Positions 1-45,588 of a stretch of DNA of 45,588 nt are shown in pieces. The notes under the pieces were generated by a model that was given only the letters and a program-made list of their open reading frames with translations, made no database searches and was not told where the DNA came from. The DNA comes from Syntrophus sp. GWC2_56_31 (GTDB lineage: Bacteria > Desulfobacterota > Syntrophia > Syntrophales > UBA5619). The stretch lies in the NCBI GenBank assembly GCA_001829875.1, contig MICN01000115.1, positions 1-45,588 of the forward strand, in the 5' to 3' direction. The position numbers and the translations under genes were made by a program. Numbering within the stretch: position 1 is the first letter of the stretch; every line of letters starts with the position of its first letter.

Positions 1-568
1 CCCATTGCAGGGCCTTGGTTCGGACCTCCGGAAATAGCCAGACATAGAGCCCCCCCGCAATAAGAAGCGCGCACACCAGCAGGGCCAGGATCTTCATGAT
101 CAACCGCCCCCACCGTCTCCGCGGCGGCTCGTCCTCCTGGAACTCCTCTTCATCTAAGTCATCTTCTATGTCATCTTCCCAATCAGAGGCCTGGTCGCTA
201 AGTGCATCTTTCTCCAACCCTTCCTCGAACCCCTTGATGATCGATTCTTTGGCGTTCTCGGACGAAATCTCTTTGTCCACCGCTCTTCGGGGGAACGGCG
301 GTATCTCCATTCTCTCGCGCTCGGGAAGCGACGGCTGTTCTTCGCCGAGGGAGAAGCGGTCTTCTGAAATGCGCTTGGCGTCGCTGACCCTTACAGACGG
401 TATCTCGGACTCGGCGGCAGACCGGGGAGACAGGGGTTCGTCAACGGCAAAGCGTTCCTGAAAAAAAACATCCCGGCAGCGGCTGCAACGGACCCAGAAA
501 CCCTCACCTTCGACCTGTGTCTCGTCAAACCGGAACCGTGTTTCACACTTCCGACACTGAATAATCAT
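1..568 (-). CDS. MJ0042-type zinc-ribbon protein (N-terminal part; 3' end runs off the window)
   Basis: Absent from the ORF track because it is truncated by the window edge. Minus-strand ATG at 568-566 is preceded by GGAGG (rc of 571-579). Translation MIIQCRKCETRFRFDETQVEGEGFWVRCSRCRDVFFQE has two CxxC pairs, then an acidic low-complexity linker and a hydrophobic helix (ILALLVCALLIAGGLYVW). The + ORF 96-461 is its antisense shadow. Confidence 0.75.
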   Translation of the reverse strand, partial: MIIQCRKCETRFRFDETQVEGEGFWVRCSRCRDVFFQERFAVDEPLSPRSAAESEIPSVRVSDAKRISEDRFSLGEEQPSLPERERMEIPPFPRRAVDKEISSENAKESIIKGFEEGLEKDALSDQASDWEDDIEDDLDEEEFQEDEPPRRRWGRLIMKILALLVCALLIAGGLYVWLFPEVRTKALQW

Positions 569-581
569 AGTCCCTCCTTAC

Positions 582-1103
582 TTACGCAATGTCTTTCAGC
601 ATGCAGACGTCGGGAAGAAAACGGAATTTTTCATTAAAATCAAGCCCATAGCCTACAACAAACTCGTCGGGAATAGCAAACCCCACATACTCGGCTGTAA
701 AGGGAACCCGCCGCCGCTCCTTCTTGTCGAGGAAAGTGCAGACCCGAACCGAGGCCGGCTGCCTCTCCCTGAGGACATTAAGCAGATGGGAAAGGGTGAG
801 GCCGGTATCGACGATGTCCTCCACGATGAGGACATCTCTCCCCGCAATCGGCGTTTCCAGATCCTTGGTGATCCTGACCTCACCCGAGCTCTGGGAGCCG
901 CATCCGTAACTTGCCACCCGGACAAAATCGACTCGGCACGGTATGCTCATACCGCGGATCAGATCCGCCATAAAGATGAAGGCCCCATTAAGAACTCCGA
1001 CGAGGAGGAGTTCCCGCCCCTCGTAATCCCTGGAGATCTGCTCGGCAAGCTCCTTGACCCGCCTTCCGATTGTCTCTCGCGGAAAGAGGAGTTCCGGTTT
1101 CAT
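582..1103 (-). CDS. hpt: hypoxanthine phosphoribosyltransferase
   Basis: Internal Met of ORF 582-1295: MKPELLFPRETIGRRVKELAEQISRDY...LLLVGVLNGAFIFMADL...VLIVEDIVDTGLTL (PRPP-binding motif). About 173 aa is the normal Hpt size. The upstream 64 codons of the listed ORF look non-coding. Confidence 0.9.
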   Translation of the reverse strand: MKPELLFPRETIGRRVKELAEQISRDYEGRELLLVGVLNGAFIFMADLIRGMSIPCRVDFVRVASYGCGSQSSGEVRITKDLETPIAGRDVLIVEDIVDTGLTLSHLLNVLRERQPASVRVCTFLDKKERRRVPFTAEYVGFAIPDEFVVGYGLDFNEKFRFLPDVCMLKDIA

Positions 1104-1267
1104 CTCTGCCACTCCTTCGACCTCCGGGGAAATGTTGCCTGCACATCGGCGTCGGATCACAAGGGGATCGATCCGGGCTGATGCACTAGTTCTATTAAAC
1201 CACGCAGGCCGCCCTGTCAACGAAAATTGCTGAACTCGTAAAAAGTCGTAAAACACCCTGCGTTTGG

Positions 1268-1393
1268 GACGGCTTCGTAAAAAGGCCGCAGGCAAGGCGC
1301 GCGAATCCCAAGGAGTGAGGCGTACTTTTGGCGTACGTCGCAGCGACGAGGGATGAAGTGCAACGCAGCATCCGGACTTTTTACGAAGCCGTC
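1268..1393. repeat. 17-bp perfect inverted repeat pair flanking a 92-nt core (MITE-like or structured intergenic element)
   Basis: GACGGCTTCGTAAAAAG (1268-1284) is the exact reverse complement of CTTTTTACGAAGCCGTC (1377-1393). Related half-sites TCGTAAAAAG (1236-1245) and TCGTAAAAC (1246-1254) lie just upstream. It sits in the divergent hpt / radical-SAM intergenic region. Confidence 0.6.
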
Positions 1394-1455
1394 AAAATTA
1401 GAAAAAATCGGTGCTGGTTGCGCTCCCGATCCAAAGATGATAGTACCGTCGACAC

Positions 1456-4011
1456 ATGGTAATGAATGATATGACCCCATTCGATGCAGGTGAACTTTTT
1501 CTTTCCGTCGAGAAGCCCAGCCGTTACACGGGCGGCGAGTTGAATTCCGTCCGGAAAGAGGATGCCGCGTGCCGCCTCCGTTTTGCCTTTGCTTTCCCCG
1601 ATACATACGAGGTCGGGATGTCGCACCTCGGCCTGCAGATCCTTTACGCCATCCTGAATGCTCTGCCGGAGATCGCCTGCGAACGCTGCTACGCCCCCTG
1701 GCCCGACATGGAAAGGGAACTTCGCCGGCGCCGTCTGCCCCTCGCTTCCCTGGAGTCGCAGAGGCCTTTGGCCGCTTTCGACATCATAGGCTTCTCCCTC
1801 CAGTATGAGCTCTCCTTCACGAATGTCCTGATGATGCTGGAGCTGGGCGGGATCCCCCTGCACCGCAGCGAGCGTGGTGATGAACATCCCCTGATCATTG
1901 CCGGCGGCCCGTCCGCCTTCAACCCCGCCCCGATGAGCGCCTTCATCGACGCCTTCGTCGTCGGAGAGGGTGAGGAGGCGGTCACCGAGATCGCGGCCTC
2001 GGTACTTGCCCTCCGGAACCGGGGCGGGAAAAGGCGGGAGCAGCTTGAGGCCCTCGCCGAGATCAGCGGTGTGTATGTACCCGAAATCCATACCGGGGGT
2101 GAAAGGATCGTAAAGCGGATCATCACCGATCTGGACGCCTGGCGCGTTCCTCTCTGCCCGATCGTCCCTCTGATGAAGACGATCCACGACCGGATAACCC
2201 TGGAGATCGCCAGAGGCTGCACGCGCGGCTGCCGCTTCTGCCAGGCGGGAATGGTTTGGCGGCCCGTACGCGAGAGGACGCCGGCGGTCATCGAGGAAAT
2301 GGCCGAGGCAATGCTCCGGTCGACGGGACACGACGAGATTTCCCTTCTCTCCCTGAGCTCCGGCGACTACACCCTGATCGAGCCGCTGCTCAAGGCGCTG
2401 ATGGATCGTTATTACGCACGGCGCGTCGCCCTTGCGCTTCCTTCGCTCCGCGTCGAGACCCTCACCCCGAAATTAATCGAGTCCATCCGCAGGGTCCGAA
2501 AGACGAGCTTCACCCTGGCCCCCGAGGCGGGAACCAAGCGCTTACGGGACATTATCAACAAGGGCAATACGGAAGAGGAGCTCCTCGCCACCACAGCGCA
2601 GGTTTTCGCAGCCGGCTGGAAAGCGGTAAAGCTCTATTTCATGCTCGGCCTTCCCGGCGAACGCGAGGAGGATCTGGAGGGAATCGCCGACCTCGCCCGT
2701 AAAACCCTCCTGACGGCAGAGAACCGGGGTCAGGTCACGGTCAGCCTCTCGACCTTCATCCCCAAGCCCCACACCCCTTTCCAATGGCAGCGACAGATCG
2801 ACTGCGCACAGATTCAGACCCGCCAGGAGTTTTTTCGCACGCGCCTGAAGAACCGGAACATCAGCATCAAGTGGCACGACGCCCGGATGAGCCTTCTCGA
2901 GGGGGTCTTCTCCCGGGGTGACGAGAAGACCGGGGAGCTCATAGAGACGGCCTTTCGCCTCGGCTGCCGCTTTGACGGCTGGAGCGACCGTTTCCGCTTC
3001 GATCTCTGGGAAGAAGCGATGCGAAGGACGGGGATCGACCCCGAATCCTATCTCCGGGAGCGCCCCTTCACCGAGGTCTTCCCCTGGGAGAGGATCGAGA
3101 GCGGGGTCAGCCGGGAGTTTCTTCTTGCCGAGGCACTCCGGGCCGATAAGGGCGAACCGACACCGGACTGCCGGACCGGCCAATGCGGAAACTGCGGCGT
3201 CTGCGATCAGAAGACCATTCGCACCATGACCGCCCCCGCAGACGCCTCCGTCGGGTCGCTCGTATCCTCGTACGCCGACCGGGAAGACGAAGGCCCGGAA
3301 AAGACCCTCCGTACCCGATTCACCAAACTGGGTCCGGCGCGATTTCTTTCCCACTTGGAGCTCTCCTCCGCCCTAAGCCGGGCGGTGAGCCTGACCGGGA
3401 CCTCCTTCATCTATTCAAAAGGTTACCACCCCCATCCGAAGATCTCCTTCGCCGGCGCCACATCGGTCGGGATGGAGAGCCGGGGCGAATTTGTAGACAT
3501 CCGGATTCAGGACCCTTGTGAGGAGCTTGGTCTTCTCACTGCCCGGATCAATGCGGGCCTGCCCGTGGGGATGAGGATTACGGCGATGGTTGAGTTGCCC
3601 CCGAACGCTTTTTCTCTGGCGGAACTCGCCGTGGGATTTACCTATGACCTTATTCTGCCAAGCGATTCAACCGATGAGACAATGGACCGGTTCGAGGCGA
3701 AGATCCCTGCATTCCTGGCGGCGGGGAGTTTCCGTGTCACGCGGGAAGCGAACGGGAAACCGGTCATCAAGGAAATCCGCCCTTTCGTCGCCGACCTGGC
3801 CCTTGACCGAACCGGTTGTCGTATCCTCCTTTCGGCGCGTTTCGGTCCCGAAGGGACGGTCCGGCCCGCCGAGGTGCTGACCGGCGTCTTTGGTCTTTCT
3901 CCCGAGGCCCTTCATAAGATACGGATTGTGAAGACCGGCACGCAGCTTGCCGATTTTGCCGGTATCGCCGACCGGCAAATTTTTTCCGGCGATCCCCATA
4001 AAATGTATTGA
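1456..4011 (+). CDS. radical SAM protein fused to a radical-SAM-linked C-terminal domain (TIGR03960 + TIGR03936/DUF2344-like)
   Basis: The 851-aa ORF carries the CxxxCxxC cluster motif in ARGCTRGCRFCQAG. The N-terminal B12-binding-like region and the long C-terminal extension (RFTKLGPARFLSHLEL...) match the two-part family usually found next to rplU-rpmA-obg. Start could be one of several Met at 1456-1471. Confidence 0.85.
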   Translation: MVMNDMTPFDAGELFLSVEKPSRYTGGELNSVRKEDAACRLRFAFAFPDTYEVGMSHLGLQILYAILNALPEIACERCYAPWPDMERELRRRRLPLASLESQRPLAAFDIIGFSLQYELSFTNVLMMLELGGIPLHRSERGDEHPLIIAGGPSAFNPAPMSAFIDAFVVGEGEEAVTEIAASVLALRNRGGKRREQLEALAEISGVYVPEIHTGGERIVKRIITDLDAWRVPLCPIVPLMKTIHDRITLEIARGCTRGCRFCQAGMVWRPVRERTPAVIEEMAEAMLRSTGHDEISLLSLSSGDYTLIEPLLKALMDRYYARRVALALPSLRVETLTPKLIESIRRVRKTSFTLAPEAGTKRLRDIINKGNTEEELLATTAQVFAAGWKAVKLYFMLGLPGEREEDLEGIADLARKTLLTAENRGQVTVSLSTFIPKPHTPFQWQRQIDCAQIQTRQEFFRTRLKNRNISIKWHDARMSLLEGVFSRGDEKTGELIETAFRLGCRFDGWSDRFRFDLWEEAMRRTGIDPESYLRERPFTEVFPWERIESGVSREFLLAEALRADKGEPTPDCRTGQCGNCGVCDQKTIRTMTAPADASVGSLVSSYADREDEGPEKTLRTRFTKLGPARFLSHLELSSALSRAVSLTGTSFIYSKGYHPHPKISFAGATSVGMESRGEFVDIRIQDPCEELGLLTARINAGLPVGMRITAMVELPPNAFSLAELAVGFTYDLILPSDSTDETMDRFEAKIPAFLAAGSFRVTREANGKPVIKEIRPFVADLALDRTGCRILLSARFGPEGTVRPAEVLTGVFGLSPEALHKIRIVKTGTQLADFAGIADRQIFSGDPHKMY

Positions 4012-4037
4012 CAAACGGCATCCATTTTCGATATAGT
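4008..4037 (+). promoter_or_regulatory. sigma-70-type promoter for rplU-rpmA
   Basis: TTGACA (4008-4013, overlapping the upstream TGA stop), an 18-nt spacer, then TATAGT (4032-4037), 36 nt upstream of the rplU ATG. Confidence 0.5.
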
Positions 4038-4072
4038 GCAAAGTCAAAATTTTTTTCACAAGGATATGAACC

Positions 4073-4384
4073 ATGTATGCAGTAATCAAAACAGGCGGTA
4101 AGCAGCACAAGGTCTCCGAAGGAGACGTGATCGCCATAGAAAAGATCGACGGCGATAAGGGCGATGCGATTGTTTTCGATCAGGTTCTGATGGTTGAGAA
4201 GGAAGGCCAATTTCACATCGGAAGGCCTGTGGTGGAAGGCGCAAAGGTCACGGGCGAGATCCTCGCGCTGACCAAGGCCGCAAAACTCACCGTTTTCAAG
4301 ATGAAGAAACGAAAAGGCTATCGTAAAAAGACCGGACACCGCCAGCAATTGACGAGTATGCGGATCAAAGAAATATCCATTTAG
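4073..4384 (+). CDS. rplU: 50S ribosomal protein L21
   Basis: [20 protein letters not shown]... is a canonical L21 N-terminus; 103 aa. Confidence 0.97.
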
Positions 4385-4396
4385 GCGGAGGAGATT

Positions 4397-4654
4397 ATGG
4401 CACACAAGAAGGGGCAGGGAAGCTCCCGGAATGGACGAGACAGCAACTCCCAGCGGCGGGGCGTAAAGGTTTACGGCGGCGAGAAGATCAATGCCGGCTC
4501 CATCATCGTACGTCAAGTCGGAACCGTATTTCATCCCGGCAACAACGTCGGGTTGGGTAAGGACTACACCATTTTTTCAAAGATCGATGGCACCGTGAAG
4601 TTCGAGAGACTCGATAAGAAACGGAAGAAGGTCAGCGTCTACGCTGCGGCGTAG
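4397..4654 (+). CDS. rpmA: 50S ribosomal protein L27
   Basis: [28 protein letters not shown]... is canonical L27; 85 aa; GGAGG RBS upstream. Confidence 0.97.
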
Positions 4655-4686
4655 ACATTTTTTCTGTAACGGAGGAATCGGGAACA

Positions 4687-4902
4687 ATGGGCGAGAACGG
4701 ACGCGAAACCGGGGTTGTCAAGTGGTTTAACGACAAGAAAGGTTACGGCTTCATCTCCAGGGATTCGGGAGAGGATGTGTTTGTTCATCACAGTTCTATC
4801 GTCGCGGAGGGATTCCGCAGCCTGGCGGAAGGCGACCGCGTCGAATTTACGGTAACTCAGGAGCAGAAGGGCCAGGCCGCCGTGGATGTGCACAAGATTT
4901 AG
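4687..4902 (+). CDS. cold-shock domain protein (CspA family)
   Basis: GVVKWFNDKKGYGFISRDSGEDVFVHHSSI contains the RNP1 (KGYGFI) and RNP2 (VFVHH) motifs; 71 aa. Confidence 0.95.
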   Translation: MGENGRETGVVKWFNDKKGYGFISRDSGEDVFVHHSSIVAEGFRSLAEGDRVEFTVTQEQKGQAAVDVHKI

Positions 4903-4973
4903 CGAACCGGATACTGCCCGGTCGAAATACTTATCCTCCATCTAAACCTGTTCATAGAACGTCATCCCGTGCT

Positions 4974-5016
4974 AGCCCGGCGGAGGTGTGTTTACCGCCG
5001 GGCTCCGTCCGTTTTT
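4974..5016 (+). terminator. possible intrinsic terminator after csp
   Basis: 10-bp GC-rich stem AGCCCGGCGG (4974-4983) / CCGCCGGGCT (4995-5004). The T5 run (5012-5016) is 7 nt from the stem, so the structure is atypical. Confidence 0.4.
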
Positions 5017-5165
5017 CCAGTCGCAGCGAACAAAAGGTGCGATCGTTATTGCACAACTTGGAAATTATGTCCCCAGCACACATCGGAGATTTTTCGGGGT
5101 CCCCTGCCCCCGCGGCGTAACACGTTCCGCCCACCTCTCCAAAAGAAAAGGGGCAAGCAAACGGT

Positions 5166-6221
5166 ATGAAATTTATCGACGAGGCAAAAATCTATGTCAA
5201 GGCAGGCGACGGCGGCCGCGGTTGCGTCAGCTTCCGAAGGGAGAAGTTCGTCCCGCGGGGAGGACCGGACGGAGGGGACGGAGGCCATGGAGGAGACGTG
5301 ATTATTCGGGCCTCACTGAGCCGGCGAACCCTCCTTGACTTCAAGTTTCGCCAGCACCACATTGCCAAACATGGCGGTCATGGCGAGGGAAGCAAACGGA
5401 CCGGGAGGGACTCCGATAACGTCGAGATCGTCGTCCCGGTAGGCACGGTCGTCCGCGACGCCCAGAGCGGAGAACTCCTGTCCGATCTGACGACCGACGG
5501 CGTTGTCTTTGTCGTCGCGAAGGGCGGCATGGGCGGCCGGGGAAACGCGAGGTTCGCCACCGCCACCCGCCAGACCCCCCGTTTCGCGCAGCCCGGCATC
5601 CCGGGCGAAGAAAGGTGGATCACACTGGAGCTCAAGCTTCTGGCGGATGTGGGAATCATCGGTCTGCCGAACGTCGGTAAATCGACATTCATCTCAAGGG
5701 TGTCGGCCGCCCGTCCCAAGATCGCCGATTACCCCTTCACAACGCTTGTTCCCCATTTGGGCGTCGTCCAGTACGGGGATAAGGAGTCGTTCGTGATCGC
5801 CGACATCCCCGGATTGATCGAGGGAGCGCACGATGGGCTGGGGATGGGCATGCAGTTCCTCCGCCACGTCGAGAGGACGTCCGTCCTACTCCATATTATC
5901 GATATCTCTGCAGAATCCCACCAGGACGCCTGGCACGACTACGAAATGATCAACCGCGAACTGGAGCTCTTCAGCCCCGCAATGCTGAAAAAACGGCAGG
6001 TTGTGGCAATCGGCAAACTCGACCTTCCCACCACCCGGGAGGGGATGCAAAAGGATATTGACACCTTTGCAGAAAAAGGGGTAAAATTACTTGCCTTTTC
6101 GGCGGCAACCGGGGAAGGCGTCCCGGAGGTGCTCCGGGAGCTCATCACACTGATTCCCCCGCATCTCCCCTCGGTCGATGAGGAAGGCGGAGCGGCCCTG
6201 CCGGAGGATGGTCCATCATGA
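5166..6221 (+). CDS. obg: GTPase Obg/CgtA
   Basis: MKFIDEAKIYVKAGDGGRGCVSFRREKFVPRGGPDGGDGG (Obg fold) plus G1 GLPNVGKST and G3 DIPGLIEGA. Confidence 0.96.
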   Translation: MKFIDEAKIYVKAGDGGRGCVSFRREKFVPRGGPDGGDGGHGGDVIIRASLSRRTLLDFKFRQHHIAKHGGHGEGSKRTGRDSDNVEIVVPVGTVVRDAQSGELLSDLTTDGVVFVVAKGGMGGRGNARFATATRQTPRFAQPGIPGEERWITLELKLLADVGIIGLPNVGKSTFISRVSAARPKIADYPFTTLVPHLGVVQYGDKESFVIADIPGLIEGAHDGLGMGMQFLRHVERTSVLLHIIDISAESHQDAWHDYEMINRELELFSPAMLKKRQVVAIGKLDLPTTREGMQKDIDTFAEKGVKLLAFSAATGEGVPEVLRELITLIPPHLPSVDEEGGAALPEDGPS

Positions 6222-7384
6222 AACGAAAAGAGACCCTTGCCAATGTCCGGAAGATCCTCGTCAAGGTCGGCAGCGCCGTCCTGACCGGCGAGGAAGGCCT
6301 CGACCTCACGATCATCGAGCAGCTTGTCGACGATATCGCCACCCTCCGGGAGCGGGGTTATCAGGTCATCCTGGTCAGTTCCGGGGCCATCGCCTCGGGG
6401 AAGCACCGGATGGGTATCCAAGGAAAGCTCAAGAGCATCCCGCAGAAGCAGGCGGCGGCGGCAATAGGCCAGGGCCGTCTGATGCGGGTTTACTCGAATG
6501 CCTTCGGAAAGCATGGTCTCTTCGTCGGCCAGGTCCTCCTCACGATGAGCGACCTCACCGACCGGAAACGCTTCCTGAACATCCGCAATACCCTCTTTAC
6601 CCTGCTGGAATGGGGTGTAATCACGATCATCAACGAGAACGACACCGTGGCTGTCGATGAAATCAAGTTCGGCGATAACGACCACCTCGCCGCGATGGTC
6701 GCCAACATCGTCGAGGCGCATCTCGTGATCAACCTGACGAACACCGAGGGGCTCTACGACCATAATCCGGCCGACTCAAAAAAAGCAAAACTCATCCCCC
6801 TCGTCACGGAATTCACCCCGGAGATCGAGGCCGCTGCGACCGAAGAGGCCACTCCCATCGGGATGGGCGGCATGAAAAGCAAGGTCCTCGCCGCAAAGAA
6901 AGTCACGGCCTTTGGCATCCCGTATATCATCGCCCCCGGCCGCCGTCCCGGGGTTCTGCAGGAGATTATGGACGGTAAAGAGACCGGCACCCTCTTCCTC
7001 CCGATGGCGGACCATCTGACAAGCCGGAAATACTGGATCGCCTTTACGCTAAGGGCGAGAGGGCGTCTCTTTGTCGACGAAGGGGCAAAAGAGGCCCTCG
7101 TAGCGGACGGCAAGAGCCTTCTCCCCTCTGGGGTGATACAGGTGGAGGGAGATTTTGTCCTCGGGGATCCGGTGACCTGCGTGGACGCGGCCGGCAATCC
7201 GATCGCCAAGGGGTTGGTCAATTACTGCGCCGAAGAGATCCGGAAAATCATGGGGCTGAAGACCACGAAGATCGAACAGGTCCTCGGCTACAAGGACTAT
7301 GATGAGATCATCCACCGGGATAACCTTGCCGTCATGATCCATCCGGACGAAAAATCAAAAACCCGAAACCCGAAAACTCTATAG
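6218..7384 (+). CDS. proB: glutamate 5-kinase with C-terminal PUA domain
   Basis: ILVKVGSAVLT..., VILVSSGAIA, NENDTVAVDEIKFGDNDHLAA and a PUA-like tail. ATGA overlap with the obg stop. Confidence 0.95.
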   Translation: MKRKETLANVRKILVKVGSAVLTGEEGLDLTIIEQLVDDIATLRERGYQVILVSSGAIASGKHRMGIQGKLKSIPQKQAAAAIGQGRLMRVYSNAFGKHGLFVGQVLLTMSDLTDRKRFLNIRNTLFTLLEWGVITIINENDTVAVDEIKFGDNDHLAAMVANIVEAHLVINLTNTEGLYDHNPADSKKAKLIPLVTEFTPEIEAAATEEATPIGMGGMKSKVLAAKKVTAFGIPYIIAPGRRPGVLQEIMDGKETGTLFLPMADHLTSRKYWIAFTLRARGRLFVDEGAKEALVADGKSLLPSGVIQVEGDFVLGDPVTCVDAAGNPIAKGLVNYCAEEIRKIMGLKTTKIEQVLGYKDYDEIIHRDNLAVMIHPDEKSKTRNPKTL

Positions 7385-7936
7385 AATATGGCTGGAGAGA
7401 ACACGGCCTTTTTTGTCGAAGGCAACCCCTTCCATCTCCAGGAGCGCCCTTTTCATCGGGAGGCCGCCGCCGAAGCCGCCGAGGCTGCCGTCGCTCCGGA
7501 TCACCCGGTGACAGGGGATCACAAGGGGGAATGGATTGCCCGCCATGACATTCCCCGCGGCCCTGGCGCCGCCGGGAACACCGGCTTTTGCCGCAAGGCC
7601 CCCATAGGTCATGACACGTCCACGCGGGATGGCGAAGTCCGCCAACAGGACGCGGCGTTCAAACCCCCCGACGCCTTCAATGTCCAACTCGTCGATCGAA
7701 AAATCCACGGGTTCGCCCGTCAGGAATGCCCTGATCCGCATCAGGATTTTATCCCCCTTCCCCGATGACGGCACGGCCGCAGGGAAAGATTCCCGGATGC
7801 GCTCTCCTGCGGAAATTCCCGCTCGGGGAAGAAAGATCCTCCGGACATGACGCAAGCTCCCGGGGCATCTGACAATCCCCACCTCGCCCATGGGTGAGGC
7901 GATGATATCATACACGCAATCAAAATCTGTTTTCAC
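7379..7936 (-). CDS. ogt: methylated-DNA-protein-cysteine methyltransferase
   Basis: Active-site motif VIPCHRVI with TYGGLAAKAG upstream; 185 aa. The 3' end overlaps the convergent proB 3' end by 6 nt. Confidence 0.85.
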   Translation of the reverse strand: MKTDFDCVYDIIASPMGEVGIVRCPGSLRHVRRIFLPRAGISAGERIRESFPAAVPSSGKGDKILMRIRAFLTGEPVDFSIDELDIEGVGGFERRVLLADFAIPRGRVMTYGGLAAKAGVPGGARAAGNVMAGNPFPLVIPCHRVIRSDGSLGGFGGGLPMKRALLEMEGVAFDKKGRVLSSHIL

Positions 7937-7951
7937 CTTTTTACCTCCTTA

Positions 7952-8521
7952 TCATTTTAAGCTCTCCGGCAGCGAATCGTAAAGACCGGCAATCCCGAAG
8001 AGAATGAAAATCATTGCGGCGAACCATTTGACAAACCGCTCGGGGATCCTCTTTCCCATGACGACGCCGATGATGATCCCGAAGGCGTCTGCGACCATCA
8101 TCCCCGCCGTCGTCCCCATCCAGATGGGAATGATCGACTGGTACTTTGCGGCGAGCGCAATGGTCGCCAGCTGCGTCTTGTCGCCCATCTCCGCAAAGAA
8201 GAATGCCACGGCCACCGTCCAGAAAGGGCTGAATTTATACTTCTCGTCCTCGCCCTCCAGTTTGTCGCCGCGCAGCGTCCAGAGACCGAAGAGGATGAAG
8301 GAGGCGGAGGCGGCGACCTGGACGACGTTGAGGGGAACAACGTTCGTCAGCCAACTTCCCATGACGACGGCCAGCAGGTGGTTGAGAAGCGTCGCCGCCA
8401 GGACCCCGGCAAGGACCGTCCTCGCCGGGTAGCGGGCGGCGAAGGCCATCGCCAGTAGCTGGGTCTTGTCCCCCATCTCCGCGAGTACGACGAACAGGAA
8501 CGATGCAATAAATACGCTCAT
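7952..8521 (-). CDS. UPF0016 / GDT1 (TMEM165) family cation (Mn2+/Ca2+) transporter
   Basis: Two copies of the family signature E-x-G-D-K-T (AEMGDKTQLLAMA and AEMGDKTQLATIA) in a polytopic membrane protein. Start taken at MSVFIASFLF (8521). The upstream part of the listed ORF overlaps the riboswitch. Confidence 0.85.
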   Translation of the reverse strand: MSVFIASFLFVVLAEMGDKTQLLAMAFAARYPARTVLAGVLAATLLNHLLAVVMGSWLTNVVPLNVVQVAASASFILFGLWTLRGDKLEGEDEKYKFSPFWTVAVAFFFAEMGDKTQLATIALAAKYQSIIPIWMGTTAGMMVADAFGIIIGVVMGKRIPERFVKWFAAMIFILFGIAGLYDSLPESLK

Positions 8522-8534
8522 ATTCACCCTTTTT

Positions 8535-8672
8535 CCATAAAAAAAGCGAGACTTCAGTATGACAACGACCGTCACACCGAAAGTCTCGCTGATTGGCTCG
8601 CACCAACGGCAAGGCCAGGCTCTCGCCAGCATGTTGACCTTGCCCGGGCAGCTACTCCCCTTCAGGGCGGAT
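8535..8672 (-). promoter_or_regulatory. yybP-ykoY (Mn2+) riboswitch
   Basis: Minus-strand sequence GAAGGGGAGTAGCTGCCCGGGCAAGGTCAACATGCTGGCGAGAGCCTGGCCTTGCCGTTGGTGCGAGCCAATCAGCGAGACTTTCGG. It carries the conserved GGGGAGUAGC 5' box and AGC(A/G)AGAC(C)UUU 3' box of the yybP-ykoY family as I recall them from the L. lactis and E. coli examples. It lies directly 5' of a UPF0016 gene, a known associated gene class. Confidence 0.8.
8539..8590 (-). terminator. intrinsic terminator forming the riboswitch expression platform
   Basis: On the minus strand, AGCGAGACTT (rc of 8581-8590) pairs with AAGTCTCGCT (rc of 8545-8554) and is followed by a T6 run (rc of 8539-8544). The 5' arm is the conserved 3' strand of the aptamer. 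Confidence 0.7.
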
Positions 8673-8830
8673 GAACGCTACTTCAATCCTCCCGGAAAGT
8701 CAAGCATTTTCAAATGCAAAGATATTTCGCCCACACGACAGGCGGCGGTTCGTCCTCCTCTTTCAATCCGATCACCAGGGTCATGGCGCACCGATTCTCC
8801 GCAAGAATCCGGAAACCTCCATACACCTCG

Positions 8831-9994
8831 CTATTTGAGCAAATGGGTCTGTCCTGTTCGGATCGCATCGATGACCAGTTTTCCGGTCACTTTTAGCTTT
8901 CCCAATCTCCCTTTCTTGTGGGACATGATAATGTCGTAGAGATCTTCCTTCGTTTGCGGCGGTCTTACTTCTATAGGCTTCTTATGCAGGGCGATAGCCT
9001 TCTTAGGGCAAGTGGGGATACAGACGCCGCATCCGATGCAGCGGTTCAGGTCGATCGAGGATTGCTTCTTCTGTTCGGGTACGCTTGCCGCACCGACCTG
9101 GCAGCGCTTTTCACAAGTTCCACATCCATTGCACGCGTCGGCATCGACCGCGGCATAAAAATTTGAAGCCCAAAAATCCAAAGGTTTAGGCAAGAATTTC
9201 TGCATACCGAGCATGCCGCAGCAGCACCCGCAACACGAGCATATAAATTCCGCCTTTTCCGTATTGGATGGTTGAAGAACCAGCCCCTGTTTTTGATTTT
9301 GTTCAAGGATCGACATGGACTCATCCAGCGTGATTTCTCTTCCGATTCCACTTCGCAGGACAGCCTGGGCCATGCTGCCGACGGCAAAGCAGGTTTCTTT
9401 TCTATCCGTCACTCGACAGGGTGTGCCCCCCAATGCCTTTTTTTGGCGGCATATGCATTCGAAGATGGCATAAGGCGCTTCCGCCTGTTGCAGCAGTACG
9501 GCCACTTCATCGAATGTACTTACATTGTGTTGGGGTTGGATACTTTTTTCAATCGGTATGGTACGCATCTGGGGGAGTTTCGTGCTTAAAAATTCTATCC
9601 CGAATTTCCTGTCCGATGTGTATTCGTCAATATCTTTCAAAAACTCCGGGGTAAGCCTGCCGAGTTGAAATTCGAACATCCCCACAATAAGGGGGACATT
9701 GCAATACCGTTTTTTGCCATCCTTGACTTTTGATTCGATCCCCCCTTTTTTCTCAATACGGTCAAGCAGCTCCTCCAGTTTTTCCGATGATTCGACCAAA
9801 TGCCCGGCTCTTTCAAATACCCTTTCGAGGGGTTCAAGCTTGTAGGTCAAACACGTGGCGATCTCAGCCTCGTGGGGTGAAAAAATGTGTTTTAGAATTC
9901 TTTTCTCGGCACCCGACCTCGTCGCGGGAAACCCCACCGCCTGACTGTCTAAATGGCGCTGCAGCCTGATATACGCTCGTTCATCCTGTTCCAT
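8831..9994 (-). CDS. 4Fe-4S dicluster domain protein of unknown function
   Basis: Two ferredoxin motifs (CNGCGTCEKRC and CIGCGVCIPTCP) plus a cysteine-rich ICSCCGCCCGM segment and CICRQ. AGGAGG RBS (rc of 10000-10007). Confidence 0.8.
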   Translation of the reverse strand: MEQDERAYIRLQRHLDSQAVGFPATRSGAEKRILKHIFSPHEAEIATCLTYKLEPLERVFERAGHLVESSEKLEELLDRIEKKGGIESKVKDGKKRYCNVPLIVGMFEFQLGRLTPEFLKDIDEYTSDRKFGIEFLSTKLPQMRTIPIEKSIQPQHNVSTFDEVAVLLQQAEAPYAIFECICRQKKALGGTPCRVTDRKETCFAVGSMAQAVLRSGIGREITLDESMSILEQNQKQGLVLQPSNTEKAEFICSCCGCCCGMLGMQKFLPKPLDFWASNFYAAVDADACNGCGTCEKRCQVGAASVPEQKKQSSIDLNRCIGCGVCIPTCPKKAIALHKKPIEVRPPQTKEDLYDIIMSHKKGRLGKLKVTGKLVIDAIRTGQTHLLK

Positions 9995-10353
9995 ATGACA
10001 CCTCCTCTTCCTAGTAATTACAGGTCAATGGGTCTTCGTACGGAACCCGCCCGACACAAACCCAACCGGCAGCGGGGTGATGGTAAGGGCGTTTTGGACG
10101 TCCGGCCATTGATTTGCAACCATGCAAGCTTGCGCTCCCCGAATGACAAACGGATCACGTGCGCGTGCACATATCAGGCCGTATGATTTTCGAATCCGCC
10201 GGGATCACCGCCCCGCTGTCGAGCAGGATGAAAATCGGAACCGGTTTTTTCGTTTCGGGCATGACCCTCATAGGGTAAGAGTCCAAGGGAAGCTTCTTTC
10301 GAAAGAGAGCGACAAGGTCCGTCCAACGGCGCGCAGCGTCCGCGCCATCGCCC

Positions 10354-10416
10354 GCATAACCGGCTGGCAATGGAGCGTAGTGGAATTGCCAGTCCGGGTT
10401 GATGCAGATGTTATGT
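10354..10416 (-). repeat. attC-like imperfect palindrome 1 (R' box degenerate)
   Basis: Minus strand: ACATAAC-ATCT-GCATCAAC-CCGGACTGGCAAT-(13-nt loop)-ATTGCCAGCCG-GTTATGC. It begins 4 nt after the hicA TAA stop. Unpaired extra bases (C, C, A) are all on the 5' arm. Confidence 0.5.
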
Positions 10417-10419
10417 CCA

Positions 10420-10596
10420 TTATTTCTTAAGCATCTTAAGGATATGCTTAGCTAATGAATCTCTAATCTCGTTATGTCGGAGGACAGGTTGCGATATTTT
10501 TGTCGCTGGATTTTGATACCAATCGTGGCGGCCTCCATGGCGAATTAAGACCCACCCGATCTCCTCAATGGCGTGGATTAAATCTTTGCGCTTCAT
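10420..10596 (-). CDS. hicA: HicA-family mRNA interferase toxin
   Basis: 58-aa ORF below the ORF-track cutoff: MKRKDLIHAIEEIGWVLIRHGGRHDWYQNPATKISQPVLRHNEIRDSLAKHILKMLKK, with the YcfA/HicA pattern (G-x-H core, C-terminal I..L..I.K..G-like tail). ATGA start/stop overlap with hicB. Confidence 0.85.
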   Translation of the reverse strand: MKRKDLIHAIEEIGWVLIRHGGRHDWYQNPATKISQPVLRHNEIRDSLAKHILKMLKK

Positions 10597-10784
10597 GCAA
10601 CGCGAAGCTCCCCAACATGAAGAACATTAGGTATGCTGCCGCTGGTTAATTCCTTGTAAATATCATTCAGGTTTTCCTTTAATTCATCAAGAGTCTCCCC
10701 CTGTGTTTTATAATCGGGGAACTCTTCAAGCCATCCGATGTACATATTTTCGTCCTGATAATAGACAAATTTTTTTGTTTCCAT
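10593..10784 (-). CDS. hicB: HicB-family (UPF0150) antitoxin, short form
   Basis: METKKFVYYQDENMYIGWLEEFPDYKTQGETLDELKENLNDIYKEL matches the HicB N-terminal fold pattern (...P.. .TQG.TL.EL..N...). AAGGTGA RBS lies 6 nt upstream of the ATG at 10784. The upstream part of the listed ORF is probably not coding. Confidence 0.8.
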   Translation of the reverse strand: METKKFVYYQDENMYIGWLEEFPDYKTQGETLDELKENLNDIYKELTSGSIPNVLHVGELRVA

Positions 10785-10876
10785 GGTTATCACCTTTATG
10801 AACGTTGGTTGTGCATAACAAAAAGCCCGCTGAGAACCCGTAGCAACCCCGTGATCCAGACTGGTTTGTTTTGCAC

Positions 10877-11149
10877 TCATTTCTTTACTTCACTCATAAC
10901 ATCTTCAAGCAAGTTGTGGAACCACTTTTTCTCTTTTGCTGCATTGACAAGAATCCGCTTCCAGATGGACACAGGTTCCGTAATCGTCGTTTGGCTGCCC
11001 CAGTTTAGCCTATGTTTCGGTTTTCGATAATAACCGATCCTTATCCATTCTGATTCTTTTTCATCCTTGAATTCGATGAGATCAACCACATCCCAATAGG
11101 GTACAGTACCACTTTCGTTAGTGCTTTCAACGACCGCCCGATCTTTCAA
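10877..11149 (-). CDS. hypothetical protein (orphan cassette-like ORF, non-ATG start)
   Basis: 90 codons with no in-frame ATG near the 5' end. The track start is TTG at 11149 with only a distant GGGAG. No recognisable motif, lower GC than the flanks, and possibly a truncated gene. Confidence 0.4.
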   Translation of the reverse strand: MKDRAVVESTNESGTVPYWDVVDLIEFKDEKESEWIRIGYYRKPKHRLNWGSQTTITEPVSIWKRILVNAAKEKKWFHNLLEDVMSEVKK

Positions 11150-11268
11150 GATGCCATGTTTGTCTCCCTCATTTCCAGGATACTTGAAAGAGACCCTTCT
11201 TCATATACAGGATAGAATCTTATGTAGTTCATCGGTCGTAGGATCAGTCCTACTTAATCTTCCTTCAG

Positions 11269-11330
11269 GCATAACGCTCTGCATAACCGGCTGCCGCGAG
11301 TGGCCGTGCGTGTTGATGCGGTTGTTATGG
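11269..11330 (-). repeat. attC-like imperfect palindrome 2 (complete R''-L''...L'-R' architecture)
   Basis: Minus strand: CCATAAC-AACC-GCATCAAC-(24 nt)-GTTATGC-AGAGC-GTTATGC. The TAA stop of the nucleotidyltransferase gene (11325-11327) lies inside the first box. Confidence 0.55.
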
Positions 11331-11774
11331 AAGATGTTCTATGTCTTCTAAATCCTTATGTCTGCCAACCGCCCGTTTGTTTGACTTCAGATCATCCAAC
11401 GAAATAAAATTTACCGGGGTATCGTCAATTTCCACGATTTCGCGGCGCGAGTAACATTCATCAAATTTAACGCCGGACGCTCCGGTTATCACTTCAATCC
11501 GAACCGGGGGAACCCCCATACGGACAACCTTGTCTTTTTCAGTGAAGAGCCATTTCGTTGTTTCCAGTTCTGGCATCCCAAACGCCCGGAGCGCCTGTGC
11601 GGCCCTTTCGGCATTCGCCCCGCTGACTGCGATCCAAATATCCAGGTCTCCAGTCGCACGAGGGTAACCGTGGTACCCTACGGCATATCCGCCGACCACA
11701 AGGTACTCAACGCCGTGAGAGTTCAGCAATCTCAAGAAGTCTTTGAAGTCTGGATGAAATTCGATGGATGCCAT
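11325..11774 (-). CDS. Pol-beta-superfamily nucleotidyltransferase-like protein
   Basis: MASIEFHPDFKDFLRLLNSHGVEYLVVGGYAVGYHGYPRATGDLDIWI has the G-x-D-x-D NTase-type motif. Strong GGAGGA RBS 7 nt upstream of the ATG at 11774, which lies inside the upstream ORF. Confidence 0.75.
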   Translation of the reverse strand: MASIEFHPDFKDFLRLLNSHGVEYLVVGGYAVGYHGYPRATGDLDIWIAVSGANAERAAQALRAFGMPELETTKWLFTEKDKVVRMGVPPVRIEVITGASGVKFDECYSRREIVEIDDTPVNFISLDDLKSNKRAVGRHKDLEDIEHLP

Positions 11775-11943
11775 AAACCATCCTCCGATTGTATTCAATT
11801 GCATTCAAGCGGTCGGCTATCGTTCGTGATAGCCAATACTGCTTTTCTTCACTGTCATCACCGAGATGTGTGACCATCATTACTGCCTTATTTATACGGG
11901 GCAGTTCGTTTTCCATCAGCGTTGTTCCTTTCGTTTTATCCAT
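11707..11943 (-). CDS. small partner protein of the nucleotidyltransferase (putative antitoxin-like)
   Basis: MDKTKGTTLMENELPRINKAVMMVTHLGDDSEEKQYWLSRTIADRLNAIEYNRRMVYG...RLQRLLEIAE. Start taken at ATG 11943 (alternative GTG 11958). No clear RBS. Overlaps the downstream gene by 68 nt. Confidence 0.55.
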   Translation of the reverse strand: MDKTKGTTLMENELPRINKAVMMVTHLGDDSEEKQYWLSRTIADRLNAIEYNRRMVYGIHRISSRLQRLLEIAELSRR

Positions 11944-12005
11944 AACAGGACTGCGCACACCAGTCGGTCCACGATTCAGAACACGGGTGTAAATTGGATG
12001 GCACT

Positions 12006-12033
12006 ATTATAGTGGCGCTTTCGATCCGGTCAT
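12006..12033 (-). promoter_or_regulatory. candidate promoter with palindromic operator for the two-gene module
   Basis: Minus strand: ATGACC (rc of 12028-12033), 16-nt spacer, TATAAT (rc of 12006-12011). The -10 is embedded in the palindrome CACTAT-A-ATAGTG (12002-12014). Confidence 0.4.
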
Positions 12034-12154
12034 TCCCTCAGCTCCAGAGTGCTTTTTGAAGCGTTCGGACGAAACTCGCAAACCAGTGATGTCGTGCTAA
12101 AGTTACCAGATAAGGTCCGTTAACCGAATCATTTTATGGGTGATTTGTCAATGG

Positions 12155-14125
12155 TTATTTCTCGGCGTCGAGGAACTTGCGGATGCGGTTTGCCACCTCC
12201 CCGCCAATGCCTTCGACCTGTTTCAGCTCAACAACAGATGCGGACCGGATGCGTTTGATATCGCCGAAGAAGATCAGAAGCGCTGTCCTGCGCGCGGCGC
12301 CGATCCCGGGAATCCGGTCGAGAAGCGAACGCAGGTCTTCTTTTTCCTTCACCTTCCTGTGATAGGAGACGGCAAAGCGGTGCGCCTCGTCCCTGATCCT
12401 CTGTAAAAGAAAGAGGGCCATGGGCCACCGAGAGAGATAGACCGGGTCCTTGCGGCCCGGCAGATACACACGATCCTCCCCCTTTCCGGCCGCGTCCAGC
12501 TTACGACGGCGGCCGGCGGGGGAAAGGGCGTCGCCCTTTTTGTCCGCGGGTGGAGATAGTTTAGTGATGATCGCGCTACCCGATGACCCGCCGGGTAATT
12601 CTCCTTGAGAAGGAAGGGGGTCCGGCGGAGATGCGGGCGGCTTCCTCGGGGGATTCTCGCGCTCCTTGGCCATGCCGATCGCGTCGACCCCTTCGATGCG
12701 CAGGTCCTTCAGGACCGCCAGGGCGACGCCGAGCTGCCCCTTCCCCCCATCCACCATGATCAGATGGGGGAGGTTCTCCCGCTTCTCATAGCGTCTTTTG
12801 AGCACCTCGTAGAGCATCGCGTAGTCATCGGCCCCGGGGACGGTCCGGATCCGGAACCGGCGGTATCCCTCTTTTCGCGGCGCGCCCGCCGCGAAGGTCA
12901 CCATGGCGCCGACGGCGTATTTACCCCCGATGTTGGAGATGTCGAAGCACTCGATCAGAAACGGCACGTTGCGAAGACCGAGCTTTTCCTCGAGGAGCGG
13001 CAGGGTCTCCAGCGGCCGGTCGGCGGCGAGACGGGCGGTCCGGAAGGCGCTCTCGGCGTTCCGTTGGGCGATATCGAGGAGCGCCAGGGCCTCTCCCCGC
13101 TTCGGCGCGACAATCGCCACACCCCTACCCCGCTTCTCGGTCAGCCACTCCGCCACGACGTCGCCATCCTCCAGGTCCTCCGGGATGACGATATCATCCG
13201 GAATGTCCGCCACGCCGTCGTAATACCGTTTCAGGAGCGAGGAGAGGATTTCGCTGTTTTCCGCGCGGAGACGGATCAGGGGAAAGGCCTTCTGGCCGAT
13301 CATCCGCCCGCTGCGGATGAAGAGTGCGGAAATCTGCGTCAGGTCTCCTTCCCGACAGAGACCGAAGATGTCCCGGTTCTTGCCGGTCGCGGAGACGATT
13401 CGCTGCCGTTCAAGAGTCTCCTCGATGGCCGCGATGCGGTCCCTGAGGGCGGCCGCCGTCTCGAATCGGAGCTCCTCGGCAGCAGCGTTCATCCGGGTGC
13501 GGAGGTCTCCGATGAGCGTCCTCTCCCGGCCCTCGAGAAAAGTGATCCCGTCCTCTACCAGACGTTGGTAGGCGGCCCCGTCGATCCGTCCGACGCAGGG
13601 AGCGCTGCAGCGTCCGATCTCGTATTCGAGGCAGGGGCGGCGACGTCCCTTCAGCTCCCGGTCCCGGCAGCTCCGGAGGGGAAAGATCGTCTGGAGGAAG
13701 CGGAGGGTCTCCTTCGCTGCGGCGCTCGAGGGATAGGGGCCGAAATAGCGTCCGCCGTCCTTTTTGGGACGGCGGACGAGCTGAAAGCGGGCGAAAGGTT
13801 CCGATGGGTCGATGCGGACGTGGTAATAGGATTTGTCGTCACGGAAATCGACGTTGTACCGGGGCCGGTGCTCCTTGATCAGGTTGTTTTCAAGGATCAG
13901 CGCCTCTTTTTCCGTCCCGGTAATGATGAACTCCAGATCCTGCACACGGGAGATGAGAAAGGGGATCATCGCTCGTGCATCGGTTCTGGCGAAGTAAGAC
14001 CGAATGCGCGCCCTCAGGTCCCGGGCCTTCCCCACGTAAAGGACCTCTCCTGCCCCGTCCTTCATGAGGTAGATGCCGGGACTCCGCGGAGCGTGCTTGG
14101 CCTTGATGTCCAGGTCGCCGCTCAT
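12155..14125 (-). CDS. uvrC: excinuclease ABC subunit C
   Basis: GIY-YIG N-terminus (GIYLMKDGAGEVLYVGKA), UVR domain, RNase H-like endonuclease domain and C-terminal (HhH)2 (IPGIGAARRTALL...VEGIGGEVA). Contains an extra low-complexity insert. Confidence 0.95.
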   Translation of the reverse strand: MSGDLDIKAKHAPRSPGIYLMKDGAGEVLYVGKARDLRARIRSYFARTDARAMIPFLISRVQDLEFIITGTEKEALILENNLIKEHRPRYNVDFRDDKSYYHVRIDPSEPFARFQLVRRPKKDGGRYFGPYPSSAAAKETLRFLQTIFPLRSCRDRELKGRRRPCLEYEIGRCSAPCVGRIDGAAYQRLVEDGITFLEGRERTLIGDLRTRMNAAAEELRFETAAALRDRIAAIEETLERQRIVSATGKNRDIFGLCREGDLTQISALFIRSGRMIGQKAFPLIRLRAENSEILSSLLKRYYDGVADIPDDIVIPEDLEDGDVVAEWLTEKRGRGVAIVAPKRGEALALLDIAQRNAESAFRTARLAADRPLETLPLLEEKLGLRNVPFLIECFDISNIGGKYAVGAMVTFAAGAPRKEGYRRFRIRTVPGADDYAMLYEVLKRRYEKRENLPHLIMVDGGKGQLGVALAVLKDLRIEGVDAIGMAKERENPPRKPPASPPDPLPSQGELPGGSSGSAIITKLSPPADKKGDALSPAGRRRKLDAAGKGEDRVYLPGRKDPVYLSRWPMALFLLQRIRDEAHRFAVSYHRKVKEKEDLRSLLDRIPGIGAARRTALLIFFGDIKRIRSASVVELKQVEGIGGEVANRIRKFLDAEK

Positions 14126-14140
14126 CGCATCGGACCTTCC

Positions 14141-15358
14141 CTATTTCTTCTTTTTTGCATCCATTTTTTTCTGTAGGGCGTCGCCGAGCGAACCGAATGA
14201 GCCGGGGGCCTTGCCCACATACTTCTGATAGTCCTCGAGCTCCTCCGCCGTCTCATCCTCTGCATCCCCGATCGGTGCGAGAGAAATACGGTTGTTCTCC
14301 CGGTCGATCGCTTCGATCTTTACCGCCATGCTCTGCCCTTCCGAAAGGACCTCGGAAGGGTGCGTGATTCGCTTTCCCTTCCCCAGCTTGGAGATATGGA
14401 CGAGGCCGTCCACCCCGGGGAGCAGGGTCACAAAGGCGCCGAACTTGGTCAGACGGGCCACTGTGCCGGTAAAGGAGGCGCCCACGGGGAATTCCTTCTC
14501 GACCCGCTCCCAGGGATCGGGTAGGTTCGACCGCAAACTCAGGGAGATCCTGTTGGTCTCCCAGTCAAGCTTGAGGATGACCGCTTCGATTTCCTGACCG
14601 ACGCTCAGCCGCTGATGGATATCGGTCACATGCTCCCATGCGATCTCGGAGATGGGGATAAGCGCCTGGATGCCTCCGATATCGACAAAAGCGCCAAACT
14701 TCTGGACCGAGACGATCTTCCCTCTCACCGGCATCCCCTCTTTCAGCGACACCTTCAGGCCCTCCCGCAGCTTCGCCTGCTCCTCCTCGAGGATCGCCCG
14801 GTGCGAGAGCACGATGTTGCGTCCCCGCTCACCGAACTCGATGATCTTGAAAGCGAGGCGCTGTCCGATCCACTGAGCCGGCGCCTCCGCGCGGACGAGT
14901 CCCATCTGGGAGAAGGGGCAAAATCCCCTGGAACCACCGCCCACCTTGATCTCAAAGCCCCCCTTCACCTCCCGCTCGACAAGCCCCTCCACGGGAATCC
15001 CGCCGTGTGCGGCGTCTTCGAGGAACGCCCGCCCCGCCTCGCCGGCCCCGACCTTCGTCGTGAAGAGCTTTTCATTGTGCTGTGAAGAGAGAAAATAGGC
15101 CCGAACCGAATCCCTTTCCTTCACGGTCAACTTTCCTTCTGCGTCGAGGAACTCCTTGCGGTCCAGATACCCTTCGTGCTTCCCGCCCACGTCGATGAAG
15201 ACCCATTCCGGCGTGATCTTCACGATCACCGCCTCCACGCGCTGGCCGGGTTTCAGCCAGCCGCTGTCAGGCTCGCTTTCGCCCAGCAGCTCGGCAAAAC
15301 TCTTCTCATCGCCCTCCGCTTCCATACTCTGATTGCTTTCTTCCATTATCATCCCCAT
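14141..15358 (-). CDS. S1 RNA-binding domain protein (ribosomal protein S1-like, multi-S1)
   Basis: Repeated S1 OB-fold segments (GQRVEAVIVKI..., VEGLVEREVKGGFEI..., PVRGKIVSVQKFGAFVDIGG..., FTGTVARLTKFGAFVTL). Start is uncertain among Met codons at 15358/15352/15346; the track start 15412 is less likely. Confidence 0.8.
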   Translation of the reverse strand: MGMIMEESNQSMEAEGDEKSFAELLGESEPDSGWLKPGQRVEAVIVKITPEWVFIDVGGKHEGYLDRKEFLDAEGKLTVKERDSVRAYFLSSQHNEKLFTTKVGAGEAGRAFLEDAAHGGIPVEGLVEREVKGGFEIKVGGGSRGFCPFSQMGLVRAEAPAQWIGQRLAFKIIEFGERGRNIVLSHRAILEEEQAKLREGLKVSLKEGMPVRGKIVSVQKFGAFVDIGGIQALIPISEIAWEHVTDIHQRLSVGQEIEAVILKLDWETNRISLSLRSNLPDPWERVEKEFPVGASFTGTVARLTKFGAFVTLLPGVDGLVHISKLGKGKRITHPSEVLSEGQSMAVKIEAIDRENNRISLAPIGDAEDETAEELEDYQKYVGKAPGSFGSLGDALQKKMDAKKKK

Positions 15359-15413
15359 GCAAATAAAATTTTCGGCATCTTGCCCCTGTTCCCCTTGCGC
15401 TGTCAAGGGCAAA

Positions 15414-16808
15414 TCACAGCCCGTACTTCTTTATCTTTTTGTACAGATGCGTTCTGTGTATGCCGAGCAAGGCGGCGGCGGCGGTCTTGTTGTTGCCCGC
15501 GGAGGCAAGAGCGCTGATAATGGCGTCTTTTTCCGCCGCGTCCATGACACCCACGAGGGAGGTGCGCACAGCGCCTCCCGCCGCCTCTTTGCCCGATCGC
15601 AGAAAAAAAGGGATATCGTAAGGCTGGATGGTGTCCCGTTCCAAAAGGCAGGTCACACGGCTGAGCACATTGACCAGTTCTCGGATATTGCCGGGCCAGT
15701 CGTAGTTCAGCAGTATCGCTTCCGCTGCCGGGTGAATCTTTATTTCCGGGAAGGAGGTGTTCTTGGCTATGCCCGCAAGCAGGGCTTTCGCTATGATAGC
15801 GATGTCGTCCCGCCGTTCTCTGAGCGGCGGGATATGGAAACGTATGACGTCGAGACGGTAAAAAAGATCCTTCCGGAATCGGCCGTCGCTCACCATCTCC
15901 TCGATGGGTTGATTGCTCGCGGCGATAAGCCGGAAATCCGATTTCACCGGGGCAACCCCGCCGATGCGCTCCAGCTCTTTTTCTTCCAGCACGCGCAGGA
16001 TCTTGGGTTGCATTTCATAAGGCATGTCGCCGATCTCGTCGAGGAACACGGTGCCTTTGTCGGCGAGTTCGAGTTTACCGTACTTGCCCGATGAACCGGC
16101 GCCGGTAAAGGCCCCTTTTTCGTACCCGAAGAGTTCCGATTCGAGCAGATCCCTGGGGATGGATGCGCAGTTGAGGCGGACAAAAGGATGCAGCCTCCGA
16201 TGGCTTCCGTTGTGAATGGCCTGGGCGAACATCTCCTTGCCCGTGCCCGATTCGCCGGTAATGAGCACCGGAAAGTTTGTCGCCGCCGCCCGCTGCGCCT
16301 CTTTTTTCAGGTTCAAGATCAAGGGGTTTGTTCCAAGGATACTGTCGAAGGTGTACCGTTCCGCGCGGAGCGTAAGCAGCTCCTCTTCGACCATCTTGAG
16401 TTTGGACTGCAGAAAGGCGAGTTCCTTGGCGAGTTTGCCGACATCGCTGACGTGCTTGAACATGACCTGCCCGAAGACGGCGACCACCTTGCCGTCCCGC
16501 TTGATGGGGATGCGCTGGACCACCATGTTCTGTCCCCTGATCTTGTGCGCCTTGTTGATTTCAGCCTCCCCGGTCTTCGCCACGATGTGCATCCGGGTAT
16601 TTTCCACCACCTTTGTGGCATGTTTTCCTATCTGCTCGGCCGGATCGATCCCCAGAAACATGCCGTAGGGTTTGTTGAAAAAGATGACATAACCGTCCGC
16701 ATCGGTAACGATAACGCCGTTGTAGATATTGTCCAGAATGAGTTCAAGCAGAGCGAGACGGTCTTTCGCAGCGGCGCCGTTTCCCCCGACTGAGCCTTTT
16801 CCCTGCAT
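15414..16808 (-). CDS. sigma-54-dependent transcriptional activator with N-terminal PAS domain
   Basis: PAS-like N-terminus (IYNGVIVTDADGYVIFFN), AAA+ Walker A GESGTGKE, GAFTGA sigma-54 contact loop and a C-terminal Fis-type HTH (AAALLGIHRTHLYKKIKKYG). Confidence 0.92.
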   Translation of the reverse strand: MQGKGSVGGNGAAAKDRLALLELILDNIYNGVIVTDADGYVIFFNKPYGMFLGIDPAEQIGKHATKVVENTRMHIVAKTGEAEINKAHKIRGQNMVVQRIPIKRDGKVVAVFGQVMFKHVSDVGKLAKELAFLQSKLKMVEEELLTLRAERYTFDSILGTNPLILNLKKEAQRAAATNFPVLITGESGTGKEMFAQAIHNGSHRRLHPFVRLNCASIPRDLLESELFGYEKGAFTGAGSSGKYGKLELADKGTVFLDEIGDMPYEMQPKILRVLEEKELERIGGVAPVKSDFRLIAASNQPIEEMVSDGRFRKDLFYRLDVIRFHIPPLRERRDDIAIIAKALLAGIAKNTSFPEIKIHPAAEAILLNYDWPGNIRELVNVLSRVTCLLERDTIQPYDIPFFLRSGKEAAGGAVRTSLVGVMDAAEKDAIISALASAGNNKTAAAALLGIHRTHLYKKIKKYGL

Positions 16809-16986
16809 GGGCCTGTCCTCTTTTCTGTCTCTCGACGTATACAGTGGATCGTACCCGTATCTCTACACAATGTATCAAATATCCTACATGACGCGATGAT
16901 ACACCCTGTCTCCCGGTAAAGGCAAGTAGAAAATAATCATTTGAAACCATTCCATTATTTTCATATCCTGCCCTGCCGATAAAAAG

Positions 16987-17002
16987 TGGCACGGGCTTCG
17001 CG
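16987..17002 (+). promoter_or_regulatory. sigma-54 (-24/-12) promoter
   Basis: TGGCACGGGCTTCGCG: the GG (16988-16989) and GC (17000-17001) have the canonical spacing, with one mismatch to TGGCAC-N5-TTGC. It is about 84 nt upstream of the SDR ATG and is the only intergenic TGGCAC I saw in the window. Confidence 0.6.
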
Positions 17003-17084
17003 TACCATAGCGACACACGCCCCGCAGGGGGCGCTTCGACAAGAATTCACTTTGACAACTTTGAAGCTACTCAGAAGGTGAGCC

Positions 17085-17930
17085 ATGACTGCATATATCA
17101 GGGAACCCGAGATACGGCAGGAAGATATCCTGAAGGTGGCGGACAAGGATTTCAACATCAATAACGTCTGCATCGTCACCGGCGCGGGCAGCGGCATAGG
17201 GAAGGCGACGGCGATCGCCGCCTCCGCGAACAACCTGATGACCGTAGGGCTCGATATCGACGCCGCGGCGGGGAAGAAGACGCAGCAGCTCGCCCGGAAG
17301 ATGGGCGGTCAGATGATCTTCATCAAGACCGACCTCACCAAGGACGGCGACATGGAGTTCGCCGTCCGGGAGGCCGCCAAACTCGGCAGCATCAGATACC
17401 TCACCAATATCGCCGGTATCCAGCATATCGATTCCATCGACAACTTTCCGATGGCAAAATATGACCAGATGATGAGCATCATGCTGCGGGCCCCCTTCTA
17501 CCTTTCCAAGCTTGTCATCCCCCATTTCAAGAAGAACGCCGACGGCAAAGGGGTGATCGGCAACATGAGCTCCGTCCACGGCCACATCTGCACCCTCAAT
17601 AAGCCGGCATACAACATCACCAAATTCGGGCTTCGCGCCCTTTCTCAATCGATTGCGGCGGAGGGCGAAGGGAGGATACGCTCCTTCACGGTGAGCAGCG
17701 GCTTTGTAAAGACGCAGCTTGCCCTGAATCAGATCCAGGCCCAGGCCAAACAGCGTCATATCACCCCCGAGAGAGTGGTGAAAGACGTGATGATGGGTAA
17801 ATCCCGGATCAAGGAGATGATGTCGCCCGTGGAGGTCGGCAATCTGTTTATTTTCGGATACTCGCGCTTTGCAACCTACCTCAACGGCGGCGATCTCCTT
17901 TTTGACGGGGGAATGACGCTGACATATTGA
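17085..17930 (+). CDS. short-chain dehydrogenase/reductase (SDR)
   Basis: Cofactor motif VTGAGSGIGKA, catalytic S...YNITK (YxxxK); 281 aa. Confidence 0.9.
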   Translation: MTAYIREPEIRQEDILKVADKDFNINNVCIVTGAGSGIGKATAIAASANNLMTVGLDIDAAAGKKTQQLARKMGGQMIFIKTDLTKDGDMEFAVREAAKLGSIRYLTNIAGIQHIDSIDNFPMAKYDQMMSIMLRAPFYLSKLVIPHFKKNADGKGVIGNMSSVHGHICTLNKPAYNITKFGLRALSQSIAAEGEGRIRSFTVSSGFVKTQLALNQIQAQAKQRHITPERVVKDVMMGKSRIKEMMSPVEVGNLFIFGYSRFATYLNGGDLLFDGGMTLTY

Positions 17931-18017
17931 TTGGGAATTGTGGTCCCTAAGACGGGCACGCGGTGATTGATTGGAAACAGATTTCAAATCTTTACCCACA
18001 AACAAGGAGGGAATAAA

Positions 18018-19256
18018 ATGGATCTCAGAAAAACAACAGCGTTCTTCGTAACGGTTATTACATGTGTATTCTTTTTTGGCATGACCGGCGCCAAGGCAGC
18101 GGAACCATACAATCTCGGCGTAGCGCTCGGTCTCACCGGCGCAGGGGCATTGTACAGCGCCGACGGGGTAGAGGGAATCAAGCTGGCGGTGGAAGAGATC
18201 AACGCCAAGGGCGGCTTTCTCGGCCGGCACAAGATCGAGCTTTTCGTACGCGACAGCCAGACCAAGCCCGATGTGGGGGTCCGTGAGGTGAAAGACCTCA
18301 TCCTCAGGGACAAAATCAGGGCCGTCATCAACGACTATTCCAGCGCGGTGGCAATGGCGGTAAAACCAATTGCGCAGGAGTACAAGGTGCTCCATATCGC
18401 CTCCATCAGCAACTCCGAAAACATCACGAAAATCAACCCCAGCCCGTACACCTTCCAGGTGGTTCCCAACACCTACATGCAGGCCAAGGCCGTTGCCGTC
18501 GCGATTGCGAAGATGGCCAAAGCGAAGGGCTGGAAGGAGTATATCACCATCGCCTCGGATTATGAATGGGGGAGATCGACACAGGCGGAAACAGTCAAAT
18601 TCCTCAAAGAGACTGCGCCAAATCTCACACTGAAGAAAGAGTTCTGGCCCCGCCTGGGCGAGGCGCAGTTCACTTCCTACATCACCGGCATCATGGCCAT
18701 GAAACCCGATTTCGTCGTCGGCAGCATCGCATCCAATGATAACGTCGCGTGGATGGAACAGGCAAAGACATACGGGTTCTTCGACAAGATCCCCTATCCC
18801 GGTTCGCTGATCACCGTGACCGAGCTGCAGCTCCAGGCAAAGACGCTCCCCCGCAATATCATCGCACTGACCAGGGGACCGTTTTTTGCGCACATGGACA
18901 TCCCGATGATGGCCGATTTTGTCAAAAACTACCGCGCGAAGTACAACAAGTTCCCCAGCGACTGGGCCGTCCTTAGCTATGACGCCGTATATGCGCTGAA
19001 ACAGGGCGTTGAAAAAGCCAAATCGATCGAAACCGAAAAAGTGAAGGATGCGATGAAGGGGATGACGGTCAACCTGACAAGGGGCAAGCTGACCTTCCGG
19101 CCAATAGACAATCAGTTAAGCTGCTCGTCCTACACGGGCACGATCGCCGACGACCCCAAGTACCCGTTCCCGATCTACAAGGATATCGTCGAGATCAAAG
19201 GCAGCGAAAGCGAACGTCCCGAGAAAGAGATACTGGAAGCCAGAAAGAAAAAATAA
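18018..19256 (+). CDS. ABC transporter periplasmic substrate-binding protein (Leu/Ile/Val-binding, type 1 PBP family)
   Basis: Start at MDLRKTTAFFVTVITCVFFFGMTGAKAAEP (signal peptide) with AAGGAGGG RBS at 18003-18010. LivK-like body (GVALGLTGAGALYS..., AVINDYSSAV). Confidence 0.9.
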   Translation: MDLRKTTAFFVTVITCVFFFGMTGAKAAEPYNLGVALGLTGAGALYSADGVEGIKLAVEEINAKGGFLGRHKIELFVRDSQTKPDVGVREVKDLILRDKIRAVINDYSSAVAMAVKPIAQEYKVLHIASISNSENITKINPSPYTFQVVPNTYMQAKAVAVAIAKMAKAKGWKEYITIASDYEWGRSTQAETVKFLKETAPNLTLKKEFWPRLGEAQFTSYITGIMAMKPDFVVGSIASNDNVAWMEQAKTYGFFDKIPYPGSLITVTELQLQAKTLPRNIIALTRGPFFAHMDIPMMADFVKNYRAKYNKFPSDWAVLSYDAVYALKQGVEKAKSIETEKVKDAMKGMTVNLTRGKLTFRPIDNQLSCSSYTGTIADDPKYPFPIYKDIVEIKGSESERPEKEILEARKKK

Positions 19257-19273
19257 CCCCTGGGGAAACCGAT

Positions 19274-20158
19274 GTGGATATCACCTCGCTGTTTACGCAG
19301 TTTCTAAGCGGACTGACCTACGGCACGATACTGTTTCTCGTTGCCGCAGGTCTGTCCCTTATTTTCGGCGTCATGAACATCCTCAACTTCGCCCATGCGG
19401 CCCTCTGGCTCATGGGCGCCTATTTTTCCTACACCTTCTGGAATCTCATGCAGGAGCATTCATTCGCGTTCTGGCTCAGCATACCGCTGGCCGGCTTTGC
19501 CGCAGCAGCGGTGGGCTGGCTGATGGAGGTCGTGCTGATCAAGCGGATCTACAAGCGTGAACTGTACGAGCAGCTTCTCATTACCTACTCCGTAGCCCTG
19601 ATATTGAGCGATACGATCAAACTCACATGGGGCGTCACGAACAAGCTGATCGTCCGACCCGAGATGCTTCGCAAGCCGGTCTTCATATTTGGAGCGCCTC
19701 TCGATTCCTACTTCATCTTCGTCATCCTTGCCGGGGCCGCCGTGGCAATCGGGCTATGGTGGTTTCTGAAATACACCCGCTACGGCCATATCGTCAAAGC
19801 CGCCGTCTACAGCCGGGAGATGGTCGGCGCGCTGGGCATCCCGATTCCTCAGATCGACACATGGGTTTTCACGCTGGGAATATTCTTGGCCGGTTTCGCC
19901 GGGGGGATACAGGCGCCGATCGGCTCGATCACGCTGGGCATGGATACCGCCATCATCATCCAGGCGTTTTGCGTGGTGGTGATCGGCGGATTCGGCAGCC
20001 TGATGGGAACCCTCGTCGGCTCGCTGATTGTGGGGGAGGTCCTCTCCTTTACGATCCTCTTCTGGCCCGAGGGGGCGATGGTCCTGATTTTTGTAATCAC
20101 CGCCGCCATCCTGATCGTGCGACCCTGGGGACTGTTCGGCACACCGATGAGGACATGA
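19274..20158 (+). CDS. livH: branched-chain-amino-acid-type ABC permease (LivH family)
   Basis: GTG start. Polytopic membrane protein with the LivH-like N-terminus FTQFLSGLTYGTILFLVAAGLSLIFG. Symbol is a family-level assignment. Confidence 0.88.
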   Translation: MDITSLFTQFLSGLTYGTILFLVAAGLSLIFGVMNILNFAHAALWLMGAYFSYTFWNLMQEHSFAFWLSIPLAGFAAAAVGWLMEVVLIKRIYKRELYEQLLITYSVALILSDTIKLTWGVTNKLIVRPEMLRKPVFIFGAPLDSYFIFVILAGAAVAIGLWWFLKYTRYGHIVKAAVYSREMVGALGIPIPQIDTWVFTLGIFLAGFAGGIQAPIGSITLGMDTAIIIQAFCVVVIGGFGSLMGTLVGSLIVGEVLSFTILFWPEGAMVLIFVITAAILIVRPWGLFGTPMRT

Positions 20159-20161
20159 CCG

Positions 20162-21133
20162 ATGAAAAACAAATACTTTTTCGCTACTATCCTGTTTATG
20201 CTCGCGGTCGTTTTGCCTTTTATCGTACCCGTGTTCTGGGTTCATGTGCTTACCGAGATCCTCATCCTTGGGCTTTTTGCCGCCAGCTTTAACATGATCT
20301 TCGGCTACATGGGGCAACTTACCTTCGGCCATGCCGCCTACTACGGCATCGGCGCCTACACGACGGGTCTGCTGATGGTGAAGGCCAATGTCCCGATGCT
20401 TGCCACCCTCCCGCTGTCCATGCTTTCGGCGGGTCTCTGCGCCGCCCTACTGGGCTATTTCTGCGTCAAACTCCGGGGCATCTACTTTGCCATCCTTACG
20501 ATGGCCTTCGGGCAGCTCGTCTATTACATCATCTTCCAGTGGTACTCCTTCACCGGCGGCGACAACGGCCTGCAGGGCATCGTGCCGCCTGAGTTTCTCG
20601 GTAAGGCGGCCAATCCCTACTACTTCTTCACGCTGATCGTCGTCACGATCGGGATGATTGCGCTCTGGATCATCAGCGAGTCGCCTTTCGGCTACACGAT
20701 GCGGGCGATCCGCGACAACGCCGAACGAACCGAATTCATCGGCATCAACGTCCAGCGGTATATGCTTCTCAACTTCATCATCGCCGCGATGTTTGCCGGG
20801 CTTGCCGGCGCGCTCTGGGGGCCCTTCAACCGCAGCGTCGCCCCGGATCTCACCAACTGGATGCATTCGGGGATACCGGTGTTCATGACGGTCATGGGCG
20901 GACCCTTCAGCTTCCTCGGGCCGCTGGTCGGTTCCGCCATATACACCTTTCTGATGGCCACGGTGACCAGCTTTACCGAGTACTGGCCCCTGGTGAGCGG
21001 CGTCATCATTATCCTTGTCGTGCTGCTGATGCCGGGCGGATTCCTGGGGCTGATCGACGAAAAATTCCCGTTTCTGATGCGGAGGGGTAACGGCACAGGA
21101 AAAACGGACGGACAAGGACGGCAGGAACGATGA
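20162..21133 (+). CDS. livM: branched-chain-amino-acid-type ABC permease (LivM family)
   Basis: Polytopic; GQLTFGHAAYYGIGAYT motif typical of LivM. Family-level assignment. Confidence 0.88.
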   Translation: MKNKYFFATILFMLAVVLPFIVPVFWVHVLTEILILGLFAASFNMIFGYMGQLTFGHAAYYGIGAYTTGLLMVKANVPMLATLPLSMLSAGLCAALLGYFCVKLRGIYFAILTMAFGQLVYYIIFQWYSFTGGDNGLQGIVPPEFLGKAANPYYFFTLIVVTIGMIALWIISESPFGYTMRAIRDNAERTEFIGINVQRYMLLNFIIAAMFAGLAGALWGPFNRSVAPDLTNWMHSGIPVFMTVMGGPFSFLGPLVGSAIYTFLMATVTSFTEYWPLVSGVIIILVVLLMPGGFLGLIDEKFPFLMRRGNGTGKTDGQGRQER

Positions 21134-21888
21134 ACGATACGGACCCCACCATTTTGAAGATCAGCGGACTGAGCAAGTCGTTCGGCAAGTACGCCGTGCT
21201 CACCGATGTCAACTACAGCCTCCAGAAGGCAGAAATCGCGGCCATCATCGGACCCAACGGCGCCGGCAAGACCACCTTTTTCAACCTCATCACCGGCTAC
21301 CATAATGCCGACAGCGGGACGGTCCTTTTCCAGGGCAGGGCGATCACCGACTGGCCGCGCCACCGCATCGCCCGCGCCGGCATCAGCCGCGCCTTCCAGG
21401 TGAGCAACATCTATCCGCGCCTGACGACGTACGAAAACGTCCGGCAGGCCATCCTGGCGCAGAAAAAGCGGACGCTCGACATCTTCACCCCGGCCAGCGG
21501 GCTCGCCCGGGAAAGCACGCTTGAACTGCTGGAGCTGACCGGGCTTCTGCCGAACCGGGACACCGTTGCCGGAATCCTCTCGCAGGGCGACAAGAAGAAA
21601 CTCGAACTGGCGCTCGCGCTCGCGGGAAAGCCGGAAATGCTTCTTCTCGACGAACCCACGGCCGGCATGTCGTCCGAAGAGACGCACGAGACGATGGAAC
21701 TGGTGAAACGCCTCAATGCCCAGATCGGGCTTACGATCCTGTTTACGGAACATGACATATCGGTCATCTTCGGCTATGCCCGGAAGCTGTCGGTGTTGTA
21801 TCAAGGGATCCTGATCGCCGAAGGGACCCCCGAAGAGGTGAGAAGAAACGAAGAAGCGCAGAGGTGCTATCTCGGTGAGGACATATGA
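21130..21888 (+). CDS. livG: ABC transporter ATP-binding protein (LivG family)
   Basis: Walker A GPNGAGKTT, signature LSQGDKKKLE, Walker B LLLDEP. ATGA overlap with livM. Confidence 0.92.
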   Translation: MNDTDPTILKISGLSKSFGKYAVLTDVNYSLQKAEIAAIIGPNGAGKTTFFNLITGYHNADSGTVLFQGRAITDWPRHRIARAGISRAFQVSNIYPRLTTYENVRQAILAQKKRTLDIFTPASGLARESTLELLELTGLLPNRDTVAGILSQGDKKKLELALALAGKPEMLLLDEPTAGMSSEETHETMELVKRLNAQIGLTILFTEHDISVIFGYARKLSVLYQGILIAEGTPEEVRRNEEAQRCYLGEDI

Positions 21889-22592
21889 TACTGGAAGTTT
21901 CGGGCATAAACACGTATTACGGCACAAGTCATATCCTTTTCGACCTGTCGCTGCACATGAAACGCGGCGAGTTGGTGTGTCTGCTGGGCAGGAACGGCTC
22001 GGGCAAGACCACCACGCTGCGCAGCATCATGGGCCTCACGGCCCCAAAGACGGGTAAGGTGCTCTTCCACGGCGAGGACCTCCGGGGCAAGCCTTCCTAT
22101 ATGGTCGCCCGCAAGGGCATCGGCTACGTCCCCGACAACCGTCTGATCTTCCCCGACCTGACGGTGCGCGAGAACCTGGAGATCGCCCGAAAAAACTCCG
22201 AGCATTACACGGGCGAGCCCTGGACGGTGGAAAAGGTGTATGAGAGCTTTCCCCACCTGGAAAAGCTGGAAAAACATCTCGGAGGGCACCTGAGCGGCGG
22301 CGAACAGCAGATGCTCACCATCGGCAGGACGCTCATGGGCAATCCGGAACTGATCCTCCTCGACGAACCCGTCGAAGGGCTGGCGCCCCTGATCGTCAGG
22401 GATTTCGCCGAAAAGCTCATCAAGCTCAAAGAGATGGGCGTCACCATTCTCTTTTCCGAGCAGAACATCCGGTTCTCCCTCGCGATTGCCGAGCGAGCCT
22501 ACGTCATCAACAAAGGCAGGATAGAATACGAAGGCACGATCGCCGAGCTGAGCAGCAATGAAGAGATCAAGAAGAAATATCTGATGATATGA
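21885..22592 (+). CDS. livF: ABC transporter ATP-binding protein (LivF family)
   Basis: Walker A GRNGSGKTT, signature LSGGEQQML, Walker B ILLDEP. Overlaps livG by 4 nt. Confidence 0.92.
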   Translation: MILEVSGINTYYGTSHILFDLSLHMKRGELVCLLGRNGSGKTTTLRSIMGLTAPKTGKVLFHGEDLRGKPSYMVARKGIGYVPDNRLIFPDLTVRENLEIARKNSEHYTGEPWTVEKVYESFPHLEKLEKHLGGHLSGGEQQMLTIGRTLMGNPELILLDEPVEGLAPLIVRDFAEKLIKLKEMGVTILFSEQNIRFSLAIAERAYVINKGRIEYEGTIAELSSNEEIKKKYLMI

Positions 22593-24247
22593 TCCATGGG
22601 GAACCCATGCTGAGCAAAAAGGGCAGTTATGACGAGCTGTATCGGAGTTTTCGCTGGCCGATCCCCGAGTACTATAATATCGGTGTGGATGTCTGCGACA
22701 AGTGGGCGGATGAACGTTACCGTCTTGCCCTGATTTACGAGGACGAGAGCGGCCGGACCGAGAAATACGCCTTCTGGGACATTAAGAACCTCTCCAACCG
22801 TCTGGCCAATGCGTTTCGGGCCTACGGAATCACCCGCGGCGACCGGGTCGCCATTCTCCTCCCGCAGTGTCCGGAGACGGCCATTGCGCACATCGCCATC
22901 TACAAGCTCGGCGCCATCGCCGTTCCCCTTTTCACGCTGTTCGGCCCCGATGCCCTCGAATACCGTCTCGTAAACAGCGGAACGAAAGCGATCATCACCG
23001 ATGGGGCCAATATCGAGAAGGTTCTCCAGATCCGGGATCGCCTGACCGATTTGCAGCTCCTGTTCGTCACCCGGGGGAAACCGGAGGCCGGCGTTATCGA
23101 TTTCTGGGGGGCGCTGGAAAAAGGTGCAACCCGTTTAGACCCGGTCCCGACGAAAGCGGACGACCCGGCCCTGATCATTTACACATCGGGCACCACCGGC
23201 CCGCCGAAGGGGGCCCTCCACGCCCACCGCGTGGTCCTCGGCCATATACCCGGCGTCGAGTTTTTTCACAACTTTTTTCCCAAAAAAGAGGACGTCTACT
23301 GGACGCCGGCCGACTGGGCCTGGATCGGAGGGTTGATCGATGTCCTCCTGCCGAGCTGGCACCACGGCGTGCCGGTCGTCGCCTACCGTGCCAGAAAATT
23401 CGACCCGGAACAGGCTTTTCACTTCATTGCCAAATATGGAATCCGTAACGCCTTCATGCCGCCGACCGCTCTCAAAATGATGCGGCAGGTGAACGATCCC
23501 CAAAAACGCTATGATTACAGTATGCGGACGATCGGCAGCGGCGGCGAGACCCTGGGCGAAGAGCTCCTCGACTGGGGCCGCCGGGTCATGGATCTGGAGA
23601 TCAACGAATTCTACGGCCAGACCGAAGTCAACCTCGTCGTCGGAAACTGCTGCGAAATCATGCCCATCCGCAAAGGCTCGATGGGAAAGCCGATCCCCGG
23701 CCATCGCGTGGAGATTGTCGATCACGAGGGAGCCATCCTCCTGCCGGGCACGGTCGGCGAGATCGCCATCCTCCGCCCCGACCCGGTCATGTTCCTCAAC
23801 TACTGGCGAAATGAGCAGGCCACACGGGAAAAGTTCATCGGCGACTGGTCGCTCACCGGAGACCTCGGGAAGAAGGATGAAGACGGCTACCTATGGTATG
23901 TCGCCCGAAGGGACGATATCATCACCTCCTCCGGCTACCGAATCGGCCCCGCGGAGATCGAGGACTGCCTGATCAGGCACCCCGCCGTGGCGATGTCCGC
24001 TGTCATCGGAACACCCGACCCGGTCCGGACAGAGCTCGTCAAGGCTTTCATCGTCCTTAAACCGGGGACGCCGGTCACCGAAGATCTGGCTACGGATATC
24101 AAGGAGTTTGTGAAGACGCGCCTGGCCGCCCACGAGTATCCGCGGGAGATCGAGTTCGTAACCGAACTCCCGATGACGACCACCGGCAAGATCATCCGGG
24201 GCGAGCTGCGCAGGAGAGAAATCAATAAAAGTCTGCCCAAGAAGTGA
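22589..24247 (+). CDS. AMP-forming acyl-CoA synthetase (medium-chain/aromatic acid-CoA ligase-like)
   Basis: AMP-binding motif IIYTSGTTGPPKGA, GETLG, YGQTE, and C-terminal PMTTTGKI. Start at 22589 (ATGA overlap with livF) or 22607. Confidence 0.9.
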   Translation: MIHGEPMLSKKGSYDELYRSFRWPIPEYYNIGVDVCDKWADERYRLALIYEDESGRTEKYAFWDIKNLSNRLANAFRAYGITRGDRVAILLPQCPETAIAHIAIYKLGAIAVPLFTLFGPDALEYRLVNSGTKAIITDGANIEKVLQIRDRLTDLQLLFVTRGKPEAGVIDFWGALEKGATRLDPVPTKADDPALIIYTSGTTGPPKGALHAHRVVLGHIPGVEFFHNFFPKKEDVYWTPADWAWIGGLIDVLLPSWHHGVPVVAYRARKFDPEQAFHFIAKYGIRNAFMPPTALKMMRQVNDPQKRYDYSMRTIGSGGETLGEELLDWGRRVMDLEINEFYGQTEVNLVVGNCCEIMPIRKGSMGKPIPGHRVEIVDHEGAILLPGTVGEIAILRPDPVMFLNYWRNEQATREKFIGDWSLTGDLGKKDEDGYLWYVARRDDIITSSGYRIGPAEIEDCLIRHPAVAMSAVIGTPDPVRTELVKAFIVLKPGTPVTEDLATDIKEFVKTRLAAHEYPREIEFVTELPMTTTGKIIRGELRRREINKSLPKK

Positions 24248-24608
24248 CCAAGCCGAAACATCTGAAAATATTGATCGGGTTTTGCGGCAGATGCGCTTGC
24301 GTAGCCGGTTCTACCCGTAATGCGCAACCGCGATTGCGGGCAATATGAAGTCCGCCGGTTACCGTGTTCAGGAAGTTACGGATACCCACGCTCATTTAAA
24401 AAATCAGCCCTATAACACCGTACATTTAAATGGTTATCCGCAAATCGAAAGAAAGTCCACCAAATTGTTTCCCTTCGAGTATTCGGGATCATGGGGAAGA
24501 ATGGCGTGAACCATGTTTTCCATCTCTTGATAGCTGTATGGCAAATCTTCTCCGTTGTCTGGGTTTTTCTATTGACAAACAATGACGTTCGCATGTTTCA
24601 GCCAGAAA

Positions 24609-24710
24609 TCAATGGGCTATTCCTAAATACACGGTCTGCAACTTGCTCTTGGATTTGGCAATTAGGGTAGAGAGCACTTTCTTGGCTTTGACAGATGGCC
24701 ACCGGTTCAT
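24609..24710 (-). pseudogene. possible hicA-like toxin gene remnant
   Basis: Minus-strand ATG at 24710 gives MNRWPSVKAKKVLSTLIAKSKSKLQTVYLGIAH then a stop. The WPSVKAKKVL start resembles HicA N-termini as I recall them. The frame then collapses and neighbouring frames carry short unrelated fragments. Weak. Confidence 0.25.
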
Positions 24711-24776
24711 ACAGCCCTCTCCGGCGCGCCCTTTTCGGAATGCCTAAAAAGAGTAAGCTCTGATTGTCGCTTTGCG

Positions 24777-25388
24777 TCAGACGGGCAGCCGCCGCTCATC
24801 CGCCGGAACGATGATCCCCTCTTCCGTAACAATCCGCTGCGCTTTCGCGTCGTAGAGGCCTGTCGGAACCTCCGGCACGATCTGGCAGGCGAAGACCGCC
24901 CCGATCCGCGCCGCCCGCGGGGCTTTCGGCAGGAAGCGGTCGTAGTAGCCGCCGCCGTAACCTACCCGGTATCCCCGCCGGTCAAAAGCGACAGCGGGGA
25001 CGAGGACCGCATCGATTTCTCCAGGCGTGACAACCCGGGGCTGATCGGCTTTCGGTTCGCGGATCCCATAGTGGCCCGTCTCAAGCTCGTTGAAACTGTC
25101 GATCAGGCATGGCGTCATCTCCCGGCTCTCCGGATGGCAGAGGGGAACGACGATCCGATTCCCCGCCGCCCACCCCCACTCGATCAGCCCGTCGGTCACG
25201 ACCTCGCTTCCGAAATTGAGGAAAACCATCAGCGTGGAGGCCTCCCGGATCTCCCGGAGTTCCATCAGCCGCCGAACGATCTCGCGGCTCTTCGCCGCAA
25301 TCGCCTCTGTCGGCATCGCATTTCTTATTGTCATGATCCTTTTTCGGATCTCCCTCTTGTCGGTCATCTCATCCATTTTCAAATCCAT
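24777..25388 (-). CDS. 5-formyltetrahydrofolate cyclo-ligase
   Basis: KREIRKRIMTIRN..., FGSEVVT, GIREPK and VPAVAFDRRGYRVGYGGGYYDRFL are family hallmarks. 12 nt downstream of the uvrB stop. Confidence 0.87.
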   Translation of the reverse strand: MDLKMDEMTDKREIRKRIMTIRNAMPTEAIAAKSREIVRRLMELREIREASTLMVFLNFGSEVVTDGLIEWGWAAGNRIVVPLCHPESREMTPCLIDSFNELETGHYGIREPKADQPRVVTPGEIDAVLVPAVAFDRRGYRVGYGGGYYDRFLPKAPRAARIGAVFACQIVPEVPTGLYDAKAQRIVTEEGIIVPADERRLPV

Positions 25389-25400
25389 CTCTACCCCCGC

Positions 25401-27404
25401 TCACACCTCGCCGCCCATCTCCAGCATCATCTTCGTCAGGTCGCGGATGCGGTCCCGCAGCGCCGCCGCCTTTTCGAATTCGAGCGCCCTGGCGGCCAGC
25501 TTCATTTCCTCTTTAAGTTTCCGGATGACGACGGGCAGCTCCCTCTCGGAACTATACGCCGCCTGCTCTTCCGAAACGGTCTGCACCGTCACGTAATCGG
25601 CCTCATAGATGGAACCGAGGACGTTGCGGATCTCCGTCCTGACGCTCTCCGGCGTGATCCCGTGCTGTTCGTTGTAGCCGGCCTGGATCCGGCGCCTCCG
25701 CCGGGTCACGTCGAGACAGGCCCGGATCGAGGCGGTCTGGGTGTCGGCATACATGATCACCTGCCCCGCGATATTGCGGGCCGCCCGCCCGCTCGTCTGG
25801 ATAAGGGAGCGCTCGGAACGGAGAAACCCCTCCTTGTCGGCATCGAGGATCGCCACGAGCGAGACCTCGGGAATGTCTAGCCCTTCGCGCAGAAGATTGA
25901 CGCCGATAAGGCAGTCGAACTCGCCCATTCGAAGGTCGCGGATGATGTCCACCCGCTCGAGGGTATGGATGTCCGAATGGAGATATTTCACCCGGACCCC
26001 CAGTCCTTCGTAGTAAGCCGTCAGGTTCTCCGCCATCCGCTTCGTCAGTGTGGTCACGAGGACCCTCTCCCCCTTCTCCGCCCGGCTGCGGATCTCGCCG
26101 AGAAGATCGTCCACCTGGTGGGTCACCGGTTTCACGATGATCTCCGGATCCATCAAGCCCGTGGGACGGATGATCTGCTCCACAGCCCGCCCGGCGGCTC
26201 GGCCCATCTCGTAGAGGGCCGGCGTCGCCGAGACGCAGATCCGCTGGTTTTCGAATGCCTCGAACTCCTCGAAGCGGAGCGGCCGGTTGTCGAGGGCGGA
26301 GGGAAGGCGAAAGCCGTAGTTGACAAGGGTCTCCTTCCGGGAGCGGTCGCCGCGGTACATTGCATTGAGCTGGGGAATCGTTGCATGGCTCTCGTCGATG
26401 AAAACAAGGGCGTCCTTGGGCAGGTATTCCATCAGCGTCGGAGGCGGCTGACCCGGTTTGCGTCCGGTGAGATGGCGGGAGTAGTTCTCGATCCCCGAGC
26501 AGTAACCCATCTCCTCCATCATTTCGATATCGAAGTGGGTCCGCTGCTCGAGCCGCTGTGCCTCCAGGAGCTTGTTTTCCATGTTCAGTTCGCGGAGCCG
26601 CTCCCCCAGTTCCTCGCGGATCGCACCGATCGCCCGTTTCAGATTGTCCTGCGTCGTCACGTAGTGGCTGCCGGGATAGATCGCTATCCGACGGAGCCGT
26701 TCGATTTTCTTCCCCCGCAGGGGATCGACGATGGAGATCGCCTCGACCGTATCACCAAAGAGTTCTACCCGGATCGCCTTCTCCTCTTCGTATGGGGGAA
26801 AGATCTCCACGACATCCCCCCGGACGCGGAAGGTCCCCCGGTGGAAGTCGATATCGTTCCGCTCATACTGGATCTCAACGAGACGGGCAAGCATCGCATC
26901 GCGCGGAATTTCCATCCCCTCCTCCAGCAGGAGGAGCATCCCATGATAGGCTTCCGGAGAGCCGAGGCCGTAAATGCAAGAGACACTGGCCACGATGATC
27001 ACGTCCCGTCGCTCGACGAGAAAGTGGGTCGCTGCGTGGCGGAGCTTGTCGATCTCATCGTTGATTGCAGAATCCTTCTCGATGTAGGTATCCGTGCTGG
27101 GGATATAGGCCTCGGGCTGGTAGTAATCGTAATAGCTTACGAAATACGCAACGGCGTTTTCCGGGAAAAGGGTCTTGAACTCGCCATAGAGCTGAGCGGC
27201 GAGTGTCTTGTTATGGGCGATGACGAGGGCGGGCCGGTTCACTGCGGCGATGACGTTCGCCATCGTGAACGTCTTCCCGGAGCCGGTGACCCCAAGAAGA
27301 ACCTGATACCCCTGCCCTTTCTCCAGCCCCTCCACAAGCTTGGAAATCGCCTGCGGCTGATCCCCCCGCGGCTGAAACTCACTGACCAGATGAAACGCCC
27401 CCAT
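25401..27404 (-). CDS. uvrB: excinuclease ABC subunit B
   Basis: Walker [11 protein letters not shown], helicase motifs ([14 protein letters not shown]) and C-terminal UVR domain ([12 protein letters not shown]); 667 aa. Confidence 0.97.
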
Positions 27405-27577
27405 ATCCTCCCCCTCCGGGGGTTCATCCTGTCACAATTCCCCCGTATTGACAAGGGAACAAGAACAGGACACCGGTCACCGACTCTATATGTAAAAATA
27501 TCTCATGCAATTTTCAAAAATCTGTAGTATGAAATGCCCGAAAGAGGGATGCCTGTCAGAACACACAAGGAGACGGT

Positions 27578-28813
27578 ATGCAAGAAAAAAATTTGAGACA
27601 AACCTTGATGGTCATTGTCTCTACTATTTTCGTTTTGCCGTTTTTGGTTATCGCTTACATTTTTTATGAACAGCAAATCACCTTATCTCCAAGCAATATA
27701 GCCCTTTTTATCCTTATCTTGATACTCGAAGCTATGGGTATCATATTGGTTCGTTACGTCTTTAGTGCGGTTACCAACACTGCTGATTTCCTTAAAAAAA
27801 CAGCGGAAGGCAGCGAAAAATTGTCGTTGAATCTTCACCAGGAAGCAGCGGAATTGAATGAAATATCCTCCTCTGTGAATCGCATGCTGGAACGGTTTGA
27901 AAGAACCACGGACTCCCTTAATCAAACGAAAGAGGCATTGCAGGTCAGCGAAGAGAAATACCACAACATCCTCGAATACATCGAAGAAGGCTACTATGAA
28001 GTGGATTTGGCCGGCAATATTACTTTCGTCAATACCTCTGTGTCGAAAATGCTTGGTTATTCAACCGAAGAATTAAAGGGAATGAACAACCGTCAGTATA
28101 TGGACGAAGAAAATTCCGCGAAGGTTTTGCTTGATTACAAGGAAGTATATCGAACAGGTATCCCGGTAAAAAATTTGGATGTGGAGTTCGTAAGGAAAGA
28201 TGCGGATAGGGTGTATGTGGGAATATCCATTTCCCTCATGAGGGATCCTATGCAGCAAGCCATCGGCTTTCGCGGGATTATCCACGATATCACCGAACGT
28301 AAGCGGATGGAGGAGGAGATAAAAGGCCTTTCGATTACCGATTACCTCACAGGTCTTTACAATAGAAGGGGATTCATGACCCTGGCCGATCGCGAGTTAA
28401 AGACACAGGAAAGAACAAAGGGTGGATTACTGCTGCTGTTTGCCGATGTGGATAACATGAAATGGATCAATGATACCCTTGGCCATGAGAAGGGTGATCA
28501 GGCTCTCGTAGAAATTTCGACGATATTCAAACAGGTTTTCCGAAAATCTGACATTATTGCCCGTGTTGGGGGTGACGAGTTTGCGGTCCTCGGAATTGGC
28601 GCCTCGTCGAAAGACTTTGATACATTTCACAGTCAGCTGCGGCACCATCTTGACATATACAACGCCAATGAGAACAGGGAGTACAAACTCTCGTTGAGTG
28701 TGGGGATGGCTTACAAAGATCATGAAAACACCTGTTCCCTCGATGACCTGATATCCAAAGCCGATGGATTAATGTACGAACAAAAGCGGAGCAAGCGGTG
28801 TAGAGATAATTAG
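27578..28813 (+). CDS. membrane-anchored PAS-GGDEF diguanylate cyclase
   Basis: Two N-terminal TM helices, a linker, a PAS domain (YHNILEYIEEGYYEVDLAGNITFVN) and GGDEF active site RVGGDEFAVL, with an RxxD I-site (RKSD) five residues upstream. Visibly AT-richer than its neighbours. Confidence 0.9.
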   Translation: MQEKNLRQTLMVIVSTIFVLPFLVIAYIFYEQQITLSPSNIALFILILILEAMGIILVRYVFSAVTNTADFLKKTAEGSEKLSLNLHQEAAELNEISSSVNRMLERFERTTDSLNQTKEALQVSEEKYHNILEYIEEGYYEVDLAGNITFVNTSVSKMLGYSTEELKGMNNRQYMDEENSAKVLLDYKEVYRTGIPVKNLDVEFVRKDADRVYVGISISLMRDPMQQAIGFRGIIHDITERKRMEEEIKGLSITDYLTGLYNRRGFMTLADRELKTQERTKGGLLLLFADVDNMKWINDTLGHEKGDQALVEISTIFKQVFRKSDIIARVGGDEFAVLGIGASSKDFDTFHSQLRHHLDIYNANENREYKLSLSVGMAYKDHENTCSLDDLISKADGLMYEQKRSKRCRDN

Positions 28814-28861
28814 GGACAGAGCCCCTATTTTACCACGGGAAAATAGGGGCTCTGTCCCTAA
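28810..28861. terminator. bidirectional terminator: 22-bp perfect palindrome
   Basis: TTAGGGACAGAGCCCCTATTTT (28810-28831), loop ACCACGGG, AAAATAGGGGCTCTGTCCCTAA (28840-28861). Each arm ends in a T/A run on both strands. The TAG stops of both convergent genes (28811-28813 and rc of 28858-28860) lie inside the arms. Confidence 0.75.
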
Positions 28862-29337
28862 TTAAATTTCTTCATCTCCGACAGCTTCATGAAATGCTTC
28901 TTCTCCTCGAGGATGATCCTATCGATCGCCTCCCTCCGGTCTGCCGGCAGCAGTTCGCGGATCTCCCGGTAGTAGAGAAGGGAGTCGAGCTCGCGCCGAA
29001 TAGCAAAATCGATGGCGGACTCTTCATCCTTGATCGCCCCCAGCTCGCCCGCAAGCACATCCGTCTTGAAGACGAGGCGGTTGTCTACGTAATTGTGGAG
29101 ATAGGCGGCATACTCCCCGTCGTAACCCTCCGGGGGGGTGGACTGGTCCATCCCCGCCAGGATCTCCGAAAAGGTTTTCTGATGTTTCACCTCCTCGTCG
29201 GCCAGTTGCCGAAACAGAGACTTCGTCTCTTCCTTGCCGGCAATCTGCATGGCGTATCGGTAAAAATTCGCTCCGTTTTCCTCGATCCGTATCGCCGCCT
29301 CGACAATGTCACCCGCTTCAAAAACAGCCATGTTCAA
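28858..29337 (-). CDS. ferritin-like / rubrerythrin-family diiron protein (no rubredoxin domain)
   Basis: AIRIEENGANFYRYA...LADEEVKHQKTF and a second E..H-type segment (REAIDRIILEEKKH); 159 aa. Confidence 0.8.
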   Translation of the reverse strand: MNMAVFEAGDIVEAAIRIEENGANFYRYAMQIAGKEETKSLFRQLADEEVKHQKTFSEILAGMDQSTPPEGYDGEYAAYLHNYVDNRLVFKTDVLAGELGAIKDEESAIDFAIRRELDSLLYYREIRELLPADRREAIDRIILEEKKHFMKLSEMKKFN

Positions 29338-29391
29338 CCTCCTTTAATCACTCAACAGAAAATTCAATCTTGAGAGAAAGACCGATGCCTT

Positions 29392-30453
29392 CTACAGCCA
29401 CCTTCTTCGTCTGAAGTAAATCAGCATGAAGATGGCAATGACTATCATCACACCCCAGAGGGCGAAGTACCCCCAAGGCCACTCCAGCTCCGGCATGTGT
29501 TTGAAGTTCATCCCGTAGACCCCGGCGAGGAAGGTCAGCGGCATGAAGATGGTCGCGATGATGGTGAGGACCTTCATGATCTCGTTCATCCGGTTGCTGA
29601 TGGAGGAGAGATAGATGTCGAGCATCCCGGAGAGCATGTCCCGGTAGGTCTCTATCGTGTCGATCACCTGGACGGCGTGGTCGTAGACGTCGCGGAAATA
29701 GATGACCGACTGTTCACGGATGAGCGGCGAGTCGGACCTCCCGAGGCCGCCGAGCATCTCCCGGAGGGGCCAGACCGATTTCCGAAGGAGGATGATCTCC
29801 CGCTTAAAGGCCTGGATGGCCCGGAGGGTCTCGGGCGAGGGGCGGCCGACCAACGCATCTTCCAGGTTTTCTATCTTCTCTCCGAACTTGTCCAGAACGA
29901 CAAAGTAGCTGTCCACGATCGCGTCGAGGAGGGCATGGGCCAGGTAGTCGGCTCCGGCCTTCCTTAGGCGGCCCTTCTCGTTGCGGAGCCTCTCCCGGAT
30001 GGGGTCGAAAAGGGTCCCCTTTTTCTCCTGAAGCGATATCATCCAGTTGGGTCCGAGGACAATGCTGATCTGCTCGGGGATCAAACCGCCGCCCGCATCC
30101 TCATGAAAAAGCCTCAGAACGATATAGAGATAATCGCCATGATCCTCGCTCTTCGGGCGCTGCTCGGTGTTCAGGATGTCTTCGAGGATCAGTGGGTGGA
30201 GGCCAAAGACGCTTCCCATCTGATCGAGAAGCGGGATTTCCTGGAGACCGTCGATGTGAATCCAGGCAACGGCAGTCCCGTCGGGGGGAGGCAGGACCCC
30301 TTCCAGGGAATGGATTTCCCTTTCCTGGGAACGGGATTCGTCATATTCGCAGATCAGGATATTTGCCTTCTCCGCATGCCTCTGCCCGATATGAATCAGG
30401 GATCCGGGAGGAAGGCCTGTCTTGACGGATCGTTTTCTTGCGGTTCCGGGCAT
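29392..30453 (-). CDS. corA: magnesium/cobalt transporter CorA
   Basis: C-terminal two TM helices with the signature YGMNF (VYGMNFKHMPE); 353 aa. Confidence 0.93.
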   Translation of the reverse strand: MPGTARKRSVKTGLPPGSLIHIGQRHAEKANILICEYDESRSQEREIHSLEGVLPPPDGTAVAWIHIDGLQEIPLLDQMGSVFGLHPLILEDILNTEQRPKSEDHGDYLYIVLRLFHEDAGGGLIPEQISIVLGPNWMISLQEKKGTLFDPIRERLRNEKGRLRKAGADYLAHALLDAIVDSYFVVLDKFGEKIENLEDALVGRPSPETLRAIQAFKREIILLRKSVWPLREMLGGLGRSDSPLIREQSVIYFRDVYDHAVQVIDTIETYRDMLSGMLDIYLSSISNRMNEIMKVLTIIATIFMPLTFLAGVYGMNFKHMPELEWPWGYFALWGVMIVIAIFMLIYFRRRRWL

Positions 30454-30670
30454 GCTCCTTGCCTCCGGTCATTGTCTACGTTTCAGAAAGGCGTATGGTC
30501 TGCTAAGGACATGGCGGTATTTTAGCCTATCGTCCTCGGAAATACAATGAAAAGCTCGACGCGTTCGGCCGCCGGCAACCGTTTTTTCTCTTGACAAGCA
30601 CGACGGAATCACGGACATCATTCTCGTGTCCTGCGGAAGGAAGATTTTCTGACATCTGTCCGGAGGTTCC

Positions 30671-32062
30671 ATGAAGTATATTCTTGCAGCGACCGAAGAC
30701 CGGGCTCGCACGGAGATCGTCCGCACCGCCTTTCGCCGGTCATTTCACGTGGATGAGGCCTCTACGGTTCGGGACAGTTTCGACATCTTTCGAAAGCGGC
30801 GGTATGAATTCATCTTCATCGATCTCGATCTGATCGGCGAGCGGCAGCGAGGGGACGGCGACCCTCTGTGGAAACTCAGAGCGGCGGTCCCCTCTGCGGA
30901 GGTCATCGTCATGACCCCGCCGGAACGTATCCGGGAGGCGGTCGAAGCGGTAAAGGCAGGCGCCGCCAATTACATCACCACCCCCCTGAACGCCGACGAA
31001 GTTCGATATGTCGTCGAGAGTATCCATGAAGGCATCCGGGCGCAGTCGGAACTGGACTACCTGCGGGACCGCTTCTGGCAATCCGATTCCCTCGACGTTG
31101 TCCAGACCCGGAATCCCGCCATGCGCGCCGTCTTTGAGCAGGTTCGTCTTGTCGCACCGACCAAAAGTACCGTCCTTTTGTCCGGGGAGACGGGGACCGG
31201 CAAAGGGGTTCTGGCAAAGCTCATCCACCGCCACAGCAACCGGCGGGAGGTTCAGTTCATCGGCATCCACTGCGGCGCAATCCCCGACACCCTCCTCGAA
31301 AGCGAACTCTTCGGGCACGAGAAGGGGGCCTTCACCGGGGCCGCCCGACGAAAGCTGGGCAAGTTCGAACTGGCCCACGGCGGGACCATCTTCCTCGACG
31401 AAATCGGTACAATTACCCCAGCCGCCCAGATCAAACTCCTGCAGGTCCTCCAGGACCGGACATTCCAACGGGTGGGCGGAGAGGCCCTCATCGAGGCCGA
31501 TGTGCGGATCATCGCCGCCTCCAACGAGGACCTCGCCCGGATGGTGGAGAAGGGACTCTTCAGGAGCGACCTCTATTACCGGCTGAACGTCTTTCCCATT
31601 ACGATCCCGCCGCTTCGTGAACGCCGCGAGGACATCCCCCAACTGACGGAAATTTTTCTCAAGCAGGCGAACCGCTTCAGCCATCGAGGGATACATTATG
31701 TCCATCCCCTTGTCATGGACGCTTTTCAGCGCTATCCCTGGCCGGGCAACATCCGCGAGTTGCAGAACCTCATCGAGCGGGCCTGTATCCTGGAGACCTC
31801 CTCCACTCTGACAATGGCGAGTTTCCCGGCCGAGCTCTCCGCCAACGAGCCTGCAACGACGCCGATACCCATAGAAACACGATTTACGCTGGCAAAAGTC
31901 CGCGCTCTGGCTGTCGAAGAGGTGGAAAAACGATACCTCCGGGAGCTCCTTACCCGGAACAGCGGGAGGATCAACCGGACGGCGGAAGCCGCCGGCATCA
32001 CGGTCCGCCAGATCAATAAATTAATGAACAGATACGGGATGAAAAAGGAGGAATTCCGTTAG
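30671..32062 (+). CDS. sigma-54-dependent response regulator (NtrC family) with atypical receiver
   Basis: Receiver-like N-terminus (FIFIDLDL, VIVMT), AAA+ GETGTGKG, GAFTGA, and C-terminal HTH (AAGITVRQINKLMNRYG). The usual receiver Lys before Pro is Thr (NYITTPL). Confidence 0.9.
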   Translation: MKYILAATEDRARTEIVRTAFRRSFHVDEASTVRDSFDIFRKRRYEFIFIDLDLIGERQRGDGDPLWKLRAAVPSAEVIVMTPPERIREAVEAVKAGAANYITTPLNADEVRYVVESIHEGIRAQSELDYLRDRFWQSDSLDVVQTRNPAMRAVFEQVRLVAPTKSTVLLSGETGTGKGVLAKLIHRHSNRREVQFIGIHCGAIPDTLLESELFGHEKGAFTGAARRKLGKFELAHGGTIFLDEIGTITPAAQIKLLQVLQDRTFQRVGGEALIEADVRIIAASNEDLARMVEKGLFRSDLYYRLNVFPITIPPLRERREDIPQLTEIFLKQANRFSHRGIHYVHPLVMDAFQRYPWPGNIRELQNLIERACILETSSTLTMASFPAELSANEPATTPIPIETRFTLAKVRALAVEEVEKRYLRELLTRNSGRINRTAEAAGITVRQINKLMNRYGMKKEEFR

Positions 32063-32065
32063 CAT

Positions 32066-33529
32066 TCAGCGTCGTGAAGGGGGGGGCGCCGTCCGCGTCT
32101 TAACGACGACCCGTATCACCGGCGCTTTTCCTCCCGCAAACTGGATATCCTGCGGATACCTGAGCGCAGGCGTGAAAACCTTCTGGACGTCGAGCAGCGA
32201 AAGGTCGAGCGGCTCGGTCAGGATACGGATCCGTTTGCCGCGCAGCCTGCGGGGAATGAGAACCTTCGCTTCGGCGGGGGTGACCGTGATGTTTTGGACG
32301 GCAAGCCCCTGCGGCGGGGAGCCCTCCGTCAGTACCTCGATCGGCACGGTCAGAGGAAAAAGCCGGGACGCGATGACCTTGATCCGTTCCGGATTGATAT
32401 CGGCGATCGAAAGGTTGGAAGGGACCTTCACCATTTCGCGTTTCAATGTGATCTCATGTGCGCCGGGTCGAAGCTGTTTCAGGTCGATGGAAATCTTGAG
32501 ACTGTCCGGATGCAGAAGTTGAAAAGCCTGGCCGGGGCCGATCAGCGTGACCTTCGCCTCGATGATTTTGGGTTCCTCCAGGACCCATTCGACCGGGGGG
32601 TTCAGGTATTGGATAGGGACGACAAACTCACGACGGATCGTCTCGCGCTGATAGCCGAAGACGATCCAGAGAATACAGGCCAGGACGATGGCGATCACTT
32701 TTTCCCGGGGATTTTCCTTCAGCCAGCGAAGGATCGGCCGCGGTCTGGCGAGGGGCGCCCGCTTCTCAAAGAAAGCCTCCAGTTCGATGCGGAGCGCCGA
32801 GGCGTTGGCCATCTCATGAATCCTCTCCCCCTTCGCAAGCGAGATACTGCCCCGTTCCTCGGAGACGACGATACATAGGGCGTCCGAACGCTCCGAGAGG
32901 CCGAGGGCAGCCGTATGACGGAGGCCAAGGTTCCCATGCTGGGCCGCGTTTGCCGACAACGGCAAGTGACTTCCGAAACGTATCACTCGGTTGCCTTCGA
33001 TGAGAACAGCGCCGTCGTGTCCGATCGAGTGGGGGTCGAAAATGCTCTCCAACAGGGACTGGCTAAGGAGGCCGTCCAGATGGTTTCCTCCGGTCAGGTG
33101 TCGGTCGAGAGGATCCTTCCCCTGGATGACGATCAGGGCGCCAACCCTTTTATGGGCGAGGTCGGCGGCGGTCTGAGCGATGATTTCCGCGCTTTCATGG
33201 AAAGCGGCGACCGCGAAGACCCTCTTCCTGAACCGCCCTAACATGGCCAACCGCTCGAAGAAGCGGCGAAGGTCCTCCTGGAAGATGACGACCAGGACGA
33301 ACAGCAGGATCGTGAAAAATCCCTGCAGAACCAGCGTTGTCAGGTAGAGCTGAAAGAAGCGGGCAAGGAGATAGACGGCCCCCATCAGGGTGATGCCGAG
33401 GAAGACGAATCGGGAGGCCCGGTCCTTGAACCAGATCAGCAGCGCCGATATCATGATCGAAATGATCGCGATGTCGAGGATGTCCTGGAACCGGAAATTT
33501 TGGAGCATCGTCAGGGCGTTCTGGATCAT
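32066..33529 (-). CDS. cdaA: diadenylate cyclase (CdaA-type DAC domain) fused to C-terminal YbbR/CdaR-like domains
   Basis: Three N-terminal TM helices. DAC motifs are GALIVIQG, HDGAVLI and GLRHTAALGLSERSDALCIVVSEERGSISLA. A fourth TM (VIAIVLACILWIVFGY) is followed by repeated YbbR-like beta-rich segments (VPIQYLNPP..., VPIEVLTEG...). Confidence 0.85.
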   Translation of the reverse strand: MIQNALTMLQNFRFQDILDIAIISIMISALLIWFKDRASRFVFLGITLMGAVYLLARFFQLYLTTLVLQGFFTILLFVLVVIFQEDLRRFFERLAMLGRFRKRVFAVAAFHESAEIIAQTAADLAHKRVGALIVIQGKDPLDRHLTGGNHLDGLLSQSLLESIFDPHSIGHDGAVLIEGNRVIRFGSHLPLSANAAQHGNLGLRHTAALGLSERSDALCIVVSEERGSISLAKGERIHEMANASALRIELEAFFEKRAPLARPRPILRWLKENPREKVIAIVLACILWIVFGYQRETIRREFVVPIQYLNPPVEWVLEEPKIIEAKVTLIGPGQAFQLLHPDSLKISIDLKQLRPGAHEITLKREMVKVPSNLSIADINPERIKVIASRLFPLTVPIEVLTEGSPPQGLAVQNITVTPAEAKVLIPRRLRGKRIRILTEPLDLSLLDVQKVFTPALRYPQDIQFAGGKAPVIRVVVKTRTAPPPSRR

Positions 33530-33713
33530 ATGACATTCTCGTCTTTTGGCCCATCGGAAGCGGGCAGGCCGGTCTGAGGGTTAGAAATGACTGCGAAGCG
33601 CGCGTGTGTGATGACTATAAACAAAAGGGTTATTGCATGTCAAGAAGATATCGATTTTTTCTATCTGATTTTCGCTTTGTCTTTTCAACGGAGTTTGGCT
33701 ATAGTGAGGCGCG

Positions 33714-34505
33714 ATGATCGAGGGCATAACGAAAGAAAAGATCGGCCGCGTTGCTGCAATGATCAGGGAGGCGAAACACGTCGTCGTATTTACGGGCGCC
33801 GGTGTCAGCACGGAATCCGGCATCCCCGATTTCCGCAGTCCCGGAGGCCTTTGGACGAAGTTTGATCCGGAAGATTTCACCATCGACAAGTTCCTGTCAA
33901 ATCCGGAAACGCGCCGGAAGCAGTGGCGCTTTCTCCTATCCAGCGATCTGCTCAAGGACGCCGACCCCAATGCCGCCCATAAGGCCATAGCCGAACTGGA
34001 GGCGCTGGGCCGCCTGGACTGTGTCATCACTCAGAATATCGACAACCTCCACCGGAAGGCGGGAAATCATTCCAACAAGGTCTACGAACTGCACGGCAAC
34101 ATGCACTGGATACGTTGTCTGAAATGCAGCAACCGCTATCCCCTGGAGGAGATCCTCCGTGAAAGCGGGGTGTCGAGCGAAGTCCCTTCATGCAGGCACT
34201 GCGGGGGTATTCTGAAGCCGGATGTGATCTTCTTCGGCGAGTCGCTTCCGGAGGAGACTCTCCAGGATGCGACCCGGCATGCGAACCGCTGCGACCTCAT
34301 GATCGTCGTCGGCTCGTCGCTCGCCGTCTATCCGGCGGCCTATCTGCCGTTTTATGCAAAGCAGTCGGGGGCGAGGCTCGTCATCATCAACCTGACCCCG
34401 ACACCTGCGGACCGGACCGCAGACGTCGTCATCCACGCCGCGGCAGGGGAAGTCATGGGGCAGATCCTTGCCGAGGTGAAAGCGAGGCTGTCGGAATGTG
34501 TCTGA
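33714..34505 (+). CDS. cobB: NAD-dependent protein deacylase (Sir2/CobB family)
   Basis: GAGVSTESGIPDFRSPGGLW, QNIDNLH, HG, and a zinc-ribbon with two Cys pairs (CLKC...CRHCGG). Confidence 0.92.
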   Translation: MIEGITKEKIGRVAAMIREAKHVVVFTGAGVSTESGIPDFRSPGGLWTKFDPEDFTIDKFLSNPETRRKQWRFLLSSDLLKDADPNAAHKAIAELEALGRLDCVITQNIDNLHRKAGNHSNKVYELHGNMHWIRCLKCSNRYPLEEILRESGVSSEVPSCRHCGGILKPDVIFFGESLPEETLQDATRHANRCDLMIVVGSSLAVYPAAYLPFYAKQSGARLVIINLTPTPADRTADVVIHAAAGEVMGQILAEVKARLSECV

Positions 34506-35260
34506 TCCTCTTCGCCTGGAAAATGCATGAGAACTTTCCCCTTATCCTCGCAGCCAACCGGGACGAGTTCTACGAGCGGCCCACTGCACCGGCCGCTTTC
34601 TGGGAGGACGCACCGGGCCTTCTCGCCGGCAGAGACCTGCGGGAAGGAGGAACCTGGCTTGGGATCACACGGAAAGGAAGACTGGCGGCGCTCACCAATT
34701 ACAGAGATCCGGCGACTCTGAAAGACGGCGCCCCGTCGCGGGGAAAGCTTGTCGCTGACTTTCTCCGGGGACGGCGGACACCGGAAGCCTATCTCCGCTG
34801 GCTGTCGCCAAAGGCGGCGCAATATAACGGCTTCGGTCTGCTCGTCGGAAACCCATCCGAGCTCTACTACTTCTCGAACCGGGGGACTCAGATCCTTCTG
34901 TTGCCGGGTGTCCACGGAATCAGCAATCATCTCCTCGACACGCCATGGCCGAAAGTGGAACGGGGGAAACAGGCCTTCAGAGATCTCCTCGAGAGGGAAA
35001 AGGCCCCCTCGCCGGATACGATGTTCGCTCTTCTTGCCGACCGGTCAAGGCCGCCCGATGAACAGCTTCCCGATACGGGGGTGGGGCTGGAAAGGGAACG
35101 GGTTTTCTCTCCACTTTTTATTGAAAGCCCTCTCTACGGAACACGCTCCTCGACCGTTCTGATGATCGACCGCAGCGGGCGCGTGACTTTTGTCGAGCGG
35201 GTGTTCAACGGCGACTCCGGTCCCTGGATGACGTCCCGTTTCGATTTTCAGATTTCGTAA
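34496..35260 (+). CDS. NRDE-family protein (TANGO2/DUF833-like)
   Basis: Start MCLILFAWKMHENFPLILAANRDEFYERPT carries the N-terminal Cys and the NRDE motif. Overlaps the cobB 3' end by 10 nt. The longer listed ORF (34190-) is the cobB out-of-frame shadow. Confidence 0.85.
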   Translation: MCLILFAWKMHENFPLILAANRDEFYERPTAPAAFWEDAPGLLAGRDLREGGTWLGITRKGRLAALTNYRDPATLKDGAPSRGKLVADFLRGRRTPEAYLRWLSPKAAQYNGFGLLVGNPSELYYFSNRGTQILLLPGVHGISNHLLDTPWPKVERGKQAFRDLLEREKAPSPDTMFALLADRSRPPDEQLPDTGVGLERERVFSPLFIESPLYGTRSSTVLMIDRSGRVTFVERVFNGDSGPWMTSRFDFQIS

Positions 35261-35275
35261 AAGGAGTGTTGCTTT

Positions 35276-35716
35276 ATGGCGGGTCGTGAATATCCGGATA
35301 GTCCGAGGGTTGGGGTGGGGGCTGTTGTTCTAAGGGAGGGCCGCGTCCTTCTCGTCCGCAGAGGGGTGGCGCCCGCCAGCGGTCTGTGGGCTATTCCAGG
35401 CGGCGGGCTCGAGCTGGGAGAGACCTTGCGGGAAGCGGCTGAGCGGGAGATCATGGAAGAGACCGGGATAACCATCCGCGCCGGGGAGCCGGTCTTTACC
35501 TGCGATGTCTGCCATCGGGACGATGACGGCCGTGTCCGCTTCCACTATGTGATCGTCGATTTGGCGGCGGACTACGTGAGCGGCGAAGTGCTGGCGGCCG
35601 ATGACGCCCTCGAGGCACGCTGGGTGGCGCCCGAGGAGATAGAAAATCTCCCCGCCACAAAAACCACGATCAGATTGCTTAACCAGATCGGTTTTCTCCC
35701 CCCTCTCCCCGAATAG
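35276..35716 (+). CDS. NUDIX hydrolase
   Basis: Nudix box GGGLELGETLREAAEREIMEETG; 146 aa. Confidence 0.9.
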   Translation: MAGREYPDSPRVGVGAVVLREGRVLLVRRGVAPASGLWAIPGGGLELGETLREAAEREIMEETGITIRAGEPVFTCDVCHRDDDGRVRFHYVIVDLAADYVSGEVLAADDALEARWVAPEEIENLPATKTTIRLLNQIGFLPPLPE

Positions 35717-35780
35717 AGCTTCCCGTACATCATTGATCGGTCTTTTTTTACGATTTCGTAAGAAAATCATAAAAAACCCC

Positions 35781-35827
35781 TTGACAACTTCCGGATGGTT
35801 TGATAGGTTCGAACCGTCGGGACGGTT
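35781..35827 (+). promoter_or_regulatory. candidate sigma-70 promoter plus 16-bp palindromic operator upstream of the HTH / pilus genes
   Basis: TTGACA (35781-35786), 17-nt spacer, TAGGTT (35804-35809), then the palindrome AACCGTC-GG-GACGGTT (35812-35827) around the predicted start site. Confidence 0.4.
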
Positions 35828-35866
35828 GCTACTCCGTTTCATATCATTTCAAGGAGGGGGGAAGGC

Positions 35867-36124
35867 ATGATTATTTTCAATGGCCAGACCTACTTCACCA
35901 TTATCGATGCGGCGGCGGAGTTTGGCGTATCAGCGAAGACGATCCGCCAGTACATCGCAAAGGAGATCATTCCGGAGCCTCCCGTCATTCAGTTCGGGAT
36001 TCGCCAAGTCAAGCATTTCCCAAAAGCATACATGGATATAGCTAAAGAGCGGCTGAAACATTATCGGACTGCCAGGAATGGCAGTCACGTAAAAAGTCAG
36101 AACTCGCTGCTTTTGGACTTATAA
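35867..36124 (+). CDS. small helix-turn-helix DNA-binding protein (MerR/excisionase-like HTH)
   Basis: 85 aa. FTIIDAAAEFGVSAKTIRQYIAKEIIP resembles an excisionase/MerR-type HTH. GGAGGGGGG RBS. Immediately 5' of the pilus operon. Confidence 0.6.
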   Translation: MIIFNGQTYFTIIDAAAEFGVSAKTIRQYIAKEIIPEPPVIQFGIRQVKHFPKAYMDIAKERLKHYRTARNGSHVKSQNSLLLDL

Positions 36125-36155
36125 TCGCTTGATTCGGATCTACAGGAGTTGTTAA

Positions 36156-38021
36156 ATGGCGCGACCGAGTGAAATTACATCGACACAAAAGCTCCTCAGG
36201 GTCATCCGTAAAAAAAGGGACAAGGGACCCGTCGCATCGGATCCCGCCGAAACTCCGTTCAAAAGAAGCAGTCGTTTCAAACTTCCTTCGCCGGCCTTTA
36301 TTGCACTTCAGAAATCATCCACGGTCGGTATCGATATCGGCCGTGACTATCTTCGTCTGGTGCGGGTCACCGATAGGGGGCGCGGAACCCGGCAGATACT
36401 CGACCGGAGACGACTGGCCGTGCCGCCAGATACTTCCGTCGATACGCCGGAATTTGCTGCATTCCTGAAATCCGCACTGGGATCGGTATGCGGGTCTCCA
36501 AAGCACTCGCACCTTTGGGGCCTCATGTCCTCGGCCAACGTCGAAGTGCACCATATCAGCATCCCCAAGGTTGCCAATAAGCTGATCGGCAATATGGTCT
36601 ACTGGACGGTCAAGAAGGAGTCGCCCTTCAACGAAAAAGAGACGATCCTTGATTTTGAGGTCCAAGGGGAGGTGGTCGAGCAGGGAGTCCCCAAACTGGC
36701 CGTAATGGCATACACTGCCCCCCGCCAGGAGATCGAGGACCTCAAGAACCTTTTTTCCAGGATCGGCTGGCCCCTCACCGGCATCACGATCGCCCCTTTT
36801 TCGGTGCAGAATCTCTTTAGGACCCAGTGGATTCCGGTTTTTGACCTCACCGTCGCCGGCCTCTATATCGACATAGATTTCTCCCGTATCGATATCTATG
36901 CCGGTGGGAACCTTGTCATGACCCGTGGTATCAAGGCCGGACTGAACAGCATGATCGATGCCTTGATAGAGCAGGCCGGCGAAATGAAAGCGCGTCCGGA
37001 TGCACAGCCTCTCACCCCGGAGCAGGGACGTGAGATCATCCGGCGCCTGGGTGATGCCCCCCCCCCGCGAGAAAGCGATGTCGGGTTCGGTCTCCGGAAA
37101 GAAGCGATCTTCAAGATGATCGAGCCCGCCTTGGAAAGGCTGGTCCGCCAGGTGGAGAGGACCTTCGAACACTTCAATACGACGAGGCCCGGAAACCGGA
37201 TCGACAGGATTTTCATTTCCGACGCTATAAACATCTCCCCGTCGGTCGTCGACTACATAGGAGCCCAATTGGGGACGGCGAGCGCCATCCTGGACCCCCT
37301 TATCGACGAAGAATCAACCACCTGTCCGGATGTAGACGATCTGCACCATGTTTCGGAGCGAATCGCCTTCGTACAGGCCCTTGGCCTCGCCCTCTCGGAC
37401 AACGAACGAACGCCGAACCAGATGCTCACCTACAAGGACAAGGAACGGGAAGTGAGCATCAAGCGGATCAATAGGGCCGTCTTCGCAATCTTTATCGCCT
37501 CTGTCCTGACCTGCACGGCCATCTTCGCATACCAGACCTATGCTATCAGCAAAAAGAGGGAGGCGATCGCAGGACTCCAAGCGCAGCTAGCCCAGTTAGG
37601 CCCCACGGTCGACCGCAACCAGATTTTGGCACTGGTTGCCAAATTGAAACAGAGGAACGAGCTCTCCAGGGTTTACGCCGACCGGTATCTGGGGTTGGTG
37701 CTGATCAGCGAGCTCGCAGCCCAGACGCCGGCGCACATCCGTTTTACCGACATGAAGATCTCCCTCGGACCGGCGACCGGAGTAGATGCCGGGAAAAAGG
37801 AGGCCCCGAAAGCACAGGTGGAAGAGATCACCTTGGAGGGTCTGATCCTGGGTGAAAAGCAGATATTCGAAACTTCCCTGGCGGCGTTCACGATGGCTCT
37901 CGAGGCGTCGCCGCTCTTCAAGCAGGTCGCCGTCCAGAAGAATAGCGTGGAACCCTATCTCAAAGGCGAGACGCTTCATTTTATCCTGAACATGAAAGTG
38001 GCGGAGCAAATCCATGGCTGA
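36156..38021 (+). CDS. fused PilM-like (actin-fold ATPase) / PilN-like pilus assembly protein (MshI-like)
   Basis: VGIDIGRDYLRLVRV... opens the PilM/FtsA-like fold. A single TM (AVFAIFIASVLTCTAIFAYQTY) near residue 440 is followed by a coiled-coil, PilN-like periplasmic part. Confidence 0.78.
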   Translation: MARPSEITSTQKLLRVIRKKRDKGPVASDPAETPFKRSSRFKLPSPAFIALQKSSTVGIDIGRDYLRLVRVTDRGRGTRQILDRRRLAVPPDTSVDTPEFAAFLKSALGSVCGSPKHSHLWGLMSSANVEVHHISIPKVANKLIGNMVYWTVKKESPFNEKETILDFEVQGEVVEQGVPKLAVMAYTAPRQEIEDLKNLFSRIGWPLTGITIAPFSVQNLFRTQWIPVFDLTVAGLYIDIDFSRIDIYAGGNLVMTRGIKAGLNSMIDALIEQAGEMKARPDAQPLTPEQGREIIRRLGDAPPPRESDVGFGLRKEAIFKMIEPALERLVRQVERTFEHFNTTRPGNRIDRIFISDAINISPSVVDYIGAQLGTASAILDPLIDEESTTCPDVDDLHHVSERIAFVQALGLALSDNERTPNQMLTYKDKEREVSIKRINRAVFAIFIASVLTCTAIFAYQTYAISKKREAIAGLQAQLAQLGPTVDRNQILALVAKLKQRNELSRVYADRYLGLVLISELAAQTPAHIRFTDMKISLGPATGVDAGKKEAPKAQVEEITLEGLILGEKQIFETSLAAFTMALEASPLFKQVAVQKNSVEPYLKGETLHFILNMKVAEQIHG

Positions 38022-38553
38022 GCTGAAAATGACCGACTATATACCGCGGCAGAGCATCATCTATTTCGGGTTCTGCCTGGCCGGCGTCATTATCTTCATC
38101 CTGGCGGGGATATTGCCGAACATCTGGACGATGGAGGAACTGGGAAGGCAAGCCACGGATACCCGGTTCCGGCTCGAGGAAAAGCGAGCGCTCAGCCCTC
38201 TCAAGAAGTCTCTCCATGATAGGAGCATGAAGAAGGAATCGGATGTCCTTCCCCTGCCGGTGAAAGGAAAACTGGCGAGGACCGAGCTCAATACGCTTCC
38301 ACTCACTTTCGGCGCCTTGGCCAAGAAGAGCGGGATGTCCATGACGTCGGCGATCCCGAATATCAGCGCGCTGACCGGCGACGCCTCGTCGCTGTCGGTC
38401 AACGTCGTCCTGAAGGGAGATTTCATCAACTTTCGGAAATTTCTTATCCAGCTCGGGGGCACTCCCTCTGTGCAGCATATCGAAGAGATCACGCTTCAGC
38501 AGAAACCGGACAGCAAGGAGTTCAGGCTGAAGATTTGGGTAGCCATCGGATGA
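38014..38553 (+). CDS. PilO/MshJ-like pilus assembly protein
   Basis: Single N-terminal TM (IIYFGFCLAGVIIFILAGILP), coiled-coil, then a small alpha/beta domain. Assigned from its position between the PilMN and secretin genes. 8-nt overlap with the upstream gene. Confidence 0.55.
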   Translation: MAELKMTDYIPRQSIIYFGFCLAGVIIFILAGILPNIWTMEELGRQATDTRFRLEEKRALSPLKKSLHDRSMKKESDVLPLPVKGKLARTELNTLPLTFGALAKKSGMSMTSAIPNISALTGDASSLSVNVVLKGDFINFRKFLIQLGGTPSVQHIEEITLQQKPDSKEFRLKIWVAIG

Positions 38554-38568
38554 ACAGGCGGGCTTGAC

Positions 38569-39066
38569 ATGGATAAATTCGGTAAGCGAGAAAAGATCAT
38601 CCTGGGAATGATGGCAATCGTGATCCTATACGCCGCCTTCGATTTTCTGACGTCGGGCAAAAAGGACCAAGGGGTGGATATGGGTCAGAAGACCGCCGAA
38701 CTGAACACCTTCGTGACCGACATCACCACGAACATGGCAAAGGACACATCAAAAGATCCAGGTGCGCTTGTCTTCAGCCGGGCGGAAAAGGAATGGACGC
38801 AGGACCCTTTTCTGGGCAACAAGGCCTATAAATTGTGGACCGAGGCCAAGGCGCCTCCCAGAGATACCGCCCCGAAAATCGAACTCGCCTATACCGGTTA
38901 TCTCGAGGTCGGCCGGAAACGGATGGCCATCATCAACGGCGTGGAATATCGGGAAGGCGAATCCCTGGAACTCCAGGGATTCGTGCTGAAGACCATCTCC
39001 CCGACGAGGGTCGCCATCGAAAACCGTGCGACCAAGAAGTTGCTGACTTTTTCGCTGCAGGAGTAA
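38569..39066 (+). CDS. PilP/MshK-like pilus assembly protein
   Basis: N-terminal TM (IILGMMAIVILYAAF) and a C-terminal beta segment (RMAIINGVEYREGESLELQGFVLKTISPTRVAI) resembling PilP/GspC-type secretin-interacting domains. Assigned partly by position. Confidence 0.5.
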   Translation: MDKFGKREKIILGMMAIVILYAAFDFLTSGKKDQGVDMGQKTAELNTFVTDITTNMAKDTSKDPGALVFSRAEKEWTQDPFLGNKAYKLWTEAKAPPRDTAPKIELAYTGYLEVGRKRMAIINGVEYREGESLELQGFVLKTISPTRVAIENRATKKLLTFSLQE

Positions 39067-40688
39067 TGGAGGCATTAATGGATCATATCAATAAAACATG
39101 TCGACGAGCTCTGGCGGGCGTCATGATATCTGCTCTTTTGATATTCGGTTGTGCGGCCGAACAGGCCGTAAAGAAGGATCCTTTCTTTGACAAATGGACG
39201 ACGATGGCGAATACGGCAACAGGCCATTCGCCGGCCCCGCGCGAGAAAAGCTCGGCCGTTATCCAGGAGCTGCTCAAAGGCGGCGCAGAGACGGGGAGAG
39301 AAGAAGCGACCGCACCGGTCAGAAAGCTCCCGACTCAGATGGTCAGCCTCAAGATGCGCCAGGCCGACATCAAGACCGTCCTGCGCGCCCTCGCCCGGAT
39401 CGTCGATCATAATATCCTCGTAAAAAGCGAGATTCAGGGTGACGTGACCATCGATTTCCGGGATGTCCCCTGGGACCAGGCCTTCAAAAGTCTGCTGGGC
39501 ACCAAGGGCCTGACCTACGCCTGGGAGGGCGACATCCTCAGGGTTTTGACCTTCGAAGATCAGGAACTTGATCTGAAACGGAAGACCCAGGAGCTGGGCG
39601 TCAAGTGGGTTGAACCGCTCCTGACCGTCATCGTCCCGATCGATTACGCAAAACCGAAGGACCTGAAAGAGAACCTCGAAACCTTCCTCACACGGAGCAA
39701 GGAGGACAAGCCGCGCGGGGCGGTCCGCGTGGATGAACACAGCAACTCGCTCATCATCTCGGCGATCAAGGATGACCTGGTCCGGATGATGCCGATCATC
39801 GAGAAAATCGACAAACCGACTCCCCAAGTCCAGATCAAGGCCAATATCGTCGAGACGTCAAAGGACACGGCCCGGAACCTGGGGATCCAGTGGGGCGGCA
39901 TGTATGCCCGCCAGGCCGGGAACAGCAACCTCTTTATTACCCCGGGCGGCTCGGCAGGCTCGACCACGCCTCCGGGGAGCGCCCTGTCGGGGGGCTATAC
40001 GCCCACCACCGGCGCCACGGGGATCAGCGGCCAGGGCTTCGGCGTCAACTTCCCCGTCGCCTCGAGCGTCATGTCCGGAGGGGCAGCTTCTCTGGGTTTG
40101 CTGTTCGGCAGCATCGGGGGCAATCTCCTGGATCTCCAGTTAACCGCCCTCCAGAACGAGAACAAATTGAACATCCTCTCCAGCCCCTCTATTACAACAC
40201 TCGACAATCAGAAGGCCTTCACGGAAAACGGGCAACGGGTCCCCTATTCGACGCTCGACACCAGCGTCAATCCGCCCGTAAGGACGGTAAAATTTGAGGA
40301 TGTCGTGCTCCGCCTGGAGATCACGCCGCACGTCATCGACGGTGAAAACCTGTTAATGAAAATCCTCGTGAAAAAAGACGAGGTGCACCCGACAAAAAAC
40401 GTCGACGGAAATCCTTTCATCATTAAAAAGCAGACGGAGACCACCTTCATCATCCGGGACGGCGAGACCATCGTTATCTCCGGCCTGACGAAGCAATCGG
40501 GAACGGACGCGGTCAGCGGCGTCCCCGGCCTGAAGGATATCCCCGCCCTGGGCTGGCTTTTCAAGGGTGAAGGAAAGAACGAGACGATGGAGGAGGTTCT
40601 CATCTTCATCACACCGAAGATCCTTCCCGCCCTGTCCAGGGCGGAAACGCCGACCCGCGGGACCGGGGCGACCAAGTCGGCGCCGTGA
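39066..40688 (+). CDS. type IV pilus secretin (PilQ/MshL family), probable lipoprotein
   Basis: Start MEALMDHINKTCRRALAGVMISALLIFGC (lipobox IFGC), TAATG overlap with the upstream stop. Secretin C-domain: LNILSSPSITTLDNQKA..., GVPGLKDIPALGWLFK. The listed ORF start 38835 is an upstream out-of-gene extension. Confidence 0.9.
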   Translation: MEALMDHINKTCRRALAGVMISALLIFGCAAEQAVKKDPFFDKWTTMANTATGHSPAPREKSSAVIQELLKGGAETGREEATAPVRKLPTQMVSLKMRQADIKTVLRALARIVDHNILVKSEIQGDVTIDFRDVPWDQAFKSLLGTKGLTYAWEGDILRVLTFEDQELDLKRKTQELGVKWVEPLLTVIVPIDYAKPKDLKENLETFLTRSKEDKPRGAVRVDEHSNSLIISAIKDDLVRMMPIIEKIDKPTPQVQIKANIVETSKDTARNLGIQWGGMYARQAGNSNLFITPGGSAGSTTPPGSALSGGYTPTTGATGISGQGFGVNFPVASSVMSGGAASLGLLFGSIGGNLLDLQLTALQNENKLNILSSPSITTLDNQKAFTENGQRVPYSTLDTSVNPPVRTVKFEDVVLRLEITPHVIDGENLLMKILVKKDEVHPTKNVDGNPFIIKKQTETTFIIRDGETIVISGLTKQSGTDAVSGVPGLKDIPALGWLFKGEGKNETMEEVLIFITPKILPALSRAETPTRGTGATKSAP

Positions 40689-40746
40689 CCGTCTCGCTGC
40701 CGGAAAAATGGAATATAATTCGGTAACGTGATATGGTTCGAATAGC

Positions 40747-42372
40747 ATGGACTACTTCAAGATACTCAGCCTGAACCGGGAGCCGTTCTCCAACTCGCCG
40801 GAGCCGGACTTGTTTTTCCTATCCACGGAACATCTGGCCTGCCTGCAGCAATTGGAGCTGGCCATACGTCTGCGCCGAGGTCTCAACGTGGTCATGGGCG
40901 ACGTGGGTATGGGCAAGACCACCCTCTGCCGACAGCTTATCCTCAGGTTTACGGAACCGGAAACCGATTCCAATGAGGTGCAGACCCACCTCCTGCTCGA
41001 TCCCTCCTTCAGCAACACCCGTGAATTTCTTTCCACTGTCGCAACGACCTTCGGCCTGCCCGGAGCGGAAACAGCGGAAAGCGATTGGCATCTGAAGGAA
41101 TCCATTAAAAATTATCTCTTCCAGAAGGGTGTGGACGAAAAAAAAACGATCGCCCTGATCATCGACGAGGGGCAGAAACTTCCCGGCTTCTGCCGGGAGG
41201 TCCTCCGCGAGTTTCTGAACTATGAAACGAACGAAAACAAACTCCTCCAGATCGTCATTTTCGCCCAGAACGAATTCAGGCGGATACTGAAACGTCATGC
41301 CAATTTCGCCGACCGCGTGAACCAGTACTATTTTCTCAAACCTCTCAATTTCAGGGAAACGAAGGCGTTGATCCGCTTCCGGCTTTCCCGGTCCGGCCGT
41401 CCGGCGGAAATGCCGGCCCTCTTCACACTCCCCGGCCTGTGGGCGGTATACCTCGCCACTGGAGGGTACCCGCGCAGGATCATCACCCTGTGTCACCGGA
41501 TACTGCTCACGCTGATCATTCAGAACAAGACCGGCGCCGGCTGGACCGTCGTCCGCTCGACCACCCGACGGATGCTGCCCCGCACGACCCGGAAGAGTCG
41601 GTGGGTCACGGCCGGCGTTCTCACAAGCCTGGCGCTGGCGCTGACCGCATTCTCCTTCCTTTTACCCGATCCGCCGGATACGGTCAGGCCGACAGCGACC
41701 GCTGTGCAGCCGATCGAGACCTCGACAAAATCGAAAGCGTACGTCGGGTCAGCCGCAGGGGTCCAGAATGACGCCGCCTCGGAGCAACCGCACCTCCGGC
41801 CGGTCGCAGACCGGACCGCGAGCCTCCCAGCGACCGCCAAGACGACGCAGGAGAAAACGGCGCCGACGAAATCGCCGGGCGCATCCGAACGGTATCGGAC
41901 ACCCCCCGCTCTGCTTGGGAGCCTGAAGATCCGCGAACACGATGAGGTTCTCCGGTTTCTGCTGGAGATTTACGGCAACACCGAAAGCTACCGTTTCCAG
42001 GCGGTTATAAGTGCCAATCCCCATATCGTCGATATGAACATCATCCAGCCGGGAGAGACGATCGTCTTCCCAGCCATCGCGGCACAGGCACAGATGTTGG
42101 CGACGGCAGGATACTGGATACGGATTGCGAAGAAAGGCAGCCTCGAAGAAGCGTACCGGATCTTCAAAACCTACCCGCAGGAGCAACTGCCGATCCGACT
42201 GATCCCCTCATGGACCCAAAAAGACGGTTTGGCATTTACGATTGTCCTGAAGAAGGGTTTCTCCAGCGAGGCAGCGGCGCAGAACGCCATTCCGACTCTG
42301 CCGTCGATGTTTGCTGCGAGCGCGGAAATCATGAAGACACCGGAAAGGGATACCGTCTATTTCGCCTATTGA
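40747..42372 (+). CDS. ExeA/MshM-like AAA ATPase with C-terminal peptidoglycan-binding-like region
   Basis: N-terminal FSNSPEPDLFFLSTEH...GDVGMGKTTLCRQL (Walker A) and IIDEGQ (Walker B). A TM (WVTAGVLTSLALALTAFSFLL), a Pro/Thr-rich linker, then LysM-like (IQPGETIVFP) and SPOR-like (GYWIRIAKKGSLEEAYRIF...) segments. The last two are inferred. Confidence 0.82.
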   Translation: MDYFKILSLNREPFSNSPEPDLFFLSTEHLACLQQLELAIRLRRGLNVVMGDVGMGKTTLCRQLILRFTEPETDSNEVQTHLLLDPSFSNTREFLSTVATTFGLPGAETAESDWHLKESIKNYLFQKGVDEKKTIALIIDEGQKLPGFCREVLREFLNYETNENKLLQIVIFAQNEFRRILKRHANFADRVNQYYFLKPLNFRETKALIRFRLSRSGRPAEMPALFTLPGLWAVYLATGGYPRRIITLCHRILLTLIIQNKTGAGWTVVRSTTRRMLPRTTRKSRWVTAGVLTSLALALTAFSFLLPDPPDTVRPTATAVQPIETSTKSKAYVGSAAGVQNDAASEQPHLRPVADRTASLPATAKTTQEKTAPTKSPGASERYRTPPALLGSLKIREHDEVLRFLLEIYGNTESYRFQAVISANPHIVDMNIIQPGETIVFPAIAAQAQMLATAGYWIRIAKKGSLEEAYRIFKTYPQEQLPIRLIPSWTQKDGLAFTIVLKKGFSSEAAAQNAIPTLPSMFAASAEIMKTPERDTVYFAY

Positions 42373-42386
42373 GAAGGTGTGAACCT

Positions 42387-44093
42387 ATGATCGTCAAGAA
42401 AAGACTGGGGGAAATGCTCGTCGAGAGCAAGCTCCTCACGGAAGAGCAGCTCGGGCAGGCCCTTGTCGAACAAAAGAAGGCCGGCCTCAGGTTGGGGCAG
42501 TATATCAGCCGTCAGGGGATTGTCAGCGAGGGCGTTATCGTGGATGTCCTGAGCAAGCAGCTCAAGATCGAGAAATACCGCCCCGACCTCTATCCCCTCG
42601 ATATGACCCTCTCCCACCTGATCCCGTTCGAGACAGCCCAGAAATTCATGATTGCACCGCTCCGAAAGAAGGGGCGCCTCCTCACGATCGCCATGACCGA
42701 CCCCCTGGACATCAACGCCCTGGACACCATCGAGGTCATGACCAACTCCGAGGTAGAGCCGGTCGTCTGTACGGAGCGCGAGTTCAACCAACTGACCAGC
42801 GGCATCTACGGGATGCAAACCGGCATGAGCGGCGTTCTCGAAAAGATGGACATCGAGGCCGAACCCGAAGCGGTAACGGCTCAGGAGGCGGCCGCGGAAG
42901 AGATTCAGGTCGCATCCCTGCAGGACATGGCCGGCGAAGTCCCGGTGATCCGCCTGGCCAATTCCATCTTCGCCTCGGCGATCCGCGACGGGGCGAGCGA
43001 CGTCCACATCAGCCCCCAAAAAACCAGCATCCAATTGCGCTTCCGGATCGACGGAAAGCTCCACGAAGTCCCTTCGCCTCCGAAATCACTCGGTCTGCCG
43101 CTCGTCGCCCGGATGAAGATCCTGGCCGACATGGACATCACGATTTCCAGAATACCCCAGGACGGCCGGTTTACGCTCAAGATGGAAAAGAAGGAGATCA
43201 ACGTACGCGTCTCTTCCCTGCCCACGATCTACGGCGAGAATGTCGTCCTGCGACTTCTGGACATGAGTTCGGGGGTCTATTCGCTCGACCGCCTGGGAAT
43301 GATAAAATCGGACCGCGACAAGATCCAGACAATGATGCGCAAAGCCTACGGCATGATCCTGAGCACCGGCCCTACCGGAAGCGGCAAGAGCACCAGCCTC
43401 TACTCGATACTGAACGAACTCAATCAACCGGATACGAACATCATCACGCTCGAAGACCCTGTCGAATACCGGATCGACAACATCCGACAAGTCCAGCTCA
43501 ACCGGAAGGCGGGAATGACTTTCGCGGGCGGCTTGCGTTCGATCCTCAGACAGGACCCGGACATCATCATGGTCGGCGAGATCCGGGATTCCGAAACCGC
43601 GTCGATCGCCATCCAGGCGGCACAGACGGGCCATCGCCTTTTGAGCACCCTCCATACGAACGATGCGGCGGGCGCCATCACCCGGTTCATCGATATGGGA
43701 GTGGAGCCGTTTCTCGTCGCGTCGGCGCTTCTGGTCTCCTTCGCCCAACGGCTGGTTCGGACGGTCTGCCCCTACTGCAAGGAATCTTACAAACCGTCGG
43801 AGGCCGCCCTTGCCGCCTGGGGCCTCGATCGTGTCGAAAATGCCAATTTCCAGCACGGCAAGGGCTGCTATCAATGCAAGAGCAGCGGCTACAAAGGGCG
43901 GACCGGGATCTTCGAGGTGCTCGTCAATGATGAGGAGCTCCAGGAGATGATCCTGACGAGAAAAACGGCGCAAGAGATGACGCGGACAGCCGTGGAGTCG
44001 GGAAAACTCCGGACCCTGAAGGAGGATGCAACCAGTAAGGTCCTCCAGGGAATTACAACACTCGAAGAGGCCGCCTCGTCGGTGATGGTTTAG
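42387..44093 (+). CDS. mshE: type IV pilus assembly ATPase with N-terminal MshEN c-di-GMP-binding domain
   Basis: Start MIVKKRLGEMLVESKLL... Tandem 24-residue MshEN motifs, GspE_N domain, Walker A GPTGSGKST, Asp/His boxes, and tetracysteine CPYC...CYQC. The track start 42210 is an upstream extension. Confidence 0.93.
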   Translation: MIVKKRLGEMLVESKLLTEEQLGQALVEQKKAGLRLGQYISRQGIVSEGVIVDVLSKQLKIEKYRPDLYPLDMTLSHLIPFETAQKFMIAPLRKKGRLLTIAMTDPLDINALDTIEVMTNSEVEPVVCTEREFNQLTSGIYGMQTGMSGVLEKMDIEAEPEAVTAQEAAAEEIQVASLQDMAGEVPVIRLANSIFASAIRDGASDVHISPQKTSIQLRFRIDGKLHEVPSPPKSLGLPLVARMKILADMDITISRIPQDGRFTLKMEKKEINVRVSSLPTIYGENVVLRLLDMSSGVYSLDRLGMIKSDRDKIQTMMRKAYGMILSTGPTGSGKSTSLYSILNELNQPDTNIITLEDPVEYRIDNIRQVQLNRKAGMTFAGGLRSILRQDPDIIMVGEIRDSETASIAIQAAQTGHRLLSTLHTNDAAGAITRFIDMGVEPFLVASALLVSFAQRLVRTVCPYCKESYKPSEAALAAWGLDRVENANFQHGKGCYQCKSSGYKGRTGIFEVLVNDEELQEMILTRKTAQEMTRTAVESGKLRTLKEDATSKVLQGITTLEEAASSVMV

Positions 44094-44111
44094 GCGCCGA
44101 TGGCATAGCGT

Positions 44112-45335
44112 ATGGCGAATTACTCCTATCTGGCAATCAACGAAAGAGGCGGGAACATCACCGGGACGGTCGAGGCCGATTCCCCGGAGATGGCGGAAAG
44201 CATCCTTCTTTCACGAGGACTTATCCCGTCAAAAGTAACAGCGGCCCGCGCGACGGGCGACGGCGGATCGTTCTTCGCGAAATTGCAAGCGGGCATGAAC
44301 AAGGTCAAAATCGGGGATCTGGTCCTCTTCACGAAGCAATTCCGGTCGATGATGCAGGCAGGGGTGCCGATCCTGAGGCTCTTCCAGGTTTTGGAAAATC
44401 AGTGTCAGAACCAGGTATTGAAAGAAGCCGTTGTGGCGATCTGCCGCGATATCAAGGCCGGCTCATCTCTCCACGAGGCGATGAAGCGGCATCCCGCACT
44501 CTTTTCACCGCTCTACCTCAGCATGATCAATGCCGGCGAGGTCAGCGGCACCGTCCCCTCCATCCTCGAGCGCCTGATCAAGATTATCGAGCACGAGGCC
44601 AAGATCAAATCGGATATCAAGTCCGCCCTGCAGTACCCGATAATGGTCCTGGTCGCCCTGGCGGTTGCTTTTTTTGTCCTGCTGACCTTCGTCATTCCGA
44701 AATTTGCCGCCATTTTCTCCAAGTCGGGTATAGAAATGCCTATACCCACAAAGATCGCCATGGCTCTCTATCAGGGGCTGGCCGATTACTGGTACATCCT
44801 GATCGGCGGCGCAATCGTCCTGATCTTCGGCCTGCGAAGCTACATCAAGACCGAGAAAGGCCGCTACGTGCTGGACGCTTTTTTTCTGAAATTCCCCCTT
44901 TTCGGACCTCTCTTCCAGAAGGCGGCGATGTCCAGATTTGCCAGCATTTTCGCGATCCTCCAGGCGAGCGGCGTTCCCGTGATGCAGGCGCTGACGATAC
45001 TCACCGACACGATCGGGAATAAGGCGATCTCCACCGAAATACAAAAGGTTCGCGAACGGGTCCAAGAGGGGCAAGGGATCTCCGGACCCTTGCGCGCGGC
45101 CAAATACTTTACGCCGATGCTGGTGGACATGGTGGCGATCGGCGAGGAATCCGGAAACATCGACGAGATGCTGGGCCAGATTTCCATCCACTACGACGAC
45201 GAAGTGGAATACGCTGTCAAGTCTCTCTCGGATATGATCGGTCCCATTCTGATGGTAGGCTTGGCGGCTGTCGTCGGGTTTTTCGCCCTGGCGATCTTCC
45301 TCCCCATGTGGGACATGACGAAAATGGTCAAATAG
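44112..45335 (+). CDS. type IV pilus / T2SS platform protein (PilC/GspF/MshG family)
   Basis: Two GspF repeats (FTKQFRSMMQAGVPI...; FASIFAILQASGVPV...), three TM segments, 407 aa. Confidence 0.92.
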   Translation: MANYSYLAINERGGNITGTVEADSPEMAESILLSRGLIPSKVTAARATGDGGSFFAKLQAGMNKVKIGDLVLFTKQFRSMMQAGVPILRLFQVLENQCQNQVLKEAVVAICRDIKAGSSLHEAMKRHPALFSPLYLSMINAGEVSGTVPSILERLIKIIEHEAKIKSDIKSALQYPIMVLVALAVAFFVLLTFVIPKFAAIFSKSGIEMPIPTKIAMALYQGLADYWYILIGGAIVLIFGLRSYIKTEKGRYVLDAFFLKFPLFGPLFQKAAMSRFASIFAILQASGVPVMQALTILTDTIGNKAISTEIQKVRERVQEGQGISGPLRAAKYFTPMLVDMVAIGEESGNIDEMLGQISIHYDDEVEYAVKSLSDMIGPILMVGLAAVVGFFALAIFLPMWDMTKMVK

Positions 45336-45352
45336 CAATAGGTGCGAAAGAG

Positions 45353-45588
45353 ATGGGTGACCGCATGCAAAAACATCAGCAAGGTTTTACACTGATCGAA
45401 GTCATCGCCGTTCTCGCCATCCTCGGCCTCCTGGCGGCGATCGCTGTGCCGAAGTATTTTGAAATGCAGACCAAGTCGCAGCAGAGCGCCGTCTCGGCCG
45501 CTATCGCCGGTCTGTTATCGACGGCAACCCAGGAATATGCCAAGGCGCTGTTGACGACGCCCTCGGTCACCACGTATGCCCCGACATC
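45353..45588 (+). CDS. type IV pilin (prepilin), 3' end runs off the window
   Basis: MGDRMQKHQQG|FTLIEVIAVLAILGLLAAIAVPKY has the class III signal (G/FTLIE, Glu5) and hydrophobic alpha1-N helix. Start at 45353 or the in-frame ATG 45365. Confidence 0.87.
   Translation, partial: MGDRMQKHQQGFTLIEVIAVLAILGLLAAIAVPKYFEMQTKSQQSAVSAAIAGLLSTATQEYAKALLTTPSVTTYAPT

Follow-up and report, generated by a model that had tools for sequence, protein, structure and literature searches.

A probable remnant of a sedentary chromosomal integron beside uvrC in a Syntrophales genome

A small islet of genes lies just downstream of uvrC, between it and an Fe-S gene, in a 45,588-nucleotide (45.6-kb) stretch of Syntrophus sp. 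GWC2_56_31 DNA, the whole of which we analysed and refer to as the window. The islet comprises short ORFs in two groups, each followed by a palindrome, and its features are as follows.

11985 to 12152, minus strand: conserved non-coding element of ~165 nt, between the uvrC stop and the putative intI vestige
11944 to 11994, minus strand: putative intI vestige (last 17 codons; from tblastn and synteny), read in the same direction as the cassettes
11275 to 11945, minus strand: cassette 1 (671 bp), starting with TTATGG after G11946 and ending at the G of site 2 R'
11943 or 11916 to 11707, minus strand: antitoxin-like ORF of cassette 1 (69-78 aa), overlapping the 149-aa ORF
11774 to 11325, minus strand: minimal nucleotidyltransferase-like ORF of cassette 1 (149 aa)
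11269 to 11330, minus strand: attC site 2, complete
10349 to 11274, minus strand: cassette 2 (about 926 bp), starting with TTATGC and ending at G10349 of site 1
11149 to 10877, minus strand: orphan ORF of cassette 2 (90 aa)
10811 to 10876, minus strand: imperfect inverted repeat GTGCAAAACAAA...TTTGTTATGCAC, between the orphan ORF and hicB
10784 to 10593, minus strand: hicB-like ORF of cassette 2, with a weak, sub-threshold UPF0150-like match
10596 to 10420, minus strand: hicA of cassette 2 (Pfam PF07927, 6.6e-10)
10345 to 10416, minus strand: attC site 1, a member of family A (see below), with R'', L'' and L' intact and R' lost
10052 to 10348, minus strand: right flank of the array, including a 71-codon ORF read outwards from site 1

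The two palindromes are 850 bp apart and both lie 3' of minus-strand ORFs. Read on the minus strand, site 2 consists of R'' (CCATAAC, 11330-11324), the spacer AACC, L'' (GCATCAAC, 11319-11312), a 24-nt centre, L' (GTTATGC, 11287-11281), the spacer AGAGC and R' (GTTATGC, 11275-11269), with the crossover point G|TTATGC between 11275 and 11274. Site 1 has R'' (ACATAAC, 10416-10410), the spacer ATCT, the same L'' (GCATCAAC, 10405-10398) and L' (GTTATGC, 10360-10354), after which it continues as GGGCG-ATGGCGC, so that GTT is missing and the site ends in ...GGGCG|ATGG in place of ...GGAGCG|TTA. The box order and complementarity of attC are therefore present in full at site 2 and, apart from R', at site 1. 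These are the same letters and layouts, including the missing GTT of site 1, that an earlier note on this DNA had described. The TAA of the 149-aa ORF also falls within R'' of site 2 as described there, but the TAA of hicA (10422-10420) lies 3 nt ahead of ACATAAC at site 1, rather than the 4 nt that had been given.

We searched the window with two surrogate covariance models of attC (R1 and R2), neither of which is IntegronFinder's own. R1, for which 15 attC sites of class 1 integrons on plasmids were the only training data, had site 2 as its sole match on both strands of the 45.6 kb (18.0 bits, E 0.034) and no match to site 1. R2, whose training set of environmental cassette arrays contains homologues of site 1, found both site 2 (37.4 bits, E 3.3e-7) and site 1 (22.2 bits, E 0.0024), the latter with a gap opposite GTT. 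These surrogate scores do not refute the attC assignment of the earlier note; they favour it for site 2, modestly so with R1, and for site 1 with R2 only. The motif GCATCAAC-N10-40-GTTATGC occurs twice in the window, at sites 1 and 2, and in 0 of 100 dinucleotide shuffles.

The bottom strand of an attC site folds into a hairpin in which R' pairs with R'' and L' with L'', the spacers stay open and extrahelical G/T bases mark the strand. Predicted bottom-strand DNA folds of the two sites have these boxes paired and the spacers unpaired, and all extra bases are confined to the 3' arm, in agreement with the earlier placement of them on one arm; at site 2 they are an extrahelical G (G47) in L'' and a TGCGT bulge. 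Class 1 sites (attC_aadA1/aadA7, attC_arr-3) share the R''-spacer-L''...L'-spacer-R' order, the AAC/GTT cores, the 4-5-nt unpaired spacer, the extrahelical G in L'' and the restriction of extra bases to one arm. In the fold of attC_aadA1, T38 and G45 are extrahelical on the same arm as in the window sites, and attC_arr-3 starts with GCATAAC-AAAG-CCATCAAAC. The window sites differ in that R' of site 2 is GTTATGC, whereas class 1 attC has a strict GTTRRRY, and in that the extrahelical G is predicted to follow a 4-bp L-box segment (in site 2 and the family A consensus) rather than the 3-bp segment of aadA1; the class 1 model score of site 2 is also modest at 18 bits.

Site 1 is 85-92% identical to ~50 copies in other genomes, which together form what we call family A, a near-identical 75-nt attC placed after unrelated genes in co-oriented arrays. 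Family A trails dozens of unrelated ORFs, whose stop codons lie in R'' or just ahead of it, and its conservation drops abruptly directly 5' of R'' and directly past GTT, which itself is missing in 8 of 39 copies. The consensus fold has extrahelical T52, A56 and G60 on the 3' arm. In six loci from six genomes, family A sites are found 1-3 kb from a full-length IntI with 44-49% identity to IntI1 over residues about 7-330. The R1 model, which scores family A sites at 17.6-26 bits, finds co-oriented arrays beside IntI in L017, L059 and L077. The boundaries of an SDR cassette, G|TTATGCG ... G|TT, are the same at two attI and two attC sites, four contexts in all. In a set of 59 environmental sites, 95% of the L box is paired and 5 of its 6 pairs show compensatory changes, indicating that pairing rather than sequence is conserved.

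Given these homologues, it is highly improbable that the palindromes are REP/BIME-type repeats, intrinsic terminators or toxin-antitoxin (TA) operators that resemble attC by chance. Their position at gene ends is the one expected of terminators, and the folding energy of site 2 is unremarkable, being no better than that of shuffled sequence (z about −0.9). However, neither hairpin is followed by a T-run, the window holds two copies while its other intergenic regions have none, and a model trained on class 1 sites selects exactly site 2. The earlier note had named a generic REP element as the reading to be feared, but the homologues lie near IntI genes, in arrays of one orientation and directly 3' of ORFs that are unrelated to one another, and their boundaries are delimited by G|TT. 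The repeat, terminator and operator readings are largely refuted by this evidence, and we take both palindromes to be true attC sites of an integron.

IntI cuts R' between G and TT. Cassettes consequently leave as circles and re-enter at attI, and the 5' end of a cassette complements its own R''. In cassette 1, GTTATGG (11946-11940) is complementary to CCATAAC at 7 of 7 positions, although this heptamer could partly be residual intI (compare CCTATCGATGG in L169); in cassette 2, GTTATGC is complementary to ACATAAC at 6 of 7. Positions 11937 to 11281 of cassette 1 are 88% identical to a cassette in L038 that lies behind another attC, with the 5' boundaries of the two ~29 nt apart, and homologues of both its ORFs are found in L038 and L056. 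L038 is an unrelated MAG. As for cassette 2, a hicB-hicA pair sits after a family A site in L032.

TA gene pairs are common cargo of sedentary arrays such as those of Vibrio (PMC13108822), and both window cassettes are likewise predicted to carry TA-type pairs. The putative toxin of cassette 1 differs in having no family-level match: searches of Pfam and NCBIfam returned nothing for the 149-aa ORF, and its best PDB match, to an AbiEii/MenT-type protein, has an E of 0.05. The nucleotidyltransferase label given to it previously is therefore weak, with some backing from PDB and none from the family databases. The orphan ORF received no name from Pfam, NCBIfam or PDB, E 0.05 being the best value across the searches with both products. 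If they function as TA systems, the modules plausibly stabilise the region.

Cassette 2, with its three ORFs, departs from the usual pattern unless it once had an internal attC that has since eroded. We considered the inverted repeat at 10876 to 10811 as a third attC and rejected it: R1 gave nothing, R2 placed its match (8.1 bits, E 9.7) on the opposite strand, and the fold had a z of −0.9. The repeat may be an eroded attC, but these results do not support it. With two attC sites supported, the islet has two cassettes (the TA pair, and the orphan ORF with hicBA) rather than three. The region singled out in the earlier note takes in the two sites and cassette 2 but stops short of cassette 1, which continues to 11945. 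The lower GC content ascribed to the islet (0.41-0.47) is clear against uvrC (0.62-0.67), but the contrast with the Fe-S gene (0.46-0.52) is much smaller.

Searching the 45.6-kb window by tblastn with seven IntI proteins yielded no intact intI, as the earlier note had stated, but it did yield a 17-codon 3' vestige at 11994 to 11944 that the note had passed over. The segment is 71% identical to the C-terminus of IntI_L065 and 65% to that of IntI1 (E 0.004 in a small search). L169 has a longer intI pseudogene in the syntenic place, to which the DNA of the segment is 81% identical; about 57 intI codons and attI or attI-like repeats are retained there. Largely on this synteny, the segment appears to be a remnant of an integron integrase, and it adjoins cassette 1, which speaks for an integron in decay and against an orphan cluster. 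No attI-like repeats were seen beside the window array.

A complete integron has a functional intI and an attI by the array, and the window has neither; it does have what defines a CALIN, at least two clustered attC sites with no integrase gene nearby, and software would score it as one. It resembles known CALINs (PMC4889954) in its two co-oriented attC within 1 kb, the absence of an intact intI nearby, its small, promoter-poor cassettes and its short array, as in most CALINs, and differs from them in the 17-codon intI stump that adjoins the array. Cury et al. (2016) required >50% profile coverage to call an intI pseudogene and found one near 15 of 279 CALINs (PMC4889954). By this criterion a 17-codon stump goes unnoticed, and the element would be entered among the CALINs that lack a pseudogene.

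We consider it likely, with a probability of roughly 0.88, that the islet is what remains of a sedentary integron in the chromosome of a Syntrophales bacterium, located just downstream of uvrC. The original layout would have been inverted, with intI read towards the cassettes in the order intI, attI, cassettes. A deletion would have taken nearly all of intI together with attI, so that the last 17 intI codons now run into cassette 1 at G|TTATGG. Left behind would be two cassettes, each closed by an attC, the first a two-gene toxin-antitoxin-like module and the second the orphan ORF with hicBA. Excision of cassette 1 might still occur in trans via site 2 and an upstream partner, while cassette 2, with a terminal site that lacks GTT and no integrase in cis, is probably fixed.

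The proposed layout has precedents. In the inverted-integrase sedentary integrons of the Treponema type (PMC4889954), as in the window, the integrase or its vestige points towards the cassettes; the window differs in that integrase and attI appear to have been deleted. The complete locus of L065 has intI, an attI about 175 nt past its stop codon and the cassettes on one strand. The same attC family is also found with the usual divergent intI orientation (L017, L029, L059, L067 and L077).

Alternatively, the cassettes might never have been resident, and an integrase acting in trans might have inserted them at a non-canonical GWT (attG-type) site, which may lie in the last codons of an already truncated intI. 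Such an insertion would give a left junction of CCTG|TTATGG and a right junction of G|ATGGCG. The right junction does retain a G followed by AT, which corresponds to the G|WT cleavage consensus of genomic insertions (10.1101/2022.09.11.507474), and G|non-TT ends also occur in 4 of the 39 family A copies. The joined flanks, moreover, read CCTG|ATGG, like the CCTATCGATGG that ends the L169 remnant. This likeness, however, involves 4-8 bases only, and the right flank (10052 to 10348) has no detectable similarity to the sequence that comes after attI or the remnant of intI in L169, L065 and the other relatives, nor to regions upstream of Fe-S genes. For an insertion into the intI tail we compared this flank with the attI regions of relatives, and no score exceeded those of shuffled controls. 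Furthermore, a deletion from intI into the array with erosion of the terminal R' gives the same junctions, and we regard insertion in trans as unlikely.

Related genomes, all of them MAGs, vary at this locus, contrary to the invariance that the earlier note had offered as grounds against its reading. The islet is wholly absent from L174 (87% UvrC identity), and other relatives have different cassette or defence content at the same place beside uvrC. In relatives the variable region is bounded on its left by the non-coding element of 11985 to 12152, which has 77-83% identity in L169, L170, L171, L173 and L175 and is absent from L174 and L172. Rfam gave no match to this element and no covariation was seen in it. 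A promoter reading, based on TTGACA/TAAAAT hexamers, was dropped because these are only 9 nt apart. Rfam gave nothing across the window at the gathering threshold, the attC sites included, and Pfam gave nothing for the 71-codon ORF of the right flank. At 80 metagenomic loci with Fe-S homologues (42-86% identity), uvrC, GDT1 and parts of the islet are all absent nearby, and an empty site can therefore not be defined from them.

Remnants of integrons are widespread, and there is debate over how they arise: small CALINs might be decayed integrons or cassette insertions at secondary genomic sites. The locus described here is a clean case of the decay route, as a two-attC CALIN still beside what appears to be a 17-codon intI stump, and the longer stump with attI at the same place in a relative supports that route. 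Pseudogene screens of the usual kind overlook so short a stump and therefore probably undercount integron-derived CALINs. The islet would otherwise be an ordinary, if well-documented, chromosomal integron remnant and leaves the understanding of integrons unchanged. It adds a record of an attC family and of both integrase orientations in Syntrophales/Desulfobacterota, which are little studied for integrons, and of a uvrC-adjacent hotspot that holds defence and TA genes in relatives.

A more tentative suggestion, which we think rather unlikely, is that family A marks one very broad-host-range cassette pool that integrons of the Syntrophales type export in anoxic sediments; single copies that end in G|AT or G|CT, such as site 1, would then record frequent natural integrase-mediated insertion at non-canonical genomic sites. 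Copies of family A that are >90% identical, loop included, lie behind unrelated genes in MAGs assigned to at least ten phyla, namely Desulfobacterota, Nitrospirota, Cyanobacteria, Deinococcota, Acidobacteriota, Chloroflexota, Omnitrophota, Thermotogota, Planctomycetota and an archaeal bin.

The earlier note had described two attC-like sites on the minus strand of the islet, and their minus-strand reading was identical to the sequences first described:

11330 to 11269, minus strand: site 2, CCATAAC-AACC-GCATCAAC-(24 nt)-GTTATGC-AGAGC-GTTATGC
10416 to 10342, minus strand: site 1, ACATAAC-ATCT-GCATCAAC-...-GTTATGC-GGGCG-ATGGCGC

Within the 45,588 bases the arrangement GCATCAAC-N10-40-GTTATGC is confined to these two sites, and it had no match in 100 dinucleotide-preserving shuffles of the window. 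The R'' box of site 2 contains the TAA of a 149-aa ORF, and at site 1 the TAA of hicA ends 3 nt upstream of ACATAAC. DNA folds of the bottom strands bore out the predicted pairing of outer and inner boxes around open 4-5-nt spacers, as well as the confinement of all extra bases to the 3' arm. These bases include an extrahelical G within L'', which is also seen in the class 1 site attC_aadA1 when folded likewise. The folding energy of site 2 is by itself unremarkable, so the case for attC is built on architecture and homology rather than on stability. The GC content of the islet is 0.41-0.47, versus 0.62-0.67 in uvrC. Readings of the palindromes as REP elements, terminators or operators are effectively excluded.

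An Rfam scan of the whole window reported nothing, and we used two covariance models of attC. An attI1 sequence served as plasmid query and was found at 99% identity or more in over 5000 plasmids. The first model (R1) was trained on 15 attC sites extracted from seven class 1 arrays and chosen for clean alignment at both ends, with structure annotation limited to R-box and L-box pairs. Searched against the entire window on both strands (filters off, E up to 10), R1 gave a single match, at 11269-11330 on the minus strand (full model length, 18.0 bits, E 0.034), which is site 2. This significance is modest; the match lies on exactly the coordinates claimed for the site, and R1 was never trained on this lineage. 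Site 1 was unmatched in this search, as expected because its R' is absent. The second model (R2) was built from 59 model-aligned environmental sites, homologues of site 1 among them. Its only significant matches in the window were site 2, with 37.4 bits (E 3.3e-7), and site 1, which scored 22.2 bits (E 0.0024) and had a gap in place of the GTT. What these 59 sites conserve is pairing rather than sequence: 95% of the L box is paired, and five of its six pairs show compensatory changes. Their outer R-box positions are paired less often, as expected if every recombination event swaps the 3' portion of R'.

A scan of 185,579 species-representative genomes with the pattern CATAAC-N3-6-GCATCAAC-N10-40-GTTATGC returned 78 loci, about 50 of which share one near-identical element, gCATAACAACCGCATCAACTCGGACTGGCAATTCCGCTGCGCTCCATTGCCAGCCGGTTATGCGGAGCGTT (family A), to whose copies site 1 is 85-92% identical. 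Family A follows mutually unrelated ORFs (vsr-like, SDR, methyltransferases, cupins, GNAT and many hypotheticals) whose stop codons lie within R'' or a few bases upstream. The stretch from R'' to GTT is almost fully conserved among 39 copies, and conservation drops to nothing on either side; the GTT at R' is present in 31 copies and absent in eight, four of which retain the G. At six loci a full-length IntI is encoded 1-3 kb from a family-A site, its identity to IntI1 being 44-49% across residues about 7-330, and R1 found co-oriented arrays of further, differing attC sites at these and many other loci. R1 scores of family-A sites themselves (17.6-26 bits) span a range shared with site 2 of the window. 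One SDR cassette is present in four loci, preceded by two differing attI regions and two differing attC sites; its homology begins exactly at G|TTATGCG and stops at the family-A G|TT, the bar marking the crossover point. Cargo, conservation limits, IntI linkage, arrays, cassette boundaries and pairing together show that family A consists of genuine attC sites.

Several further features of this family were observed. The R' GTT is missing in about one in five copies, with endings such as G|AT and G|CT, and several terminal sites elsewhere (as at loci L029 and L072) are followed by short GC-rich hairpins with CTGCG-type loops. In MAGs whose labels span at least 10 phyla and one archaeon (L004-L081), the 75-nt attC is near-identical, loop included, behind genes that are unrelated; binning contamination is possible for these MAGs. 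The SDR cassette of L065 is 91-94% identical to that in L017, L067 and L060. It lies at the attI of L065, where intI is co-directional, and is also found in L017 and L067, where intI is divergent, indicating one cassette pool common to both integrase orientations.

The window sequence GTTATGG (11946-11940) is exactly complementary to the site 2 R'' (CCATAAC), which delimits cassette 1 as 11945 to 11275. From 11937 to 11281 this cassette matches a Pseudomonadota MAG (L038) at 88% DNA identity; there, homology is limited to the cassette and another attC precedes it. A homologue of the small upstream ORF of cassette 1 is also present in locus L056. The 149-aa protein carries the motif GG..A....G..R.TGDLD, and its sole database support is a PDB match of AbiEii/MenT type (E 0.05). 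The next cassette is as follows:

11274 to 10349: cassette 2, 90-aa orphan ORF, hicB-like ORF and hicA

The hicA gene has a Pfam match (6.6e-10), and a hicB-hicA pair also stands behind a family-A site in locus L032. Between the orphan ORF and hicB lies an inverted repeat that includes GTTATGC and may be an eroded attC; it had no support as attC from R1 or R2 and was left out of the attC count. Three assemblies with a UvrC identical to that of the window also have the islet, at at least 99.8% identity. In GCA_003489585.1 the orphan ORF is shorter by about 63 nt (L001 13168-13171, corresponding to window ~10892-10958), and this assembly is otherwise 99.9-100% identical; this gap may be a true deletion or an assembly artefact. 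A 71-codon ORF (10155-10370, minus strand) with no family match runs out of site 1 into the GC-richer right flank.

The UvrC relatives place the window organism in the Syntrophales. We compared fetched contigs whose UvrC is 83-88% identical to that of the window, all locus comparisons being with MAGs or metagenomic contigs. Five of these (L169, L170, L171, L173 and L175) share with the window a non-coding element behind the uvrC stop, at 77-83% identity:

11985-12152, minus strand: conserved non-coding element of ~165 nt, directly after the uvrC stop

All of the sequences diverge right after ...TTCAATCG. The element is absent in L174 and L172, has neither an Rfam match nor covariation, and may be the left end of an integron platform or an island attachment region. 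Directly beyond it, L169 carries an intI pseudogene fragment, TFRHSFATHLLE, which is 82% identical to the C-terminus of the integrase of locus L065 and 74% to that of IntI1, with a frameshift and a stop inside; behind it come TTATGCCGATCC repeats resembling attI, and a junction that reads G|TTATGTG. The syntenic place in the window holds only a 17-residue intI remnant (11994..11944; DNA 81% identical to the L169 fragment), joined straight to G|TTATGG. The earlier statement that the window lacks intI thus holds for an intact integrase gene but not for this stump. The vestige is oriented toward the cassettes, an inverted layout that is documented for this group by the complete locus L065, where attI lies about 175 nt past the intI stop.

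The integron-cassette reading is supported overall, and in software terms the islet would be labelled a two-site CALIN. The best-supported interpretation is a sedentary chromosomal integron decayed by deletion, in which the integrase and attI would have been lost. The main rival, in which the cassettes entered a G|WT site of the genome by the attG route (10.1101/2022.09.11.507474), fits the G|AT right junction, but the right flank is similar to nothing downstream of intI in relatives, and we consider this route improbable. As a decayed integron the element belongs to a well-known kind, to which the vestigial integrase adds a useful twist. Cury et al. (PMC4889954) found recognisable intI pseudogenes near 15 of 279 CALINs with a criterion of >50% profile coverage, a screen that a 17-codon stump would slip past.

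In relatives L169-L172 the locus next to uvrC is a hotspot of variable content. Downstream of uvrC, L170 has a Gabija-like OLD-TOPRIM and UvrD pair and BrnT, L171 has AbiJ (AbiJ_NTD4), Phd/ParE and others, L169 has small hypothetical genes, and L172 has HEPN and metabolic genes. R1 attC matches also occur in the relatives' uvrC-side islands, the best in L170 (23.9 bits). In L174 (UvrC 87% identical), whose GDT1-MGMT neighbourhood is 84-89% identical in DNA to that of the window, uvrC abuts the GDT1 leader directly; window 12155..~8711 is thus a presence/absence polymorphism. This block is made up of the conserved element, the stump of intI and the two cassettes, together with ~300 nt (10348..10052) and the 387-aa Fe-S gene. 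Comparison of the uvrC-side locus showed that the islet is not invariant, its content differing among relatives and L174 having none. None of 80 metagenomic loci with Fe-S homologues has an adjacent uvrC or GDT1, which suggests that in the window the Fe-S gene, too, is displaced. Before the GDT1-family gene, 8591-8666 (minus strand) weakly resembles the Mn2+ (yybP-ykoY) riboswitch, with 19.1 bits (E 0.002) where the gathering score is 45, and this segment is conserved in L174.
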